Position numbers and translations under genes: made by a program
The notes under the pieces: generated by a model
What the model saw: only the letters and a program-made list of their open reading frames with translations
Told to the model about the DNA's origin: nothing
Databases searched by the model: none
Assembly (NCBI GenBank): GCA_000963575.1
Contig: CP011077.1
Coordinates: 112,288-176,287, forward strand
Direction: 5' to 3'
Length of the DNA: 64,000 nt
Source: Klebsiella michiganensis
GTDB lineage: Bacteria; Pseudomonadota; Gammaproteobacteria; Enterobacterales; Enterobacteriaceae
Shown: positions 1 through 64,000 of the stretch, in pieces
How positions within the stretch are numbered: position 1 is the stretch's first letter
Layout of the letters: each line of letters starts with the position of its first letter

Positions 1-437
1 TGCCGCTGGCGTATAACAAAGACATGCAGGAAGACAAAGAAGGCCTGTTCGACGCGCTTGATACCTGGCTCGATTGCTTGCATATGTCCGGGCTGGTGCT
101 GGACGGCATTCAGGTGAAACGTCCTCGCTGCCAGGAAGCGGCTGAACAGGGCTATGCCAACGCTACCGAGCTGGCGGATTACCTGGTTGCCAAAGGCGTG
201 CCGTTCCGTGAAGCCCACCACATTGTAGGTGAGGCTGTCGTCGAAGCGATTAAACAAGGTAAAGCGCTGGAAGCCTTAACCCTTGCCGATTTGCAGAAGT
301 TCAGCGCGGTCATTGGTGAAGACGTTTATCCGATCCTGTCGCTGCAATCCTGTCTTGACAAACGTGCCGCTAAAGGCGGGGTTTCACCTAAGCAGGTTGC
401 CCTGGCAATAGCCGACGCTAAACAGCGCCTGGTCTAA
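1..437 (+). CDS. argH: argininosuccinate lyase, C-terminal fragment (5' end outside window)
   Basis: ORF 24..437 translation matches the ArgH C-terminus (…[27 protein letters not shown]…); the frame continues to the window edge; synteny with oxyR downstream. Confidence 0.85.
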
Positions 438-455
438 CTCCCTCGAAATTTGAAC

Positions 456-486
456 AAAAAAAAGCGGACATACTGTCCGCTAAAAG
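456..486 (-). terminator. Rho-independent terminator hairpin (gcggacatactgtccgc) flanked by an A-run/T-run; terminates oxyS and probably argH
   Basis: perfect 7-bp stem-loop with an A8 run on the + strand (T-run on the - strand). Confidence 0.6.
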
Positions 487-572
487 TTCACGTTGGCTTT
501 AATAATTCGTCAGGTTCAGAGAACAGAGAGTCTCTGCAGCGGCGCATCGTTCCGGGGTAAGTCGGAGCGAGG
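457..572 (-). ncRNA. oxyS: OxyS small regulatory RNA (divergent from oxyR)
   Basis: minus-strand sequence …AAAGCCAACGTGAACTTTTAGCGGACAGTATGTCCGCTTTTTTTT closely resembles the E. coli OxyS 3' region and terminator; expected position in the argH-oxyR intergenic region, divergent from oxyR. Confidence 0.55.
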
Positions 573-679
573 CGTCTTGCTGTTGCTGGCTATTATTCAC
601 CAACACCGCTTGATAGGGATAATCGTTCGTTGCTATGCTATCTATCGCCATGAACTATCGTGGCGCAGGAGGATAGAGA

Positions 680-1597
680 ATGAATATTCGAGATCTTGAA
701 TACCTGGTGGCGCTGGCCGAGCACCGCCATTTTCGTCGGGCAGCGGATGCCTGTCACGTTAGCCAGCCGACCCTGAGCGGCCAGATCCGCAAGCTGGAAG
801 ATGAGCTGGGCGTTATGCTGCTGGAACGCACCAGCCGTAAAGTGCTGTTCACCCAGGCTGGTTTGTTGCTGGTGGATCAGGCGCGAACGGTGCTGCGTGA
901 AGTCAAAGTACTGAAAGAGATGGCAAGCCAGCAGGGTGAGGCGATGTCCGGGCCGCTGCATATTGGCCTGATCCCTACCGTGGGGCCTTACCTGCTGCCG
1001 CAAATTATTCCTATGCTGCATCAGACCTTCCCTAAGCTGGAAATGTATCTGCATGAAGCTCAGACCCATCAGTTGCTGGCGCAGCTCGACAGCGGCAAGC
1101 TGGACTGTGCCATTCTGGCGCTGGTAAAAGAGAGCGAAGCGTTTATCGAAGTGCCGCTGTTTGATGAGCCGATGGTGCTGGCGGTTTATCAGGATCACCC
1201 TTGGGCAAACCGCGACCGCGTGCCGATGTCCGATTTGGCCGGTGAAAAGCTGCTGATGCTGGAAGACGGGCACTGCCTGCGCGATCAGGCCATGGGCTTT
1301 TGTTTTGAAGCGGGCGCGGATGAAGATACCCATTTCCGGGCAACAAGCTTAGAGACGCTGCGTAACATGGTGGCGGCAGGAAGTGGCATTACGCTCTTGC
1401 CAGCCCTTGCCGTGCCGCACGAACGCCAGCGCGACGGTGTAGTTTATCTGCCGTGTTATAAACCAGAACCGCGTCGTACCATCGGCCTGGTTTATCGTCC
1501 GGGGTCACCGCTGCGCAGCCGCTATGAGCAGCTGGCAGAGGCCATCCGCACGCAGATGGATGGCCATTTCGACTCAGCGCTAAAACAGGCGATTTAA
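680..1597 (+). CDS. oxyR: LysR-family hydrogen peroxide-inducible regulator OxyR
   Basis: 305 aa, near-identical to E. coli OxyR ([23 protein letters not shown]…). Confidence 0.97.
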
Positions 1598-2980
1598 GCC
1601 GTTAAGCGCCGCTACCCGATAGGCTTCCGCCATGGTTGGGTAGTTAAAGGTGGTGTTAACGAAGTACTCAATGGTGTTACCGCCACCTTTCTGCTCCATA
1701 ATCGCCTGGCCGATGTGAATAATTTCGGCCGCGCGCTCGCCAAAGCAGTGGATCCCCAAAATTTCTTTTGTCTCACGGTGGAACAGAATTTTCAGCGTCC
1801 CAACGTTCATGCCCACGATTTGCGCCCGAGCGAGATGCTTAAACTGCGCCCGGCCCACTTCGTAAGGCACTTTCATCGAGGTGAGTTGTTGTTCCGTTTT
1901 GCCCACGGAGCTGATTTCCGGAATGGTATAAATGCCGGTCGGAATATCTTCGATCAGATGACCCGTGGCTTCACCTTTCACCAGCGCTTGAGCGGCGATA
2001 CGCCCCTGATCGTAAGCTGCTGAAGCCAGACTTGGATAACCAATAACGTCACCTACCGCGTAAATATGCGGCAGCGCAGTCTGGTACATGCTGTTGACCT
2101 TGATGAGTCCACGGCTGTCGGCTTCGAGCCCGATATTTTCCAGCGTCAGCGAATCTGTATTCCCGGTACGTCCATTGGCGTAAAGCAGGCAATCTGCCTT
2201 CACTTTTTTGCCGGACTTCAGAGAGACAATCACGCCGTCGTCCACGCCTTCAATCTTCTCAAACTCTTCGTTGTGGCGGATGACTACACCGCTGTTCCAG
2301 AAGTGATAAGAGAGCGAGTCCGACATTTCCTGATCGAGGAAAGCGAGCAGGCGATCGCGGGTGTTGATCAGATCAACTTTGACGTTCATCCCACGGAAGA
2401 TAGAAGCGTATTCACAACCGATCACCCCGGCACCATAGATGATCACATGGCGTGGCTCGTGATGCAGGCTTAGGATTGAGTCGCTGTCGTAGATGCGCGG
2501 GTGGGTAAAATCCACTTCCGGCGGGCGGTAAGGGCGAGAGCCGCAGGCGATCACAAATTTCTCGGCGGTGTAGGTCTCGACCGACCCATCGTGGCAAAGA
2601 AGCTCGATAGTGTGCTCATCCACAAAGTGCGCATCGCCCTGCAGCATCTCGCAGCGGTTACGCTCGTAAAAGCCCTGGCGCATGCGGGTTTGCTGGTTAA
2701 TCACGCTGTCGGCGTGGTTCAGGATGTCGGCAAAAGAGGAGCGGAGAAGGTGAGTGTGGTCGCTGTATAACGGGTTTTGATTGAATTCAATAATGCGGCT
2801 AACGGCGTGGCGGAGGGCTTTCGAAGGGATGGTGCCCCAATGGGTGCAACCGCCGCCGACATTGTGGTAGCGCTCAATCACCGCTACCCTGGCTCCTTGT
2901 TTCACCAGCCCCATGGCGGCACCTTCGCCCCCGGGACCGGAACCAATCACTATTGCGTCATAATCGTAGGTTTGTGGCAT
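1580..2980 (-). CDS. sthA: soluble pyridine nucleotide transhydrogenase
   Basis: 466 aa, [25 protein letters not shown]… FAD/NAD-binding; convergent with oxyR with a short 3' overlap. Confidence 0.96.
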
Positions 2981-3173
2981 GGTAAGGCTTACCTGTTTTT
3001 ATACATAAAGGCAACACGATGGTAACATCAACCAGGAATTTCCCCAATTCTCGTTGTGCTTTTTCCCGCCTGGGTAGGTCAATGTTCCGTAAACAATCAT
3101 TCACAATACACTATAAAAGCGGTAGCTTGATTCTCTGATATAGTTCCAGCTCTGTTTGAAGGATTCAGGCAAT

Positions 3174-3818
3174 ATGATGGGTGTAAGAGCGCAACAAAAA
3201 GAGAGAACCAGGCGTTCTTTAGTCGAGGCGGCATTTAGCCAGCTAAGCGCCGAGAGAAGCTTCGCCAGCCTGAGCCTGCGTGAAGTTGCCCGTGAAGCCG
3301 GTATTGCGCCAACGTCATTTTATCGCCATTTCCGCGATGTTGATGAGCTCGGTCTCACTATGGTAGACGAAAGTGGCCTGATGCTGCGGCAGTTAATGCG
3401 GCAGGCGCGTCAGCGCATTGCTAAAGGCGGCAGCGTGATCCGTACGTCAGTGTCAACGTTCATGGAGTTTATCGGCAATAACCCTAACGCCTTCCGTCTT
3501 TTGCTGCGTGAGCGTTCAGGCACATCTGCGGCGTTTCGTGCCGCGGTTGCCCGTGAAATTCAGCACTTTATTGCGGAACTTGCCGACTATTTAGAACTCG
3601 AAAATCGCATGCCTCGCAGCTTCACCGAAGCGCAGGCTGAAGCGATGGTCACGATTGTGTTTAGTGCAGGTGCCGAAGCGCTGGACGTTGATATCGAACA
3701 GCGTCGCCAGCTCGAAGAGCGACTGGTGTTGCAGCTACGTATGATCTCGAAAGGGGCATACTACTGGTATCGCCGGGAACAAGAAAAAATGGCACTGGCT
3801 CATTTATCCGAGGAGTGA
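3174..3818 (+). CDS. fabR: TetR-family fatty acid biosynthesis repressor FabR
   Basis: matches E. coli FabR from [21 protein letters not shown]…; the ORF track starts 18 nt upstream at 3156. Confidence 0.93.
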
Positions 3819-3829
3819 AGGAACGAGCA

Positions 3830-4186
3830 ATGAAACAGTTACAAGATAGAGGTACGCTGGCGCTGGCGTTTATCGCTGGGCTGTCGATTAACGGAGCTTT
3901 TGCCGCGCTGTTCAGCTCGGTTGTTCCGTTCTCGATGTTCCCTATTATCGCTCTGGTGCTGGCGGTTTATTGTCTGCATCAGCGTTATCAGAACCGTACG
4001 ATGCCAGTTGGGTTGCCGAGCCTTGCCGCGGCCTGTTTTGTGTTAGGCGTGCTGCTTTATAGTTCAGTGGTTCGCGTTGAATACCCGGCGATTGGGTCTA
4101 ACTTTGTTCCTTCGATTCTGTCGGTGGTTGTGCTGTTCTGGATTGTGTTTAAAGTTCGCTCCCGCAAATCAGAAGCGGTTGAGTAA
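3830..4186 (+). CDS. yijD: DUF1422 inner membrane protein YijD
   Basis: [30 protein letters not shown]… matches YijD; start chosen by homology (ORF begins at 3815). Confidence 0.9.
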
Positions 4187-4198
4187 GCCCGATACAAA

Positions 4199-4230
4199 GC
4201 AAAAAGGACGCCTCGGCGTCCTTTTTTTAT
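4199..4230. terminator. bidirectional intrinsic terminator between yijD and trmA
   Basis: aaaaaggacgcctcggcgtccttttttt hairpin with A and T runs on both sides. Confidence 0.7.
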
Positions 4231-5327
4231 TTGCGAGTGAGCAGTACGCCGCATTCCATGTGATGCGTGTATGGGAACTGGTCAAACAGAGCCAGTCGGG
4301 TGATGTTGTGTGTCTGGGATAATACCTCAAGGTTTTCGCACAGTGTCTGTGGATTGCAGGAGATATAAAGAATTTGCGGGTAGGCTTGCACCATTTTTAC
4401 CGTGTCAGCATCCAGGCCGCTGCGAGGCGGATCGACAAAAATGGTCTCGCACTGATAGCTTTTGAGATCGATTCCCTGCAGGCGGTTAAACTCCCTCACG
4501 CCATTCATCGCCTGGGTAAATTCTTCAGCCGCCATGCGGATAATCTGCACGTTATCAATATTGTTGGCCGCGATGTTGTACTGGGCCGCAGCCACGGACG
4601 GTTTAGCGATTTCGGTCGCCAGCACGCGGTCGAAGTTGCGGGCCAGAGCCAGCGAGAAGTTGCCGTTACCGCAGTAGAGCTCCAGTAGATCGCCGGTTGA
4701 GTTTTCTGTCGCGCTCAGCGCCCATTCCAGCATCTGAATATTCATGGCCGCATTTGGCTGAGTGAAGCTGTTCTCAACCTGGCGGTAAATCATCTCTTTG
4801 CCGGCAACCGGCAGACGCTCGTCGATAAAATCCTGGTCCAGCTCAATCTTGGTTTTAGTCGCTCGGCCAATCAGGTGTACGTTGAAGCCACGGGCACGCA
4901 GGCTGTCGCGCAGCGCCTGGGTATGCTGCTGCCATTCATCATCCAGTTTGCGGTGGTAGAGCAGAGATACCACGGCCTGATTGCTTAAGGTCGTCAGATA
5001 GTCAATCTGGAACAGCTTGTGGCGCAGGGCTGGAATATCACGAACGCAGTCCAGCATGGCTGGCATCAGGGCGTTGATTAGTTCGCTGGCCGCCGGGAAG
5101 CTGTTGACCCGGATGCGGCTTTTGGTCTGCTGATCGAACATGATGTGATAAAGGTCGTCACCTTCATGCCAGATGCGGAACTCAGCCCGCATGCGGTAGT
5201 GGCTTACCGGTGAGCGGAATACCTCCGGGGCCGGTGCGGCAAAAGGCGCCATCATGCCTTCGAGGCGAATGACTTTTTCCGCCAGCTGCGCGTCGTACTG
5301 ATCTGTCGGGAGGTGTTCAGGGGTCAT
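4227..5327 (-). CDS. trmA: tRNA (uracil54-C5)-methyltransferase
   Basis: 366 aa, [29 protein letters not shown]… matches TrmA. Confidence 0.96.
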
Positions 5328-5464
5328 GGCTAGCTATCCAGTCGGTCAATGAATACAAACTACGCGGCGATTGTAGGGATTCGACCCGGGATGTCCAGCC
5401 CGATCGCGTTAAGAAGTTCAGCCGGAAGTCTGGACACCCATATAAGCCTAACGGTAGCATGGCT

Positions 5465-5700
5465 TTTCCGGCCTCCTGAGAGTTAAAAGGGAACCCAGTG
5501 TAATTCTGGGGCTGACGCGCAGCGGTAAGGAACGGCAAGATGAAAGCATTATGCAGACACTGCTTTCTTATATAAGCGGGAAGTCCTCATCTTATTTAAG
5601 CCCCCAAGCCCGAAGACCTGCCGGAATGACGTCGCAAGTGATATGGCTATCGCGTGCTATTTGCCATATCTGCGGCATCCTATTCGAAAGCGGATGCTTA
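5465..5700 (+). promoter_or_regulatory. cobalamin (AdoCbl) riboswitch in the btuB leader
   Basis: GCCTCCTGAGAGTTAAAAGGGAACCCAGTGTAATTCTGGGGCTGACGCGCAGCGGTAAGGAA… and the B12 box AAGCCCGAAGACCTGCCGG closely match the E. coli btuB leader. Confidence 0.85.
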
Positions 5701-5708
5701 TATAAATG

Positions 5709-7550
5709 ATGATAAAGAAGGTTTCGCTGTTGACGGCTTTGTCCGCAACGGCTTTTTCAGTTTGGGCGCAGGATAGCAATACCGACAATACTCTGGTAGT
5801 CACTGCGAATCGTTTTCAGCAGCCGGTGAATAGCGTTCTGGCGCCGACGTCGGTGGTCACGCGCGAAGATATCGACCGCTGGCAGTCAAAAGATTTAAAC
5901 GACGTGATGCGCAGATTGCCGGGCGTGGATATCGCTCAGAACGGCGGCCTTGGTCAAAGCTCCTCGCTTTTTATCCGTGGTACAGAGGCTCGTCATGTGT
6001 TGGTCCTGATTGATGGTATCCCGGTGCCACGCTCTGGTATCGTCAATACAATCGATATCGGTCAGATCCCTGTCTCATTGGTGCAGCGCATCGAATATAT
6101 TCGCGGGCCACGCTCTGCGGTTTATGGTTCCGGTGCAATTGGCGGCGTAGTTAACATTATTACGATGGCGGATAACGAACATTCTCAGGTCAATGCGGGC
6201 GTGGGAACGCATGGTTATCAACAGTACGATGGCACCTTTAATCATCGCTTCGGTGATACGGTGGTGACTGCCGCGGGGGCATACCAAACAACAAAGGGCT
6301 TTAATATTCAGCCTAACTCTCCATATAGCGGTGACAGCGATCGCGATGGATATAGAAATTCATTGTTCTGGGGCGGTGTTCAGCACAAGTTTAACGATAA
6401 TTTCTCCGGTTTTTTCCGCAGCTATGGTTACTCGGCGAATGCTGATTACGATCAAGGATCCTGGGGCTATGCTGGTGGCAATGATGAGCACCAGAATGAT
6501 ACTCAATCATGGGATACCGGCCTGCATTTCAACTCTGGCGACTATTCTTCTCAACTGGTGGCCAACTATCAGCGCATCAAAGATTACAACTACAGCAGCC
6601 TGAATGGGCGCTATGCGCCAGGCTCAACGCTGGATAATACGGAACAGCGCTATATTCAGTGGGGCAACAATATTGCCGTTGGCCACGGGGCCGTTAGCGG
6701 CGGTGTTGACTGGAAGCAAGAGAAGCTTCAATCAAGCGGTACAACCAGCACCGATGTCTACAAGCGTGATACCACCGGGCTGTATCTCACCGGGCAGCAG
6801 CAAATAGACAGTGTGACGCTGGAAGCTTCCGGGCGTGAAGACCATGACCAGCAGTTTGGTTGGCACAGTACCTGGCAAACGGCCGCTGGATGGGAATTTG
6901 TTGATGGCTACCGCGCGACGTTGTCCTACGGCACTGGTTTCCTGGCTCCGTCGCTTGGAGAGCAATTTGGCGCTGAGCGTTTTGGTATTGCCTCTAACCC
7001 TAACCTGAAGCCGGAAGAGTCAAAGCAGTGGGAAGCAGGACTAGAAGGGCTGAGTGGCCCAGTTGACTGGCGTCTTTCTGCGTATCGCTATGAGATTCAA
7101 AACCTCATCAGTTACAACAATAATGCTTATTACAATGTCAAGGCGGCGACGATTAAAGGAGTGGAGTGGACGGGTAACGTGACGACAGGTCCGATCGATC
7201 ACCACCTTACGTTGCAATATGTAGATCCACGAGATGATGAAACTAATAAAGTCCTCTACCGCCGGGCGAAGCAGCAGGTGAAATATGAAGTCACTGGGCA
7301 AGTCTACGACTTAGGATGGAATGTCGCTTACCAGTACATCGGGCAGCGCTACGATAACGACTTTGATAATGGACGTGATGTAAAAATGGGCGGGGTTAGC
7401 CTGTGGGATGTTGGTTTGTCTTATCCGGTCACCTCACATCTTACAGTTCGTGGTAAAATAGCTAACCTGTTCGATAAAGATTACGAGACGGTTTATGGCT
7501 ATCAAACTGCAGGACGGGAATACACCTTGTCTGGCAGCTACACCTTCTGA
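5709..7550 (+). CDS. btuB: TonB-dependent vitamin B12 outer membrane transporter BtuB
   Basis: signal peptide, TonB box (DTLVVTANRF), C-terminal …YTLSGSYTF; homology to BtuB throughout. Confidence 0.97.
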   Translation: MIKKVSLLTALSATAFSVWAQDSNTDNTLVVTANRFQQPVNSVLAPTSVVTREDIDRWQSKDLNDVMRRLPGVDIAQNGGLGQSSSLFIRGTEARHVLVLIDGIPVPRSGIVNTIDIGQIPVSLVQRIEYIRGPRSAVYGSGAIGGVVNIITMADNEHSQVNAGVGTHGYQQYDGTFNHRFGDTVVTAAGAYQTTKGFNIQPNSPYSGDSDRDGYRNSLFWGGVQHKFNDNFSGFFRSYGYSANADYDQGSWGYAGGNDEHQNDTQSWDTGLHFNSGDYSSQLVANYQRIKDYNYSSLNGRYAPGSTLDNTEQRYIQWGNNIAVGHGAVSGGVDWKQEKLQSSGTTSTDVYKRDTTGLYLTGQQQIDSVTLEASGREDHDQQFGWHSTWQTAAGWEFVDGYRATLSYGTGFLAPSLGEQFGAERFGIASNPNLKPEESKQWEAGLEGLSGPVDWRLSAYRYEIQNLISYNNNAYYNVKAATIKGVEWTGNVTTGPIDHHLTLQYVDPRDDETNKVLYRRAKQQVKYEVTGQVYDLGWNVAYQYIGQRYDNDFDNGRDVKMGGVSLWDVGLSYPVTSHLTVRGKIANLFDKDYETVYGYQTAGREYTLSGSYTF

Positions 7551-8346
7551 TGCACATCCCACCGTGCTGGTTTTTGACTCCGGCGTCGGTGGGTTGTCCG
7601 TCTACAATGAGATTCGGCAGCTTCTGCCGGATCTTCATTACATCTACGCCTTCGACAACGTGGCGTTTCCATACGGCGAAAAGAGCGAAGAGTTTATCGT
7701 TGACCGGGTGGTCTCAATAGTGACTGCCGTGCAGCAGCACTATCCTTTAGCCCTCGCTGTTATCGCCTGTAATACCGCAAGCACAGTTTCTCTCCCCGCC
7801 TTACGTGAAAAGTTCGACTTCCCTGTTGTTGGCGTTGTGCCTGCCATTAAGCCGGCTGCGCGTTTGACGACAAATGGCGTTGTAGGTCTGCTCGCAACTC
7901 GCGGTACGGTAAAGCGGCCTTATACCCACGAGCTTATCTCCCGGTTCGCGACCGAATGCAAAATAGAAATGCTGGGGTCCGCTGAGCTGGTGGAACTGGC
8001 AGAGGCCAAACTTCATGGTGAGCCCGTGCCGCTGGACGAGCTGCGTAAGATCCTACGCCCTTGGTTGCGTATGTCAGAGCCGCCGGACACGGTTGTATTA
8101 GGCTGCACGCATTTCCCTCTATTACAGGAAGAGCTGCTGGAAGTGTTGCCTGAAGGCACAAGACTGATTGATTCCGGTGCCGCGATTGCAAGGCGTACCG
8201 TTTGGTTACTGGAGCATGAAGCACCGGATGCAGCGTCCGCAGATCAGAATATTGCTTATTGTATGGCGTTCACGCCTGAAACTGCGCAATTAATGCCCGT
8301 TTTACAACGTTACGGCTTTGAAAGGCTCGAAAAACTGGCACTTTAG
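7495..8346 (+). CDS. murI: glutamate racemase
   Basis: MAIKLQDGNTPCLAATPSD…VLVFDSGVGGLSVY…; overlaps the btuB 3' end by 56 bp, as in E. coli. Confidence 0.96.
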   Translation: MAIKLQDGNTPCLAATPSDAHPTVLVFDSGVGGLSVYNEIRQLLPDLHYIYAFDNVAFPYGEKSEEFIVDRVVSIVTAVQQHYPLALAVIACNTASTVSLPALREKFDFPVVGVVPAIKPAARLTTNGVVGLLATRGTVKRPYTHELISRFATECKIEMLGSAELVELAEAKLHGEPVPLDELRKILRPWLRMSEPPDTVVLGCTHFPLLQEELLEVLPEGTRLIDSGAAIARRTVWLLEHEAPDAASADQNIAYCMAFTPETAQLMPVLQRYGFERLEKLAL

Positions 8347-8397
8347 CGCCTTTTTGAGTAAAAAAACGGCGCTTGAAAGTTTTTTTCAAATTAGGGG

Positions 8398-8433
8398 TTG
8401 TCAGACTCTGAGAACTCCCTATAATGCGCCTCC
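8398..8433 (+). promoter_or_regulatory. rrn P1 promoter (TTGTCA-16-TATAAT, GC-rich discriminator) with an upstream AT-rich UP element
   Basis: ttgtcagactctgagaactccctataatgcgcctcc; an A/T tract (aaagtttttttcaaatt) lies immediately upstream. Confidence 0.75.
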
Positions 8434-8507
8434 ACTGACACGGCGAAGCGGCTTCAAAAGCGGCTTAACAACCCGGGAGTCAGTCAGATGAAAGCGAAAA
8501 TAAACGC

Positions 8508-8543
8508 TTGACTCTGAAAGAGGAAAGCGTATTATACGCCACC
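8508..8543 (+). promoter_or_regulatory. rrn P2 promoter (TTGACT-16-TATTAT)
   Basis: ttgactctgaaagaggaaagcgtattatacgccacc; boxA-like tgctctttaacaa follows at about 8577. Confidence 0.7.
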
Positions 8544-8720
8544 TCGAGTTAGCAAGCGAAAGCGACTGACTCACTGCTCTTTAACAATTTATCAGACAAT
8601 CTGTGTGGGCACTCGCAGGATTGATATCTCAGCATCTTAGGATGCAAACAAATATCAAGTCTTGAAGAGTGACTACTGATTTTATAAACAGTTTTAATTC
8701 TTTGAGCATCAAACACTTTT

Positions 8721-10264
<1,544 letters not shown>

Positions 10265-10349
10265 CCTAATAGATACAACCCGCGTAGTGCTCACACAGAT
10301 TGTCTGATAGATGTAGAGAAGCAAGGCGTCTTGCGATTGAGACTTCAGT

Positions 10350-10425
10350 GTCCCCTTCGTCTAGAGGCCCAGGACACCGCCCTTTCACGGCGGTAACAGG
10401 GGTTCGAATCCCCTAGGGGACGCCA
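10350..10425 (+). tRNA. gltT: tRNA-Glu (UUC) in the 16S-23S spacer
   Basis: GTCCCCTTCGTCTAGAGGCCCAGGACACCGCCCTTTCACGGCGGTAACAGGGGTTCGAATCCCCTAGGGGACGCCA. Confidence 0.98.
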
Positions 10426-10637
10426 CTTGCTGGTATGTAAGTGAAAGTTGCGTGCCGTTATATCTCAAAACTGACTTGAAAGAGTCACGTTTGAGATATT
10501 TGCTCTTTAACAATCCGGAACAAGCTGAAAATTGAAACGACATGTCGTCTCGTTCTTCCGTAATAAAGAATGAGGTTAAGACATGTTCGAGTCTCTCAAA
10601 TTTTCATAATCTGAAGTGAAACATCTTCGGGTTGTGA

Positions 10638-13545
<2,908 letters not shown>

Positions 13546-13632
13546 ACAACACCGAAGGTGTTTTTAGAGAGATTTTCAGCTTAGTTCAGGATTAGATTGA
13601 TGGTCACGGGAGTGACGGTCAATGACAGAATT

Positions 13633-13752
13633 TGCCTGGCGGCCGTAGCGCGGTGGTCCCACCTGACCCCATGCCGAACTCAGAAGTGAAACGCCGTAGC
13701 GCCGATGGTAGTGTGGGGTCTCCCCATGCGAGAGTAGGGAACTGCCAGGCAT
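13633..13752 (+). rRNA. rrf: 5S ribosomal RNA
   Basis: TGCCTGGCGGCCGTAGCGCGGTGGTCCCACCTGACCCCATGCCGAACTCAG…ACTGCCAGGCAT (120 nt). Confidence 0.99.
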
Positions 13753-13765
13753 CAAATTAAGCAAT

Positions 13766-13795
13766 AACCCCGACCGAAAGGCCGGGGTTTTTTGC
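13766..13795 (+). terminator. rrn operon T1 intrinsic terminator
   Basis: aaccccgaccgaaaggccggggttttttgc hairpin plus T-run. Confidence 0.85.
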
Positions 13796-13972
13796 TTTCT
13801 GACGATCTCTAAAAAATGCCCGGCCCTCCTGACAGAAATAGCCAAATAAACCACTACATTGTTTATAAACGGCATCATTCTCTATCGTCACCCATAGTTC
13901 TTAAATGAAACATTTTCACCTTTTCGCTTCAGACTCGACATTGATCCCTAAACTCGGTATCGTCAGCTGTCT

Positions 13973-13996
13973 GGATGTCTAAACGTTTAAACGTAT
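13973..13996 (+). promoter_or_regulatory. tandem MetJ boxes (met boxes) in the metA promoter
   Basis: GGATGTCT-AAACGTTT-AAACGTAT: three tandem 8-bp repeats resembling the AGACGTCT consensus, 20 bp upstream of the metA start. Confidence 0.45.
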
Positions 13997-14015
13997 GCTT
14001 TGAGGATATAAGGTT

Positions 14016-14945
14016 ATGCCGATTCGGGTGCAGGACGAGCTACCAGCCGTCAATTTCCTGCGTGAAGAAAACGTCTTTGTGATGACATCATCGCGCGCCA
14101 GCAATCAGGAAATACGTCCGTTAAAGGTACTGATCCTGAATCTGATGCCGAAGAAAATTGAGACGGAAAACCAGTTCCTGCGGCTGCTCTCCAACTCTCC
14201 ACTGCAGGTGGATATCCAGCTGCTGCGTATCGACAGCCGTGAATCTCGCAATACGCCCAGCGAGCATCTCAATAATTTTTACTGCAATTTTGATGATATT
14301 AAACACGACAACTATGACGGATTGATCGTCACCGGGGCGCCACTTGGGCTGGTTGAATTCAATGATGTGGCTTACTGGCCGCAGATCCAGCAGGTGCTGG
14401 AATGGGCCAAAGATCATGTCACCTCGACGCTGTTTGTCTGCTGGGCCGTCCAGGCCGCGCTGAATATTTTATATGGTATTCCTAAACAAACCCGGGATGA
14501 AAAACTTTCTGGCGTCTACGAGCACCATGTTACTCAGCCCCATGCTTTGCTGACGCGCGGGTTTGATGATTCATTCCTGGCGCCTCACTCTCGTTATGCT
14601 GATTTCCCTGCGCAACTGATCCGGGACTACACCGATCTGGAGATCTTTGCCGAAACGGAACAGGGAGATGCTTATCTGTTTGGCAGCAGGGATAAGCGTA
14701 TTGCGTTTGTGACCGGCCACCCGGAATATGACGCGCTGACGCTGTCCGGTGAGTACTTCCGCGATGTCGATGCGGGGCTTCAGCCCGAAGTGCCGTATAA
14801 CTACTTCCCGGGCAACGATCCGGCGAAAAAACCTCACGCGACCTGGCGCAGCCATGGCAATTTGCTGTTCACCAACTGGCTGAACTATTACGTCTACCAG
14901 ATTACACCGTTCGACCTGCGCCATATGAATCCGACGCTCGATTAA
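14016..14945 (+). CDS. metA: homoserine O-succinyltransferase
   Basis: 309 aa, [23 protein letters not shown]… matches MetA. Confidence 0.97.
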
Positions 14946-14962
14946 GCGTTTCAGCTTCCCAT

Positions 14963-14990
14963 CCCAGGCGCTTTCGGCGCCTTTTTTTTA
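14963..14990 (+). terminator. metA intrinsic terminator
   Basis: aggcgctttcggcgcctttttttt. Confidence 0.75.
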
Positions 14991-15056
14991 TTCTGAAAAT
15001 CACTTCCCTCCCAGTTCAAACTTTAATTTCATAAATATCAATGCGATAAATCAATT

Positions 15057-15088
15057 TAAAATCAAAAATGGAAATTGTTTTTGATTTT
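15057..15088 (+). promoter_or_regulatory. IclR operator in the aceBAK promoter
   Basis: aaaatcaaaaatggaaattgtttttgatttt palindrome, matches the known E. coli aceB IclR box (TGGAAATTGTTTTTGATTTT). Confidence 0.7.
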
Positions 15089-15190
15089 AAAAATTCATGA
15101 AGTAGTCTTAATTCTGTTGCATGAAAACTGCACAGCCGTGCGCGATTCACTTTTGGCCGTCTCGACGGGATAAGACGAAGGAGTAACCGA

Positions 15191-16789
15191 ATGACACAAC
15201 AGACAGTTAGCGAAGAGCTGGCCTTTAGCCAGCCGTTTGGCGAGCAAGAGAAGCAGATCCTCACGCCGGAAGCCGTAGAATTCCTCAGCGATCTGGTGGG
15301 CCGCTTTACCCCACAGCGCAACAAGCTGCTGGCATCTCGCATTGCTGAACAGCAGGCCATCGACGGCGGAAAGCTTCCTGATTTTAATTCGGAAACCGAT
15401 TCCATTCGTAAAAGTGACTGGCAGATTCGGGGTATTCCTCAGGATCTGCTCGACCGCAGGGTAGAAATTACCGGGCCGGTTGAACGCAAGATGGTGATCA
15501 ACGCGCTGAATGCTAACGTAAAAGTCTTTATGGCTGACTTTGAAGATTCCCTGGCCCCAAGCTGGAGTAAAGTGATCGACGGCCAAATCAACCTGCGTGA
15601 TGCGATTACCGGCACTATAAGCTGGACAAACGAGGCAGGAAAAATCTATCAGCTGAAGCCAGACCCGGCGGTACTGGTTTGTCGCGTGCGCGGTTTGCAT
15701 CTGCCTGAAAAACATGTGACCTGGCGCGGGGAAGCTATTCCGGGCAGTCTGTTCGACTTCGGGCTCTATTTCTTCCACAACGTGGATGCCCTGCTGGCCA
15801 AAGGCAGTGGTCCCTATTTTTACCTGCCAAAAACACAGTCATGGCAGGAGGCGGCCTGGTGGAGCGAAGTATTCAGCTTTACGGAGGATCGCTTCGATCT
15901 GCCACGCGGCACCATTAAAGCGACTTTACTGATTGAAACGCTGCCTGCTGTCTTCCAGATGGATGAGATCCTGCACGCCCTGAAAGATCACATTGTGGGT
16001 CTGAACTGCGGGCGCTGGGATTACATTTTCAGCTACATCAAAACCCTGAAAAACCATCCGGATCGCGTCCTGCCGGACAGACAATCCGTGACGATGGATA
16101 AGCCTTTCCTGAATGCTTACTCGCGCCTGCTGATCAAAACCTGTCATCGTCGCGGTGCGTTTGCGATGGGCGGCATGGCGGCCTTTATCCCGAGCAAAGA
16201 CAGCGCGCGCAATGAATGGGTGCTGAACAAAGTCAAAGCGGACAAAGAGATGGAGGCCAACAACGGCCATGATGGTACCTGGATTGCGCATCCGGGCCTT
16301 GCGGACACGGTTGGGGAGGTATTTGGCAAAGCGCTGGGTGAGCGCCAGAACCAGCTGGATATCAGCCGCAGCGAAGATGCGCCCATTACAGCCGCCCAGC
16401 TGCTTGAGCCTTGCCCCGGCGAACGCACTGAAGAAGGCATGCGCGCCAACATCCGCGTTGCGGTGCAGTACATCGAGGCGTGGATCTCTGGCAACGGCTG
16501 CGTGCCTATCTACGGGCTGATGGAAGATGCCGCGACCGCTGAAATTTCCCGTACTTCCATCTGGCAATGGATCCACCACCAGAAGACGCTGAGTAACGGC
16601 CAGACCGTGACGAAAGCGCTGTTCCGCCAGATGCTTGCCGAAGAGATGTTGGTGATTCAGGACGAGCTGGGCGACCAGCGTTTTAGCCAGGGACGCTTCG
16701 ATGAAGCTGCGCGGCTGATGGAACAAATTACCACCTCAGAAGAGTTAATCGACTTCCTGACGCTGCCGGGCTACCGCCTGCTTGCCTGA
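15191..16789 (+). CDS. aceB: malate synthase A
   Basis: 532 aa, homology to AceB throughout. Confidence 0.97.
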   Translation: MTQQTVSEELAFSQPFGEQEKQILTPEAVEFLSDLVGRFTPQRNKLLASRIAEQQAIDGGKLPDFNSETDSIRKSDWQIRGIPQDLLDRRVEITGPVERKMVINALNANVKVFMADFEDSLAPSWSKVIDGQINLRDAITGTISWTNEAGKIYQLKPDPAVLVCRVRGLHLPEKHVTWRGEAIPGSLFDFGLYFFHNVDALLAKGSGPYFYLPKTQSWQEAAWWSEVFSFTEDRFDLPRGTIKATLLIETLPAVFQMDEILHALKDHIVGLNCGRWDYIFSYIKTLKNHPDRVLPDRQSVTMDKPFLNAYSRLLIKTCHRRGAFAMGGMAAFIPSKDSARNEWVLNKVKADKEMEANNGHDGTWIAHPGLADTVGEVFGKALGERQNQLDISRSEDAPITAAQLLEPCPGERTEEGMRANIRVAVQYIEAWISGNGCVPIYGLMEDAATAEISRTSIWQWIHHQKTLSNGQTVTKALFRQMLAEEMLVIQDELGDQRFSQGRFDEAARLMEQITTSEELIDFLTLPGYRLLA

Positions 16790-16821
16790 ACCTAACCCTA
16801 TAAAAAAATGGAGCATCTGAA

Positions 16822-18129
16822 ATGAAAACCTCTCGTAGCCAACAGATTCAACAAGTACAACAAGAATGGACACAGCCGCGTTGGGAAGGCATTCAGCGTA
16901 CCTATAGCGCAGAAGACGTGGTGAAACTGCGCGGTTCGCTGACCCCGGAATGTACCCTGGCACAGCACGGGGCGGCTAAACTCTGGCGCCTGCTGCACGG
17001 TGAGTCGAAAAAAGGCTACGTCAACAGTCTGGGGGCATTAACCGGCGGCCAGGCCTTGCAGCAGGCTAAAGCCGGCATCGAAGCCATTTATCTCTCCGGC
17101 TGGCAGGTTGCGGCGGACGCTAACCTGGCGTCCAGCATGTACCCGGATCAGTCCCTCTACCCGGCTAACTCCGTTCCTGCGGTAGTCGATCGGATCAACA
17201 ATAGCTTCCAGCGCGCGGATCAGATCCAGTGGGCATCCAATATTGAACCGGGCGATCCACGCCACGTTGACTACTTCCTGCCGATCGTTGCCGATGCAGA
17301 GGCGGGTTTTGGCGGCGTGCTGAACGCCTTCGAACTGATGAAGTCGATGATTCAGGCCGGTGCCGCTGCGGTGCACTTTGAAGACCAGCTTGCCTCGGTG
17401 AAAAAGTGTGGTCACATGGGCGGGAAAGTATTAGTCCCGACTCAGGAGGCTATTCAGAAGCTGATTGCTGCTCGCCTGGCGGCTGACGTGATGGGGGTTC
17501 CTACGCTGCTGATCGCCCGTACCGATGCCGATGCTGCGGACCTGATTACCTCCGACTGTGATGAATACGACCGCGAATTTATCACCGGTGAGCGTACCCA
17601 GGAAGGTTTCTACCGCACCCGCGCTGGCATTGAGCAGGCTATCAGCCGCGGCCTGGCCTACGCGCCTTATGCCGACCTGGTGTGGTGTGAAACCTCTAAA
17701 CCCGACCTGGACCAGGCCCGTCGCTTTGCGCAAGCCATTCACGCTCGCTTCCCGGGCAAACTGCTGGCCTACAACTGTTCGCCGTCGTTTAACTGGAAGA
17801 AGAACCTCGATGACAAAACCATCGCCTGCTTCCAGCAAGAGCTATCGGACATGGGCTACAAATACCAGTTCATCACCCTGGCGGGGATCCACAGCATGTG
17901 GTTCAACATGTTCGACCTGGCGCACTCTTATGCGCAGGGTGAGGGGATGCGCCACTATGTTGAGAAGGTACAGCAGCCTGAATTTGCCGCCGCTTCCGAA
18001 GGCTACACCTTCGTTTCTCACCAGCAAGAAGTGGGCACCGGCTACTTCGACCGCGTAACCACCATCATCCAGGGCGGCGCTTCTTCCGTTACGGCGCTCA
18101 CCGGTTCGACTGAAGAAGAGCAGTTCTGA
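16822..18129 (+). CDS. aceA: isocitrate lyase
   Basis: 435 aa; KKCGHMGGK active-site motif. Confidence 0.97.
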
Positions 18130-18172
18130 TCCTAAAATCCCTCTCCTCACCGGGAGAGGGAAAACAGCGGAG

Positions 18173-19921
18173 ATGCCAATGACGCGTGGCCTGGAACTTC
18201 TCATTGCCCACACCATACTGCAGGGGTTCGACGCGCAATACGGTCGATTTCTCGAGGTCACCGCGGGTGCCCAGCAGCGTTTTGAACAGGCTGACTGGCA
18301 CGCCGTTCAGCAGGCGATGAAAAGCCGCATCAACCTGTACGATCACCACGTAGGTCTCGTCGTAGAACAGCTTCGCTGCATTACCGGCGGGCAGAATACC
18401 GACGCGGCCTTTTTACTGCGTGTCAAAGAGCAATACACCCGCTTGCTGCCGGATTACCCGCGTTTTGAAATTGCCGAAAGCTTTTTTAATTCTGTCTATT
18501 GTCGGCTCTTCGACCACCGCTCGCTTACTCCCGAGCGGCTTTTTATCTTCAGCTCGCAGGCGGGCAAGCAGCTTCGACCGCTGCCTCGCCCGCTGGCAAA
18601 AACTTTTTCCCCGGAGCTGGGCTGGACGACGTTGCTCACTACCTTGCTCTCCGATCTCCCGCTGCGTCTGCCCTGGCAGGATGTGGCGAGGGATGTTGGT
18701 TTCATCCTCGCCCATCTACATGAAACGTTCGGCGCAGAAACGTTGCGGACGGCCACGCTGGAAGTGGCTAATGAACTGTTTTATCGAAATAAAGCCGCCT
18801 GGCTGGTTGGTAAACTGGTTTTGCCTGCAGGAAAAATCCCCTTTTTGTTGCCGATTCATCGCACCGATGATGGCCGGTTAATGGTGGACACCTGCCTGAC
18901 CAGCTCGCCCGAAGCCAGTATCGTTTTTGGTTTTGCGCGTTCCTATTTCATGGTTTATGCCCCTTTCCCCGCCGCGCTTGTCGAATGGCTACGCGAGATT
19001 TTACCGGGCAAAACTACCGCCGAACTGTATATGGCGATCGGCTGCCAGAAACACGGCAAAACCGAAAGCTATCGCGAGTATTTGACCTACATTCACAGCA
19101 CGGCCGAGCAGTTTATTGAGGCACCCGGCATACGCGGTATGGTGATGCTGGTGTTCACGCTGCCGGGCTTTGATCGCGTGTTTAAAGTGATAAAAGACAA
19201 ATTCGCACCGCAGAAAGAAGTCACCGCTGAAAGGGTCCGCGCCTGCTACCAGTTGGTAAAAGAGCACGACCGTGTGGGGCGCATGGCGGATACCCAGGAG
19301 TTTGAAAACTTCGTGCTGAATAAGCGGCAAATAAGCCCCGATCTCATGGCGCTGTTGCGGGAAGAAGTTCCTGAAAAACTGACCGATCTTGGCGACCGCA
19401 TTGCCATCAGCCATCTTTACATCGAGCGGCGAATGGTGCCGCTTAATCTGTGGCTGGAGCAGGTAGAAGGCCAGCAGCTAAGGGATGCGGTGGAAGAGTA
19501 CGGCAACGCGATTCGTCAGCTGGCGGCGGCCAATATCTTCCCCGGTGATATGCTGTTTAAAAACTTTGGCGTGACGCGCCACGGGCGAGTGGTGTTCTAC
19601 GATTACGATGAAATTTGCTATATGACCGAGGTGAATTTCCGGGATATTCCGCCGCCTCGTTACCCTGAAGATGAACTCTCTTCAGAGCCGTGGTACAGCA
19701 TCTCGCCGGGAGATGTCTTTCCGGAAGAGTTCCGTCACTATCTTTGCGCGGACAAGCGCATTCGCCCGCTATTCGATGAAATGCATGCCGACCTGTTCCG
19801 CGCCGACTTTTGGCGAGCTTTGCAAACCCGCATCCGTGATGGCTATGTCGAAGATGTTTATGCTTATCGCCGCCGCCAGCGCTTTAGCCAGCGGTTTGGG
19901 GAAGTGAAGCGAGCGGGCTAA
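18173..19921 (+). CDS. aceK: isocitrate dehydrogenase kinase/phosphatase
   Basis: 582 aa, [26 protein letters not shown]… matches AceK. Confidence 0.96.
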
Positions 19922-20751
19922 CGCCCGCCGCCGTAAGCCAGAGTAATTTCCTTCGCAGCCTTAATGACCAACGCCCCCAGCTCCGTCACGCGGTCATCGG
20001 TGATGCGTGAAATTGGGCCGGAAATGGAGATCGCGGCAAAGGCCTCATGGTGTTCATCATAGATGCACGAGGCTACGCAGCGTAGCCCCAGGGCATGTTC
20101 TTCATCGTCAAACGAGTAACCACGCTTGCGGGTTTGCGCTAAATCTTCTTTTAAATGCAGCGGCGAAGTCAGCGTTGCCGGCGTGTAGCTGTGCAGGCCT
20201 TTGCGGTGCAGCAGACCGGCCAGTTCGTCGTCGTCCAGCTGGGCCAGAAATGCCTTGCCCGCGCCGGACGCGTGCATCGGCAGTTTGCCGCCAATAGGCG
20301 CCGACATACGCATCAGCTGCGTGCACTGAACCTGGTCGATAATAATCGCCTGATGATCGCTCTTGTCGAGCACCGCGAGGTTGACGGTTTCACCGGAGGC
20401 TTCCATCAGTTTGCGCAGAATAGGGTGCACGATGGCCAACAGGTTACGACTTTGCAGGAAGCTGCTGCCGACGACAAAAGCATGTGCCCCAATCGTCCAG
20501 TGGCCCAGGTCGCCCACCTGATGCACAAAGCCTAACTGCTGCATTGTGGTGAGCAGGCGGTGGGTTGTGGAGTTGGGCAAACCGGCCTGCTGGGCAAGCT
20601 CGGTAAGCGCCACGCTACCGTGAGATTCGGCAATCCACTCCAGCAGCTTAAGGCCGCGGGTCAGGGACTGCACTTGCCCGGTAGCAGCCGGAGCCGCAGC
20701 GGCTGAGGCGCGGGGTTTCTTACCTCGTTTAGCGGGGACTGTAGCAACCAT
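19918..20751 (-). CDS. iclR: glyoxylate-shunt repressor IclR
   Basis: 277 aa, [15 protein letters not shown]… IclR family; convergent with aceK with a 4-bp overlap. Confidence 0.96.
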
Positions 20752-20943
20752 ACTGGACTCCTTTTTCGTATCGTGGAAATCATTTTCGTTTTATTTGGCG
20801 AATTTGCAACCGCTACTCAGACTGATCGGAGGAGTGATGCTGAACATCTCTCATGTTCCCGACGTGCGGCTTTTACGACCCTATAGATTGTGCAAGTATG
20901 GGATGGCATATCCGTCAGGCAGGGAAAACAGGTGGGAGTGAGC

Positions 20944-24627
<3,684 letters not shown>

Positions 24628-24659
24628 CTCACAAACCTGTTATCTTTCCTTACAACTTA

Positions 24660-24690
24660 CAAGGCGCTCTGGGGGCGCCTTGTCTCTTTA
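24660..24690 (+). terminator. metH intrinsic terminator
   Basis: caaggcgctctgggggcgccttgtctcttt. Confidence 0.7.
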
Positions 24691-24771
24691 TTGAAGTTAA
24701 CCCCTTATACTGAAGGATGGTGGCTATTTTTGCCTCAGGAACCCTAAAAACCATAAGGAGAACAAGAATCC

Positions 24772-26403
24772 GTGCTGACCTTGTTACACCTGCTGTCCGC
24801 CGTTTCGCTGCTGGTCTGGGGGACGCACATTGTGCGTACCGGGATCATGCGCGTTTATGGTGCCAACCTGCGCAGCGTGCTTAGCCACAGCGTAGAAAAG
24901 AAACCGCTCGCCTTCTGCGCCGGGATCGGTGTTACCGCGCTGGTGCAGAGCAGTAATGCCACCACCATGCTGGTGACCTCGTTCGTTGCCCAGGATCTGG
25001 TGGCGCTCGCTCCTGCGCTGGTGATTGTGCTGGGGGCTGATGTGGGTACCGCGCTAATGGCGCGTGTCCTGACCTTCGATCTCTCATGGCTTTCGCCGCT
25101 GCTGATTTTCATCGGCGTTATCTTCTTCCTCAGCCGCAAGCAGACCCGTGCCGGGCAGCTTGGCCGCGTGGGCATTGGCCTGGGCCTGATTCTGCTGGCG
25201 CTTGAGCTGATTGTGGGGGCCGTCACGCCGATTACTCAGGCGAACGGCGTCCAGGTGATCTTCGCTTCCCTGACCGGCGATATCATGCTCGACGCGCTGA
25301 TTGGGGCGATGTTCGCCATCATCAGCTACTCCAGCCTCGCGGCGGTTCTGCTGACGGCCACGCTGACCTCCACCGGCGTAATTTCGTTTGATGTGGCGCT
25401 GTGCCTGGTTATCGGGGCCAACCTCGGCTCCGGGCTGCTGGCGATGATCAATAACAGCGCTGCCAATGCTGCGGCCCGCCGCGTGGCGCTGGGTAGCCTG
25501 CTGTTCAAGCTGGTGGGCAGTCTGCTGGTGCTGCCGTTCGTGCATGTCCTGGCCCGGCTGATGCACCACCTGCCGCTGCCGGAATCTGAGCTGGTTATCT
25601 ACTTCCACGTGTTCTACAACCTGATTCGTTGCCTGGTGATGGTGCCCTTTGCCGAACCGATGGCGCGCTTCTGCCGTCGGGTGATCGGCGAAGCGCCGGA
25701 AGTCGATGCCCGGATGAAGCCGAAGCACCTCGACCCGACGGCGCTGGATACTCCCGCGCTGGGGTTGTCCAACGCCGCGCGTGAAACCCTGAGAATGGGC
25801 GACGTGCTGGAGCAAATGCTGGAAACCTGGAGCAAGGTGATGCACGGCGAGCCGCGTCAGGAAAAAGAGCTGCGCAAGCTGGCCGACGACGTGGATGTGC
25901 TGTATACCGCCATCAAACTCTACCTCGCGCAGATGCCGAAGGAAGATCTGGCTGAAATGGAATCGCGTCGCTGGGCAGAAATCATCGAAATGTCGCTTAA
26001 CCTGGAGCAGGCGGCAGACATCATCGAACGTATGGGCAGCGAAGTGGCGGATAAATCTCTTGCCGCGCGCCGGGCTTTCTCGCCGGACGGCCTGACCGAG
26101 CTGGATAACCTGCTCCAGCAGCTGATCAGCAACCTGCAGCTGAGCCTGTCGGTGTTCTTCTCGAGCGACCTGGGCAGTGCCCGCCGGCTGCGCCGGAACA
26201 AACACCGCTTCCGCATCATGAACCGCCGCTACTCCCATGCCCACGTCGATCGCCTGCACCAGCAGAACGTGCAGAGCATCGAGACCAGCTCGCTGCACCT
26301 CGGGCTGCTGGGGGACATGAAACGCCTGAATTCGCTGTTCTGTTCCGTCGCCTACAGCGTGCTGGACCAGCCGGACGATGACGACGAGCGGGATGAGTAT
26401 TGA
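24772..26403 (+). CDS. yjbB: Na+/Pi-cotransporter family inner membrane protein YjbB
   Basis: 543 aa, near-identical to E. coli YjbB. Confidence 0.95.
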   Translation: MLTLLHLLSAVSLLVWGTHIVRTGIMRVYGANLRSVLSHSVEKKPLAFCAGIGVTALVQSSNATTMLVTSFVAQDLVALAPALVIVLGADVGTALMARVLTFDLSWLSPLLIFIGVIFFLSRKQTRAGQLGRVGIGLGLILLALELIVGAVTPITQANGVQVIFASLTGDIMLDALIGAMFAIISYSSLAAVLLTATLTSTGVISFDVALCLVIGANLGSGLLAMINNSAANAAARRVALGSLLFKLVGSLLVLPFVHVLARLMHHLPLPESELVIYFHVFYNLIRCLVMVPFAEPMARFCRRVIGEAPEVDARMKPKHLDPTALDTPALGLSNAARETLRMGDVLEQMLETWSKVMHGEPRQEKELRKLADDVDVLYTAIKLYLAQMPKEDLAEMESRRWAEIIEMSLNLEQAADIIERMGSEVADKSLAARRAFSPDGLTELDNLLQQLISNLQLSLSVFFSSDLGSARRLRRNKHRFRIMNRRYSHAHVDRLHQQNVQSIETSSLHLGLLGDMKRLNSLFCSVAYSVLDQPDDDDERDEY

Positions 26404-26455
26404 TCGTTAACCCGGCATCGCTCTATAATTGAACAATGTATGCGCATTGTTATGG
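26400..26455 (+). promoter_or_regulatory. putative ccdAB promoter (TTGATC-18-TATAAT) with an overlapping palindromic operator
   Basis: -10 TATAAT at 26424-26429; inverted repeat aacaatg-N6-cattgtt (26432-26451) with an internal atgcgcat palindrome, immediately upstream of the antitoxin start. Confidence 0.5.
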
Positions 26456-26463
26456 GGGTTAAT

Positions 26464-26703
26464 ATGCGTGTTGAAGGTGTAGCCGCCAAAAAATCGGTGA
26501 ATGTCACGCTCGCGCCGGAGATTCTGGATGAGGCCCGTAAGCTGAAGTTAAACATCTCGGCGGTACTGACCGAGGCATTAATCGAGAAATTTCGCGAAAA
26601 CGCTCGGGCAGAGTGGCTCAGGGACAATCAGGAAAAGATCGCCGTGCTTAATGAGTTTGTTGAGGAGCACGGCTCGTTCAGTGATTTTCAGAGGACCTTC
26701 TGA
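26464..26703 (+). CDS. ccdA: CcdA-family type II antitoxin
   Basis: …VNVTLAPEILDEARKLKLNISAVLTEALIEKFRENARAEWLRDNQEKIAVLNEFVEEHGSFSDFQRTF aligns with F-plasmid CcdA (…NISGLV…RAERWKAENQEGMAEVARFIEMNGSFADENRDW); ATGA stop/start overlap with the next gene. Confidence 0.85.
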   Translation: MRVEGVAAKKSVNVTLAPEILDEARKLKLNISAVLTEALIEKFRENARAEWLRDNQEKIAVLNEFVEEHGSFSDFQRTF

Positions 26704-27017
26704 TGGAACAGTTTCACGCCTACGAGAATACTGGCGCAGGGAAGAAAACGTATCCTTATCTCATCAATATGCAGCATCCCATTGCTGATGCCTTAAAGCA
26801 TGCCCTGGTCATTCCCGTTATTGAGCGCGAATTACTGGGGGCCATGCCTCCAGAAAAAATCTGCCCCATCGTGACTATTGAGGGGCGGCCTTGCGTGGCG
26901 ATGACTCACATGATGGCAGGTATTCCGCTTAAAGAACTCGGTGCTTCGGTCGCTGATTTGACGCATTACAGAGATGAGCTGTGTGGCGCCGTTGATTTTA
27001 TGATTCAGGGTTACTAA
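26703..27017 (+). CDS. ccdB: CcdB-family gyrase-poisoning toxin
   Basis: 104 aa; …VIPV…PIVTIEGRPCVAMTHMMAGIPLKELGASVADLTHYRDELCGAVDFMIQGY aligns with F CcdB (…VIPL…[50 protein letters not shown]). Confidence 0.8.
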   Translation: MEQFHAYENTGAGKKTYPYLINMQHPIADALKHALVIPVIERELLGAMPPEKICPIVTIEGRPCVAMTHMMAGIPLKELGASVADLTHYRDELCGAVDFMIQGY

Positions 27018-27082
27018 CAAGCCCATTTTACGGTTCGCAACGCCCTGCGGGTAAGGTATAGTCCTGGGTTTTCGGAGGAGCC

Positions 27083-27961
27083 ATGCTGACTAATTCATCT
27101 ATTCGTCTTAACAAATACATCAGCGAGAGCGGGATCTGCTCACGCCGTGACGCCGATCGCTACATCGAACAGGGCAACGTTTTTATTAACGGCAAGCGCG
27201 CCAAAATTGGCGATCAGGTTTTTGCCGGCGACAGCGTGAAGGTGAATGGTCAGCTCATTGAACCCCGCAACGAAGAAGACCTGGTGCTGATTGCGCTGAA
27301 TAAGCCGGTGGGGATTGTAAGCACCACGGAAGACGGCGAGAAAGACAACATCGTTGACTATGTGAACCACAGCAAGCGCGTGTTCCCGATTGGTCGGCTG
27401 GACAAAGATTCTCAGGGGCTGATTTTCCTCACCAACCACGGCGACCTGGTGAACAAAATCCTGCGTGCCGGGAACGATCATGAGAAAGAGTACGTGGTCA
27501 CGGTGAACAAGCCGGTTACCGACGAGTTTATCCGTGGTATGGGGGCAGGCGTGCCGATTCTGGGCACCGTCACCAAGAAATGCAAAGTCAAAAAAGAAGC
27601 CCCGTTTGCGTTTCGTATCACCCTGGTTCAGGGGCTAAACCGGCAGATCCGCCGCATGTGTGAACACTTTGGCTACGAAGTGACGAAGCTGGAGCGCACG
27701 CGCATCATGAACGTCAATCTCACCGGGATCCCGCTGGGGGAATGGCGTGACCTGACCGACGATGAACTTATTGAGCTGTTTAAGCTGATTGAGGATTCAT
27801 CCTCAGAGGCTAAACCGGCCAAAAAAGCGAAGCCAAAAGCGGCCAGCCCGGCGGTGAAAAAACCGTTGGTAAGCGGTCCGAAAAGCTCAGCAAAAACGCC
27901 CGCTGAGCTTGCCTCGCGTAAACGCTTTGCTTCTCCGGGCAGGAAGAAGAAAGGCCGTTAA
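27083..27961 (+). CDS. rluF: 23S rRNA pseudouridine(2604) synthase
   Basis: 292 aa, S4 domain plus RluA-type catalytic motif ([18 protein letters not shown]); Lys-rich C-terminal tail. Confidence 0.93.
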
Positions 27962-27962
27962 G

Positions 27963-28235
27963 CTAGCGTTTGCCTCGCGTGTGGTTATTGGCTGACCATG
28001 AATAGGTGGTCGTGGTATCCGGCTTTAATGCATTCTGTTTCTTCAGCTGGCGAGCTTTCTTAGCCGCCAGCGCACGTTCCGCCATCAGCTTGTCGATGTA
28101 CTCTTTTTTTACCTGATTAGTCTCTGAGTTGGTCAACGTACGACCGTGGGCAATGCGGGCGCGATCCAGCAGCGTTTTTAGCTCACGCTGTTCGCTTTCC
28201 GTCATGTCTTGCTGTGTCAGTCTGGCTGTAGCCAT
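27963..28235 (-). CDS. yjbD: DUF3811 family protein YjbD
   Basis: 90 aa, MATARLTQQDMTESEQRELKTLLDRARIAHGR… matches YjbD. Confidence 0.9.
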   Translation of the reverse strand: MATARLTQQDMTESEQRELKTLLDRARIAHGRTLTNSETNQVKKEYIDKLMAERALAAKKARQLKKQNALKPDTTTTYSWSANNHTRGKR

Positions 28236-28326
28236 CGTTGCAATCTCCCGGGAAAGGACGTTCAGTGTAAAACAAACCCACCGCGCCGACGAGACAAAAA
28301 AGCCTGCATCAGCAGGCTTTTAGCGA

Positions 28327-29259
28327 TTATTTTTTGTCGTCTGGCTTCGGCGTTATCGCTTTTCCAGACCAATAACCGGCCAGCAGAGAGCCCGAAAGAT
28401 TGTGCCAGACGGAGAACAACGCGCCAGGCAACGCTGCGAGCGGGGAGAAGTAGATTTTGCCCAGCGTGGCCGCAAGACCGGAGTTCTGCATCCCCACCTC
28501 GATGGCCAGCGTCCGGCAGGTGGATTCATCAAAGCCAAACAGCCGCCCGCCCCAGTAGCCGCCGAGCAGGCCAATGGTGTTATGCAGAATGACCGCGACA
28601 ATCACTACCAGACCAACGGAGGCGATGTGTGATGCCGAACCTGCCACAACCGCGCTAATGATGGCGAGAATGCAGAGCATGGAAAACGCGGGCAGCCACG
28701 GTTCCACCCGCTTCACCAGGCGTGGGAAAAGGTGATGCACAATCAGGCCAAGGCCAATCGGGATGATGACGATTTGCAGAATGCTGACCAGCATGCCCAT
28801 CACATCGACTTTAATGTCGGCATCTACATAGAGACGGGTGAGCAGCGGCGTGGCGAAAACGCCGACCAGCGTGGAAACCGATGAGATTGTCACGGAGAGC
28901 GCAACGTCGCCTTTCGCAAGATAAATCATGACGTTGGACGCCGTGCCGCTGGCTACGCTGCCGACCAGCACCATCCCGGCTGAAAGATCGGGCGGCATAT
29001 GGAATAGCATCGCCAGCAGCCACGCCGCCAGCGGCATCACCAGGTAATGCAGAAAAATCCCTGCGGCCACCGGTGCCGGGCGCGACAGCACGCGTTTAAA
29101 GTCTTCAAGTCGCAGATGCACGCCCATACCAAACATAATGAGCATCAGCAGCGTGCTGACCCACGGGCCAATCGGCGTAAAGGTTGAGGGGGTATAATAC
29201 GCAGCGACGGAGAGCAGCAGTGCCCAGAGCGGGAACAGCCGGGTTAGAGTGGCGAACAT
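28327..29259 (-). CDS. bile acid:sodium symporter (BASS) family transporter
   Basis: 310 aa polytopic membrane protein with BASS-family signature regions (…[11 protein letters not shown]…, …NSGLAATL…); no E. coli K-12 counterpart at this locus. Confidence 0.8.
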
Positions 29260-29428
29260 GTTATTTTCCTTGCGAATGCCTCGTCGCCAGACTGGCCACT
29301 ATGCGGTGGTAGGCCATGAACGAATCGGCGTTTGTGTTGTGTTGGCTTATTATTGCGGGCCAGGATCGAGCCTGGCCCTGGGTATTGTTTATCGCGGCAA
29401 GGAAGATTATTCAAACAAATTATGCGCT

Positions 29429-31006
29429 TTAGCCGTCGTGGACGCTCTCCCAGCTAAGGTTAAAACGCGCCAGATATTTACGCAGGCGGTCAGCATCATT
29501 AGGGTTTGCCTTTTTCAACCGCGAGACGGCAAAGAGTTCGCGTCCGGCCTCGGAAAGCGACTGGGTGCGGCGGCAAACCTCCAGCACGGTTTCAAGTTGG
29601 CGCCTATCGAACAAGTCTATATCTGGATTGAGCGTTGTTTCGGGAGAGGCGATTTGCCAGCTCTCTTTAAGCTGCGAGATCTCTTCTTGCACAGTGTCCA
29701 GCGCGATCCGCCCTTGCTCGGACAGGGTCGCCATACGTGATACGGACGAGCTGAGCTCGCGGAAGTTACCGCGCCATTGTGCCTGTGCAGAACAGGCAAA
29801 ATTCAGATAATGGTCCCTGGCCTCTTTATCAAAACGTATCTGCGTTTGTGCTTCGGTAGAGAAGCGTTGCAGTTCGTACTCTACGTTGGGCGCAATGTCT
29901 TCCCGCCGCTGCGCCAGACCCGGCAGGGCAAAACTCCACATATTAATCCTGGCATAGAGATCTTCGCGAAAGCGGCCCGCCGCAACCCACTGGCGCATAT
30001 CCCGGTGGGTGCCTGCAATTAGCTGGAAATCGCTCTGTACCTCTTTATCGGAGCCAAACGGAAAAAACGTTTTTTCTTCGATAGCTTTAAGCAGCATGGC
30101 TTGTTCGTCCAGCCCCAGCTCGGCGATTTCGTCCAAAAACAGTACGCCCCCGTCGGCCTCACGTAATAGCCCTGTACGTGCCGTCAACGCGCCGGTGAAC
30201 GCCCCTTTGACGTGCCCGAATAGCGTGGACATCGCGTTATCACCCCGCAGCGTGGCGCAGTTTACCGCCACAAACTTGCCGCCAACCTGGTGGCGAGCTT
30301 GCTTGAGCTGGTAAATGCGTTTTGCCAGGAAAGATTTGCCCGCCCCGGTAGGGCCGGTAAGTAACATGGGGGCCGCGGATCGGAGCGCAACCCGCTCAAT
30401 GCGATCGATAAGCTGGTTAAAGGTGGCATTTCGCGTGTCGATGCCCGCTTTCAGGAAAGAAATGGACCGTTGCTGCTCGCGCTGAAAGCGACTGGTTAAG
30501 GTGGTATAGCGACTTAAATCGAGGTCGATAACCGAGTAAGTTCCTGCGGGAGAGCCTTCTTCTGGGGTGCCTTTCTGGGCCGGGCTGGTTTGCAGCAAGC
30601 TGGCGGGGAGGTAGCGCGCCTCCGTTAAAAGAAACCAGCAAATTTGTGCGACATGCGTTCCGGTGGTGATATGCACCAAATACTCTTCATTTTCGGTATC
30701 GAAATCGTACCGGGTAGCAAAATCAAGAAAGGCGGCGTACACCTCTTCAAAGTCCCACGGATCTTTGATTGTGACCTGATGCCTGCGTACCTCCGTATCG
30801 GGCGAAACACGCGCGATATCGTCTGATAACTGCTCCGTCATGCCGGAATCTCTCGGCTGATAAAGCAGCTCGAGCCGGTCAACGGGGAAGTCCGGCTGCT
30901 GGCAAAGGCCAACCGTTGGTCGCCATTTATGGAAACGATTTGCCCGCTTGCCGCGTTTATCCAGCACCGTGCCCAGCACGCCAATCACCACACGCCGTTT
31001 TTTCAT
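29429..31006 (-). CDS. rtcR: sigma-54-dependent transcriptional activator RtcR (N-terminal CARF domain, AAA+ domain with GAFTGA, C-terminal HTH)
   Basis: 525 aa; Walker A GPTGAGKS, GAFTGA loop (GHVKGAFTGA), overall match to RtcR including the N-terminal CARF-like region; divergent from an rtcB-containing operon. Confidence 0.93.
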   Translation of the reverse strand: MKKRRVVIGVLGTVLDKRGKRANRFHKWRPTVGLCQQPDFPVDRLELLYQPRDSGMTEQLSDDIARVSPDTEVRRHQVTIKDPWDFEEVYAAFLDFATRYDFDTENEEYLVHITTGTHVAQICWFLLTEARYLPASLLQTSPAQKGTPEEGSPAGTYSVIDLDLSRYTTLTSRFQREQQRSISFLKAGIDTRNATFNQLIDRIERVALRSAAPMLLTGPTGAGKSFLAKRIYQLKQARHQVGGKFVAVNCATLRGDNAMSTLFGHVKGAFTGALTARTGLLREADGGVLFLDEIAELGLDEQAMLLKAIEEKTFFPFGSDKEVQSDFQLIAGTHRDMRQWVAAGRFREDLYARINMWSFALPGLAQRREDIAPNVEYELQRFSTEAQTQIRFDKEARDHYLNFACSAQAQWRGNFRELSSSVSRMATLSEQGRIALDTVQEEISQLKESWQIASPETTLNPDIDLFDRRQLETVLEVCRRTQSLSEAGRELFAVSRLKKANPNDADRLRKYLARFNLSWESVHDG

Positions 31007-31141
31007 TTTTATCCTAAAAGATAAATATCGATATTAAAGGATAAAAAATAGCGCTATATCCGACAAGGCTTGAACCAGGGTTTATTTTTAAAATATTTAT
31101 TAATCATCATATTATGGGATTTATTTATCTTTTTTATTTTC

Positions 31142-31157
31142 TGGCACGCTTCTGGCA
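31142..31157 (+). promoter_or_regulatory. sigma-54 (-24/-12) promoter TGGCACGcttcTGGCA driving the divergent operon
   Basis: GG at 31143-44 and GC at 31155-56 with the canonical 12-nt spacing; matches TGGCACG-N4-TTGCW in 14 of 15 specified positions; AT-rich region upstream. Confidence 0.75.
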
Positions 31158-31167
31158 ATAACGTAAA

Positions 31168-31436
31168 TGTGTTTAGCACAAAGGGGGTTAAACCCCACCG
31201 GCACGCCAGGAACGGTACAGACTGTTTTTCGGGCGTGTTCCGTAGGTGAGAACGCACAGACAAGGGTTCGATTCCCAATTCATAACTGGTTGTTAACGAA
31301 GAAAGTCACACAGGAGCCTTGAGCTGTCAGCAAGCTCCGAAGAGGGTCGCCGGTAATGGCGCCGGGCCGCAGGCAAAAAGGAATTCCCCTGCAGTCTCGC
31401 TCCCTTACCCGCGCCTGATTTTTAAGGAACAGGAAA
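31168..31436 (+). ncRNA. long structured 5' leader or candidate non-coding RNA (tRNA T-arm-like GGGTTCGATTCCC plus several hairpins) between the sigma-54 promoter and the first ORF
   Basis: approximately 270 nt without a convincing ORF; hairpins at 31184-31196, 31209-31241, 31321-31337; GGG-TTCGATT-CCC at 31264-31276 is identical to a tRNA T-loop consensus. Confidence 0.35.
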
Positions 31437-32564
31437 ATGATGAAGAAAATAACAATACGCAAAGGTCAACTGGGGCTGCTGGCGAAGCAGGGCGATTACT
31501 ATCAGGTTCTGGAAGCGGGTGAACACCGGCTGCCTTGGTTTAGCCAGCCGGAAGTGCTGGTGGTGAATCTGGATGGCAGCGAAGTTCCTGAAATGCTCGC
31601 GCTGTATTTACGTCGTTTCCAGCCCGACTGGGTTGAACGCTACTGCCTGACCGTGGATCTGGCGGATGGCGAAATCGGCGCTTTGTCGGTAAACGGCATT
31701 TTGCAGGAAATTTTACCCCCTTTAACGCAGCGTTTGTTCTGGCAGGCCGGGGAGACGTTGACGCTGGCACGCATCGATACCCAAACCGTACAGGTGCCCG
31801 CCGAAATAATGAATGCAGTTCTGCAGCCACGTCGAAGCGGCGCGGTGAAAGGGCGAGATGCCATCCTGGTCGTTTCTGTGCCAGCCTGGCACGTTGGCGT
31901 CATAAAAATTGATGGTGAAACTCAGGCGCTGTTACCGCCGGGCATGACCGCATGGTGGAAAATAAATCATTTGGTTGAAGCCGAAGTGGTGGATACCCGC
32001 CTGCAGGCTCTGGAGGTCGGTGGGCAGGAGATCCTGACCAAAGATAAGGTAAACCTGCGTTTAAACATGGCCGCAAACTGGCGCTACAACGATGTGTTAC
32101 AGGCTTTTGGCCAATTAACTAAACCAGTAGAGCATTTGTATCGTGAGCTGCAATTTGCGCTGCGAGAAGCGGTAGGGACGCGAACGCTGGACGAGTTGCT
32201 GGAGGATAAGCAAGTTATTGATGAGGTCGTCAGCGCACAGGTAAAAAACCGCACAGCCCCGTTCGGTATCGAAATAGCCTCGCTGGGCGTAAAAGACATT
32301 GTGTTGCCGGGCGACATGAAAACCATTCTGTCCCGGCTTGTAGAGGCTGAGAAATCGGCGCAGGCCAATGTAATTCGTCGGCGTGAAGAGACGGCGGCCA
32401 CGCGTTCGCTGCTGAATACCGCAAAGGTGATGGAAAACAACCCGGTAGCGTTGCGCTTAAAGGAACTGGAAACGCTCGAAAGAGTCGCGGAACGTATTGA
32501 TAAAATTTCCGTATTTGGCGGCCTGGATCAGGTTCTACACGGACTGGTTAATCTCAAAGGATAA
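31437..32564 (+). CDS. cytoplasmic SPFH/band-7 (slipin-like) domain protein
   Basis: 375 aa; C-terminal half has the SPFH pattern (…TKDKVNLRLNMAANWRYNDV…GIEIASLGVKDIVLPGDMK… coiled-coil tail); no N-terminal TM helix; the N-terminal approximately 150 aa looks like a second, partial SPFH-like beta region. Confidence 0.8.
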   Translation: MMKKITIRKGQLGLLAKQGDYYQVLEAGEHRLPWFSQPEVLVVNLDGSEVPEMLALYLRRFQPDWVERYCLTVDLADGEIGALSVNGILQEILPPLTQRLFWQAGETLTLARIDTQTVQVPAEIMNAVLQPRRSGAVKGRDAILVVSVPAWHVGVIKIDGETQALLPPGMTAWWKINHLVEAEVVDTRLQALEVGGQEILTKDKVNLRLNMAANWRYNDVLQAFGQLTKPVEHLYRELQFALREAVGTRTLDELLEDKQVIDEVVSAQVKNRTAPFGIEIASLGVKDIVLPGDMKTILSRLVEAEKSAQANVIRRREETAATRSLLNTAKVMENNPVALRLKELETLERVAERIDKISVFGGLDQVLHGLVNLKG

Positions 32565-32568
32565 GAAA

Positions 32569-33795
32569 ATGCAGAATAACGAATTTCAACTGTTGGCGGC
32601 GGAAAACAGCGCGCCGATAAAAATGTGGACCCACGGCGTACCGGTTGAGCCGGAGGCGCGCGAGCAATTGCTGAACACGGCGAAGATGCCGTTTATTTTT
32701 AAACATCTGGCGGTGATGCCGGATGTGCATCTCGGAAAAGGATCAACTATCGGCAGCGTTATTCCCACCAAAGGCGCCATTATACCGGCGGCGGTTGGGG
32801 TCGATATTGGTTGTGGAATGATTGCCGTGCGCACCTCGCTGGCGGCGGGCGATCTGCCGGATAACCTCAGCGGATTGCGCAGTGCGATTGAACAGGCGGT
32901 GCCTCATGGCCGAACCAACACGCGCTCTCGCCGTGATAAAGGCGCGTGGAGCACACCGCCTGAAGAGGTTGACGGGCATTGGTCGCAGCTGGCACCACGA
33001 TTTAAGCGCCTGACGGACAAATACCCGAAGCTGCTGAAAACCAACAATTATCAACATATGGGGACGTTGGGCACCGGTAACCACTTTATTGAAGTTTGTC
33101 TGGATGAGCAGCAGAGAGTATGGGTGATGCTGCACAGCGGATCGCGCGGTGTGGGAAATGCCATCGGGAATCTTTTTATCGCCCTGGCGCAGAAGGATAT
33201 GCAGCAGCACATGGCCAATCTGCCGGACAAAAACCTGGCTTACTTTCAGGCAGGCAGCCAGCACTACGATGATTACATCGAAGCGGTGGAGTGGGCGCAG
33301 GACTTTGCCCGCCATAATCGGGAGGTCATGATGTCTCGCGTGCTGGCCGCGCTGTCGCGTATTGTTAGCAAACCGTTTATGACGCAGCAGGAAGCGGTGA
33401 ATTGCCATCATAACTACGTGCAACAGGAAACGCATTTTGGTGAGGAAGTGCTGGTCACCCGTAAGGGGGCTGTTTCGGCACAGAAAGGCCAGATGGGCAT
33501 CATTCCAGGTTCTATGGGGGCCAAAAGCTTTATCGTGCGTGGACTGGGAAACGAACAAAGTTTTTGCTCTTGTAGCCACGGCGCCGGGCGCTCCATGAGC
33601 CGAACGGCGGCTAAAAATCGCTTTACCGTTGAGGATCAGATACGCGCCACCGCCCATGTTGAGTGCCGTAAAGACAGTGAAGTGATTGATGAAATTCCGA
33701 TGGCTTATAAAGACATTGATGCCGTCATGGCGGCGCAGTCTTCGCTGGTGGAAATTGTGCATACGCTCCGGCAGGTCGTCTGTGTAAAAGGATAA
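32569..33795 (+). CDS. rtcB: RNA-splicing ligase RtcB (3'-phosphate/5'-OH RNA ligase)
   Basis: 408 aa from MQNNEFQLLAAENSAPIKMWTHGVPVE…; near-identical to E. coli RtcB, including the metal-binding His/Cys residues (…HNYV…, …CSCSHGAGR…); the ORF track's upstream extension to 32497 is not supported by homology. Confidence 0.96.
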   Translation: MQNNEFQLLAAENSAPIKMWTHGVPVEPEAREQLLNTAKMPFIFKHLAVMPDVHLGKGSTIGSVIPTKGAIIPAAVGVDIGCGMIAVRTSLAAGDLPDNLSGLRSAIEQAVPHGRTNTRSRRDKGAWSTPPEEVDGHWSQLAPRFKRLTDKYPKLLKTNNYQHMGTLGTGNHFIEVCLDEQQRVWVMLHSGSRGVGNAIGNLFIALAQKDMQQHMANLPDKNLAYFQAGSQHYDDYIEAVEWAQDFARHNREVMMSRVLAALSRIVSKPFMTQQEAVNCHHNYVQQETHFGEEVLVTRKGAVSAQKGQMGIIPGSMGAKSFIVRGLGNEQSFCSCSHGAGRSMSRTAAKNRFTVEDQIRATAHVECRKDSEVIDEIPMAYKDIDAVMAAQSSLVEIVHTLRQVVCVKG

Positions 33796-33798
33796 AAA

Positions 33799-34587
33799 AT
33801 GACTTACAACGGAGTAGATGCCGCAATGCGCGAGCGGGTACGGCATCAATTAGCAGAAGTAGAACGGCGCTTTGGCGTACGGGTGCTTTATGCCTGCGAG
33901 TCCGGCAGCCGGGCCTGGGGTTTTGCTTCCCCGGACAGCGATTATGACGTGCGGTTTTTATACGTTCATCTCCCGGAATGGTATCTGCGGGTTGATGCCG
34001 GCAGGGATGTGATTGAATTGCCTATTGATGATGAGCTGGATGTCTGCGGCTGGGAATGGCGTAAAGCGCTCGGTCTGTTGAAGGGCGCGAACCCGACGCT
34101 TATCGAGTGGCTGGATTCGCCGGTTGTTTATCAGCAGGATGAGGCTGTAATCGCCGAGCTGAAAGCGCAGGTTCCCCGCTGGTTTTCGCCGCTGCGGGCT
34201 CGCTGGCACTATTACTCCATGGCGCGTAAAAACTTTCGCGGCTACCTGCAGGGCGATGAAGTGCGTCTGAAAAAGTACTTCTACGTGCTGCGCCCGCTGC
34301 TGGCTGTGCGTTGGGTAGAAGAAGGAAAGGGCGTCCCGCCGATGCGTTTTGCTGAATTGCTGGCGGGAAGTAACCTGGATGCGTCTCTGCGTAAGGAAGT
34401 GGACGAGCTGCTGGAGATCAAACGGGGCGTCGGGGAAGCGAAATACGGCCCGCGCCGGCCGCTGTTGCATGAGTTTATCGTCTCTGAGCTGGCGCGAGGC
34501 GAAATCCCGCCCGCGCTGCCGGACAGCCGCGAGGGCGATAGCCGCGAACTCGACCGGCTGTTGATGAAAACCGTATTGAACACATAA
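33799..34587 (+). CDS. Pol-beta-superfamily nucleotidyltransferase (minimal NTase fold plus helical C-terminal domain), co-operonic with rtcB in place of rtcA
   Basis: 262 aa; classic NTase motif hG[SG]…DhD in YACESGSRAWGFASPDSDYDVRF; starts 4 nt after the rtcB stop. Confidence 0.8.
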   Translation: MTYNGVDAAMRERVRHQLAEVERRFGVRVLYACESGSRAWGFASPDSDYDVRFLYVHLPEWYLRVDAGRDVIELPIDDELDVCGWEWRKALGLLKGANPTLIEWLDSPVVYQQDEAVIAELKAQVPRWFSPLRARWHYYSMARKNFRGYLQGDEVRLKKYFYVLRPLLAVRWVEEGKGVPPMRFAELLAGSNLDASLRKEVDELLEIKRGVGEAKYGPRRPLLHEFIVSELARGEIPPALPDSREGDSRELDRLLMKTVLNT

Positions 34588-34626
34588 AAAAGGCCCGGTA
34601 TACGCGATGTTGCCGGGCCTTTTTCT
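34586..34626. terminator. bidirectional intrinsic terminator between the NTase gene and lysC
   Basis: aaaaaggcccggtatacgcgatgttgccgggccttttt. Confidence 0.8.
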
Positions 34627-34640
34627 TCTCGGTTATTTAG

Positions 34641-35990
34641 TTATTCAAACAGGTTGCGGTGCAGCTTCTGCACGACCTGCTCGGCATCATCACCGGGCAC
34701 CAGGAAGCACAGGTTGTAGCTGGATGCGCCGTAGCAAATCATGCGGATGTTGAACGGATCGAGCACGCCGAACACTTCTTTGCCTACGCCGCAGGCCTGG
34801 GACAGCTTATTACCGATGATAGCAACCAGCGCCAGGTTCTCTTCGACTTCTACGCGGCACAGCGATGAAAGCTCGGTCAGCAGCGCGGTGGTCAGCAGGC
34901 TGTCGCCGGTGGAGGTAGAGCCGGTGGTGTCCATGGTCAATGCCACGCTCACTTCGGAGGTGGTTATCAGATCCACGGAAATATTGTGGCGAGCCAGAAT
35001 GCTAAACACTTCCGCCAGGAAACCGCGGGAATGGAGCATATGCAGGCTGTGTAGCGTCAGCAGCGTTTGCTTGCGACGCACCGCAAGGGCGCGGAAAAGC
35101 GGCGGATTTTCCGTTTTTTTGCACACCAAAGTCCCGCCAGCGGCCGGATCTTTACTGGAGCCAACAAATACCGGAATGTCGCAGCGTACGGCGGGCAGCA
35201 GCGTGGCCGGGTGCAGCACTTTCGCCCCAAAGGTGGCCATTTCAGCGGCTTCTTCAAAGGCGATGCGGTCAATGCGTTTTGCCGCAGGTACCATGCGCGG
35301 GTCGGTGGTATAGATGCCTGGCACGTCGGTCCAGATATCCACGCGCGCGGCATTCAATGCTTCGCCGAGCAGCGCCGCGGTATAGTCGCTGCCGCCGCGG
35401 CCAAGGGTGGTCGTTCTGCCTTTCTCTTCGCTCCCGATAAAGCCTTGGGTGATCACCAGGGATTCCGCGAGGCGTGGCAGCATCTGCAGGCTTGCCAGTT
35501 CAGCTAGCGCGGCGATATCCGGCTCGGCACGGCCAAAGCGATCGTTGGTGCGCATGACTTTACGAATATCGAACCACTGTGCTTCAACCTGGCGCTCGCG
35601 CAGGATTTCCACAAACAGCAGGGTGGACATCAGTTCACCGTGGCTAACCAGTTCATCGGTCAGCGCGGTGGAGGTCGCAAGAGAGGCCGCTTCCGCAAGG
35701 GTCGTGATGTTTTCAAGCAGGCGGTCGATCTCTTCGCGAATAACGTCTGGATTCGCCAGGCGTTCGACGATGTTGTACTGGATTTTGCGGATGGCATCGA
35801 GCTTAACGAAGCGTTCGGTCGCTTCGAGGCCTTCAGCCAGAGCAACCAGCAGGTTAGTCACGCCAGCGGAGGCGGAAAGCACAACCACGCGGACGTGGCT
35901 ATCGGCCAGCACCACATCGGCGCTGCGGTTCATCGCGTCGAAATCGGCGACGCTGGTCCCGCCAAATTTGGCGACTACGGTTTGAGACAT
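34641..35990 (-). CDS. lysC: lysine-sensitive aspartokinase III
   Basis: 449 aa, MSQTVVAKFGGTSVADFDAMNRSADVVL… matches LysC. Confidence 0.97.
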   Translation of the reverse strand: MSQTVVAKFGGTSVADFDAMNRSADVVLADSHVRVVVLSASAGVTNLLVALAEGLEATERFVKLDAIRKIQYNIVERLANPDVIREEIDRLLENITTLAEAASLATSTALTDELVSHGELMSTLLFVEILRERQVEAQWFDIRKVMRTNDRFGRAEPDIAALAELASLQMLPRLAESLVITQGFIGSEEKGRTTTLGRGGSDYTAALLGEALNAARVDIWTDVPGIYTTDPRMVPAAKRIDRIAFEEAAEMATFGAKVLHPATLLPAVRCDIPVFVGSSKDPAAGGTLVCKKTENPPLFRALAVRRKQTLLTLHSLHMLHSRGFLAEVFSILARHNISVDLITTSEVSVALTMDTTGSTSTGDSLLTTALLTELSSLCRVEVEENLALVAIIGNKLSQACGVGKEVFGVLDPFNIRMICYGASSYNLCFLVPGDDAEQVVQKLHRNLFE

Positions 35991-36004
35991 AACTACCTCG
36001 TGTC

Positions 36005-36312
36005 AGGGGCCATTCAACTGGCAAAAAAGTATTCAGCCTTGGCACAAGGGAAGAGCGGTAAACGGGTGGGCGCAGAGCAGGAGAACTACGATATCACCCA
36101 GAAGTGCTCCACCTTGTCTATCCAGCCTTTTGAGCCGGATATGAAACGCTCGACTGCGAACGTTTCTGGTGACAACCCAGAGGATTCAGCCCCTGCAGCC
36201 GACAATAAGCGTGACCAGCCGCTTTATCATCTCGGCGTTGCTCCCCCTCACGTATCGTCCTTGTTACTGGTTCCTCGGATACGATTTTCTGGGCAACGCG
36301 CCTCTTCTGGCC
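36005..36312 (-). promoter_or_regulatory. lysine riboswitch (L box) in the lysC leader
   Basis: minus-strand GGCCAGAAGAGGCGCGTTGCCCAG…GGGCTGAATCCTCTGGGTTGTCACCAGAAACGTTCGCAGTCGAGCGTTT…GGTGGAGCACTTCTGGGTGA… closely matches the E. coli lysC leader. Confidence 0.88.
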
Positions 36313-36540
36313 TGCGCACGCGCAGGTAGCGCCTAATAAATAAAGCTTCAGCGAAGGCATGTCAACTGCGGGGTTATGCGGATTTTTCATGTTAAATCCG
36401 GAATCAGGAATTTAACTAATATACTCGTCATACTTCAAGCCGCAGGTGCGTTGCCTGCACCCGCTCACCTCAGTCACATAGTTAGCTATGCTCCTGAGGA
36501 TTCCCGGTCTTGCCGCCTTCCTGCAACTCGAATTATTTAG

Positions 36541-38328
<1,788 letters not shown>

Positions 38329-38346
38329 TTAAACCGCATGATGAAA

Positions 38347-38378
38347 ATATGCCAGCCTTGTGCTGGCATATTTTTTAT
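38347..38378 (+). terminator. pgi intrinsic terminator
   Basis: atatgccagccttgtgctggcatatttttt. Confidence 0.8.
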
Positions 38379-38399
38379 AAGAGTTATCCCCTTGCCGTC

Positions 38400-38690
38400 A
38401 TAATTCTCAATATTGTCACCCTGAGGTTAATCCGAAAAACGGTTTCACCACCTCTGTCTCAGGTCTTTAATTTAAGATTAAATTGAATTTGTTTTTTTCT
38501 GTTATTTTTATAATTAATTGTTTTTAGTGAATTTATTTTTTACTTAATACAATTTGCATCTTAATTTTTACTCTTATTCTTAAAATCCCTTCCTTATTTA
38601 TCACAGGCTAATTCATCACATTGTGTTGTGTATACTCGATCGCGCCTGAAACCTTTTCAGGTAAATCTCCATTCATTCAATGAAGGGAAA
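38400..38690 (+). promoter_or_regulatory. extended AT-rich promoter region of the yjbEFGH operon
   Basis: approximately 290 bp of strongly A/T-biased sequence with A-tracts; in E. coli the yjbEFGH promoter is Rcs-regulated. Confidence 0.4.
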
Positions 38691-38695
38691 TTGTA

Positions 38696-38947
38696 ATGAG
38701 AAAGACCCTTTATGGCGCTTTAGCCATATTTACGCTGGCAGCCGCCGGCGCGGCGAATGCTGACCCTGTAGCAGTGGGCGACGCGGCCGGCGCGCAGGCA
38801 ACGTCTGTGTCTGCAGGCAGTTCTGCTGCAACCAGCGCCAGCACTGTTGGTTCTGCGGTCGGTGTGGCATTAGCCGCAACCGGTGGCGGCGACGGTTCTA
38901 ACACCGGGACCACCACAACCACTACAACCAGCACCACCACCCGTTAA
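38696..38947 (+). CDS. yjbE: small secreted Thr/Ala/Ser-rich protein YjbE
   Basis: 83 aa, signal peptide then low-complexity A/S/T/G tract ending [12 protein letters not shown]; first gene of yjbEFGH. Confidence 0.85.
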
Positions 38948-38965
38948 CGTTTGGGTGTTTTTAAC

Positions 38966-38990
38966 CATAACCACACTTCGGTGTGGTTAT
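38966..38990 (+). promoter_or_regulatory. intercistronic stem-loop (aaccacac-TTCG-gtgtggtt) between yjbE and yjbF; possible partial terminator or attenuator
   Basis: perfect 8-bp stem, UUCG tetraloop, followed by tttt aaa. Confidence 0.5.
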
Positions 38991-39009
38991 TTTAAACCGG
39001 GGAACCACC

Positions 39010-39648
39010 GTGCAGCGACTCGCAATACTCTTTGTCTGTCTGTTACTCCAGGCGTGCTCAGCCACCACCAGAGGGCTGGGTACCTCGCTTTGGAACAGCA
39101 TTGCTGGAGGCGGGGGCGTACAGCTTACCGACGATGAAATTGCTGAGATGCGCTACGCGAGCCAATACATGAGTATCAACAACGGCCCTCAGCTGTTCGT
39201 GGTGCTCGCTTATAACGAAGACGGCCAGCAGAAGTGGGTGACGCAGGACAGGTCGGTTATCGTCACGCAAAACGGCCGTATTGTGAAAACGTCCGGGCTT
39301 GGCGACAACCTCACAGAGGTCACTAACCTCACCCGCGATCCGCTGGTGAACGTGAAGCAGATTCGGGATGGCGCGAGCTGGACCCGGCAGATGGCCTGGA
39401 CTGAGCACCAGCAGGTTCGCTACGCCACCGCAACGTCCACCTTTGAATTTGACGGCACCGACACGGTGAAACTCGGCAGCAGCGTAACCAAAGTGCGCGT
39501 ACTTGAAGAAGAAGTGACTGCGCTCGGGAAGCGCTGGACGAACCGCTATTGGGTGGACGATGAAGGGCAAATCCGCAAATCAAAACAGTACCTTGGCCCT
39601 GGGTACTGGCCTATCACCACGCTTCTTGTGAAGGCGGCAAAACAATGA
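39010..39648 (+). CDS. yjbF: lipoprotein YjbF (exopolysaccharide production)
   Basis: GTG start preceded by GGGGAA RBS; lipobox LLLQAC; 212 aa as in E. coli YjbF (the ORF track's ATG at 38983 lacks an RBS). Confidence 0.8.
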   Translation: MQRLAILFVCLLLQACSATTRGLGTSLWNSIAGGGGVQLTDDEIAEMRYASQYMSINNGPQLFVVLAYNEDGQQKWVTQDRSVIVTQNGRIVKTSGLGDNLTEVTNLTRDPLVNVKQIRDGASWTRQMAWTEHQQVRYATATSTFEFDGTDTVKLGSSVTKVRVLEEEVTALGKRWTNRYWVDDEGQIRKSKQYLGPGYWPITTLLVKAAKQ

Positions 39649-40382
39649 AAAAAATCCCCTTTACGTTGCTCAGTCTGCTTTTCACCTGCGCGTTCACTCA
39701 CGCAGAAAGTACCGTGACGATTTATACCCAACCGCAAACGCAGCCGAGGGTGATTAAAGACGCCGCGCGGCTGGTAGATTTGGTGACTAACCCTACCTTA
39801 AGCCGCACCTGGTGGCCTGCGGCGGTGATTAGCTCCCGGCAGGCAAGTGCGGCAGAAGAACAAAAACACCAACAGTTGCTGGCCCGTCTTGCTGAGGTGG
39901 CCGCAGACGAAGGTGGGGATGACGGCGCTGCCATTAACGGGCTGCGCCAGCAGCTCAGCGCTATGCATGTGACCGGGCGGCAGTTTGTCAATCTGGACCC
40001 CGATTGGGTTCGCCTTCGTCCACAAGCGAACGTGCCGCTTGAGGGAGAGTACAGCCTGTGGGCCGGGCCGCAGCCCACAACGATTACGCTGGTGGGGTTA
40101 GTCAGCTCCCCCGGCGTGAAACCTTTTACCCCCGGGCGCAGCGTGGATGACTATCTGGATGACATCAGCCTGTTGAGCGGTGCCGAAAGAAGTTATGCCT
40201 GGGTTATTTACCCGGACGGCAAAATCGAAAAAGCGCCGGTTGCGTACTGGAATAAGCGCCATATTGAGCCCTCACCAGGCAGCCTCATCTTTGTGGGTTT
40301 CTCCGACCGCCTTTTCAGCTCCACGTTTGATGAGCTGAACCAGCAAATTCTTAATACCCTGACCCATCGGATACCGGATTAA
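39645..40382 (+). CDS. yjbG: exopolysaccharide production protein YjbG
   Basis: 245 aa with signal peptide; 4-bp overlap with yjbF; synteny. Confidence 0.85.
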
Positions 40383-42478
40383 TGAAAAAACGTTACCTGT
40401 ATAGCCTGATTGCGCTGGCGGTGACTTCCGCCTGCCGCGCCGAAACGTATCCGGCACCCGTTGGCCCTTCTCAGGCAGATTTTGGCGGCGTGGGTCTGTT
40501 ACAAACGCCGACGGCGCGTATGGCGCCTGAAGGCGAATTTAACCTTAACTATCGTGATAACGACCAGTACCGCTTCTACTCCTCTTCCATGCAGCTTTTC
40601 CCCTGGATGGAGGCCACGCTTCGCTATACCGACGTGCGGACTCGTCACTACAGTAGCGTGAAGGCATTCTCGGGAGACCAGACCTATAAAGACAAAGCGT
40701 TTGACGTCAAATTCCGCCTTTGGGAAGAAGGTTACTGGCTGCCTCAGGTCTCCGCCGGTATTCGTGACCTGGGCGGTACCGGCCTGTTTGACGGCGAATA
40801 TGTCGTGGCAAGCAAAGCGTGGGGGCCGTTCGACTTCAGCCTCGGTATGGGCTGGGGATATTTAGGCACCAGCGGCAACATCAAAAACCCCCTCTGTGAA
40901 TACAGCGACAAGTACTGCCATCGTGATAACAGCTACCAAATGGCGGGCTCCTTTAACTTTAGCGGCATGTTCCACGGCCCGACATCGCTGTTTGGCGGCG
41001 TGGAGTACCAAACGCCGTGGCAGCCGCTCAGGCTGAAAGTGGAGTATGAGGGAAACAACTACAGCCATGAATTTGCTGGAAAAATAGACCAGCGCAGCAG
41101 CGTTAACGTGGGCGCTATCTACCGGGTTACCGACTGGGCAGACGTGAACATGAGCTATGAGCGCGGTAACACCTTTATGTTCGGCGTCACGCTTCGCACC
41201 AATTTTAACGATCTTAAGTCGGGCTACAGCGACGCCCGCCGGCCTGAATATCAGCCGCACCCGCAGGACGAAATTCTGCAGCACAACGTGGTGGCCAACC
41301 AACTGACCGACCTGAAATACAACGCCGGGCTGATCAACCCTAACATCCAGGTCAAAGGTGACACGCTCTACGTGACGGGTGAGCAGGTGAAATACCGCAA
41401 TTCCCGCGAAGGTATCGAACGCGCCAACCGCATCGTTATGAATGATCTGCCGGATAATATCCGTACTATCCGCATTACTGAAAGCCGGCTCAATATGCCG
41501 CAGGTCACCACTGAAACGGACGTTGCCAGTCTGCGTCGACACCTCGAGGGGGAGCCGCTGGGGCAGGAAACTCAGCTGGTACAAAAACGCGTTGAGCCTA
41601 TCGTGCCAGAAAGCACCGAGCAGGGGTATTACATCGAGAAGTCGCGCTTCAACTACTCAATAGATCCTATTCTCAATCAGTCCATCGGCGGCCCGGAAAG
41701 CTTCTACATGTACCAGCTTGGGGTGATGGGAAACGTGGACTACTGGCTGACGGATCACCTGTTAACCAGCGGCAGCCTGTTTGCTAACGTCGCCAATAAC
41801 TACGACAAATTTAACTACACTAATCCGCCAACGGATTCTACGCTGCCGCGCGTGCGTACCCACGTTCGTGAATATGTAGAAAACGATGTCTACATCAACA
41901 ACCTGCAGGCTAACTACTTCCAGTACTTCGGGCACGGGGTCTACGGCCAGGTTTATGCGGGCTACCTGGAAACCATGTACGGCGGTGCGGGGGCCGAGCT
42001 GCTTTACCGCCCGGTGGACAGCAACTGGGCGATTGGCATCAACGGTAACTATGTTAAGCAGCGCGACTGGCGTAGCGCGCAGGATATGATGAAATTTACC
42101 GACTACAGCGCCAAAACGGGCCATATCACCGGCTACTGGACGCCGCCGTTTGCCCAGGATGTGCTGGTTAAGCTCAGCATCGGCCAGTATCTGGCGCAGG
42201 ATAAGGGGGGCACGCTGGAGATCTCCAAACACTTTGACAGCGGGATTGTGGTGGGCACCTACGCCACCATCACCAACGTGTCGAAGAAAGAGTACGGCGA
42301 AGGGGACTTCACCAAAGGTTTCTACATCAATGTGCCGCTGGATATCTTCTCGGCTTACCCGACCCGGAGCCGGGCTCAGGTGACCTGGACGCCGCTGACG
42401 CGTGACGGCGGGCAGATGCTGGGCCGTAAGTTTGACCTGTATGGGGTGACCAGCGATCGCAGCGAGAATTTCCACTAG
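40382..42478 (+). CDS. yjbH: outer membrane porin-like protein YjbH (GfcD/YmcA family)
   Basis: 698 aa, signal peptide, beta-barrel-like composition, C-terminal …NFH; synteny. Confidence 0.88.
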
Positions 42479-42559
42479 CGCCGATAAATAAACTAGATCA
42501 AGATCACATTTTAGACGTATAACAGCCTCTCAAGACCACAATAATAATGAGAGGCCGTT

Positions 42560-42967
42560 ATGCCTGCGTCACAGCGTTTTGCCTGGATTTCTACCGTCAT
42601 GCAGACGGTGCTTAATCTGGGACTACTAGCCCTTGGGCTGATTCTGATTATCTTCCTGGGCAAGGAGACCATTCACCTGGCCACCGTGCTGTTTACGCCC
42701 GGAGAGGATGCCAGCTCGTATCTGTTCATCGAAGGGCTGGTGGTCTATTTCCTCTATTTCGAATTTATCGCACTGATTGTGAAGTACTTTCAGTCGGGCT
42801 ATCACTTCCCGCTGCGCTACTTCGTGTACATCGGTATTACCGCGATTGTGCGCCTGATTATCATCGACCATAAATCGCCGATCGACGTGCTGATTTATTC
42901 GGCAGCGATTCTGGTGCTGGTCATTACCCTTTGGCTATGTAACAGCCAGCGCCTGAAACGGGAATAA
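42560..42967 (+). CDS. psiE: phosphate-starvation-inducible inner membrane protein PsiE
   Basis: 135 aa, 4 TM helices, matches PsiE. Confidence 0.92.
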
Positions 42968-42995
42968 AAAAGGGCGGCCCTGGGGCCGCCTGAAT
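42965..42995. terminator. hairpin terminator between psiE and malG (mainly serves malG on the minus strand)
   Basis: aaaaaagggcggccctggggccgcc: 7-bp GC stem, A-run on the + side. Confidence 0.65.
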
Positions 42996-43069
42996 AAAGT
43001 GCTAAGGTCAAAGTGAGGGTTGCAGTGGTATGACATCAAGATGAAGCAAATGACTTTCAGGGATAAACG

Positions 43070-43960
43070 TTAACCTTTCACCCCGCCAGCGGTCAGGCCG
43101 CTCACCAGCCAGCGCTGGGCCAGCAGGAACACAACGGTAATCGGTATCGCGGAGAGCACGGCAGCGGCGGCAAAATCACCCCAAAGGTAGTTTTGCGGGT
43201 TAAGGTATTGCTGCATACCCACGGCCAGCGTGTAGCTGTCTACGTCGCGGAGCAGCAGCGAGGCCACCGGCACCTCGGTAATCGCGGCAATAAACGACAG
43301 AATAAAGACCACCGCCAGAATCGGCACCGACAGCGGCAACAGCACCAGACGGAATGCCTGCCACGGCGTCGCGCCATCCAGCGCGGCGGCCTCTTCCAGC
43401 GAACCATCGATAGTTTCGAAATAGCCCTTAATCGTCCAGACATGCAGCGCGATCCCGCCTAAATAAGCAAAAATCACCCCGCCGTGTGTGTTCAGGCCGA
43501 TAAACGGAATGTACTGACCCAGGCGGTCAAACAGGGCATATAGCGCCACCAGAGACAGCACCGCCGGGAACATCTGGAAAATTAGCATCCCTTTCAGCAG
43601 CGTGGCTTTGCCGGGGAAGCGCATTCGGGCAAAAGCGTAGGCACAGGTCGTAGAAAGCGTGACGATACCTATCGCCGTGATCCCGGCAATTTTTATCGAG
43701 TTCCACAGCCAGAGCAGAACCGGGAATGGCGGAGGCGTGACGCGACCATCCGCGTGTTCCACGCTAAAGCCCAGCGCCAGCTTCCAGTGCTCCCATGAAA
43801 CCTGGTCCGGGATCAGACTCCCGGTGGCAAAGTTACCCGGACGCAGCGAGATGGCGATGACCATCAGCAGCGGGAACATGATTGCTGCGATAAACAGCAG
43901 CAGCAGAAGGTGCGTGAGGAACAGACGCAGCTTTTGAGATTTGGGTTGCACCATGGCCAT
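43070..43960 (-). CDS. malG: maltose ABC transporter permease MalG
   Basis: 296 aa, matches MalG. Confidence 0.97.
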
Positions 43961-43970
43961 CGTCGTCTCC

Positions 43971-45515
43971 TTAATCGAACTTCATACGGGTGGCTTTCAG
44001 GTTCACAATCGCAAGGGCGCCCACCAGCAGGAAGATAAGCGTTGCGATAGCCGCCGCCAGGCCAAAGTCCTGGCCACCGCCGCCTTCAAAGGCGATGCGG
44101 TAGGTGTAGCTCACCAACAGGTCGGTATAACCGGCTGGGGTGGTCGTTCCAAGCCTGTCCGGGCCACCATTGGTCAGCAGTTGAATCAGAACGAAGTTAT
44201 TAAAGTTAAAGGCGAAGCTGGCAATCATCAGCGGCGTGAGCGGCTTAATCAGCAGCGGTAGCGTAATTTTAAAGAAATTCTGGAACGGGCCTGCGCCATC
44301 CATGGCCGATGCCTCATAAAGGTCGTCAGGAATGGCTTTCAGCAGGCCCATGCACAGGATCATCATGTACGGATAGCCTAGCCAGGTATTGACGATGATG
44401 ATCATCGAGCGGGCGGTGGTAGGGTCGCTAAACCAGGCGGGTTTAATGCCGAATAGCGCGCTCAGCATCATATTGATTTCACCAAAGCTTTGGTTGAATA
44501 AACCTTTGAAAATCAAAATGGAAATAAACGAAGGCACCGCGTAGGGAAGAATCAACAGCAGGCGATACACCGCCTTGCCTTTTAGCGCTTCCCACTGCAC
44601 CACGCAGGCCAGCACCATCCCCACCGCGACGGTAAGAATCACCGTCAGTACGGAGAAAATCACCGTCCAGACGAAGATAGCCAGGAATGGTTTTTGGATC
44701 CCGTCATCGTGGAAAACGCGCAGGAAATTTTTCCAGCCGATGGTGACGGTATAGCCCGGACTTAGCTGTTCGCCTGCCCAGCTCCCGTCGGCGTTTACCG
44801 ACTCGTAATAACCGATATGGTCGTTCGGGGCGTATTTTACGCTGGTCTGGTTATTGGTCAGTTCGCCGTTTTCCGCCAGGGTGTAAAGTGGGCGAGTGCC
44901 GGAAAACTGGCGCAGCGAGCTCATAACCACCTTGCTTTCATCCGGCAGCACGGCGGTTATCTGGCTCAGCGCCTGGCGGTTTTGGGTGATGACACGTAGG
45001 TTGCCGCGCTCGCCTGTCGGCAGCGCTTCTGCTTCTTTCAGCTGGAGTTTTTGTTCACCACCAAAGGTAAACGGGGCCGAGATATACTGTTTACCGCTTT
45101 CCCCGTCGGTGAGTGCTAACGTCCATTCATTGCCGTTGGGATAAAGGCCAAAGTTGAACGTTTTGCCTGCCTGGTACTGGCGGTCCATCAGCACCTGTTG
45201 CGCGCGTTCAAAGGTTAGCTGGTTGGTGCTGCTGTAGTTAGTAAAAGCGATAGCGATAGTGCAGATCAGCGGAAAGAGGACGAACAGCCCCATGCCGGCC
45301 ATGCCGGGGTATACGTAGCGCCAGGCATAGGCCTTGCGGTTAGCAAAAATATAGAGGCCAAGCGAGCTTAAAATCAGCGTCATTATGGCGAACAGGTACT
45401 CCCCCTGGGCGTACATTAAAACCACCAGATAGCCGACCAGCAGGCCCAATGCCCCGATGACTGACCATTTCAGTCCCTCGTTTTGCCACCAGCGGCTCTT
45501 TTTAACTGCATCCAT
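43971..45515 (-). CDS. malF: maltose ABC transporter permease MalF
   Basis: 514 aa, matches MalF. Confidence 0.97.
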
Positions 45516-45539
45516 GGGGTTTTCCTCTACAGCGTGTTA

Positions 45540-46055
45540 TTTCCCCTCACCCTAACCCTCTCCCCAGAGGGGAGAGGGGACAGAAAGGGCCAGTTTTCTC
45601 ACCCCAGCGGAGGGCCGGGCTCAGTCCGAATGCCTTCTCTCCCTTTTGGGTGAGAGCCGGACTCAATCCGAATTCCTTCTCTCCCTTGTGGGTGAGGGCT
45701 GGACTCAGTCCGAACTCCTCCCTCCCCCTTGTGGGTGAGAGTCGGACTCAGTCCGAATTCCTCCCTCTCCCTTGTGGGTGAGGGCCGGACTCAATCCGAA
45801 TGCCTTCTCTCCCTTGTGGGTGAGAGCCGGACTCAGTCCGAATTCCTCCCTCTCCCTTGTGGGTGAGGGCCGGACTCAATCCGAATGCCTTCTCTCCCTT
45901 GTGGGTGAGGGCCGGACTCAATCCGAATTCCTCCCTCTCCCTTGTGGGTGAGGGCCGGACTCAGTCCGAATTCCTTCTCTCCCTTGTGGATGAGGGCCGG
46001 ACTCAATCCGAATTCCTCCCTCTCCCCTTTGGGGAGAGGGTCGGGGTGAGGGGCA
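45540..46055. repeat. intergenic tandem repeat array: about 10 copies of a 43-44-bp unit (GGGTGAGGGCCGGACTCARTCCGAATKCCTYCYCTCCCTTGTG), bounded by palindromic CTCTCCCC-N4-GGGGAGAG elements
   Basis: direct reading of 45606-46035; the units differ at only a few wobble positions; terminal palindromes at 45560-45580 and 46019-46040. Confidence 0.9.
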
Positions 46056-46059
46056 AGGT

Positions 46060-47624
<1,565 letters not shown>

Positions 47625-48734
47625 ATGGCGAGCGTGCAGCTACGGAACGTAACAAAAGCCTGGGGTGACGTGGTGGTGTCGAAAGACATCAATCTCGACA
47701 TCGATGAGGGAGAGTTCGTGGTTTTTGTCGGGCCGTCAGGCTGTGGTAAGTCAACGCTGCTGCGCATGATTGCGGGCCTTGAAACCATCACCAGCGGCGA
47801 GCTGCTGATTGGTGAAAAGCGCATGAACGACATCCCACCCGCTGAACGCGGCGTTGGCATGGTGTTTCAATCGTACGCCCTCTATCCCCACCTCTCCGTC
47901 GCGGAAAACATGTCCTTCGGCCTGAAGCTTGCCGGGGCAAAAAAAGACGATATCAACCAGCGTGTGAATCAGGTTTCCGAAACCTTGCAGCTCGCGCATC
48001 TGCTGGAGCGCCGCCCGAAGGCACTGTCCGGGGGGCAACGCCAGCGCGTGGCGATTGGCCGGACCCTGGTCGCGGAGCCGCGAGTCTTCCTGCTGGATGA
48101 GCCGCTTTCAAACCTTGATGCCGCGCTGCGCGTGCAGATGCGCATTGAGATCTCGCGCCTGCACAAGCGCCTGGGCCGCACGATGATTTATGTGACTCAC
48201 GACCAGATTGAGGCGATGACCCTGGCCGACAAAATCGTCGTGCTGGATGCCGGTCGCATTGCGCAGGTCGGGAAACCGCTAGAGCTGTATCACTACCCGG
48301 CAGACCGCTTTGTGGCGGGTTTTATCGGGTCGCCAAAAATGAACTTCCTGCCGGTAAAAGTGACCGCGACGGCCATTGACCAGGTGCAGGTGGAATTGCC
48401 TAACCGTCAGCATGTCTGGCTGCCGGTGGAAAGCCGCAACGTTCAGGTAGGCGCCAATATGTCACTTGGCATCCGCCCGGAACACCTGCTGCCGAGCGAC
48501 ATTGCTGACGTCACCCTTGAAGGGGAAGTGCAGGTCGTTGAGCAGTTGGGACATGAGACTCAGATTCACATCCAAATCCCCGCCATTCGTCAAAACCTGG
48601 TTTACCGCCAGAACGACGTGGTGTTGGTAAAAGAGGGTGCCACATTCGCTATTGGCCTGCCGCCAGAGCGCTGTCATCTGTTCCGAGAAGATGGCACCGC
48701 ATGTCGTCGGTTGCATCAAGAGCCCGGCGTTTAA
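47625..48734 (+). CDS. malK: maltose ABC transporter ATP-binding protein MalK
   Basis: [44 protein letters not shown]… (the ORF track starts 6 nt upstream). Confidence 0.97.
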
Positions 48735-48746
48735 GCATTCCCATAA

Positions 48747-50099
<1,353 letters not shown>

Positions 50100-50198
50100 G
50101 TTAACCCGCTGTGCGGGTGCATAGCGCCCGCCAGTTTCAAATGCCTGACCCGTCTCTTTTTTGCCTGAAGGAGACGGGTTCGCTCCGAGGATAAAACA

Positions 50199-51149
50199 AT
50201 GAAAAAACATCTTCTTGCGCTTTGCCTGCTTCCCGTTCTGGGCTTAACGTCCGTACCGGCTGCTTTTGCTGCGAACACGGCGATTAACCCACAAAACGTC
50301 TCTACCGCACCGTCTATTCCTGCGGACAAATTACAAAGCCTGCCGTGGACTCCGTTGATACCGCCCGTCAGCCAGGACGTAGTGCTGAACGCCTCTTCGG
50401 CCAGTATTAACGTCGGGGAACTCACCGGGGGCGTGGCCGCCTTCGTGCTGCCAGCGGATCAGGGTTCACTGGAAATCACGCTATCCAGCGTAGTTAAAGA
50501 CTTAAGCGTTTATGCGCCCAACGTTCTGATTCTCGACGGGCAGATGCAGCCTTCAGCTTTCTTCCCGAGCAGTTACTTCCAGTACCAAAAGCCAGGCATG
50601 ACCTCCGGCAATCGTCTGGAAAATGTCATGAAGCTGACCCCGATGATGGGCCAGAAACAGATCTATATGCTGGTGTACACCACCAAACGTGACCTGACGG
50701 AAACCACCCGCATGATTAACCCGGCGAAGCTCTATGCCGAAGGGGCAAGTAACGCCATTCCTGACGTTGCCGACCCGGTTGCCCGCCACAGTGGGCAGGG
50801 TGCGCTGACGGTACAGGTCAAAACCGAGCAGAACAGCGGCAACATCATGATCGGCAAGATTTTCGGCGGGTCTGATGCGAAACCTGTTGTGGTGGGTAAC
50901 GTAGCGCCGCCGACGGCTTACTCTGCACCGGCCGCCGCTCCGGCCCCGGTGGCAGCACCTGCGCCGGCACCGGCCGCGAAGAGCGAGCCAATGCTCAATG
51001 ATACGGAAAGCTATTTTAACCACGCGATTAAACAGGCTGTGGATAAAGGCGACATCGATAAAGCCCTGAAACTGCTGAATGAAGCCGAGCGTCTGGGTTC
51101 CACCTCCGCCCGTAAAACTTTTATCAGCAGTGTAAAAGGCAAGGGGTAA
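50199..51149 (+). CDS. malM: maltose operon periplasmic protein MalM
   Basis: 316 aa, signal peptide, Ala/Pro-rich linker, synteny. Confidence 0.93.
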   Translation: MKKHLLALCLLPVLGLTSVPAAFAANTAINPQNVSTAPSIPADKLQSLPWTPLIPPVSQDVVLNASSASINVGELTGGVAAFVLPADQGSLEITLSSVVKDLSVYAPNVLILDGQMQPSAFFPSSYFQYQKPGMTSGNRLENVMKLTPMMGQKQIYMLVYTTKRDLTETTRMINPAKLYAEGASNAIPDVADPVARHSGQGALTVQVKTEQNSGNIMIGKIFGGSDAKPVVVGNVAPPTAYSAPAAAPAPVAAPAPAPAAKSEPMLNDTESYFNHAIKQAVDKGDIDKALKLLNEAERLGSTSARKTFISSVKGKG

Positions 51150-51182
51150 TCACTTCCCCACGTTGCTGATGCTTGAAGTATT

Positions 51183-51210
51183 GGTGCGCTCAGGCGCACC
51201 TTTTTTTTCC
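51183..51210 (+). terminator. malK-lamB-malM operon intrinsic terminator
   Basis: ggtgcgctcaggcgcaccttttttttcc. Confidence 0.85.
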
Positions 51211-51587
51211 CCGTCATAATTCAAGCCACAGGGGTGTTGGCTGCACTCTGGTTATTCAGCTCATCCATGAGCTTCACCCTTTCAGGGCCGTTGCTGGCTA
51301 CGTTCAAATCTGCTCCCGGCAGATTTGTCACCCCCGTCACTTATTTATATAAGCCCCTGGGGATTATTCCCCCTACGGGGCCGCAGTAAACTGCGTTCAA
51401 AGTCGCTTACGCGAATTTGTCACTCCCTTGCCGCCTACCTGTGGCTGGAATTATTTAGGGGAAAGAGGGGGCAGCATTTCCTGTTGCTCAATTGTTGCGG
51501 TATTTGCCGCGCGTGTTGCCATTGTCTGCCCGCATGATGATGTTCTGCGTTACAATGCCTTCAGGTTATGTCTCGGAGAGTGTTCCC

Positions 51588-52097
51588 ATGTCCGACGCGC
51601 TGTCGCCGTTGCGCGCCCTGAATTTCTACACGGAGGTCCCGCAAGGGCTAAGCTCCGATTATCTCGACTGGCTGCTGCTGGAAGATTCGATGACTAAACG
51701 CTTCGAACAGCACTGTCGAAAAGTCACCGTTCGCATCGTGCGTGAAGGTTTTGTCCCGGCCGGCAGCGATTTGCCCGAAGCTGATTTATTACCTGCCTCT
51801 GAGCGTTACTGGCTGCGGGAAATTATTCTCTGCGGGGATGACGAACCCTGGCTGCTGGGCCGCACCGTGGTGCCTGAAAGCACACTTGATGGCCCTGAGC
51901 TGGCGTTGCAAAAGCTTGGCGACACGCCGCTCGGGCGCTACCTGTTTAGTTCATCAACCCTGACGCGTGACTATATTGAGGTTGGCCGCAGCGCCGAACT
52001 GTGGGGACGGCGTTCCCGGCTGAGACTTTCCGGTAAGCCTTTGATGCTGACGGAACTGTTCCTGGCGGCGTCTCCGCTGTATGAAGAGGAAAAATAA
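51588..52097 (+). CDS. ubiC: chorismate pyruvate-lyase
   Basis: homology to UbiC begins at [17 protein letters not shown]…[15 protein letters not shown]; the ORF track's upstream extension is not supported. Confidence 0.9.
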
Positions 52098-52969
52098 TGG
52101 AGTGGAGTCTTAAGCAGGGAAAACTTCTGGCTTATCACCGGTTGATGCGTACCGATAAGCCCATTGGCGCTCTGTTACTGCTATGGCCTACGCTGTGGGC
52201 GCTTTGGGTGGCAACCCCGGGCTTACCCTCGCTGCTGAATCTGGTTGTTTTTATCGCCGGCGTCTGGCTGATGCGTGCCGCGGGCTGCGTGGTGAACGAT
52301 TATGCCGACCGCAAATTTGACGGCCACGTAAAGCGTACCGCGCAGCGCCCGCTGCCAAGCGGTGCTGTTTCTGAGAAAGAAGCGAAAGTCCTGTTTGTGG
52401 TGCTGGTTGGCCTCGCCTTCTTGCTGGTGCTGACGCTCAACACCATGACTATCCTGCTGTCCGTGGCGGGGCTGGCGCTGGCGTGGGTGTATCCGTTTAT
52501 GAAACGCTACACCCATTTACCTCAGGTGGTGCTGGGTGCGGCCTTTGGCTGGTCCATCCCCATGGCTTTTGCCGCCGCCAGCGAATCGGTGCCGCTAAGC
52601 TGTTGGCTGATGTTCCTCGCCAATATTTGCTGGACCGTGGCGTACGACACCCAGTATGCAATGGTGGACCGCGACGATGACCTGAAGATAGGCATTAAGT
52701 CGACGGCTATCCTGTTTGGCCGCAACGACAAGCTGATCATCGGCCTGCTGCAAATCGCCACCATGCTGTTAATGGGCGTTGTGGGCTGGCTCAACGGGCT
52801 GGGCGGCACGTTTTACTGGTCAATTCTGCTGGCGGGCGGGCTGTTTGTACATCAGCAGAAGCTGATCGCCAAACGCGAGCGTGAAGGCTGCTTTAAAGCG
52901 TTTATGAATAACAACTATGTGGGGCTGGTGCTGTTCCTGGGCCTGGCGTTGAGTTACCTGCATTTCTGA
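52097..52969 (+). CDS. ubiA: 4-hydroxybenzoate octaprenyltransferase
   Basis: 290 aa, UbiA prenyltransferase motifs (NDYADRKFD), start overlaps the ubiC stop. Confidence 0.96.
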
Positions 52970-52982
52970 GTATTCAGGCAAT

Positions 52983-53014
52983 AAAAAAGGCGGGTGCATC
53001 ACCCGCCTTTTTCG
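52983..53014. terminator. bidirectional terminator between ubiA and plsB
   Basis: aaaaaaggcgggtgcatcacccgcctttttcg. Confidence 0.85.
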
Positions 53015-53025
53015 TTTTTGCTAAA

Positions 53026-55455
53026 TTAAGAAACCGCGTCCTGGGACGCTGAGCTCTCAATCGTCAGGCGTACATCCGAGGTCACAAGATCGGCCAGCAT
53101 CTGGTAAACCTTGATGGTTTCGGTTGCGTCCGCGTCGCCGGTATCGCTGATGTAGCCTTCATCGCGCAGGGTAAGCACCAGCGAGGTAAAGACCGCTTTA
53201 TCAAAGAATTCCGGGGCGTTAATGCCGTGCAGAACGGACAGGCGCTGCGCCACGGTGCGGCTTTCGCGTTCCAGCGTCCCGCGGTTGATAGACGGGGTGG
53301 CGCTCAACTGCCAGAAGGTGATGGCATAACGCTGAATTGTCTCGCGTACGCCCGCCGCCAGAAGCTGCAGAGTACGAGAGCGGTTAGGGTTGATCTGCAC
53401 CTCATCACCGGCAACCATCACCAGACCCTGGCGCTCCATCTCGGCGATCAGCGCGTCAATTTCTCTGCCCAGCTCGCTCTTTTCCCAACGCAGGAACAGC
53501 TCGGCTTTCAGCATCGGATAAACCACCTCTATCTGGCGCAGCAGTTCCGCGCGTGAGATGTGGCGATGCTGAGTGATGATGGACGCCATCAGCGACGGCA
53601 ACACCAGCATGTGCATGATGTTGTTGCGGTAATAGGTCATCAACACGGCCTGTTCGCGTGGCAGAATGATGATGTCGCCGATGGTGTCTTTCTCCACCTC
53701 GAACTTGTTCATCTGCAGCGCGTGGTCGATCAGCGCATCGGCGGAAACCGTTGGTGCGGTGGCATCCGGAGAATACGGCACGTTACGCAGCAGGTTCAGG
53801 TAGCAGTCGAGCTGTTCAGTGAGCTGCTCACGGGTCAGCGAGCGCTGGCGTGAAGCAAGCAGCGCGGTACAGCACAGGTTCATGGCGTTAGCTGCCCCTG
53901 CGTTGTTGATGCGCACCATCAGGGAGGCTGCGATATCGTTCACCGTTGGCGTCAGCCATGCCGGGCGAATCGACTCGATAGGATCGATAGAATCCTTCCA
54001 TTCCGGCACATGCTGGTTCAGGTAGGTCATCAGCGGCAGCGGTTCGCCGAAGTTGACGTAACCCTGACCTAGGTTACGCAGCTTACTCAGGCCGCGCACC
54101 ATCTGCATGAAGCTCTCTTTTTCCTTGGTCGCCCCGCGCAGCTCTTTCGCGTAGGTACCCACTTCCATGACGTGCTCGTAGCCGATGTAAATTGGCACCA
54201 GAGTAATCGGACGAGTACCGCCGCGCAGCATCGCCTGAATCGTCATCGACAGCGTGCCGGTCTTCGGATCGAGCAGGCGACCGGTGCGGGAACGGCCACC
54301 CTCGACAAAGTATTCAACGGAATAGCCGCGGCTGAACAGTTCGCCGAGGTATTCGCGGAACACCGTGGAGTAAAGCTTGTTGCCCTTGAAAGTACGGCGA
54401 ATAAAGAACGCGCCCAGGCGGCGGAAAATCGGGCCGGCCGGCCAGAAGTTCAGGTTGATCCCGGCGGCGATGTGCGGCGGAACCAGCCCCTGGTGATAAA
54501 GCACGTAGGAGAGCAGCAGGTAATCCATGTGGCTGCGGTGGCAGGGCACATAGACAATTTCATGGCCGTCATGCGCAAGCTGGCGCACGCGTTCGGCGTT
54601 GTGCACGTTAATGCCCTGATAGAGGCGGTTCCAGGTTAACCCTAAAACGCGGTCCGTCAGACGCACGGCTTCGTAGGAGAAGTTGGCGGCAATCTCTTCC
54701 ATCAGTGCGACGGCATTTTGCTGCGCTTTCTCATGGGATATTTTCTTACTGCGGGCTTCATCTTCTACCGCACGGGCAATTGCTTTTGATGCCAGCAGCT
54801 TGTTGAAGAGATCCTGGCGAACCGGCAAGCGAGGGCCAACGGCGGCAAGGCGCTGACGAGCAAAGTGGGTGCGCGCCACGCGAGCCAGCTTTTGGGCGAT
54901 AATTTTGTCCGTGCCGTGTTCGGTTGCCATGCGGCGAAGCGAAACCGGCGGCGAGAAGCGCACGAAGCTATCGCGGCCCAGCCACGAAACCGCAAAGAAT
55001 TTTTGGATGCCGTTCAACGTCCGTAAAGGTGGGTTGATTTCCCCTTTTTCGCGCCCTGGAGAGCGGCCGAACATCACGGAAACCGGGACCATCTGTACAT
55101 CGAGATCGGGATTGCTGCGGTGCAGATCCAGATAATCGTGGAACAGTTTTACCGACTCTTCTTTTGGCGTGTAATAGGTAAAGACGCGCGGCCCGCCGTG
55201 GATAAACACGTAGCGCGGCAGCAGTACGCCGTCAATTTCCAGAGGTTCCAGCGGGTCGGGCAGGTCGTGATCCAGGCATTGGGCACGCAGCGTCAGTAAG
55301 TCTGCCTTAGAATTGTAGGGCAGGACGTACATAATGGGGCGTGAAGGGTCCAGACCGAGTTCGGTTTGCGGATCCGCCGGGATAGACTTGCTCTTTACCA
55401 GAACACTTAATGGTAAATTCAGTAATTTGTAGTAAATTCTTGGCCAGCCTGACAT
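53026..55455 (-). CDS. plsB: glycerol-3-phosphate acyltransferase
   Basis: 809 aa, [29 protein letters not shown]… HxxxxD motif (CHRSHMDY). Confidence 0.98.
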
Positions 55456-55586
55456 AAATGATGTAAAGCCTCAGGTTAATAATGCAAATGCGCCGCAAGG
55501 ATATCAGAAACTCTGGGGAATTTCTGTGGCGCTGCGATTTAGACTCAATGAGCATTGACGCTCAATCTATAAAAAGGTTTCCTTGA

Positions 55587-55955
55587 ATGGCGAATAATAC
55601 CACCGGCATCACCCGCATTATTAAAGCTGCAGGCTACTCGTGGAAGGGGCTACGTGCCGCCTGGATCAACGAAGCCGCCTTTCGTCAGGAGGGCGTGGCT
55701 GCAGTTATCGCTATCGCCATCGCCTGCTGGCTGAATGTGGACCCTATCACGCGTATTTTACTGATTGGCTCGGTTGTTTTGGTGATGATTGTCGAAATCC
55801 TCAACAGCGCCATTGAAGCGCTGGTTGACCGTGTGGGCACCGAGTACCACGAGCTTTCGGGACGAGCTAAAGATATGGGGTCAGCCGCCGTACTGATTGC
55901 GATTATCCTTGCGGTCGCGACCTGGGCCACCTTGCTTTGGCCACATTTGCGATAA
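55587..55955 (+). CDS. dgkA: diacylglycerol kinase
   Basis: 122 aa, MANNTTGITRIIKAAGYSWKGLRAAWINEAAFRQE…. Confidence 0.97.
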   Translation: MANNTTGITRIIKAAGYSWKGLRAAWINEAAFRQEGVAAVIAIAIACWLNVDPITRILLIGSVVLVMIVEILNSAIEALVDRVGTEYHELSGRAKDMGSAAVLIAIILAVATWATLLWPHLR

Positions 55956-56009
55956 CCCTTCCAGAATAGTTTAAGTCGCTGGTTTTTTGCTTAATTTGTG
56001 GTTTCAAAT

Positions 56010-56056
56010 TCGCCCGGGGCTGTATATACTCACAGCATAACTGTATAAACACCCAG
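56010..56056 (+). promoter_or_regulatory. two LexA (SOS) boxes in the lexA promoter
   Basis: CTGTATATACTCACAG (56010-56025) and CTGTATAAACACCCAG (56041-56056), CTGT-N8-ACAG consensus. Confidence 0.9.
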
Positions 56057-56064
56057 GGGGCGGA

Positions 56065-56673
56065 ATGAAAGCACTAACTACCAGGCAGCAAGAGGTGTTT
56101 GATCTCATTCGGGATCATATCAACCAAACCGGCATGCCACCTACGCGCGCCGAGATTGCACAACGTCTGGGGTTCCGTTCTCCAAACGCCGCGGAAGAAC
56201 ACCTCAAAGCGCTGGCGCGCAAAGGTGTCATCGAGATTGTTTCTGGTGCATCCCGCGGTATTCGTCTGCTGGTTGAAGAAGAAAACGGCCTGCCGCTGGT
56301 GGGGCGCGTTGCCGCGGGCGAGCCGCTGCTGGCGCAGCAGCACATTGAAGGTCACTACCAGGTTGATCCATCGCTGTTCAAGCCGAATGCCGATTTCCTG
56401 CTGCGCGTAAGCGGCATGTCGATGAAAGATATCGGCATCATGGACGGTGATTTATTAGCGGTACACAAAACCCAGGACGTGCGTAACGGCCAGGTCGTTG
56501 TCGCGCGAATCGATGATGAAGTAACCGTAAAACGCCTGAAAAAGCAGGGTAATACCGTGCATCTGCTGCCGGAAAACAGCGAATTTCAGCCGATTGTGGT
56601 CGATCTTCGTGAGCAGAACTTTAGCATTGAAGGCCTGGCCGTCGGGGTGATCCGCAACGGTGAATGGCTGTAA
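56065..56673 (+). CDS. lexA: SOS repressor/autopeptidase LexA
   Basis: 202 aa, [54 protein letters not shown]…. Confidence 0.98.
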
Positions 56674-56751
56674 CATCTCTTTCGGTGGTGCGGTAAATCT
56701 GCCGTGCCACCTGCATTAAACACCCCTCTATTTTCCCTCTGGATCATTCTC

Positions 56752-58085
56752 ATGCGATTCTTTTCGTCAACGGATGGTGCGCTGTGGCGTCTTGCGCTGC
56801 CGATGATTTTTTCCAATATCACCGTGCCGCTGCTGGGCCTGGTCGATACCGCAGTCATTGGCCATCTTGATAGCCCAACCTATCTTGGCGGGGTGGCTAT
56901 CGGCGCCACGGCGACCAGCTTCCTCTTTATGCTGCTGCTATTCCTGCGTATGAGCACCACCGGGTTAACGGCGCAGGCGTTTGGGGCGAACGACCCGCAG
57001 CGGCTGGCGCGGGCACTGGTTCAGCCCCTGATGCTGGCGCTGATAGCCGGGATCGCTATCGTGGTTCTGCGGTATCCACTGATTAACCTTGCGCTACACG
57101 TTGTTGGTGGCAACGACGAGGTGCTGTATCAGGCAAGGCGGTTCCTTGAAATCCGTTGGCTTAGCGCCCCTGCATCGCTGGCTAACCTCGTGCTCCTGGG
57201 GTGGCTGCTTGGCGTTCAGTACGCGCGGGCGCCGGTGATCCTGTTGGTGGTTGGGAACCTGATTAACATCGTGCTCGACCTCTGGCTGGTGATGGGGCTG
57301 CACATGAACGTGCAGGGGGCCGCGCTGGCCACGGCGGTATCTGAATACGCCACGTTTATCATCGGCCTGCTGATGGTGCGTAAAGTTATGAAGCTGCGGG
57401 GCATCAGTTGGGCTCGCCTCAAAACGGCCTGGCAAGGGGATGTACGCAAGCTGCTGGCGCTCAACCGGGACATCATGCTGCGTTCGCTGCTGCTGCAAAT
57501 TTGCTTTGCTTCTATCACCATCTTCGGCGCTCGTCTCGGCAGCGAAATTGTAGCGGTCAACGCCGTGCTGATGACGCTGTTAACCTTCACCGCCTATGCC
57601 CTGGATGGCTTTGCTTACGCCGTGGAAGCCCATTCGGGCCAGGCTTATGGGGCGGGCAATCGTGGGCAATTGCTTGAGGTTTGGGGGCCGCGTGCAGGCA
57701 GGCGGGGCTGGTTGCGATAGCGTTTGCGGCTATTTATGCCTTTGCCGGGGAGCAAATCGTCGCGCTGCTTACCTCCCTGCCGGAGCTTCGTATTCTGGCA
57801 AATCATTACCTTGCCTGGCAGGTGATCTTGCCGGTCGTGGGCGTTTGGTGCTACCTGCTGGACGGTATGTTTATCGGCGCTACGCGAGGCACTGAGATGC
57901 GAAATAGCATGGCGGTTGCGGCATTGGGCTTTGGCGTGACGCTGCTTACGCTGCCGTTGCTTGGTAACCACGCCCTGTGGCTGTCGCTGGCGGTGTTTTT
58001 AGCTTTGCGTGGCCTGTCACTCGGGGTTATCTGGCGTCGACACTGGCGCAACAATACCTGGTTTGCCGCGCCGGGCGGGCATTGA
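56752..58085 (+). pseudogene. dinF: MATE-family efflux protein DinF, interrupted by a -1 frameshift in a G5 run (about 57683-57687); split into ORFs 56704..57720 and 57681..58085
   Basis: N-terminal part matches DinF up to …AYGAGNRGQLLEVW, then the reading frame diverges (GPRAGRRGWLR*); the DinF continuation …AACRQAGLVAIAFAAIYAFAGEQ… is in the +1 frame; adding one G restores a full-length DinF. Confidence 0.75.
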
Positions 58086-58320
58086 GTAGACTCCCCGCAC
58101 TCCGTTAATCCATCTTCTATCATGCTGATTTCTCGTTTTTAAAATGAGGCGTCAGCATGCCGTCGTTTTTAAAAATGGTTAAAGATTCTGAGTTTTAAAT
58201 GTAACCCAGAATCCTTGGCTACAATTATCTCTACATCCAGCAGACAGTGGATGTTTTCCGGCAAGACTGCATCCTGCAGTCAGGATGCAAAAACCGAAAC
58301 CGAACGATGAGGAGATGACT

Positions 58321-58530
58321 ATGAATAAGGACGAAATCGGCGGTAACTGGAAGCAGTTCAAAGGTACTATCAAAGAGAAATGGGGTAAGCTGACCGATGA
58401 CGATATGACCGTCATCGAAGGCAAGCGCGATCAGCTGGTGGGTAAAATCCAGGAGCGCTACGGCTACGCCAGAGACCAGGCAGAGAAAGAGGTGAAGGAC
58501 TGGGAGTCAGGTAACAAATATCGCTGGTAA
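58321..58530 (+). CDS. yjbJ: CsbD-family stress protein YjbJ
   Basis: MNKDEIGGNWKQFKGTIKEKWGKLTDDDMTVIEGKRDQLVGKIQERYGY… (69 aa); the ORF track starts 36 nt upstream. Confidence 0.88.
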   Translation: MNKDEIGGNWKQFKGTIKEKWGKLTDDDMTVIEGKRDQLVGKIQERYGYARDQAEKEVKDWESGNKYRW

Positions 58531-58601
58531 CCTCCGCCCCCCTCACATGTGCTAATCAGTAAGACCAATCCTGCCCGGGTACAAGGACGTACCACTCCCT
58601 C

Positions 58602-59114
58602 TTAACGCTTTTTCTTCGGCTGCACTGAATGATCGTGATCGCAGGCGCCGGGGTGGCGACAAGCTTCAACTTCCGAGCAATCAGCGCACAATCCGTGGGC
58701 CTCAATTACGTTGTGGCGCAGGGCAAACCCCATTTTTGACGCCAGCTTTTGCATAATATCTTCCACACCCTGAGCGGCTTGCTCTTTCACAGCGCCGCAT
58801 CTGTCACAGATAAACATGGCGGAAGAGTGGGTGGGATGGTCGATAAAATTGCACAGTACGTAGCTGTTGTTGGATTCCACGCGATGCACAAAACCCTGCT
58901 CAAGCAGAAAGTCCAGCGCACGGTAAACGGTAGGAGGCTTAGCCTGTGGCTCGCTGACGCGCAAGAGATCGAGCAGGTCATAGGCGCTTATGGCGCCGGT
59001 TTGCTCGGCCATCAGGCGCAAAACCTCAAGGCGCTGTGGCGTCAGGCGTACATTGCGTTGCAGGCAGAGCTTTTCAGCCTGAGCTAACACGTTTTGCGAA
59101 GTTATGGTGTCCAT
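58602..59114 (-). CDS. zur: zinc uptake regulator Zur (Fur family)
   Basis: start set at MDTITSQNVLAQAEKLCLQRNVRLTPQRLEVLRLM… by homology; C-terminal Cys-rich metal site. Confidence 0.93.
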   Translation of the reverse strand: MDTITSQNVLAQAEKLCLQRNVRLTPQRLEVLRLMAEQTGAISAYDLLDLLRVSEPQAKPPTVYRALDFLLEQGFVHRVESNNSYVLCNFIDHPTHSSAMFICDRCGAVKEQAAQGVEDIMQKLASKMGFALRHNVIEAHGLCADCSEVEACRHPGACDHDHSVQPKKKR

Positions 59115-59209
59115 CAGCCTCTCCCGGTCATTGACGCAATACTTTACCATAAGGCGTATAAAACGCCGAATCCTGGTACATAATGACCCTATCTACCCAG
59201 GAGGAAGTG

Positions 59210-59713
59210 ATGCAAAAACCCGATTGTATTCGTCACTGGCGTGAGCTGGAAGGTGAGGATGACTCAACGTATCCGGACAGCGCGGAGCTGTTTTCTATTG
59301 GCGCTCCTCTGGCCCGTCATTTAGGTTTAACTCGCCTTGGTATCCACCACGAGCGCATTCCCCCTGGCCGCAGAACCTCTTATCCCCACGCGGAGAGCAG
59401 CGAAGAAGAGTTTGCCTATGTTCTCGAAGGGCATCCTGAAGTGTGGATCAATGGTCATCTCTGGGCGCTTGAGCCCGGCGATAGCGTGGGATTCCCTGCC
59501 GGGACCGGCATTTGCCATACCTTTATTAATAATACCGAACAGGATGTGCGGTTATTAGTCATTGGTGAAGCAAATAAAGCTGAAAATAAAATTTATTACC
59601 CGCTAAATCAGTCTTACGCCATGCAGCGTAAGGATCGCTGGATAGATCATCCCCCTCAATTCTTTGGTCCGCATAACGGCCTGCCTTCACGAAAGCCCAA
59701 GGGTAAACTATAA
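59210..59713 (+). CDS. cupin-domain protein (lineage-specific, no E. coli K-12 counterpart here)
   Basis: AGGAGG RBS 6 nt before the ATG at 59210; cupin_2-like core (…GHPEVWINGHLWALEPGDSVGFPAGTGICHTF…). Confidence 0.75.
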   Translation: MQKPDCIRHWRELEGEDDSTYPDSAELFSIGAPLARHLGLTRLGIHHERIPPGRRTSYPHAESSEEEFAYVLEGHPEVWINGHLWALEPGDSVGFPAGTGICHTFINNTEQDVRLLVIGEANKAENKIYYPLNQSYAMQRKDRWIDHPPQFFGPHNGLPSRKPKGKL

Positions 59714-59884
59714 ATTAATTAGCAAGGAAACGATGAGACGCTAACCCTAAGGATATATTTGGGATCCCGATGGTTCAAATATCCATCTTTTTATCGCGCT
59801 ATTCACAGCAATAGTCTGCCTCTGTTCAGTCATAACTGTCAGGGGCGAATTACTTCATCTGACAATCAGACAGGCGTGCTGTGA

Positions 59885-61192
59885 ATGAATAAAATAAAAT
59901 CTTCGGTGGCGACACTCGCCGCAACGTTATTTATTGCCCATCAGGCCGGGGCAGCAGGGACCTGGTCCGAAGCGCGAAACGATGCGATGGGGGGAACAGG
60001 TGTTGCTTCTGCTAATTATGGCAGCGGTGTATTAATCAACCCGGCGCTATTAGCTCGTGCCCAACCAGATGCCGATATTACCGTTATTCTGCCTTCCATC
60101 GGGGCGCAAATTACGGATAAAGACAATCTCCAGGACCGCATTGATGATATCAGCGACAAAGTTGATAACTATAAACAGGCCATTGGGTCGTTAACGCCGC
60201 GAGATATTCTTTTAAATCCGAACGGTACGTTAAATCAGTTTCGCAGCGCAGCCGGAGATTTAGCCGGTGAACTTGAAGATTTGCGAGGCGAAACGGCGAA
60301 TGCCAAAGCTGCCGCGGGTATTGCGGTCAGCATTCCAAATGACACTCTTTCCGTTGCTTTCGTCACGAAGGCTTACGCGCGGGCAAAAGTCAGCTCCTCT
60401 ATCGACCAAAATGATATCAATTATCTACGCAGTATTCAGAACTCCAGCGCGGTAGCGGGAAGCGTGGCGATTGATGCGGCGTTAAATGGCTCCGACCAGA
60501 TCACCCGTAACCTGAATTCGACCGCTTCCGGCCGCGCGGCCATCGTTTCTGATTACGGTATTGCCCTGGCCCACAGGTTCGATATTGGTGGCGTGCCGGT
60601 TTCCGTTGGCGTCACACCGAAACTGCAGAAAACCTGGCTCTATAACTACACAACGTCCATTTACGACTATCGCAGCGGCGACTGGAAGAACAGCCAGTAC
60701 CGCAACGATGACACCGGATTTAACCTTGATGCCGGCGTGGCGGCCGATTTTGGCGACAACTGGACGGTTGGCCTGAGCGGCCAGAACCTGGTGTCCCGGG
60801 ATATCGACACGAAAGATATTCGCATTACTAACGGGCGTACCGGCGAAGTTCGCAACTACAAAGATACTTATCAAATCAGCCCGCTGGTGACCGCCGGCGT
60901 AGCCTGGCATAACGAACTGGTGACGTTGAGCGCTGACGGTGACTTGACCGAAACCAAAGGCTTTAAAAGCGAGGCCAATTCCCAGTACGTGGGTGTCGGT
61001 GCTGAGGTGAGACCGCTTTCCTGGCTGGCGCTGCGTGCCGGCTACCGTGCGGATGTGAAAAGCAATGACAGCAACGTCTTTACCGGTGGGGTAGGGTTCG
61101 CGGCCGGCAAGCACGTTAATATCGATTTGATGGGCCTGTACGGCGAGGACCAAACCTGGGGCGCAGGGGCGCAGCTGAGCGTGGCCTTCTGA
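59885..61192 (+). CDS. outer-membrane beta-barrel protein (TraF-like / FadL-OmpP1-like family)
   Basis: 435 aa, cleavable signal peptide (…AHQAGAAGTW), alternating amphipathic beta-strands, C-terminal aromatic …LSVAF typical of OMPs. Confidence 0.75.
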   Translation: MNKIKSSVATLAATLFIAHQAGAAGTWSEARNDAMGGTGVASANYGSGVLINPALLARAQPDADITVILPSIGAQITDKDNLQDRIDDISDKVDNYKQAIGSLTPRDILLNPNGTLNQFRSAAGDLAGELEDLRGETANAKAAAGIAVSIPNDTLSVAFVTKAYARAKVSSSIDQNDINYLRSIQNSSAVAGSVAIDAALNGSDQITRNLNSTASGRAAIVSDYGIALAHRFDIGGVPVSVGVTPKLQKTWLYNYTTSIYDYRSGDWKNSQYRNDDTGFNLDAGVAADFGDNWTVGLSGQNLVSRDIDTKDIRITNGRTGEVRNYKDTYQISPLVTAGVAWHNELVTLSADGDLTETKGFKSEANSQYVGVGAEVRPLSWLALRAGYRADVKSNDSNVFTGGVGFAAGKHVNIDLMGLYGEDQTWGAGAQLSVAF

Positions 61193-61277
61193 TACTGAAT
61201 GCCGGGGCAGCCTGATGCCCCGGCGCTGCTTTATGCTATAGTAGCGACCCTTTTTTAATCGTAGCCTGCGTAAACGT

Positions 61278-62282
61278 ATGTCCTCACAAAGCAACCAGAC
61301 TCCTTTCCAGCCGCACCGTTTCTCCATTGCGCCGATGCTCGACTGGACCGATCGCCACTGCCGCTATTTCCTGCGTCAGCTGTCCCGCCACACGCTGCTG
61401 TACACCGAAATGGTGACCACCGGGGCGATCATCCACGGTAAAGGGGACTATCTGGCCTATAGCGAAGAAGAACATCCGATTGCGCTGCAGCTGGGCGGCA
61501 GCGACCCGCAGGCGCTGGCGCATTGTGCGAAACTTGCCGAAGCGCGCGGCTACGATGAAATTAACCTGAACGTGGGCTGCCCTTCTGACCGGGTGCAGAA
61601 CGGGCGCTTTGGTGCCTGCCTGATGGGTGAGGCGCAGCTCGTTGCCGATTGTATTAAAGCGATGCGCGACGTGGTTTCTATCCCGGTGACTGTAAAAACC
61701 CGCATCGGCATAGACGACCAGGACAGCTACGAATTTCTCTGCGATTTCATTGGCACGGTGGCAGGCAAGGGTGAATGCGAGATGTTCATCATCCACGCGC
61801 GTAAAGCCTGGCTCTCTGGCCTGAGCCCGAAAGAAAACCGTGAAATTCCGCCGCTGGATTACCCGCGCGTTTATCAGCTCAAGCGTGATTTCCCGCAGCT
61901 GACCATGGCGATTAACGGCGGTATCAAGACGCTGGCAGAAGCACAAACGCACCTCCAGCATCTGGATGGCGTGATGGTCGGGCGTGAGGCTTACCAAAAC
62001 CCAGGCTTGCTGACGACGGTCGATCGCGAAATTTTCGGGGCTGACGTCGTGGACAGCGATCCTGTAGCCGTGGTGCGGGCGATGTATCCGTATATTGAAC
62101 GTGAACTGGCAAACGGCACCTACCTTGGCCATGTGACTCGCCACATGCTTGGCCTGTTCCAGGGAATTCCGGGCGCGCGTCAGTGGCGCCGTTACTTAAG
62201 CGAGAACGCGCATAAAGCCGGGGCGGGCATTGAAGTCGTTGAGCACGCGCTGTCTTTGGTCGCCGATAAACGTCAGCTTTAG
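61278..62282 (+). CDS. dusA: tRNA-dihydrouridine(20/20a) synthase DusA
   Basis: 334 aa, …[40 protein letters not shown]… matches DusA. Confidence 0.96.
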
Positions 62283-62433
62283 TCGTAAACGTATCGGGAT
62301 AATTCAGGTATTGCGGAGCCGATCACAAGCCTGAACTTAATCCCGCGGGCGTCATTTCTTTTACTTATTAAATCTGCGACTATCCTTCGGCAGTAACAAG
62401 AATTCATCGCGCTGTACCCTACATACAGCACGA

Positions 62434-62480
62434 ACAAAAAAGAAAGGGCTTCCTCCGGGAAGCCCTAATTCTTTCCAGAT
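62434..62480. terminator. bidirectional terminator between dusA and qorA
   Basis: caaaaaagaaagggcttcctccgggaagccctaattcttt: 8-bp stem. Confidence 0.75.
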
Positions 62481-62490
62481 TTTGAGATAG

Positions 62491-63474
62491 TTACGGAATC
62501 AACAGGCTTGAGCCCTGCGTTGCGCGGCTCTCCAGCGTCTGGTGAGCAAGCACCGCGTCCTTCAGCGCAAACTTCTGGTTTTCCGCTACATCCACCTTAA
62601 TGGCACCGCTGGCGATCAGCGAAAACAGCTCATGGCAGGCTTCATCGAACTCTGCGCGGGTGGTGAGATAGCCGTTCAGAGAAGGGCGTGTGACATAGAG
62701 CGATCCCTTCTGGTTCAGAATGCCCAGGTTCACGCCGGTCACCGGCCCGGAAGAGTTACCAAAGCTGACCATCAGCCCCCGGCGCTGCAGGCAATCCAGC
62801 GACGCTTCCCAGGTCTCTTTCCCGACGGAGTCATAAACCACCGCGACTTTCTTGCCGCCGGTCAGCTCTTTGACGCGCTCAGAGATGTTTTCATGCTGAT
62901 AGTTGATGGTCTGCCACGCTCCGGCCTGCAGAGCGCGATCGGCCTTTTGTGCCGAGCCGACGGTGCCAATCAATTTGGCACCGAGCGCCTTCGCCCACTG
63001 GCAGGCGATTAAGCCCACGCCACCGGCCGCCGCGTGGAACAGGAAGGTTTCATTGGCTTTGACTTCGTAGGTTTTGCGCAGCAGGTAAAACACGGTGAGG
63101 CCTTTCAGGAAAGAGGCTGCGGCCTGTTCGAAAGAGATAACATCCGGGATTTTAGCGACCTTATCGGCCGGCGCATTATGGACGCTGCTGTAGGCCCCGA
63201 GGCCAGACTGCGCGTAAACCACGCGGTCGCCAACTTTCAGGTGAGTGACTTTGCTGCCAACTTTGCTGACAACGCCAGCCGCTTCGGTCCCCAGCCCGCT
63301 CGGGAGCGCCGGAGGCGGATAAAGCCCGCTGCGAATATAGGTGTCAATGTAGTTGATACCTATAGCTTTATTCTCAACCTGAACTTCGTTCTCCGCCGGA
63401 TCTTTCGGCGTAAACTCAACGGCTTTCAGTACTTCTGGCCCGCCGTGTTGGCTAAATTCGATGCGCGTTGCCAT
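62491..63474 (-). CDS. qorA: NADPH:quinone oxidoreductase (zeta-crystallin family)
   Basis: 327 aa, MATRIEFSQHGGPEVLKAVEFTPKDPAENEVQVENKAIGINYIDTYIRSGLY…. Confidence 0.95.
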   Translation of the reverse strand: MATRIEFSQHGGPEVLKAVEFTPKDPAENEVQVENKAIGINYIDTYIRSGLYPPPALPSGLGTEAAGVVSKVGSKVTHLKVGDRVVYAQSGLGAYSSVHNAPADKVAKIPDVISFEQAAASFLKGLTVFYLLRKTYEVKANETFLFHAAAGGVGLIACQWAKALGAKLIGTVGSAQKADRALQAGAWQTINYQHENISERVKELTGGKKVAVVYDSVGKETWEASLDCLQRRGLMVSFGNSSGPVTGVNLGILNQKGSLYVTRPSLNGYLTTRAEFDEACHELFSLIASGAIKVDVAENQKFALKDAVLAHQTLESRATQGSSLLIP

Positions 63475-63553
63475 GGAAACTCCTTGTGTCGAAGAGTGAC
63501 AAGAATGGTTATACTTCCCGGTCTCTCACTATGAATTTGGTAGCTCCCTCACT

Positions 63554-64000
63554 ATGGCAGGAAATAAACCCTTCAACAAACCGAACGAACCCCGCGACCG
63601 TCAGGTAGAAGGGCTGAAAATGCCGCCGCACTCGCTTGAGGCGGAGCAGTCGGTGTTGGGCGGTTTGATGCTGGACAACGAACGCTGGGATAACGTCGCC
63701 GAGCGCGTGGTCGCCAACGACTTCTTCAGCCGTCCGCACCGCATGATCTTCACCGAAATGCAGCGCCTGCTCGAAATGAGCAAACCCATCGACCTGATTA
63801 CGCTTTCGGAATCCCTGGAACTCCAGGGCCAGCTCGAGAGCGTCGGCGGTTTTGCTTATCTCGCGGAGCTTTCTAAAAACACGCCAAGTGCGGCAAACAT
63901 CAGCGCCTATGCGGATATCGTTCGCGAACGTGCGGTTGTGCGCGAAATGATTGCGGTCGCCAATGAAATTGCCGATGCCGGCTACGACCCACAGGGGCGT
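63554..64000 (+). CDS. dnaB: replicative DNA helicase DnaB, N-terminal part (3' end outside window)
   Basis: MAGNKPFNKPNEPRDRQVEGLKMPPHSLEAEQSVLGGLMLDNERWD… matches the DnaB N-terminus. Confidence 0.95.
   Translation, partial: MAGNKPFNKPNEPRDRQVEGLKMPPHSLEAEQSVLGGLMLDNERWDNVAERVVANDFFSRPHRMIFTEMQRLLEMSKPIDLITLSESLELQGQLESVGGFAYLAELSKNTPSAANISAYADIVRERAVVREMIAVANEIADAGYDPQGR

Follow-up and report, generated by a model that had tools for sequence, protein, structure and literature searches.

A chromosomal ccdAB toxin-antitoxin cassette between yjbB and rluF of Cedecea neteri, with signs of recombinational exchange among Cedecea lineages

The ccdA and ccdB genes and their products

The stretch of DNA analysed here (the window; 64,000 nucleotides) belongs to the chromosome of Cedecea neteri. 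Its region 26400 to 27017 carries two co-oriented genes, ccdA and ccdB, flanked by yjbB and rluF (Table 1). The encoded YjbB shares 85% identity with the annotated YjbB of E. coli, and rluF shares 80% nucleotide identity with annotated E. coli rluF. Two minus-strand open reading frames (26352-26627 and 26832-27026) overlap the ccd genes and were taken as spurious. An Rfam scan of positions 24500 to 29500 at E≤1 matched no RNA family, and no terminator-like site was found in 26300 to 27150.

Table 1. Features of the yjbB-rluF interval (positions in the window)
Feature	Position	Strand	Evidence or remark
yjbB (Na/Pi cotransporter-PhoU family), left flank	24772..26403	+	Pfam Na_Pi_cotrans E=3.8e-42, PhoU E=4.3e-10
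Recombination tract common to the window and C. neteri NBRC 105707 (putative)	26340..27260		3' part of yjbB, cassette, 5' part of rluF
Predicted sigma-70 promoter of ccdAB, TTGATC-18-TATAAT	26400..26429	+	Consensus scan, 10/12 positions
Cassette as insertion/deletion unit	26404..27032		Present in C. neteri, missing from the C. davisae empty site
Inverted repeat AACAATG-N6-CATTGTT, perfect 7-bp arms	26432-26438 / 26445-26451		Over the predicted transcription start
ATGCGCAT, perfect 8-bp palindrome nested in the 7-bp repeat	26440..26447		Conserved across genera
Shine-Dalgarno sequence GGGGG of ccdA	26454..26458	+	5 nt 5' of ATG 26464; GGGG invariant across cassettes
ccdA, antitoxin, 79 aa	26464..26703	+	Pfam PF07362 E=1.2e-23
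ccdB, toxin, 104 aa	26703..27017	+	Pfam PF01845 E=1.4e-27
rluF promoter-like site TTCGCA-17-TATAGT, kept 3' of the cassette	27034..27062	+	Consensus scan
rluF (23S rRNA pseudouridine 2604 synthase), right flank	27083..27961	+	Pfam S4 and PseudoU_synth_2

Both products match their Pfam families over the full profile (CcdA, positions 1 to 71 of 71, 83.7 bits at a cut-off of 22.4; CcdB, positions 1 to 101 of 101, 96.3 bits at a cut-off of 28.6), which upholds the preliminary description of a chromosomal type II pair at this site. The pair already bears the CcdA/CcdB family label in public databases, the NCBI entry of the exact same antitoxin reading 'CcdA family antitoxin [Cedecea neteri]', and it is an ordinary but intact toxin-antitoxin (TA) pair. 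The alignment with the F-plasmid proteins, called convincing in that description, is moderately good: searches of the PDB retrieved F CcdA at E=0.0035 and (with phmmer) F CcdB at E=3.8e-8, compared with E=1.2e-17 for the CcdB of Vibrio fischeri. With the NCBIfam models of the F-type equivalogs (NF010262 / NF010264), CcdA scored 30.1 bits at a cut-off of 100 and CcdB 47.6 bits at a cut-off of 147. These scores lie far under the cut-offs, and the sequence therefore does not establish functional equivalence with the F system; judged by their profile scores, the two proteins are members of the family and not F-type equivalogs.

CcdA appears to begin with a ribbon-helix-helix region that binds DNA and to end with a region that binds CcdB. 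Its C-terminal 30 residues are about 50% identical (about 15/30) to F CcdA(37-72), the CcdB-binding segment, and keep the motif W..NQE....F.E..GSF.D of that segment. An alternative start, ATG 26440, has been annotated in frame and would give a protein of 87 residues. The most likely start is ATG 26464, which is favoured because it is the one served by the G-rich Shine-Dalgarno sequence. In a related cassette from a metagenome-assembled genome (MAG), the counterpart of the upstream ATG lies 25 nt and not 24 nt from the main start, hence out of frame, and its reading frame meets a stop; the N-terminal extension was rejected. In all orthologous loci ccdA precedes ccdB on the same strand. In the window the ccdA stop (TGA, 26701-26703) and the ccdB start (ATG, 26703-26705) overlap by 1 nt as TGATG, not as the ATGA previously described, and ccdB has its own Shine-Dalgarno sequence, GAGGA, at 26691-26695.

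The AlphaFold2 model of CcdB (pLDDT 87) suggests an SH3-like barrel of the CcdB/MazF type followed by a long C-terminal helix (residues 87 to 102). Foldseek returned chain C of 4elz, the complex of V. fischeri CcdB with GyrA14, as top PDB match (TM 0.86), F CcdB at TM 0.85, and MazF proteins at TM of just 0.6 to 0.7. By sequence, CcdB is placed in a small enterobacterial clade nearest to the V. fischeri ('chromosomal') type. The clade is distinct (3 of 583 representatives at E≤1e-30, the next nearest at ≤42% identity) and confined to few Enterobacteriaceae; each of the 11 proteins in the 90% cluster has 104 residues.

As reported earlier, the C-terminus of CcdB reads ...DFMIQGY. Compared with F CcdB, Trp99 and Ile101 are replaced by Gln102 and Tyr104, whereas Gly100 is kept as Gly103. 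Three C-terminal residues of F CcdB, including Trp99 and Ile101, are critical for toxicity (PMC1635281), and this substitution, together with the isolation of the clade, would fit a CcdB whose target, or at least whose affinity for gyrase, has changed markedly. We consider such a change, which the preliminary description had proposed, highly improbable. The tail follows the pattern (D/E)F(L/M)x(N/Q)GY throughout the clade, with F99, G103 and Y104 invariant, and resembles the DFLITGI of V. fischeri CcdB; the gyrase-contact helix is the best-conserved portion of the alignment. Moreover, V. fischeri CcdB lacks Trp99 yet binds GyrA14, in which complex its Asp99 forms a hydrogen bond with GyrA Arg462 (PMC5086665). 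This residue aligns with Asp98 of the Cedecea protein (Glu in some clade members), and the CcdB model superposes on chain C of 4elz.

Control region and candidate operator

The predicted ccdAB promoter begins so close to yjbB that the yjbB stop codon (TGA, 26401-26403) falls within its -35 hexamer. Its -10 pattern, TAnnnT, occupies a fixed position 10 nt 5' of ATGCGCAT in nine ccd cassettes from five lineages, in which TAnnnT, ATGCG, GGGG and the ATG start are all invariant and in register. The sigma-70-like site of the preliminary description is confirmed as a sequence match; the inverted repeat said to overlap it lies 3' of the -10 hexamer.

This 7-bp repeat is perfect, as had been noted. 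Of 12 loci compared from the C. neteri complex, 11 (10 fetched loci and the window) have it unchanged, as do C. lapagei and Cedecea sp. In strain TMH.L2 it is partly eroded (AATAATG...CATTACA): one pair has changed in a compensatory way and two no longer match. In the aligned cassettes of Atlantibacter and Enterobacter it is not conserved. Since three perfect inverted repeats of 7 to 8 nt occur within the same 721 bp, the repeat alone corresponds to chance expectation. Its assignment as the operator is not supported, the repeat being limited to Cedecea whereas the nested palindrome ATGCGCAT is conserved across genera. Specifically, ATGCG is invariant in nine of nine aligned cassettes, including one at another chromosomal locus, where its ATG does not share the reading frame of ccdA; a related half-site, ATGCGT, is found at 26464-26469. 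By analogy with the F ccd operator and its short GTATAC palindromes (PMC5389731), ATGCGCAT is the best candidate for an operator core. A role of the 7-bp repeat as an RNA hairpin transcribed from the ccd promoter appears unlikely because the predicted +1 falls on its left arm or further downstream.

Distribution and exchange of the cassette

Comparison of window positions 26380-27090 with positions 3850-4010 of the C. davisae locus delimits the cassette. Homology ends directly 3' of the yjbB stop and restarts at GTTCGCAACGCCCTGCGGGTAAGGTATAG, so that a 629-bp segment (26404-27032) stands in place of about 75 bp of spacer; the promoter-like sequence TTCGCA-17-TATAGT of rluF recurs at the empty site of C. 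davisae. The GC content of the cassette is 49 to 51%, against 59 to 63% for yjbB. Among 80 species fetched, 30 loci have yjbB at most 4 kb upstream of rluF, and their intervals contain ccdAB, one of two Gp49/HigB-like pairs, RelB/YafQ, pepE, or nothing; in other loci a sor island lies upstream of rluF. The ccdAB pair occupies the site in the C. neteri complex, C. lapagei, Cedecea sp., Atlantibacter and two Enterobacter lineages, the CcdB proteins of the last three showing 59 to 66% identity, and a ccd cassette is located at a different locus in a MAG. The closest species to lack the cassette is C. davisae (RluF 96% identical to that of the window), whose yjbB-rluF spacer is empty and 125 bp long. 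An uncultured Cedecea likewise has an empty spacer, of 124 bp, and short empty spacers were also found in Buttiauxella, Kosakonia, Scandinavium, Huaxiibacter, Pseudescherichia and one Citrobacter.

In E. coli the interval has the order yjbB-pepE(-)-rluF, with pepE on the opposite strand as previously stated, and the cassette had been thought to replace this gene. According to that proposal an ancestral yjbB-pepE-rluF arrangement was overwritten in the Cedecea lineage; minus-strand pepE is indeed found at the interval in E. coli, Escherichia sp. E1V33, Kluyvera and Intestinirhabdus, and the 64-kb window contains no pepE. However, among the 80 fetched species pepE adjoins rluF only in Escherichia, Kluyvera and Intestinirhabdus loci, the spacers of C. 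davisae, the uncultured Cedecea and the six further lineages are short and empty, and tblastn at E≤1e-3 recovered no piece of pepE from any of the Cedecea intervals. Furthermore, Escherichia sp. E1V33 carries a 41-residue ccdA fragment at the same locus beside pepE, and ccd and pepE are therefore not alternatives. Taken together, displacement of pepE in Cedecea is very unlikely. The E1V33-type ccdA remnant had no match in any of the 5,426 complete E. coli genomes, all of which were searched, and is therefore not a general feature of E. coli.

Within Cedecea, the cassette carries marks of exchange. Between the window and C. neteri NBRC 105707, the tract given in Table 1 contains 10 mismatches in 921 nt (1.1%), compared with 273 in 3680 nt (7.4%) outside it; the binomial P for this contrast is 2e-19, with the tract picked after inspection. 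It holds a run of 410 nt without mismatch, and the two ccdB sequences do not differ at any of 312 nt, whereas dS in the flanks is 0.28 to 0.37. Lineages with flanks of about 92% identity thus share a tract of about 900 bp at about 99% identity, and a mosaic breakpoint lies within ccdA relative to Cedecea sp. This pattern indicates recombinational spread of the ccd tract between Cedecea lineages. Part of the low divergence could result from constraint; synonymous sites are identical too. The preliminary description had allowed for a pair that is ubiquitous and vertically inherited at this locus across the genus. This holds in part: several Cedecea lineages carry the cassette, but C. davisae lacks it, and the cassette appears to have been exchanged by recombination and not simply passed on by vertical descent. 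Its patchy presence, its occurrence at another locus, the tract and the low GC content agree with the accessory, mobile distribution of type II TA modules.

Both genes are under purifying selection within Cedecea: across five lineages dN/dS is about 0.07 to 0.1 for ccdB and 0.1 to 0.4 for ccdA. These values bear on whether the pair might be an attenuated or decaying chromosomal relic, with intact reading frames and a mostly inactive toxin, in which the antitoxin alone matters, for instance in anti-addiction against plasmid-borne CcdB. Remnant cassettes do occupy this locus in E. vonholyi (a truncated ccdA and a 40-residue ccdB stub) and in E1V33, and C. davisae lacks the pair. The toxin of a chromosomal ccd system can be attenuated, as is reported for many alleles of ccdO157, for which cross-neutralisation is also described (PMC10886550), and structure 3TCJ shows that F CcdA is able to bind CcdB of the V. 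fischeri type. Selection in Cedecea is nevertheless stronger on the toxin than on the antitoxin, no truncated CcdB was seen among the members examined, and its most conserved part is the gyrase-contact helix, which makes a relic unlikely.

A tblastn search of 72,556 plasmids gave no match of at least 60% identity; the best relative (56%) resides on a 425-kb C. freundii replicon, followed by Vibrio plasmids at about 41%. Judging from these matches, a plasmid origin of the cassette is unlikely, no recent plasmid donor having been identified. Full-text literature searches returned nothing relevant on Cedecea ccdB or on TA modules at yjbB/rluF.

Proposed function and comparison with known ccd systems

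On the strength of the sequence comparisons, the locus is probably an intact, expressed-looking type II CcdA/CcdB module, accessory to its slot and spread by recombination, that did not replace pepE. The sigma-70 promoter at the yjbB stop would give rise to a bicistronic ccdA-ccdB mRNA whose translation is presumably coupled by the TGATG overlap. By analogy with characterised ccd systems, CcdA dimers would use their ribbon-helix-helix N-termini to bind short palindromes near the transcription start, with ATGCGCAT as the best candidate, and, bridged by CcdB dimers, would repress the operon in a ratio-dependent manner, while the disordered C-terminus of CcdA would neutralise CcdB by wrapping around it. 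If CcdA were degraded without replacement, free CcdB dimers could bind the GyrA dimer via the C-terminal helix (residues 87 to 102), with Asp98 facing GyrA Arg462, and trap the cleavage complex. In this reading the cassette itself is accessory: the spacer between yjbB and rluF is a hotspot, and homologous recombination in the core genes on either side has carried the cassette from one Cedecea lineage to another. Such behaviour is more in keeping with a selfish or anti-addiction module than with a lineage-specific housekeeping function.

Taken alone, Cedecea ccdAB is a routine chromosomal module that annotation pipelines label correctly. The more useful result is its context, namely that enterobacterial genera differ in the TA family that they carry in one and the same intergenic slot. 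Four or more unrelated type II families were found in it (ccdAB; Gp49/HigB-like with an HI1420-type antidote; Gp49 with an HTH_37 antitoxin; RelB/YafQ), with pepE and a sorbose PTS island as alternates. Whether the spacer serves Enterobacteriaceae as a cross-genus cassette slot, in which alleles are swapped via recombination in the flanking core genes, as seen directly for ccdAB between Cedecea lineages of about 92% identity, is in our judgement evenly balanced; if it does, the locus is a natural system in which to measure selfish spread and anti-addiction competition among TA modules. The recombination footprint and the purifying selection on ccd provide testable material on the persistence of chromosomal TA modules, be it by selfish spread, anti-addiction or host benefit. 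Cedecea CcdB, whose last residues are neither F-like nor Vibrio-like, represents a third sequence type that could be used to probe how far gyrase recognition tolerates change; the gyrase-contact chemistry of its clade may be distinct from that of both other types.

Among solved structures, V. fischeri CcdB (2KMT, 3JSC, 4ELZ, 4ELY, 3TCJ) is both the best sequence match, with about 36 to 40% identity in an end-to-end alignment, and the best fold match (TM 0.86). The two toxins have a common length of about 104 to 105 residues, lack a Trp at the position of F residue 99, and share the Asp that in the V. fischeri protein contacts GyrA Arg462; both operons are chromosomal and not F-plasmid borne. 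They differ in their tails (DFLITGI in V. fischeri, DFMIQGY in Cedecea), GI being replaced by GY and Thr by Gln or Asn, and in the first gyrase-contact loop (DLLDN versus PIADA). The V. fischeri operon is located in a superintegron, unlike the Cedecea operon with its position between the core genes yjbB and rluF. V. fischeri CcdB binds GyrA14 of V. fischeri and of an enterobacterium (4ELZ, 4ELY) via alternative contacts of Asp99 (PMC5086665).

The F-plasmid system (1VUB, 1X75; CcdA, 2ADL) has the Pfam families, gene order and translational coupling of the Cedecea module, and its CcdB is close in fold (TM 0.85) at 28 to 30% sequence identity. Both antitoxins combine a ribbon-helix-helix N-terminus, predicted in the case of Cedecea, with the conserved C-terminal CcdB-binding motif, and short palindromes lie at both promoters. 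In contrast, the W99-G100-I101 tail of F CcdB is Q-G-Y in Cedecea, and the control region between yjbB and ccdA spans about 60 bp without GTATAC, compared with an F operator of 113 bp and eight sites (PMC5389731); the regulatory architecture must therefore differ.

The chromosomal systems ccdO157 of E. coli O157:H7 and ccdEch of Dickeya dadantii 3937 (cited in PMC10886550) resemble Cedecea ccd in their location in a core-gene spacer, in their patchy distribution, some relatives carrying decayed copies, and in their candidate anti-addiction role. They occupy a different locus and belong to a different clade of the family; ccdO157 lies between folA and apaH. Unlike in ccdO157 and ccdEch, no decay of the toxin was seen within Cedecea, where alleles appear to spread via recombination in the flanking genes.

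Identity of the gene pair and type of the toxin

Between positions 24772 and 27961 of the window, which exact sequence matches assign to Cedecea neteri (e.g., CP139439.1), two short ORFs lie on the same strand between yjbB (+; Pfam Na_Pi_cotrans and PhoU) and rluF (+; S4 and PseudoU_synth_2). The upstream ORF gave a full-profile match to Pfam CcdA (PF07362; E = 1.2e-23) and the downstream ORF to CcdB (PF01845; E = 1.4e-27), and the products are already deposited as "type II toxin-antitoxin system CcdA family antitoxin" and "CcdB family protein." The preliminary description was thus correct in placing a ccdA/ccdB-like pair here, and the module, a member of both Pfam families, is predicted to work like ccdAB. 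The description erred in assigning the genes a four-base ATGA overlap, as stop and start codon share a single base (TGATG). The likely ccdA start lies 5 nt past a GGGGG run; a longer CcdA version is also present in databases (see the feature table).

Coordinates of features in the window
Feature	Position	Remark
sigma-70-like site	26400-26429	TTGATC-18-TATAAT; -35 hexamer overlaps yjbB stop codon
C. neteri-specific segment	26404-27032	629 bp; comparison with C. davisae
TTAACCC/GGGTTAA repeat	26407-26413, 26456-26462	perfect, 7 nt; flanks promoter, overlaps ccdA Shine-Dalgarno sequence
7-bp inverted repeat	26432-26438, 26445-26451	just downstream of -10 element
ATGCGCAT	26440-26447	perfect 8-bp palindrome nested within 7-bp repeat
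ccdA, likely ATG start	26464	79 aa
ccdA, alternative start	26440	87 aa
ccdA stop TGA	26701-26703	
ccdB start ATG	26703-26705	
low-divergence tract	~26340-27260	comparison with C. neteri type strain
yjbD stretch	28002-28226	comparison with C. neteri type strain
rtcR, band-7 gene, rtcB	29429-31006 and downstream	between SBF-family symporter and lysC

Both proteins scored far under the NCBIfam equivalog thresholds for the F-plasmid (F) system. Among solved structures, CcdB matched Vibrio fischeri CcdB (CcdBVfi) best in sequence (E = 1.2e-17; F CcdB, E = 3.8e-8). An AlphaFold model built from ten clade members (pLDDT, 87) superposed best on CcdBVfi bound to GyrA14 (4elz_C; TM, 0.86), followed by F CcdB (TM, 0.85), with MazF toxins clearly below the CcdB structures. 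The pair comprises family members rather than F-type equivalogs, the V. fischeri type being closest. Just 3 of the 583 CcdB relatives found at E ≤ 1e-3 among 1.84 billion representatives reached E ≤ 1e-30; the clade is small and distinct, and the next relatives outside it share 42% identity or less.

The C terminus of CcdB (...DFMIQGY), previously taken as a hint that target affinity or even the target may differ, fits a pattern shared across the clade, (D/E)F(L/M)x(N/Q)GY, and parallels ...DFLITGI of CcdBVfi. In the CcdBVfi complex, GyrA Arg462 forms a hydrogen bond with CcdB Asp99, whereas F CcdB uses Trp99 instead (PMC5086665, PMC1635281); Asp99 of CcdBVfi aligns with Asp98 here. Given this tail and the aligned aspartate, the divergent C terminus offers no evidence of a new target and would represent a known alternative solution for gyrase binding. 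We infer that gyrase is the target.

Candidate promoter and operator

The 7-bp inverted repeat reported earlier exists, but it lies downstream of the promoter hexamers rather than over them, and since three perfect inverted repeats of 7 to 8 nt occur within the same 721 bp, it is by itself not above chance. Ninety-five nucleotides around the ccdA start were aligned for nine cassettes, namely, those of four Cedecea lineages, Atlantibacter, and two Enterobacter lineages, the Enterobacter vonholyi remnant, and the cassette of an Enterobacteriaceae MAG, which occupies a different locus. Invariant and in register in all nine are the -10 element (TAnnnT), ATGCG 10 nt further downstream, the Shine-Dalgarno sequence GGGG, and the ATG start. 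The outer arms of the repeat are kept in Cedecea only; in strain TMH.L2, two base pairs are lost and one shows a compensatory change. Coding does not explain the conservation of ATGCGCAT, because in the MAG cassette its ATG and ccdA are in different reading frames. By analogy with the F system, ATGCGCAT and an ATGCGY half-site at the start codon may together form the operator core. In the F system, CcdA weakly recognizes short GTATAC palindromes, and repression requires CcdB-bridged multivalent binding across 113 bp (PMC5389731). The yjbB-ccdA gap spans only about 60 bp here.

The TTAACCC/GGGTTAA repeat could sequester the ccdA ribosome-binding site in yjbB read-through transcripts; its conservation is weak, the left arm being TCAACCC in TMH.L2 and C. 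lapagei.

The yjbB-rluF interval across species

The rluF neighborhood was surveyed in 80 species representatives by tblastn, ORFs, and Pfam; the interval was classifiable only in the 30 loci with yjbB at most 4 kb upstream of rluF.

Content of the yjbB-rluF interval
Content	Orientation	Lineages
Empty, 72-186 bp		Cedecea davisae (125 bp), uncultured Cedecea, Buttiauxella, Kosakonia, Scandinavium, Huaxiibacter, Pseudescherichia, a Citrobacter
ccdAB	same	C. neteri complex, Atlantibacter, Enterobacter sp. ECC-175, uncultured Enterobacter
ccdAB (outside the 80-species survey)		C. lapagei, Cedecea sp.
ccd remnants		E. vonholyi; Escherichia sp. E1V33 (ccdA fragment beside pepE)
Gp49/HigB-like toxin + HI1420-type antidote	minus	Enterobacter, Leclercia
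HI1420-type antidote ORF alone identified, minus strand		Dryocola, Buttiauxella
Gp49 + HTH_37 pair	plus	Pseudenterobacter, E. asburiae, Lelliottia
RelB + YafQ		Enterobacter sp. kpr-6
pepE		Escherichia, Intestinirhabdus; Kluyvera (2.2 kb upstream of rluF)

CcdB of Atlantibacter and the two listed Enterobacter lineages is 59 to 66% identical to that of the window. In E. coli the order is yjbB-pepE(-)-rluF, and ccdAB had been described as replacing pepE. Comparison across related genomes did not bear this out, and displacement of pepE is unlikely: the C. davisae spacer is empty, and the C. neteri-specific segment stands in place of a hairpin-containing spacer of about 75 bp, with a rluF promoter-like site still present downstream. 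The most parsimonious reading is that, at a toxin-antitoxin (TA) hotspot, the cassette was inserted into an empty spacer or replaced it as an allele.

Decayed copies were observed in two relatives. In Escherichia sp. E1V33, the gap from pepE to rluF holds a 41-aa fragment of ccdA (comparison locus L077, 3775-3897) that none of 5,426 complete E. coli genomes contains, and E. vonholyi retains a truncated ccdA and a 40-aa ccdB stub at the same locus (L081, 3609-3943). The motif CTGAAAGCGCCTCGCAAA is conserved beside the cassette in Enterobacter-group genomes regardless of TA family, on the left of plus-strand cassettes (right after the yjbB stop in L036, L081, L058, L066, and L088) and, where the cassette is on the minus strand, on its right (some 70 nt ahead of rluF in L063 and L055); it could mark the edge of the exchange unit, have a regulatory function, or be an RNA element.

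A sorbose-type PTS island (EIIA-man, EIIB-sorb, EIIC, EIID, and ADH; L100-L103, 4554-8315; L034, L069, L073, and L079, 1-3750) separates ccdB from rluF in Cedecea sp.; in Cedecea colo, Shigella flexneri, E. ruysiae, and E. whittamii, it immediately precedes rluF. Its EIIC is 93 to 95% identical across genera, above RluF at about 84%, a pattern suggestive of transfer between genera into one and the same site. A second presence/absence polymorphism lies less than 3 kb from the ccd cassette: the window strain carries rtcR, a band-7 gene, and rtcB, whereas in the C. neteri type strain the symporter is directly followed by lysC (L001, 8557-8650, versus L003, 8557-12315). In the C. neteri assembly UAVU01000003.1 (NCTC; L002, 240-5701), each of metH and yjbB is broken into two ORFs. 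Assembly BCTL01000024.1, of the identical strain, has both genes uninterrupted. The breaks are probably sequencing frameshifts rather than signs of pseudogenes.

Selection, recombination, and comparison with known systems

Among five Cedecea lineages, dN/dS was about 0.07 to 0.1 for ccdB, 0.1 to 0.4 for ccdA, and about 0.01 to 0.02 for the flanks, and all cluster members are full length; both genes are maintained by selection. The flanks share about 92% nucleotide identity (dS, 0.28 to 0.37) with the C. neteri type strain, whereas the low-divergence tract, picked after inspection, contains 10 mismatches in 921 nt (binomial P = 2e-19), including a 410-nt identical run and an identical ccdB (312/312 nt). 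Compared with Cedecea sp., the promoter and 5' ccdA are nearly identical, whereas divergence is about 10% in 3' ccdA and throughout ccdB, which places a breakpoint within the cassette. This uneven divergence, the breakpoint, and the GC content (49 to 51% in the cassette versus 59 to 63% in yjbB) indicate that homologous recombination in the flanking core genes carries the cassette from lineage to lineage. A search of 72,556 plasmids gave no close donor, the top match being 56% identical.

The yjbD stretch is also 98 to 99% identical to the type strain, its flanks being about 91 to 95% identical, and could be another recombination tract or reflect strong constraint on a small gene. The closest non-Cedecea CcdB (71% identity) is that of the MAG (L015, 4744-5315; L016, 1379-1938), where the cassette, in the neighborhood of fur and fbp, is flanked by a Dus-family gene and a DUF3644 gene. 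Its promoter, ATGCG, and Shine-Dalgarno elements are arranged as in the window, and the mobile unit thus takes in the control region as well.

Full-text search of a PubMed Central and bioRxiv collection returned nothing on Cedecea ccd or the yjbB-rluF hotspot; further work is best directed at the TA hotspot and the recombination footprint. The cassette resembles ccdO157 and ccdEch in its intergenic insertion, its patchy distribution, and the presence of decayed copies in relatives.

Follow-up and report, generated by a model that had tools for sequence, protein, structure and literature searches.

An RtcR-associated SPFH–RtcB–RlaP operon in Klebsiella michiganensis: a probable Band-7-type RNA-repair locus without RtcA and with an apparently decayed tRNA-like leader

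The locus described here lies in a 64-kb chromosomal stretch of Klebsiella michiganensis, and the window denotes this whole stretch of DNA, as analysed. It comprises a regulatory gene, a divergent three-gene operon and the elements between and behind them, with positions counted from the first nucleotide of the window:

29429-31006, minus strand: rtcR, 525 aa, a CARF sensor with a sigma-54 AAA+ activator and an HTH (NCBIfam, Pfam)
31006-31133, no strand assigned: AT-rich stretch whose TTTATC/GATAAA repeats are candidate sites (UAS) for binding of RtcR (motif conservation)
31142-31157, plus strand: sigma-54 promoter TGGCACGCTTCTGGCA, with -24 TGGCAC and -12 TGGCA (pattern search)
31170-31436, plus strand: structured 5' leader of about 267 nt, seven helices including a T-arm (covariation, nhmmer)
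31264-31276, plus strand: T-arm-like hairpin GGGUUCGAUUCCC (b7a covariance model, Rfam tmRNA T-arm fragment)
31437-32564, plus strand: soluble SPFH/Band-7 ('slipin') protein, 375 aa (Pfam Band_7, residues 147-318)
32569-33795, plus strand: RtcB 3'-phosphate/5'-OH RNA ligase, 408 aa (Pfam RtcB, 440 bits)
33799-34587, plus strand: RlaP, RNA-ligase-associated Pol-beta nucleotidyltransferase, 262 aa (Pfam PF10127)
34591-34625, no strand assigned: bidirectional intrinsic terminator, a GC-rich hairpin with U-runs, AAAAAAGGCCCGG...CCGGGCCTTTTT (read directly)

The rtcR gene diverges from the sigma-54 promoter, behind which the 267-nt leader, the SPFH, RtcB and RlaP genes and the terminator follow in this order on the plus strand. 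All four ORFs were confirmed at the positions given by the earlier note, with one correction to its spacing: the 4-nt gap that it placed between the RtcB stop and the nucleotidyltransferase separates the SPFH stop from the RtcB ATG, and the RlaP ATG follows the RtcB stop after 3 nt. RtcB likely starts at ATG 32569, in agreement with the 408-aa call of the public genome; TTG 32497 was disfavoured against this start. The operon closes at the terminator directly after RlaP, with no RtcA gene, and this terminator is common to the operon end and the convergent lysC, its region giving a weak Rfam terminator-type match (STnc40) on the minus strand. Since yjbD directly abuts lysC in E. coli K-12, the earlier claim of an insertion between these genes that is absent from K-12 is correct. 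The insertion is variable, and the locus lies on the chromosome, with synteny kept between genera, and is no part of a defence island.

The regulator matched the NCBIfam RtcR equivalog NF038308 with 831 bits (cut-off 650), carries the Pfam domains RtcR/CARF (residues 3-188), Sigma54_activat (residues 192-357) and AAA_lid, and is 62% identical to E. coli K-12 RtcR. The sigma-54 motif occurs twice in the 64-kb window against 0.29 matches expected in the pattern search, and the promoter is kept in enterobacterial, Burkholderia and Pseudomonas loci. We surveyed the gene neighbourhoods of 85 related loci of the SPFH family: rtcR is divergent in 32, of which 25 have the sigma-54 motif, and only four loci without rtcR have it. 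The equivalog match and the promoter at 31142-31157 support the control by RtcR and sigma-54 that was first proposed. The TTTATC/GATAAA repeats upstream, a motif kept in Citrobacter, E. coli, Burkholderia and Photobacterium, may constitute RtcR sites, and a similar sequence, ATCCTTATAAAAGACGATA, adjoins the rtcR start in K-12.

In the protein encoded by the first gene of the operon, two beta-rich modules at the N-terminus are followed by the SPFH domain and then by long helices at the C-terminus. Because its peak Kyte-Doolittle 19-residue mean, 1.43, falls within a predicted beta strand, the protein has no transmembrane segment; the hydropathy profile gave no hairpin anchor either, and the operon holds no NfeD partner gene. 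Together with the Band_7 match, this upholds the earlier description of a 375-aa SPFH protein lacking a membrane anchor. The family is very widespread, with 538 clusters (50% identity) at E < 1e-30. RtcB is 72% identical to the characterised enzyme of E. coli K-12, and its metal-ligand, nucleophile-His and HGAGR motifs align with those of solved RtcB structures. The nucleotidyltransferase, rightly assigned at the outset to the Pol-beta superfamily, was placed by Pfam profile search as RlaP (PF10127, 318.5 bits, cut-off 23, profile positions 1-249 of 249), a family reportedly named in 2016 for its linkage to RNA ligases. Its identity to the RlaPs of the fetched Pseudomonas loci is 56-60%. Neither its Pol-beta GS motif (ESGSR; E34-S35-G36-S37) nor the three catalytic aspartates D48, D50 and D81 vary among 14 homologues, and three strictly conserved aspartic acids have been described for RlaP (PMC12776372).

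The absence of RtcA and of Ro60 from the operon also stood up to scrutiny: tblastn with two RtcA sequences found no RtcA homologue in the whole 64-kb window, and a Pfam scan assigned every operon ORF to a family other than Ro60/TROVE, leaving none over. The suggestion that the nucleotidyltransferase takes the place of RtcA did not. RtcB adjoins the SPFH gene in 39 of the 85 loci, RlaP in 20 and both in 13, and eight of these 13 also carry RtcA, indicating that RlaP is an addition and not a replacement. We conclude that RlaP is an accessory and that RtcA was lost independently.

The survey showed that the gene association goes beyond chance and is kept across phyla, as the earlier reading required, and it reproduced the association of Band-7 protein, tRNA-like RNA and RtcB. 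Two Burkholderia species have the identical order, a divergent rtcR followed by SPFH-RtcB-RlaP without RtcA, and the Firmicute Subdoligranulum keeps SPFH-RtcB-RlaP. Loci with rtcR and SPFH-RlaP but without RtcB were found in Citrobacter, Klebsiella, Superficieibacter, Lonsdalea and Mangrovibacter, and in 1632 of 5426 complete E. coli genomes the yjbD-lysC slot holds the sigma-54 promoter, the leader and the SPFH and RlaP genes without an adjoining rtcB or rtcR. These five genera and the E. coli modules would fit a reading in which the core in Enterobacterales is leader, SPFH and RlaP, serving end-healing or RNA quality control and forming no ligation unit, with RtcB a dispensable passenger supplied in trans by a canonical rtcBA locus. 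We consider this unlikely: no protein is found beside the SPFH family more often than RtcB outside Enterobacterales (39 of the 85 loci), and in this operon it is embedded between the SPFH and RlaP genes with spacers of 3-4 nt.

Between the sigma-54 promoter and the SPFH gene sits the leader, which the earlier note had overlooked. In an alignment of eight species (A3), 33 of 62 pairs have changed on both sides, and 92.7% of cells are paired, against about 46% with slid partners; none of 500 shuffles attained this level. When A3 was used as an nhmmer profile, it matched the tRNA-like region of one Burkholderiales locus (E = 4e-7). Across the survey, tRNA-like elements lie ahead of the SPFH gene in 81 of the 85 loci, some of which have whole arrays of 5-25 tRNA genes upstream on the same strand, and the leader occupies the position equivalent to the b7a RNA, on the same strand and ahead of the SPFH gene. 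No other partner is linked as tightly to this SPFH family as the leader RNA. A covariance model of the b7a tRNA-like pair matched only 13 nt of the leader (11.6 bits, E ~2e-4), and the Rfam match at this hairpin is a tmRNA T-arm fragment; the scores of the b7a model step down in Enterobacterales, with 20 bits in Mangrovibacter and 16 in both Lonsdalea and Superficieibacter. Neither ARAGORN nor Rfam detected a tRNA in the leader, no cloverleaf was detectable in the window, and even a threshold of E <= 10 gave no YrlA match within the leader. Both the anticodon arm and the cloverleaf have disappeared, and the T-arm is the sole recognisable tRNA feature. The leader appears to be a degenerate, restructured descendant of the band-7-associated tRNA-like RNA.

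Taken together, these results show a real, conserved locus that is probably a stress-inducible RNA-repair operon, and they support the earlier view of it as an RNA-damage response. It is probably an RtcR/sigma-54-controlled operon of the Band-7/b7a-tRNA type, with the layout of P. aeruginosa PA4581-PA4585 minus RtcA and with a decayed tRNA-like RNA. The P. aeruginosa cluster consists of rtcR, the tRNA-like PA4581.1, the SPFH protein PA4582/PaFlo8, RtcB, RlaP PA4584 and RtcA (PMC8619066, PMC13086221, PMC13637947, PMC12776372), and the PA4582-PA4585 proteins are co-induced (PMC13637947). The original picture of non-canonical content with unknown mechanism, and with it the novelty of the gene set, does not hold: since RlaP, the linkage of Band-7 and b7a-tRNA with RtcB (credited to Burroughs & Aravind 2016 in bioRxiv 10.1101/312249) and the PA4581-PA4585 layout have all been published, the genes largely belong to a system already named. 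The copy in the window is an ordinary member of this gene set, which comparative genomics had described in 2016, and its one unusual feature is the apparently decayed tRNA-like leader RNA.

In the mechanism that we propose, RNA damage would yield tRNA fragments with 2',3'-cyclic phosphate, which would relieve the CARF repression of RtcR, as shown for the Salmonella and E. coli regulators (PMC7790460, PMC9650030). RtcR would activate sigma-54 RNA polymerase at the promoter, and the leader and the three closely spaced genes would be read as a single transcript, as their layout suggests. RtcB would join a 3'-P or 2',3'>P terminus to a 5'-OH terminus, a reaction shown for the E. coli enzyme. The function proposed for RlaP is terminal nucleotide addition: in a 2025 preprint, the RlaPs of P. 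fluorescens and P. aeruginosa add 1-2 NMP to RNA 3'-OH ends in vitro (PMC12776372). By analogy with HflK/C, stomatin and QmcA, the soluble SPFH protein may oligomerise via its C-terminal helices, and with the leader RNA it could provide a scaffold for broken RNAs or repair enzymes, as proposed for Ro60-Y RNA in Salmonella. A bolder version, which we regard as rather doubtful, is that the SPFH protein, with its two extra N-terminal beta modules, forms a soluble cytoplasmic ring or cage that carries leader-derived RNA and brings the broken ends of tRNA or rRNA together with RtcB and RlaP, the enterobacterial RNA having evolved from a true tRNA mimic into a new structured RNA in which only the T-arm was kept. 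If true, this would be a bacterial ribonucleoprotein scaffold with a logic comparable to that of Ro60-Y RNA or vault particles, and the leader would represent an RNA family not defined before, which about 30% of E. coli genomes would share.

Several observations count against the preferred reading. E. coli RtcA and RtcB help activate RtcR (PMC9650030), yet RtcA is absent here. RlaP leaves a 3'-OH whereas RtcB needs a 3'-phosphate, a mismatch flagged by the preprint's own authors (PMC12776372), and the operon has no RtcA. Close relatives in Citrobacter and Klebsiella have no RtcB. Deletion of PaFlo8, the P. aeruginosa homologue, changed none of the phenotypes tested (PMC13086221). Finally, because a cloverleaf b7a-tRNA is undetectable in the window, RNA-dependent models may not apply here as in other taxa.

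The tRNA-like units and same-strand arrays of 5-25 genes upstream of the SPFH gene also raise the question of whether the leader acts mainly in cis, as a sensor or decoy. Here a tRNA mimic cut by anticodon nucleases or ribotoxins would soak up toxin or yield cyclic-phosphate fragments for the CARF domain of RtcR, with a separate role for the SPFH protein. The CARF domain does bind tRNA fragments (PMC7790460, PMC9650030), and a 'sponge' role has been proposed for the array tRNAs of Anabaena, whose array is co-regulated with rtcB (PMC8421152). However, the tRNA-like RNA also accompanies the SPFH gene where RtcR is lacking (81 against 32 of the 85 loci), PA4581.1 RNA was detected in P. aeruginosa but stayed at the same level on induction of the rtc cluster (PMC13637947), and the leader in the window, having lost its anticodon arm and cloverleaf, would be a poor decoy for an anticodon nuclease. 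We therefore consider a sensor or decoy role improbable.

Still less probable, in our view, is an anti-phage defence or abortive-infection module. The CARF-AAA-HTH architecture of RtcR is catalogued in PADLOC, the variable nature of the insertion would suit such a role, and the literature frames RNA-repair systems as conflict systems (PMC6514570). By contrast, SPFH, RtcB and RlaP match no PADLOC 2.0 model, the module encodes neither a toxin nor an effector nuclease, every one of its catalytic parts repairs RNA and none damages it, and the locus keeps its synteny across genera outside defence islands. The anti-phage role suggested earlier is thus unsupported by the tests run, RtcR being the only PADLOC 2.0 match.

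For annotation, the three seemingly unusual genes belong to a Band-7/RlaP branch of Rtc RNA repair and form no new system. The SPFH protein, which is soluble, and the RNA linked to it are both very widespread. In its enterobacterial form the system is compact and open to genetics, and since the promoter-leader-SPFH-RlaP module occurs in about 30% of complete E. coli genomes, SPFH-RNA binding and RlaP-RtcB end chemistry could be approached in E. coli.

Among known systems, the P. aeruginosa cluster shares with this operon the divergent rtcR, the sigma-54-type arrangement, the order SPFH, RtcB, RlaP and an RNA element in the interval that separates rtcR from the SPFH gene; it differs in its terminal RtcA, and the RNA here has a T-arm only and no cloverleaf. 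In the fetched Pseudomonas loci, from species other than P. aeruginosa PAO1/PA14, SPFH is 53-57%, RtcB 75-77% and RlaP 56-59% identical to the proteins in the window. The Band-7/b7a-tRNA-RtcB systems likewise have Band-7 adjoining RtcB, RlaP as accessory and an upstream ncRNA on the same strand, but the RNA in the window fails every tRNA detector. E. coli rtcR-rtcBA resembles the locus in RtcR (62%), RtcB (72%), the sigma-54 promoter and the similar sequence near the rtcR start, whereas in K-12 the leader is about 45 nt long, RtcA is present, and both the SPFH protein and RlaP are absent. Salmonella rsr-yrlBA-rtcBA is also under RtcR control and follows an analogous logic, with a ring or scaffold protein and a tRNA-mimicking ncRNA ahead of RtcB; however, the operon here has no TROVE/Ro60 and no YrlA match, and SPFH is unrelated to Ro60. 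The membrane SPFH cages (HflK/C, QmcA-YbbJ, stomatin, prohibitin, flotillin) are set apart by the missing anchor and NfeD partner, while the SPFH domain followed by long helices is common to this protein and the membrane scaffolds HflK/C, QmcA and stomatin.

The rtcR gene and the operon that it faces comprise the following features:

29429-31006, minus strand: rtcR (NCBIfam RtcR equivalog, 831 bits against a cut-off of 650; Pfam RtcR/CARF, Sigma54_activat and AAA-lid)
31142-31157: sigma-54 promoter TGGCACGCTTCTGGCA, found by pattern search
31437-32564, plus strand: gene of the SPFH (Band-7/slipin) protein, 375 aa (Pfam Band_7 spans aa 147-318)
from the ATG at 32569: RtcB, 408 aa (Pfam RtcB, 440 bits)
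33799-34587, plus strand: nucleotidyltransferase RlaP (Pfam PF10127 'RlaP', end-to-end match, 318 bits)
34591-34625: GC-rich hairpin between A and T runs, between RlaP and the convergent lysC

As the earlier note had read them, RtcR, with its CARF and sigma-54 AAA+ domains, faces a sigma-54 promoter, and RtcB lies within the operon. The promoter pattern is matched twice in the 64-kb window, with 0.29 matches expected, the other exact match being TGGCACAGCAGTGGCA at 49864-49879 (plus strand). The 408 aa of RtcB correspond to the length called in a public genome with exactly the same locus (CP139439.1); the protein shares 72% identity with RtcB of E. coli K-12, and its catalytic motifs line up with solved RtcB structures. 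The nucleotidyltransferase, placed by the family search in RlaP, retains the GS motif and all three aspartates (D48, D50 and D81), and gave no match as query in a PDB sequence search. The claimed tight spacing of RtcB and this gene holds, with a gap of 3 nt rather than 4 nt; the SPFH and RtcB genes are 4 nt apart. The reported lack of RtcA and Ro60 was borne out: tblastn with two RtcA queries found no RtcA homologue in the 64-kb window, and Ro60 is absent from the operon because every operon ORF is already assigned. Among the proteins of the locus, PADLOC matches only RtcR, which argues against the proposal that the locus is an anti-phage module, an explanation we regard as hardly credible.

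RtcR is an activator repressed by its own CARF domain, to which tRNA fragments, RtcA and RtcB bind, and RNA with a 2',3'-cyclic phosphate end is the proposed activating signal (PMC7790460, PMC9650030). TTTATC/GATAAA repeats lie beside the rtcR start codon (31006-31047 and 31122-31133) and are kept in related loci; between rtcR and rtcB of K-12 there is a similar ATCCTTATAAAAGACGATA. Judged from sequence, these repeats are candidate RtcR binding sites.

Since yjbD and lysC are immediate neighbours in E. coli K-12, the locus is an insertion relative to that strain, as the earlier note stated. The insertion also holds, between yjbD and rtcR, a gene for a 310-aa SBF-like transporter of the bile acid:sodium symporter family (28327-29259, minus strand), whose spot is occupied in Citrobacter by a RelE/XRE toxin-antitoxin pair. 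Nearby, a CcdA/CcdB toxin-antitoxin pair (26440-27017, plus strand) lies between a yjbB-like gene and rluF, and the lysC leader carries an ordinary lysine riboswitch, as expected (Rfam RF00168, 85.8 bits; 36094-36314, minus strand).

No transmembrane segment is present in the SPFH protein, in line with the anchorless protein first described: over 19-residue spans its mean hydropathy peaks at 1.43, in a predicted beta strand. In its confident AF2 model (pLDDT 87.5), two beta-rich modules make up the N-terminal part (about residues 1-130), the SPFH domain comes next, and long helices occupy 292-354. Comparison scores were 17.1 with stomatin PH1511, 16.1 with HflK, 15.8 with prohibitin, 14.6 with QmcA and 9.9 with the major vault protein (243 residues aligned); we also considered whether the N-terminal modules resemble the vault protein (MVP) and do not claim a vault-like fold. 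We infer that the protein oligomerises and binds RNA. The family counts 538 clusters (50% identity) at E < 1e-30, mostly full length. Relatives of 500-550 aa with extra N-terminal modules occur in Providencia, Gilliamella and Pseudomonas soli (loci L010:7001-8530, L022:3304-4869 and L033:7001-8521; proteins P0122, P0125 and P0127), which suggests a variable number of beta modules. In P. aeruginosa, the SPFH protein PA14_60630/PaFlo8 lies within the rtc locus, and its deletion had no phenotype (PMC13086221).

The first parse of the locus left out an RNA. From the predicted transcription start (near 31169) to the SPFH start codon runs a structured leader of about 267 nt, which is also conserved in Citrobacter and in E. 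coli. Aligned across eight enterobacterial species, it shows seven helices with 62 pairs, of which 33 vary on both sides; the share of paired cells is 92.7%, dropping to about 46% after sliding the 3' partners by 1-3 columns, and none of 500 shuffles matched the observed values. The structure is visible only by comparative analysis, because single-sequence folding was no better than shuffles (z = -1.25). Within the leader lies one recognisable tRNA element:

31264-31276: T-arm GGGUUCGAUUCCC

ARAGORN called no tRNA in the leader, and Rfam gave no match even at E <= 10. A covariance model of the b7a-tRNA (Band-7-associated tRNA-like RNA) type matched only the 13-nt T-arm in the window (11.6 bits), and, with nhmmer, a profile of the leader from enterobacteria matches a Burkholderiales locus in its first-unit region (E = 4e-7). 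From these results, the most plausible reading of the leader is that it descends from a tRNA-like RNA and has decayed and been restructured. That it serves as a decoy or sensor seems to us quite improbable.

We compared 85 loci: 80 fetched from 595 relatives found with an SPFH-family profile in one-genome-per-species contigs, and five from plasmid-labelled records. One or two T-arm motifs occupy the leader-equivalent position in Photobacterium, Burkholderia and Subdoligranulum. In 67/85 loci the 900 nt upstream contain a T-arm motif on the coding strand (background 0.12 per 900 nt); 42 loci have two such motifs, spaced by about 70 nt and with stems that covary, and 81 have either a T-arm motif or an ARAGORN tRNA (the latter within 6.5 kb). 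Many of these units, directly 5' of the SPFH gene, were called tRNAs with arbitrary anticodons by ARAGORN, and one Burkholderiales unit matched the Rfam tRNA model (47.5 bits) and, weakly, YrlA. Eleven beta-proteobacterial pairs, in which a cloverleaf unit follows a mini-helix unit, went into the covariance model; 12 of its 23 pairs show compensatory change. Upstream of the SPFH gene the model scores 75-150 bits in most non-enteric loci, and Mangrovibacter, Lonsdalea and Superficieibacter give 16-20 bits. The rtcR / SPFH-RtcB loci of Pseudomonas entomophila and P. soli (L018, L033) have neither T-arm motif nor ARAGORN tRNA upstream, and their RNA partner may be lost or further diverged. In P. 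aeruginosa, PA4581.1, an odd tRNA-Arg without CCA detectable by qRT-PCR, sits between rtcR and the cluster, and the PA4582-PA4585 proteins increase jointly (PMC13637947); divergent RtcR controls the RtcB operon of this species, which also encodes RtcA together with PA4582 and PA4584, both conserved unknown proteins (PMC8619066). An RtcR-less subtype (L071:2533-6670, L083, L035, L019, L062, L014) has, upstream of an SPFH gene at about 7001, a same-strand tRNA array (5-25 genes), a gene for a ~190-aa HNH protein and a tRNA-like pair, the SPFH gene often being followed by RtcB; a tRNA-array/HNH/rtcB link is described in cyanobacteria with no mention of an SPFH gene (PMC8421152).

The same survey led us to reject chance adjacency of the genes. 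Greedy ORF clustering gave spurious antisense 'families' (clusters 4, 5, 20 and 21) in GC-rich loci, and tblastn was used instead. A divergent rtcR is present in 32/85 loci (25 with a sigma-54 motif), adjacent RtcB in 39, adjacent RlaP in 20 and both in 13; RtcA occurs in 11 in any arrangement. Eight of the 13 RtcB-RlaP loci also have RtcA and five lack it; RlaP is therefore no substitute for RtcA, contrary to the earlier note, but an add-on, with RtcA variably present. The exact gene order of the window recurs in two Burkholderia loci, and SPFH-RtcB-RlaP without RtcR in one Firmicute. Most other Enterobacterales (Citrobacter, Klebsiella, Superficieibacter, Lonsdalea, Mangrovibacter) have rtcR / SPFH-RlaP without RtcB. 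Megablast of the whole window locus found no match in E. coli genomes. With the E. coli version as query, the promoter-leader-SPFH-RlaP module was found in the yjbD-lysC slot of 1632/5426 complete E. coli genomes (~30%). This module (for example STEC639, L002:5650-7925) adjoins neither rtcB nor rtcR, is absent from K-12 (K-12 locus L088:4360-6234), and may depend on RtcR acting in trans from the rtcBA locus. These RtcB-less forms mark the window as the fuller form, and its gene set is probably ancestral. They also support the alternative that SPFH plus RlaP form the true core in enterics while RtcB comes in trans, which we nonetheless consider unlikely.

Taken together, these data make a damage-induced RNA-repair operon the probable explanation. 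RtcR and sigma-54 would turn on a single transcript, RtcB would seal broken RNA ends, RlaP would rebuild trimmed 3' ends, and the SPFH protein with the leader RNA would form a scaffold, by analogy with Ro60-Y RNA. RlaP of P. fluorescens and P. aeruginosa adds one or two NMP to RNA 3'-OH ends, prefers a cleaved-tRNA mimic and is proposed to put back nucleotides taken off by 'smart' ribotoxins; the same December 2025 preprint remarks that its 3'-OH product is ill-suited to RtcB (PMC12776372). This mismatch of end chemistry, the lack of RtcA and the putative role assigned to the SPFH protein are the weak points of the repair model.

The locus is thus not the novel kind of system first supposed. 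One preprint credits the occurrence of Band-7/b7a-tRNA next to RtcB to Burroughs & Aravind 2016 and calls the RNA not validated (bioRxiv 10.1101/312249). What remains of value is an unexplained SPFH-RNA pair, accessible in enteric bacteria. In conclusion, the locus is a further member of the Band-7/b7a-tRNA-RtcB-RlaP branch of Rtc RNA repair, distinguished within it by the loss of RtcA and by what appears to be a degenerate tRNA-like leader.

Follow-up and report, generated by a model that had tools for sequence, protein, structure and literature searches.

A structured leader RNA with a tRNA-type T-arm upstream of the Band-7/RtcB/RlaP operon in Klebsiella michiganensis and other Enterobacterales

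RNA partners of RtcB operons and the locus in Klebsiella michiganensis

RtcB is a ligase that joins RNA ends of the 2',3'-cyclic phosphate type. The abstract of the 2016 study by Burroughs and Aravind is said to describe modules in which SPFH/Band-7 proteins occur with "a novel tRNA-like molecule" and the RlaP nucleotidyltransferase. According to the passage on these elements in Wang et al. (2018; bioRxiv 10.1101/312249), some bacteria encode RtcB beside Band-7 and a predicted non-coding RNA, b7a-tRNA (Burroughs & Aravind, 2016), which strongly resembles authentic tRNA, was proposed to be a functional analogue of YrlA, and was unvalidated as of 2018. No experimental data on an RNA of the b7a-tRNA type were found in the literature searched. 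RtcR, as shown for the Salmonella protein, is a CARF-domain sigma-54 activator that responds to tRNA fragments bearing a 2',3'-cyclic phosphate (PMC7790460), and RlaP adds one or two NMPs to the 3'-OH ends of damaged RNA or tRNA (PMC12776372).

The locus described here lies in a 64,000-nucleotide stretch of contig CP011077.1 of Klebsiella michiganensis (assembly GCA_000963575.1, positions 112,288 to 176,287), which is called the window and whose own coordinates are used throughout. The gene order is rluF (+), yjbD (-), an SBF transporter gene (-), rtcR (-), a 430-nt intergenic region, the genes for slipin/Band-7, RtcB and RlaP (all +), and lysC (-). The divergent rtcR gene (29429-31006, minus strand) encodes a CARF domain and a sigma-54 AAA+ activator (Pfam RtcR, 4e-83, and Sigma54_activat, 1e-49; PADLOC RtcR CARF_AAA_HTH, 2e-264). 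On the plus strand, the slipin/Band-7 (SPFH) gene (31437-32564; Pfam Band_7, 6e-25) is followed by the gene for the RtcB RNA ligase (32569-33795; Pfam RtcB, 1.5e-131), which counts 408 aa from the ATG at 32569, as do the gene calls of close relatives, and by the gene for the RlaP nucleotidyltransferase (PF10127; 33799-34587; Pfam RlaP, 4e-95).

A sigma-54 promoter with the exact consensus TGGCAC-N5-TGGCA is located on the plus strand at 31142-31157 (-24 element TGGCAC at 31142-31147, -12 element TGGCA at 31153-31157), and chance alone would yield 0.09 such matches in the window. With its GG at -24 and GC at -12 it adjoins the divergent rtcR, which is the arrangement of a transcript under RtcR/sigma-54 control, and none of the 15 enterobacterial loci that were compared lacks it at this place. 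A second sigma-54-like match, at 49864, falls within a 446-aa ORF and was not considered further. Between the start of rtcR and the promoter, the repeated motifs TTATC-N5-GATAA and AAAGGATAA (31010-31050, plus strand) are candidate enhancer (UAS) sites of RtcR; they recur in Klebsiella, Superficieibacter and Mangrovibacter, as well as in E. coli copies of the locus that contain no rtcR. From the position of the promoter, the start of the transcript is predicted at about 31167-31169, which leaves approximately 269 nt to the slipin ATG at 31437. The leader of about 270 nt (31168-31436) that the initial annotation had placed behind the promoter is therefore confirmed.

The initial annotation had also remarked that the locus lacks Ro60, and a Pfam search of the neighborhood indeed found no rsr/TROVE gene. 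This absence is no anomaly, because in this type of operon the slipin/Band-7 gene fills the slot of Ro60. Two further readings of the locus were discarded. A mobile origin finds no phage match, and the three records labelled "plasmid" that do match look like chromosomes and repeat the rluF-yjbD...lysC-pgi context; a defense system is not what PADLOC reports, as it recognizes only RtcR and gives one marginal match to RlaP.

The slipin/Band-7 protein is predicted to be soluble, with no membrane segment. Its AF2 model (pLDDT 90) comprises two N-terminal beta domains, an SPFH domain and a long helix, and Foldseek matches it to stomatin, HflK/C, prohibitin and the major vault protein (MVP). With the vault particle, which is composed of MVP and vault RNA, the model shares N-terminal beta repeats, an SPFH "shoulder" and the long helix (the MVP match covers more than 400 columns at E 5e-10), and the Band-7 gene adjoins a small structured RNA; the likeness to MVP, however, exists only at the fold level of the model, and stomatin and HflK/C score higher.

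Architecture and covariation of the enterobacterial leader

All parts of the leader are on the plus strand. The P1 hairpin (31183-31196) is formed by GGGG 31183-31186 and CCCC 31193-31196, which enclose the loop GUUAAA. P2 is a long hairpin with internal loops (31199-31242), in which 31199-31216 pairs with 31221-31242 through a CGG/CCG base, a UU bulge, a CAC.CC/GG.GUG segment and an apical AACGGU/ACUGU helix. The T-arm (31263-31277) consists of the stem 31264-31266/31274-31276 and the T-loop UUCGAUU (31267-31273), next to which A31263 and A31277 remain unpaired in the lineage of the window. Directly after it lies the remnant of an acceptor-like (AS) hairpin (31278-31297), which is deleted between approximately 31283 and 31284 and then continues with the conserved ACUGGUUGUUAAC. 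The P5 hairpin follows (31313-31338; GGAGC(C)UUG paired with CAAGCUCC, loop AGCUGUCAG), and then the long irregular stem P6 (31345-31416), with a conserved apex, GCAGG-CAAAA-(GGAAUUCC)-CCUGC, and a UCG bulge. After P6 come a U-tract (31419-31423) and the Shine-Dalgarno sequence AAGGA (31424-31428), which is situated in an unstructured spacer (to 31436) ahead of the slipin ATG.

The leader is a non-coding, conserved and structured RNA. The earlier statement that it holds no credible ORF stands. The 51-aa ORF at 31167-31322 and the antisense ORFs were considered as possible small peptides and rejected: relatives carry indels of 1, 2, 11 and 13 nt, and those that are not multiples of three break the 51-aa frame, and conservation tracks helices rather than codons. 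The several stable hairpins that had been noticed are real as conserved, covarying helices, but the whole leader is no more stable than shuffled sequence (z = -1.0).

A distant BLASTN search with the leader showed that, of 5,426 complete E. coli genomes, 1,632 (~30%) contain an unannotated counterpart with 69% identity, which is placed between yjbD and a pair of slipin and RlaP genes, with neither rtcR nor rtcB at the locus. In a Citrobacter record, the leader is 73% identical, and across E. coli and Citrobacter the identity is arranged in blocks. Fifteen enterobacterial leaders were aligned from promoter to start codon, from Cedecea, E. coli, Citrobacter, Klebsiella, Kluyvera, Chania, "Enterobacter" lignolyticus, Superficieibacter, Mangrovibacter, Lonsdalea and Providencia. 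The leader is conserved together with slipin and RlaP whether or not the locus has rtcB or rtcR.

Aligning such leaders in search of compensatory base changes had been proposed at the outset, and the outcome supports the structure. RNAalifold finds 43 consensus pairs in the 15 leaders, 31 of which show compensatory double changes. Compensatory changes occur in each of P1, P2, the T-arm, P5 and P6. In the 5' domain (P1, P2 and T-arm), 97.3% of the alignment cells are paired, and 18 of 24 pairs change on both sides, as opposed to 5.2 +/- 1.5 in column shuffles and 1-4 with slid partners. All four pairs of P1 have compensatory changes, for instance GUGG/CCAC in Lonsdalea, UGAAC/GUUCA in Providencia and GGAG/CUCC in Mangrovibacter. 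Both-side changes affect 12 of the 16 pairs of P2 (98.7% of cells paired among the enterics), a helix that holds in 33 sequences from three orders. P6, with 20 pairs and 95.8% of cells paired, changes on both sides in 10 of them (4.8 in shuffles, 0-4 in slid controls). The AS hairpin and P5 were recognized sequence by sequence, their sequences being different between genera; the counterpart of P5 is GGGAUUGC/GCGAUCCC in E. coli, GGCAGUCC/GGAUUGCC in Superficieibacter and GCCACCG/CGGUGGC in Lonsdalea, and it also differs in Kluyvera.

Two pairings were dropped from the model. A long-range pairing between P1 and the T-arm, proposed by RNAalifold on four sequences, is gone with 15 sequences, in which each of the two forms its own covarying local hairpin. 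A small hairpin between P2 and the T-arm (P3, GUCA/UGAC) occurs in some species and is unsupported in the window, Klebsiella and Chania.

The T-stem-loop GGG-TTCGATT-CCC that the initial annotation had located at 31264-31276 is present there as GGGTTCGATTCCC on the plus strand, identical to the tRNA consensus. If up to one mismatch is allowed, there is one other match in the 64-kb window, and it is the T-arm of a genuine tRNA-Glu (10400); chance would account for 0.04 matches. In the 15 Enterobacterales, the T-loop UUCRAYU is essentially invariant above a covarying stem; it takes the forms UUCGAUU, UUCAAUU (in C. neteri) and UUCGACU (in Lonsdalea and Providencia). Within the stem, the inner G-C pairs (the GG/CC core) are invariant and the outer pairs covary, from Providencia to E. 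coli. To judge from the aligned sequences, an invariant loop on a covarying stem indicates purifying selection on the motif. The concern that the motif might be only 3 bp deep and not conserved is thus justified for its depth in the window, but not for its conservation in the 15 Enterobacterales.

In the window, the T-stem of 3 bp is next to an A.A mismatch, and the isolated T-arm folds at -3.7 kcal/mol; in relatives the stem reaches 4-5 bp and covaries (C-G, U-A, U-G; G-C to A-U). Directly 3' of the T-arm, a covarying AS hairpin of 5-9 bp is found in Cedecea neteri, E. coli, Citrobacter, Klebsiella, Chania, Kluyvera, Superficieibacter, Lonsdalea and Mangrovibacter. Set against the sequence of Cedecea neteri, 11-13 nt that form this hairpin are missing from the window. 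The deletion is common to the window, two other assemblies with identical slipin, and two diverged Logan contigs without rtcB, which marks it as a genuine feature of the lineage and not an error of sequencing; the diverged Logan relatives carry the T-arm unchanged. The leader of the window is the most reduced form seen that still bears a T-arm, and with a stem of 3 bp and the AS hairpin deleted, any role as a tRNA mimic would therefore be weakest in this lineage.

Homologous leaders and known RNA families

A profile built from 61 diverse Band-7 homologues led to 80 loci in one-genome-per-species contigs, and most of them are arranged as RtcR / leader / Band-7 - (RtcB) - RlaP. In most loci of Pseudomonas, Burkholderia and other betaproteobacteria, ARAGORN predicts a tRNA-like gene 250-430 nt upstream of Band-7 on the same strand, with an odd or unassignable "anticodon" and often as one of two tandem units. 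The downstream unit of these non-enteric loci (unit 2) is scored as tRNA by Rfam, with 43-69 bits. With a strict T-loop pattern, 41 of 50 non-enteric loci give two tandem matches, seven give one and two give none. The non-enteric leader is composed of the sigma-54 promoter (in 28 of the 50 loci, at the same place), P1, P2, unit 1, unit 2, a hairpin and a long GC-rich 3' region ahead of the Band-7 gene, and its last element is a small GC hairpin that immediately precedes the Shine-Dalgarno sequence. Unit 1 is often reduced to an acceptor-like stem, a mini-hairpin and the T-arm, and often ends in ...CCA, and unit 2 is a full cloverleaf with an acceptor stem of 5-6 bp, in which a GNRA or UUCG tetraloop often replaces the anticodon loop. 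Where rtcR is missing, arrays of ordinary tRNA genes on the same strand directly precede the leader, which suggests that in those species the leader is matured by tRNA-processing enzymes.

Covariance model R1, made from the enterobacterial P1-P2-T-arm alignment only, matches at full length in more than 35 non-enteric (beta- and gammaproteobacterial) loci, on the same strand and at the same position upstream of Band-7, with E-values of 2e-9 to 1e-2. The R1 alignment equates the enteric T-arm with that of unit 1, the first and truncated tRNA-like unit. In an alignment of 33 sequences, 96.7% of the helix cells are paired and 137 are double changes, against 36 in shuffles, figures that are inflated, as the alignment was fitted to the model. 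The model of the 3' domain, R2, finds P6 at the same position in Providencia and Gilliamella (E ~1e-3), and no R2 homologues were found beyond Enterobacterales and Gilliamella; the 3' domain is therefore either faster to diverge or order-specific.

From promoter to ATG, the distance is about 300-365 nt in Enterobacterales versus about 510-590 nt elsewhere, and the full cloverleaf (unit 2) is missing in every enterobacterial leader examined. The enteric arrangement could have arisen by a recombination deletion between two near-identical T-arms, or else the enteric T-arm could be of hybrid T1/T2 origin. The leaders of P. entomophila and P. soli keep P1 and P2 with the T-loop absent; this observation speaks against a role centered on the T-arm, which may be dispensable, and the core function may lie elsewhere.

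Comparison with known RNA families gave few matches. At E<=10, Rfam 15 finds nothing in the leader of the window beyond the 13-nt T-arm, where its only match aligns GGGTTCGATTCCC with the T-arm of the tmRNA model, and nothing in the leaders of E. coli and Superficieibacter. The covariance scan for YrlA and tRNA that the initial annotation had recommended is thus negative for the leader at this threshold. As identities of the leader, YrlA, tRNA, tmRNA, riboswitches and ribozymes were all rejected, as no Rfam family was detected either in the three leaders at permissive thresholds or in the whole window at the gathering threshold. With tRNA (RF00005) and the tRNA-like domain of tmRNA (RF00023), the leader shares the 13-nt T-stem-loop GGGUUCGAUUCCC, identical to the consensus, but it has no acceptor stem, D-arm or anticodon arm; neither Rfam nor ARAGORN, whose only call in the window is the tRNA-Glu at 10350, sees a cloverleaf or tRNA in it.

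YrlA (RF02553) resembles the leader in its location inside an RtcB operon controlled by RtcR and sigma-54, in a T-arm that in relatives is followed by an acceptor-like stem-loop, and in a presumed partnership with a ring- or cage-forming scaffold protein. The leader, in contrast, is not scored by RF02553, has no rsr gene beside it, and would be paired with an SPFH protein, not with a TROVE protein. Of the YrlA order of T-arm, AS stem-loop and D-arm, only the T-arm is found in the window, the AS stem-loop being present in relatives and deleted here; a D-stem is absent from all enteric leaders examined, and the consensus fold has no terminal 5'/3' stem of the Ro60-binding type, the helix that YrlA forms from its two termini.

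The closest correspondence is with b7a-tRNA as it is described in Wang et al. (2018). The leader of the window immediately precedes a Band-7/SPFH gene, in the same orientation and within an RtcB/RlaP operon, it has a canonical T-arm, and its 5' domain is homologous, by R1, to the tRNA-like leaders; placement upstream of Band-7 in an RtcB/RlaP neighborhood applies to all 15 enteric loci and to most of the 50 other proteobacterial loci. It differs from that description in that enteric leaders have no cloverleaf and keep only the T-arm of unit 1, with the adjacent hairpin lost as well in the window, and in that the flanking P1-P2 and P5-P6 make the enteric element about 250 nt long, not tRNA-sized, and silent in ARAGORN and in the Rfam tRNA model. 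As the enteric form fails to resemble tRNA and yet is homologous to leaders that do, it is therefore a reduced variant of the predicted class. Equating the leader class with b7a-tRNA fits the available description, which is a second-hand account of the element of Burroughs and Aravind.

As to identity alone, the leader is very probably a reduced enterobacterial form of the structured 5' RNA that precedes Band-7 in RtcR-controlled repair operons, a class that is absent from Rfam and unannotated in RefSeq; the reduced form is widespread in Enterobacterales, E. coli among them. The initial annotation, which had proposed a Y-RNA-like or tRNA-like RNA, was thus right in kind, as the T-arm is a true homologue of the tRNA-like element of RtcB operons and the RNA is tied to the RtcB system, but wrong in family, as it is not a YrlA or Y RNA and has no match in Rfam.

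Possible roles of the leader RNA

Taken as one statement, it is fairly likely that the leader is a reduced RNA of the b7a-tRNA type which acts as the RNA-level partner or scaffold of the Band-7/RtcB/RlaP repair module. The particular RNP mechanism that can be drawn up for it is more tentative. Damaged tRNA fragments would activate RtcR, and the leader RNA would be transcribed first, in cis with slipin, RtcB and RlaP. Together with the soluble, cage-type Band-7 protein, it might then function as a cofactor, scaffold or decoy in a repair RNP, in which the invariant T-loop would offer a tRNA-elbow-like surface or handle to tRNA-handling proteins. The pairing of leader and Band-7 would be analogous to that of Y RNA and Ro60 in rsr-yrlBA-rtcBA operons. 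The enteric leader would probably be cut from the mRNA in the A/U-rich linker at 31298-31312, between the T-arm module and P5; excision of a tRNA-sized piece is not expected, because the determinants of RNase P and RNase Z are gone.

A purely cis-acting 5' UTR that governs mRNA stability, attenuation or translation of slipin-rtcB-rlaP is a somewhat unlikely alternative. T-loop modules of the T-box, RNase P and the L1 stalk bind tRNA elbows, and in one version of this reading the T-loop would sense tRNA or tRNA fragments; in another, P6 and the U-tract would form a leaky terminator. The leader invariably forms the 5' UTR of one and the same gene, with strand and distance fixed, and the GC hairpin before the Shine-Dalgarno sequence of non-enteric leaders could stabilize the 5' end of a processed mRNA. 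AUUUUU follows P6 in the window, C. neteri, K. oxytoca, Chania and E. lignolyticus, as a terminator would have it, but this amounts to only 5 of 14 enteric species in the alignment, and the U-tract is absent from E. coli, Citrobacter, Kluyvera, Superficieibacter, Mangrovibacter and Lonsdalea. Against a switch, no conserved helix covers the Shine-Dalgarno sequence or the start codon in the alignment of 15 enteric leaders, no mutually exclusive pair of conserved helices was found in that alignment and its RNAalifold consensus, and the complete tRNA-like units of relatives, with unit 1 often ending in CCA, look excised rather than switch-like.

An unlikely but broader proposal is that the leaders form a class of RNAs of about 250-450 nt with an invariant P1-P2 core, in which tRNA-like modules have been gained, truncated or lost, and which would provide the RNA subunit of a vault-like SPFH cage that houses tRNA repair by RtcB and RlaP. 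P1-P2 is taken as the core of this larger class because it is kept where every T-loop has been lost, in P. entomophila and P. soli. If true, this would be a bacterial analogue of vault and Ro RNPs, unannotated in ~30% of E. coli genomes.

That the T-arm in the lineage of the window is a functionless relic of a decaying tRNA-like element, with only the flanks, or nothing, being functional, is very unlikely. Such a decay would agree with the stepwise reduction from two units in beta- and gammaproteobacteria through T-arm plus hairpin in enterics to a 3-bp T-arm in the clade of the window, with no T-loop in some Pseudomonas, and with the weak folding of the isolated arm; however, across all 15 Enterobacterales the 7-nt T-loop stays invariant, as does the GG/CC core, while the outer stem covaries, and the arm is intact in the diverged Logan relatives that share the AS deletion. 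A genuine YrlA-type Y RNA, served by a Ro60 encoded elsewhere in the genome, is extremely improbable: T-arm and acceptor-like hairpin of relatives do follow the T-AS order of YrlA (PMC4201824), and sub-threshold Rfam matches span the junction of units 1 and 2 in three non-enteric loci (28-33 bits versus a gathering score of 69), but such weak junction matches are a known false positive of dimeric tRNAs (Chen et al., 2014; PMC4201824), the leaders of the window, E. coli and Superficieibacter have no match at E<=10, and the D-arm, the terminal stem with its Ro-binding bulge and a local rsr are all absent.

For the preferred reading, that of a reduced b7a-tRNA-type partner of the Band-7/RtcB/RlaP module, what was already known is the prediction of a Band-7-associated tRNA-like RNA in 2016, as related by Wang et al. 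(2018). New is a reduced version in tractable Enterobacterales, including E. coli, where it accompanies slipin and RlaP. With the covariance models R1 and R2 there is a possible starting point for an Rfam family. The finding bears on what bacterial RtcB repairs and on how Y-RNA-like cofactors contribute, and the natural series from two units to T-arm and hairpin, to T-arm only, and to no T-loop separates the elbow mimic from P1-P2 and P6.

The region upstream of the leader and other elements in the window

Between rtcR and the sigma-54 promoter, the intergenic region contains conserved TTATC-N5-GATAA / AAAGATAA repeats and a conserved A/T-rich GATAAAAATTTATTT-like box (window positions 31010-31050 and 31100-31135). 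Both motifs are common to enterics, including the E. coli copies that are not accompanied by rtcR, and they may serve as enhancer sites for RtcR and as IHF sites. A second exact match to TGGCAC-N5-TGGCA is found at 49864-49879; it lies within a 446-aa open reading frame (48759-50099) and is probably fortuitous. Other RNA elements of the window are a cobalamin riboswitch (5452-5639), an rRNA operon with tRNA-Glu (8721-13750), the lysC lysine riboswitch on the reverse strand (36094-36314) and, also on the reverse strand, a match to the sRNA STnc430 (38338-38500) that barely attains the family's gathering score, 47 bits.

Composition of the enterobacterial operon

The gene rtcB (32569-33795) is variably present among enterobacterial operons that are otherwise collinear (the window and loci L003-L007, L058, L086, L088 and L090-L091). 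It is contained in the operons of the window, C. neteri, Chania, E. lignolyticus and Providencia, and is absent from those of Citrobacter, Klebsiella, Kluyvera, Superficieibacter, Lonsdalea and Mangrovibacter, as well as from diverged Logan contigs in which the slipin shares 96% identity with the window protein. In E. coli, a chromosomal cassette composed of the GATAA repeats, the sigma-54 promoter, the leader, slipin and RlaP lies between yjbD and lysC (positions 6001-8282 of locus L001, and also in L002). This cassette is carried by 1,632 of 5,426 complete genomes, in which the leader is not annotated and both rtcR and rtcB are missing from the cassette locus; RtcR encoded at the rtcBA locus presumably activates the cassette promoter in trans.

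In the AF2 model of the window slipin (31437-32564; pLDDT 90), the SPFH domain is accompanied by two N-terminal beta-sandwich-like repeats and a long helix, and there is no membrane segment. The model matches stomatin, HflK/C and prohibitin, and it also aligns with the major vault protein across more than 400 columns (E 5e-10, TM 0.39).

Leaders and tRNA genes outside the enterics

The leaders of P. entomophila (L020) and P. soli (L045), at approximately 3545-4000, retain the sigma-54 promoter and the 5′ hairpin domain P1-P2 and have no T-loop whatsoever, and complete loss of the tRNA-like parts is therefore possible. In many betaproteobacterial leaders, which carry two tandem tRNA-like units, the truncated unit 1 is closed by an encoded CCA directly before the 5′ end of unit 2 (for example, L014 3598-3669 and L016 3574-3633). 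The anticodon loop of unit 2, the full cloverleaf, is often replaced by a GNRA or UUCG tetraloop, which leaves this unit with neither an anticodon nor an evident target for an anticodon nuclease.

The cyanobacterial genera Nostoc, Calothrix and Chamaesiphon carry tRNA-Met(CAT)-like genes in tandem pairs, 1-3 kb upstream of their Band-7 homologues and on the same strand, and no RtcR, RtcB or RlaP homologues occur within 4 kb of the cyanobacterial Band-7 genes (L059-L070, L073-L078, L081 and L083). In betaproteobacterial Band-7/RtcB loci that have neither rtcR nor a sigma-54 promoter, the Band-7 gene is preceded, at a distance of approximately 1-2 kb, by arrays of 5-13 canonical-looking tRNA genes, which stand immediately 5′ of the tRNA-like leader and on the same strand (L013, L019, L021, L025, L029, L030, L042, L047, L050, L054 and L082). 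The arrays comprise Asp, Phe, Arg, Pro, His, Glu, Lys, Leu and other tRNA types, and may represent spare tRNA sets tied to the repair module.

Follow-up and report, generated by a model that had tools for sequence, protein, structure and literature searches.

The window, the 64-kb stretch of DNA analysed here, carries a nucleotidyltransferase gene, rlaP, directly downstream of rtcB, at the position where a preliminary description of the sequence had expected RtcA. The question raised by this locus is what such an enzyme would do in an RNA repair operon and whether it takes the place of RtcA. The protein belongs, without anything unusual, to the already named RlaP family, which has since been characterised biochemically, and the operon is of a type described before. 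In all likelihood RlaP is a template-independent RNA 3'-terminal nucleotidyltransferase, encoded by the last cistron of an RNA-damage-inducible, RtcR-driven operon. The family, the catalytic residues, the operon and the gene linkage come from the present analysis and the activity from the literature on homologues; from these we infer which substrate RlaP acts on in the cell and how its products pass to RtcB.

The RlaP protein and its operon

The rlaP open reading frame is intact, with an ATG start, 262 uninterrupted codons and a TAA stop (Table 1), and its Shine–Dalgarno sequence, AAGGA, is located inside the 3' end of rtcB. Pfam family PF10127 ('RlaP, RNA repair pathway DNA polymerase beta family') covers the whole protein (E = 4.4e-95, model positions 1–249 of 249) with a score of 318.5 bits against a cut-off of 23, and phrog_14344, labelled 'nucleotidyltransferase', matches it with E = 8e-111. 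A word-indexed search returned more than 7,900 homologues at E ≤ 1e-5, the nearest being a protein of Cedecea sp. (93% identical), and an exhaustive search found 5,094 matching 50%-identity cluster representatives at E ≤ 1e-3. Judged by its sequence, rlaP is not a chance open reading frame. A sequence search of the PDB gave nothing at E ≤ 1, NCBIfam holds no model matching RlaP, and PADLOC has no model for RlaP, slipin or RtcB.

Residues G36, S37, D48, D50 and D81 do not vary across the 35 sequences of alignment A3, which extends down to 37% identity, or across alignment A1; they read as the Pol-β G-S loop (G36-S37) and the three catalytic carboxylates (D48, D50 and D81). Six basic residues, R38, R52, K89, K158, R165 and K208, are likewise invariant in the 35-sequence alignment, together with several aromatic residues. 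The AlphaFold2 model is confident (pLDDT 87, pTM 0.85) and predicts an N-terminal α/β nucleotidyltransferase domain followed by a helical C-terminal domain and, at the very end, one more helix; the helices include residues 8–25 and 248–260. These results bear out the preliminary description of this interval as a Pol-β nucleotidyltransferase with a helical C-terminal domain (PF10127, invariant catalytic residues, AlphaFold2 model), and its coordinates, the quoted motif and the tight coupling to rtcB were equally correct (open reading frame, residues 34–51, 3-nt spacer).

The fold comparison proposed in the preliminary description placed ANT(4')/KNTase (kanamycin nucleotidyltransferase), ANT(3'')(9), AAD(9) and LinB among the solved folds closest to the model, together with Hailong HalB, and returned HEPN-type helical bundles among the matches to the C-terminal domain. 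CCA-adding enzymes are absent from the fold matches. Similarity to CD-NTases is negligible, and the protein did not fall within the CD-NTase/cGAS/OAS group; nor did it belong to the ANT/KNTase group by sequence family or by close fold similarity.

Table 1 Features of the rlaP operon and its flanks, in order of position in the window
Feature	Coordinates	Strand	Description and basis
rtcR	29429..31006	-	Divergent σ54-dependent activator with CARF-type RtcR domain; NCBIfam NF038308, Pfam RtcR and Sigma54_activat
σ54-type promoter TGGCACgcttcTGGCA	31142..31157	+	TGGCAC-N5-TGGCA; pattern scan
Leader RNA domain 1	31183..31277	+	Two covarying hairpins and a tRNA T-arm (GGTTCGATTCC); RNAalifold, 10 Enterobacterales sequences
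Leader RNA domain 2	31339..31423	+	Long irregular stem ending 13 nt ahead of the slipin ATG; RNAalifold
Slipin/SPFH (Band-7) gene	31437..32564	+	First gene of the operon; Pfam Band_7, E = 5.7e-25; RefSeq orthologue 'slipin family protein'
rtcB	32569..33795	+	3'-phosphate RNA ligase gene; Pfam RtcB, E = 1e-131; 72% identical to E. coli RtcB
rlaP	33799..34587	+	262-aa RlaP-family (PF10127) Pol-β nucleotidyltransferase; ORF, Pfam, AlphaFold2
NTase active-site motif ESGSRAWGFASPDSDYDV	33898..33951	+	E34-S-G36-S37-R...D46-S-D48-Y-D50-V51, residues 34–51
Predicted third catalytic Asp, D81	34039–34041	+	Invariant in alignment
Hairpin with U-run (A-run on the other strand)	34587..34630	.	Sequence; RNAfold, -23.5 kcal/mol

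rlaP closes a run of three genes with translational coupling, after slipin and rtcB. The spacer between the slipin stop and the rtcB ATG is 4 nt, and the rtcB stop codon, TAA at 33793–33795, lies 3 nt ahead of the rlaP ATG. The divergently encoded regulator scores 831 bits against the NF038308 RNA_repair_RtcR equivalog model (cut-off 650) and is 62% identical to E. coli RtcR, and the σ54-type element is kept at the matching site in E. coli, Klebsiella, Kosakonia, Leclercia and other loci. Downstream of rlaP, the hairpin is likely to be a bidirectional terminator common to rlaP and the convergent lysC; it was found by direct folding and was not called by a simple terminator scan, probably because its loop region exceeds the 8-nt limit of the scan.

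The island lies between rluF–yjbD and lysC–pgi. With the rtcBA operons of E. coli K-12 and Salmonella it has in common the divergent RtcR, the σ54 promoter and RtcB, but it lacks rtcA and has slipin, a leader RNA and RlaP in addition, and it lies between yjbD and lysC, whereas rtcBA is next to malT and glpR. No rtcA was found anywhere in the 64-kb window by tblastn with E. coli RtcA (best E = 1.9), a search that recovers RtcB at 72% and RtcR at 62% identity, and the operon encodes no phosphatase, kinase or RtcA.

Neighbours of RlaP and the tRNA-like leader

Gene neighbourhoods were compared across 80 RlaP loci, one per species, ranging from Enterobacterales to Chloroflexota, Bacillota and one archaeon, with Rtc genes located by tblastn. 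The loci were gathered via RlaP and slipin loci without RlaP were not counted, so that linkage between slipin and RlaP is measured from the RlaP side only. Co-conservation with rtcB, which the preliminary description had named as a check, is evident: RtcB lies within 10 kb of rlaP in 41 of the 80 loci, and in 26 of these 41 rtcB ends at most 120 nt upstream of rlaP. Within the same distance, RtcR is present in 37/80 loci, slipin in 23/80 and RtcA in 19/80. The architecture of the window (rtcR, slipin, rtcB, rlaP) accounts for 8 loci, and a version of it extended by rtcA for 6; rtcR, rtcB and rlaP occur together in 7 loci, and with rtcA in a further 7. Slipin and rlaP accompany rtcR without rtcB in 4 loci, rtcR and rlaP form a pair in 2 (L006 and L035), and in 32 of the 80 loci rlaP has no Rtc gene nearby. 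The 11 loci encoding relatives with at least 70% identity contain RtcR in 9 cases, RtcB in 5 and slipin in 4, making RtcR the most constant neighbour.

Where RtcA is present, the order is rtcB–rlaP–rtcA in 18 of 19 loci, and RlaP therefore does not replace RtcA. The idea that rlaP occupies an 'RtcA slot' stands only in so far as rtcA is missing from the 64-kb window; RlaP often adjoins RtcA (19/80 loci) and is not a substitute for it. The window operon is instead an RtcA-less variant of a modular system. Away from Rtc genes, RlaP is flanked in Paenibacillus by a TROVE (Ro) gene on one side and Hen1 on the other, and in a Gallionellaceae genome it adjoins an AEP-TOTE/helicase conflict system. 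Both contexts fit the published view that RlaP accompanies diverse repair systems.

K. oxytoca, Superficieibacter, Mangrovibacter, Lonsdalea and about 30% of complete E. coli genomes retain RlaP although rtcB is not present in cis, and ligation by an adjacent RtcB is therefore not obligatory. Specifically, a cassette of promoter, leader, slipin and rlaP, with neither rtcB nor rtcR in cis, was found in 1,625 of 5,426 complete E. coli genomes at a coverage of at least 80%, with slipin and rlaP both annotated as intact. A search that included rtcB matched 4,859 of the 5,426 genomes, and the cassette-bearing strains probably supply RtcB in trans.

The borders of rtcB in the window are marked by a 9-nt direct repeat, AAAGGATAA, at 32556–32564 and 33787–33795, which reflects the shared ending, ...KG-stop, of slipin and RtcB. 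E. coli, K. oxytoca and Superficieibacter have rlaP immediately after slipin, without an intervening rtcB, and excision of rtcB between such repeats would fit these slipin–rlaP junctions. In E. ruysiae, rlaP alone remains, behind a decayed promoter.

Between the σ54 promoter and slipin, 280 nt make up a conserved RNA with secondary structure, the structured tRNA-like leader itself being roughly 240 nt long (Table 1). In domain 1, pairing covers 95.4% of cells, as against at most 56% when the partners are slid as a control, 18 of 24 pairs are compensatory, and none of 500 shuffles reached the observed values; in domain 2 the corresponding figures are 86.9% against at most 49% and 17 of 28 pairs. 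The structure emerged only in comparative analysis, the minimum free energy fold of the single sequence being uninformative (z = -2.0). A search of Rfam 15 at E ≤ 1 gave no family for the leader, its sole match being a 13-nt T-loop to tmRNA, and ARAGORN found no tRNA in the window between 28000 and 36500.

Domain 1 is the 'band-7-associated tRNA-like' element predicted earlier, in so far as that prediction is quoted in 10.1101/312249. According to the same source, the 2016 predictions of Burroughs and Aravind included Band-7 proteins that lie beside RtcB and have their own 'band-7-associated tRNA', and in 2018 the leader element was described there as being without experimental validation. All parts of the Band-7 system as quoted, namely the Band-7 protein, the upstream tRNA-like element, RtcB and RlaP, are present in the window. 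In 21 of the 23 slipin loci, the sequence upstream of slipin contains a T-loop motif. The enterobacterial leader consists of one degenerate tRNA-like unit and a second long stem, whereas β-proteobacterial and Pseudomonas loci contain two tandem tRNA-like units, some of which ARAGORN calls as tRNAs with unrelated anticodons. Many copies of the unit end in an NCC or NCCA-like sequence, and several relatives have an acceptor-like stem and a CCA tail. The copy in the window is reduced, with a T-stem containing three G–C pairs, no acceptor-like stem and no CC(A)-like tail.

Proposed activity and alternative explanations

The RlaP family was defined in 2016 by Burroughs and Aravind (NAR) through its linkage to RNA ligases, and they predicted that it replaces nucleotides lost from cleaved RNAs ahead of ligation, as their work is cited in PMC12776372, PMC6514570 and PMC7824862. 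Carruthers, Fatma and Huang characterised PfRlaP, from P. fluorescens, and PaRlaP, from P. aeruginosa, in a bioRxiv preprint of December 2025 that is not peer reviewed (PMC12776372). Both enzymes label E. coli RNA, leaving DNA and protein unlabelled; extension requires an RNA 3'-OH and amounts to one or two NMPs, with any NTP or dATP accepted as donor, Mn2+ or Co2+ is preferred over Mg2+, and in a nicked tRNA mimic the 5' half is the favoured substrate. They also partly rescue charging by AspRS of a tRNA without one anticodon-loop nucleotide. In the 2.1 Å crystal structure of PfRlaP, the nucleotidyltransferase domain, the helical domain and a C-terminal helix are arranged around a conserved, positively charged cleft, and RlaP contains three strictly conserved catalytic aspartates (PMC12776372). 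The preliminary description, which held that none of the functions it considered had been described for Rtc loci, was in this respect overtaken: the role had been predicted in 2016, and activity and structure are given in the preprint.

RlaP of the window belongs to the same PF10127 family as PfRlaP and PaRlaP, has the same aspartate triad and is encoded at the same place, directly downstream of rtcB under a divergent rtcR. It is 62–63% identical to the RlaPs of P. fluorescens rtcB–rlaP–rtcA operons (L020 and L023), a level equal to that between PfRlaP and PaRlaP (62%; PMC12776372). The predicted model and the PfRlaP crystal structure, compared by description, appear to have in common the two-domain layout and the C-terminal helix. 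The operons differ at both ends. In Pseudomonas, rtcA comes after rlaP, whereas the window operon ends at rlaP; the window operon opens with a structured leader and slipin, whereas the two P. fluorescens loci have no slipin and carry upstream of rtcB a 2-kb insert with a T-loop motif, which may be a Ro/Y-RNA-type module. The class II CCA-adding enzyme is likewise a template-independent Pol-β nucleotidyltransferase that repairs tRNA 3' ends, but Pfam reports only RlaP for the window protein, and RlaP discriminates little between NTPs and goes no further than one or two additions (PMC12776372). Of the functions suggested in the preliminary description, the addition of nucleotides to RNA ends is, by analogy with the Pseudomonas enzymes, the right candidate.

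In the proposed mechanism, RNA damage would lead the divergently encoded RtcR to drive the σ54 promoter, and with it expression of the tRNA-like leader, slipin, rtcB and rlaP. The G-S loop and D48, D50 and D81 of RlaP would bind two metal ions, preferably Mn2+, and an NTP, while the 3'-OH end of an RNA would be held in the positively charged cleft between the nucleotidyltransferase and helical domains. One or two NMPs would then be added with little base selectivity, preferably at a nick in a tRNA-like substrate. Trimmed nucleotides of cleaved tRNAs would thus be restored ahead of re-ligation, and a fraction of the repaired molecules would become functional again.

The activity of the window protein is in this scheme carried over from proteins about 60% identical to it, as reported in a preprint that is not peer reviewed. 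The end chemistry counts against the scheme: RlaP requires a 3'-OH end and generates another, whereas the ends sealed by RtcB are a 3'-phosphate or 2',3'-cyclic phosphate and a 5'-OH, a mismatch flagged by the authors of the preprint (PMC12776372), and the operon contains no RtcA, kinase or phosphatase that would bridge the two. The 32 of 80 loci without nearby Rtc genes also count against the scheme. In Salmonella, RtcA is required for induction of the rtc operon because the RtcR ligand is a 5' tRNA half with a terminal cyclic phosphate; the RtcA-less operon would have to be induced by the primary products of cleavage or with the help of a gene that lies beyond the window.

It is unlikely that, in the slipin-type cassettes, leader, slipin and RlaP form a self-standing RtcR/σ54-inducible module acting independently of a neighbouring RtcB, in which RlaP might for instance act on tRNA-like RNA held on a slipin scaffold or be guided by it. 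About 30% of complete E. coli genomes keep just these elements with no rtcB in cis. Such a module, if real, would avoid the conflict between the 3'-OH that RlaP produces and the 3'-phosphate that RtcB requires. Quite unlikely, too, is the related idea that the physiological substrate or partner of RlaP is the operon's own tRNA-like leader together with slipin, by way of 3'-end completion or maintenance or of a slipin–RNA scaffold, again independently of RtcB. The E. coli cassette of 1,625 genomes, with intact genes and the σ54 promoter, speaks for this, as do the 4 of 80 species loci with slipin and RlaP but no rtcB, the strong covariation support of the leader, the NCC or NCCA-like ends of many tRNA-like copies, and the preference of RlaP for tRNA-shaped substrates in vitro (PMC12776372). 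However, 22 of the 41 RtcB-linked loci have RtcB but no slipin or leader beside RlaP, and L006 and L035 have RtcR alone; in the leader of the window the T-stem is weakened and a CC(A)-like tail is missing; the cellular CCA-adding enzyme could do the 3'-end job; and the cassette-bearing E. coli strains probably have RtcB in trans.

MNT-type nucleotidyltransferases AMPylate their HEPN partners, and RlaP could by the same token nucleotidylylate a protein, be it slipin, RtcB or another partner. This is very unlikely: RlaP labelled the RNAs but not the proteins of E. coli (PMC12776372), in an extract that probably did not contain this slipin, slipin is absent from 57 of the 80 RlaP loci, and the invariant arginines and lysines would accord with the RNA-binding cleft proposed in the preprint. 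The suggestion in the preliminary description that RlaP modifies its SPFH partner is disfavoured on the first two of these grounds. Its other suggestion, that RlaP makes a nucleotide second messenger sensed by the CARF domain of RtcR, draws on the presence of that domain, on the production of signalling oligonucleotides by some Pol-β nucleotidyltransferases (CD-NTases, OAS and HalB) and on the place of HalB among the nearest solved folds, but is extremely improbable in view of the reported RtcR ligand, the reported RlaP products and the 43 of 80 RlaP loci without RtcR. As for an aminoglycoside or lincosamide nucleotidyltransferase lying beside rtcB by chance, the closest solved folds do include ANT(4')/KNTase, ANT(3'')(9), AAD(9) and LinB; the Pfam assignment to RlaP and the Rtc genomic context exclude an antibiotic-resistance enzyme, and that identity, with next to no probability left to it, is effectively refuted.

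Significance for Rtc RNA repair

As put forward in the preliminary description, the gene would have been a new enzymatic arm of Rtc RNA repair. That arm had been identified before, from genomics in 2016 and from the biochemical and crystallographic work of the 2025 preprint, and the window adds one more RlaP orthologue, in a common enterobacterial operon variant. Operons that combine RlaP and RtcB with no RtcA or other end-healing enzyme sharpen the question of how a nucleotidyltransferase producing 3'-OH ends works with a ligase of 3'-phosphate ends. In the slipin-type operons, the leader RNA is solidly supported by covariation and is not represented in Rfam. Many natural E. coli strains that carry the leader, slipin and rlaP alone constitute a tractable genetic system for the roles of RlaP and slipin in vivo.

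Structure of the operon leader

A sigma54-type promoter stands ahead of the slipin–rtcB–rlaP operon and is kept at the equivalent position in the E. coli, Klebsiella, Kosakonia, Leclercia, Mangrovibacter, Lonsdalea and Providencia loci. At its 5′ end the operon has a leader RNA whose structure is conserved and which comprises two domains. In RNAalifold-based comparison (ten Enterobacterales leader sequences for domain 1), 18 of 24 pairs in domain 1 are compensatory, with 95% of cells paired, as are 17 of 28 pairs in domain 2. Rfam has no family for this RNA, which corresponds to the ‘band-7-associated tRNA’, a prediction dating from 2016 that 10.1101/312249, in 2018, described as not yet validated by experiment.

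Two abutting tRNA-like units, three in one case, are located ~200-450 nt upstream of slipin in beta-proteobacterial, Pseudomonas and Aliikangiella loci (L021, L028, L030, L032, L033, L036, L049, L067 and L080 of the RlaP loci compared). Some of these units are called as tRNAs by ARAGORN, with unrelated anticodons (including Ile-tat, Met-cat, Phe-aaa, Ser-cga, Leu-aag, Glu-ttc and Asn-gtt), and several of the first units terminate in NCCA.

Features of the window and of compared RlaP loci (L, coordinates within each locus)
Feature	Position	Strand	Remarks
Sigma54-type promoter	31142-31157	+	TGGCACgcttcTGGCA
Leader domain 1	31183-31277	+	two hairpins and tRNA T-arm
Leader domain 2	31339-31423	+	long stem; 3′ end 13 nt ahead of slipin ATG
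9-nt direct repeat bracketing rtcB	32556-32564 and 33787-33795	+	AAAGGATAA
lysC	34641-35990		convergent
Lysine riboswitch (Rfam RF00168)	36094-36314	-	85.8 bits; upstream of lysC
Candidate enterobacterial sRNA STnc430	38338-38500	-	Rfam score 47.1 vs gathering score 47; downstream of pgi
E. coli IAI39 cassette (L001)	NC_011750.1 4622915-4625190
slipin–rlaP junctions compared	L001 7104-7154; L003 9968-10020
Klebsiella MAG locus	L006 9651-10000		rtcR and promoter kept; of slipin just the final codons, fused ahead of rlaP
E. ruysiae locus	L005 9700-10000		rlaP alone; mutated promoter TGGCCTgtttcTCGCA in front
Paenibacillus xylanivorans RlaP	L072 8484-12286		flanked by TROVE (Ro) gene and Hen1
Gallionellaceae MAG RlaP	L037 8905-13163		flanked by RhuM-family gene and AEP-TOTE primase-helicase conflict-system gene

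Slipin and the contexts of RlaP

The Band_7 domain of slipin comprises residues 147-318 (Pfam), and the first ~145 residues (31437-31875, + strand) match no Pfam family. The contexts of RlaP are not limited to Rtc operons, as seen in the Paenibacillus and Gallionellaceae loci.

Loci lacking rtcB

Among complete E. coli genomes, 1,625 of 5,426 (~30%) carry a cassette of promoter, leader, slipin and rlaP that adjoins yjbD. Its genes are intact, rtcB and rtcR are absent in cis, and the canonical rtcBA–rtcR locus occupies another chromosomal position. In K. oxytoca and Superficieibacter, as in E. coli, rlaP comes immediately after slipin and rtcB is missing from between the two genes. The direct repeat flanks rtcB in the operon because both proteins, slipin and RtcB, terminate in KG-stop, and the slipin–rlaP junctions would fit excision of rtcB between repeats of this kind. 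Together, the Klebsiella MAG and E. ruysiae loci look like a series of deletions at one and the same site in the chromosome.
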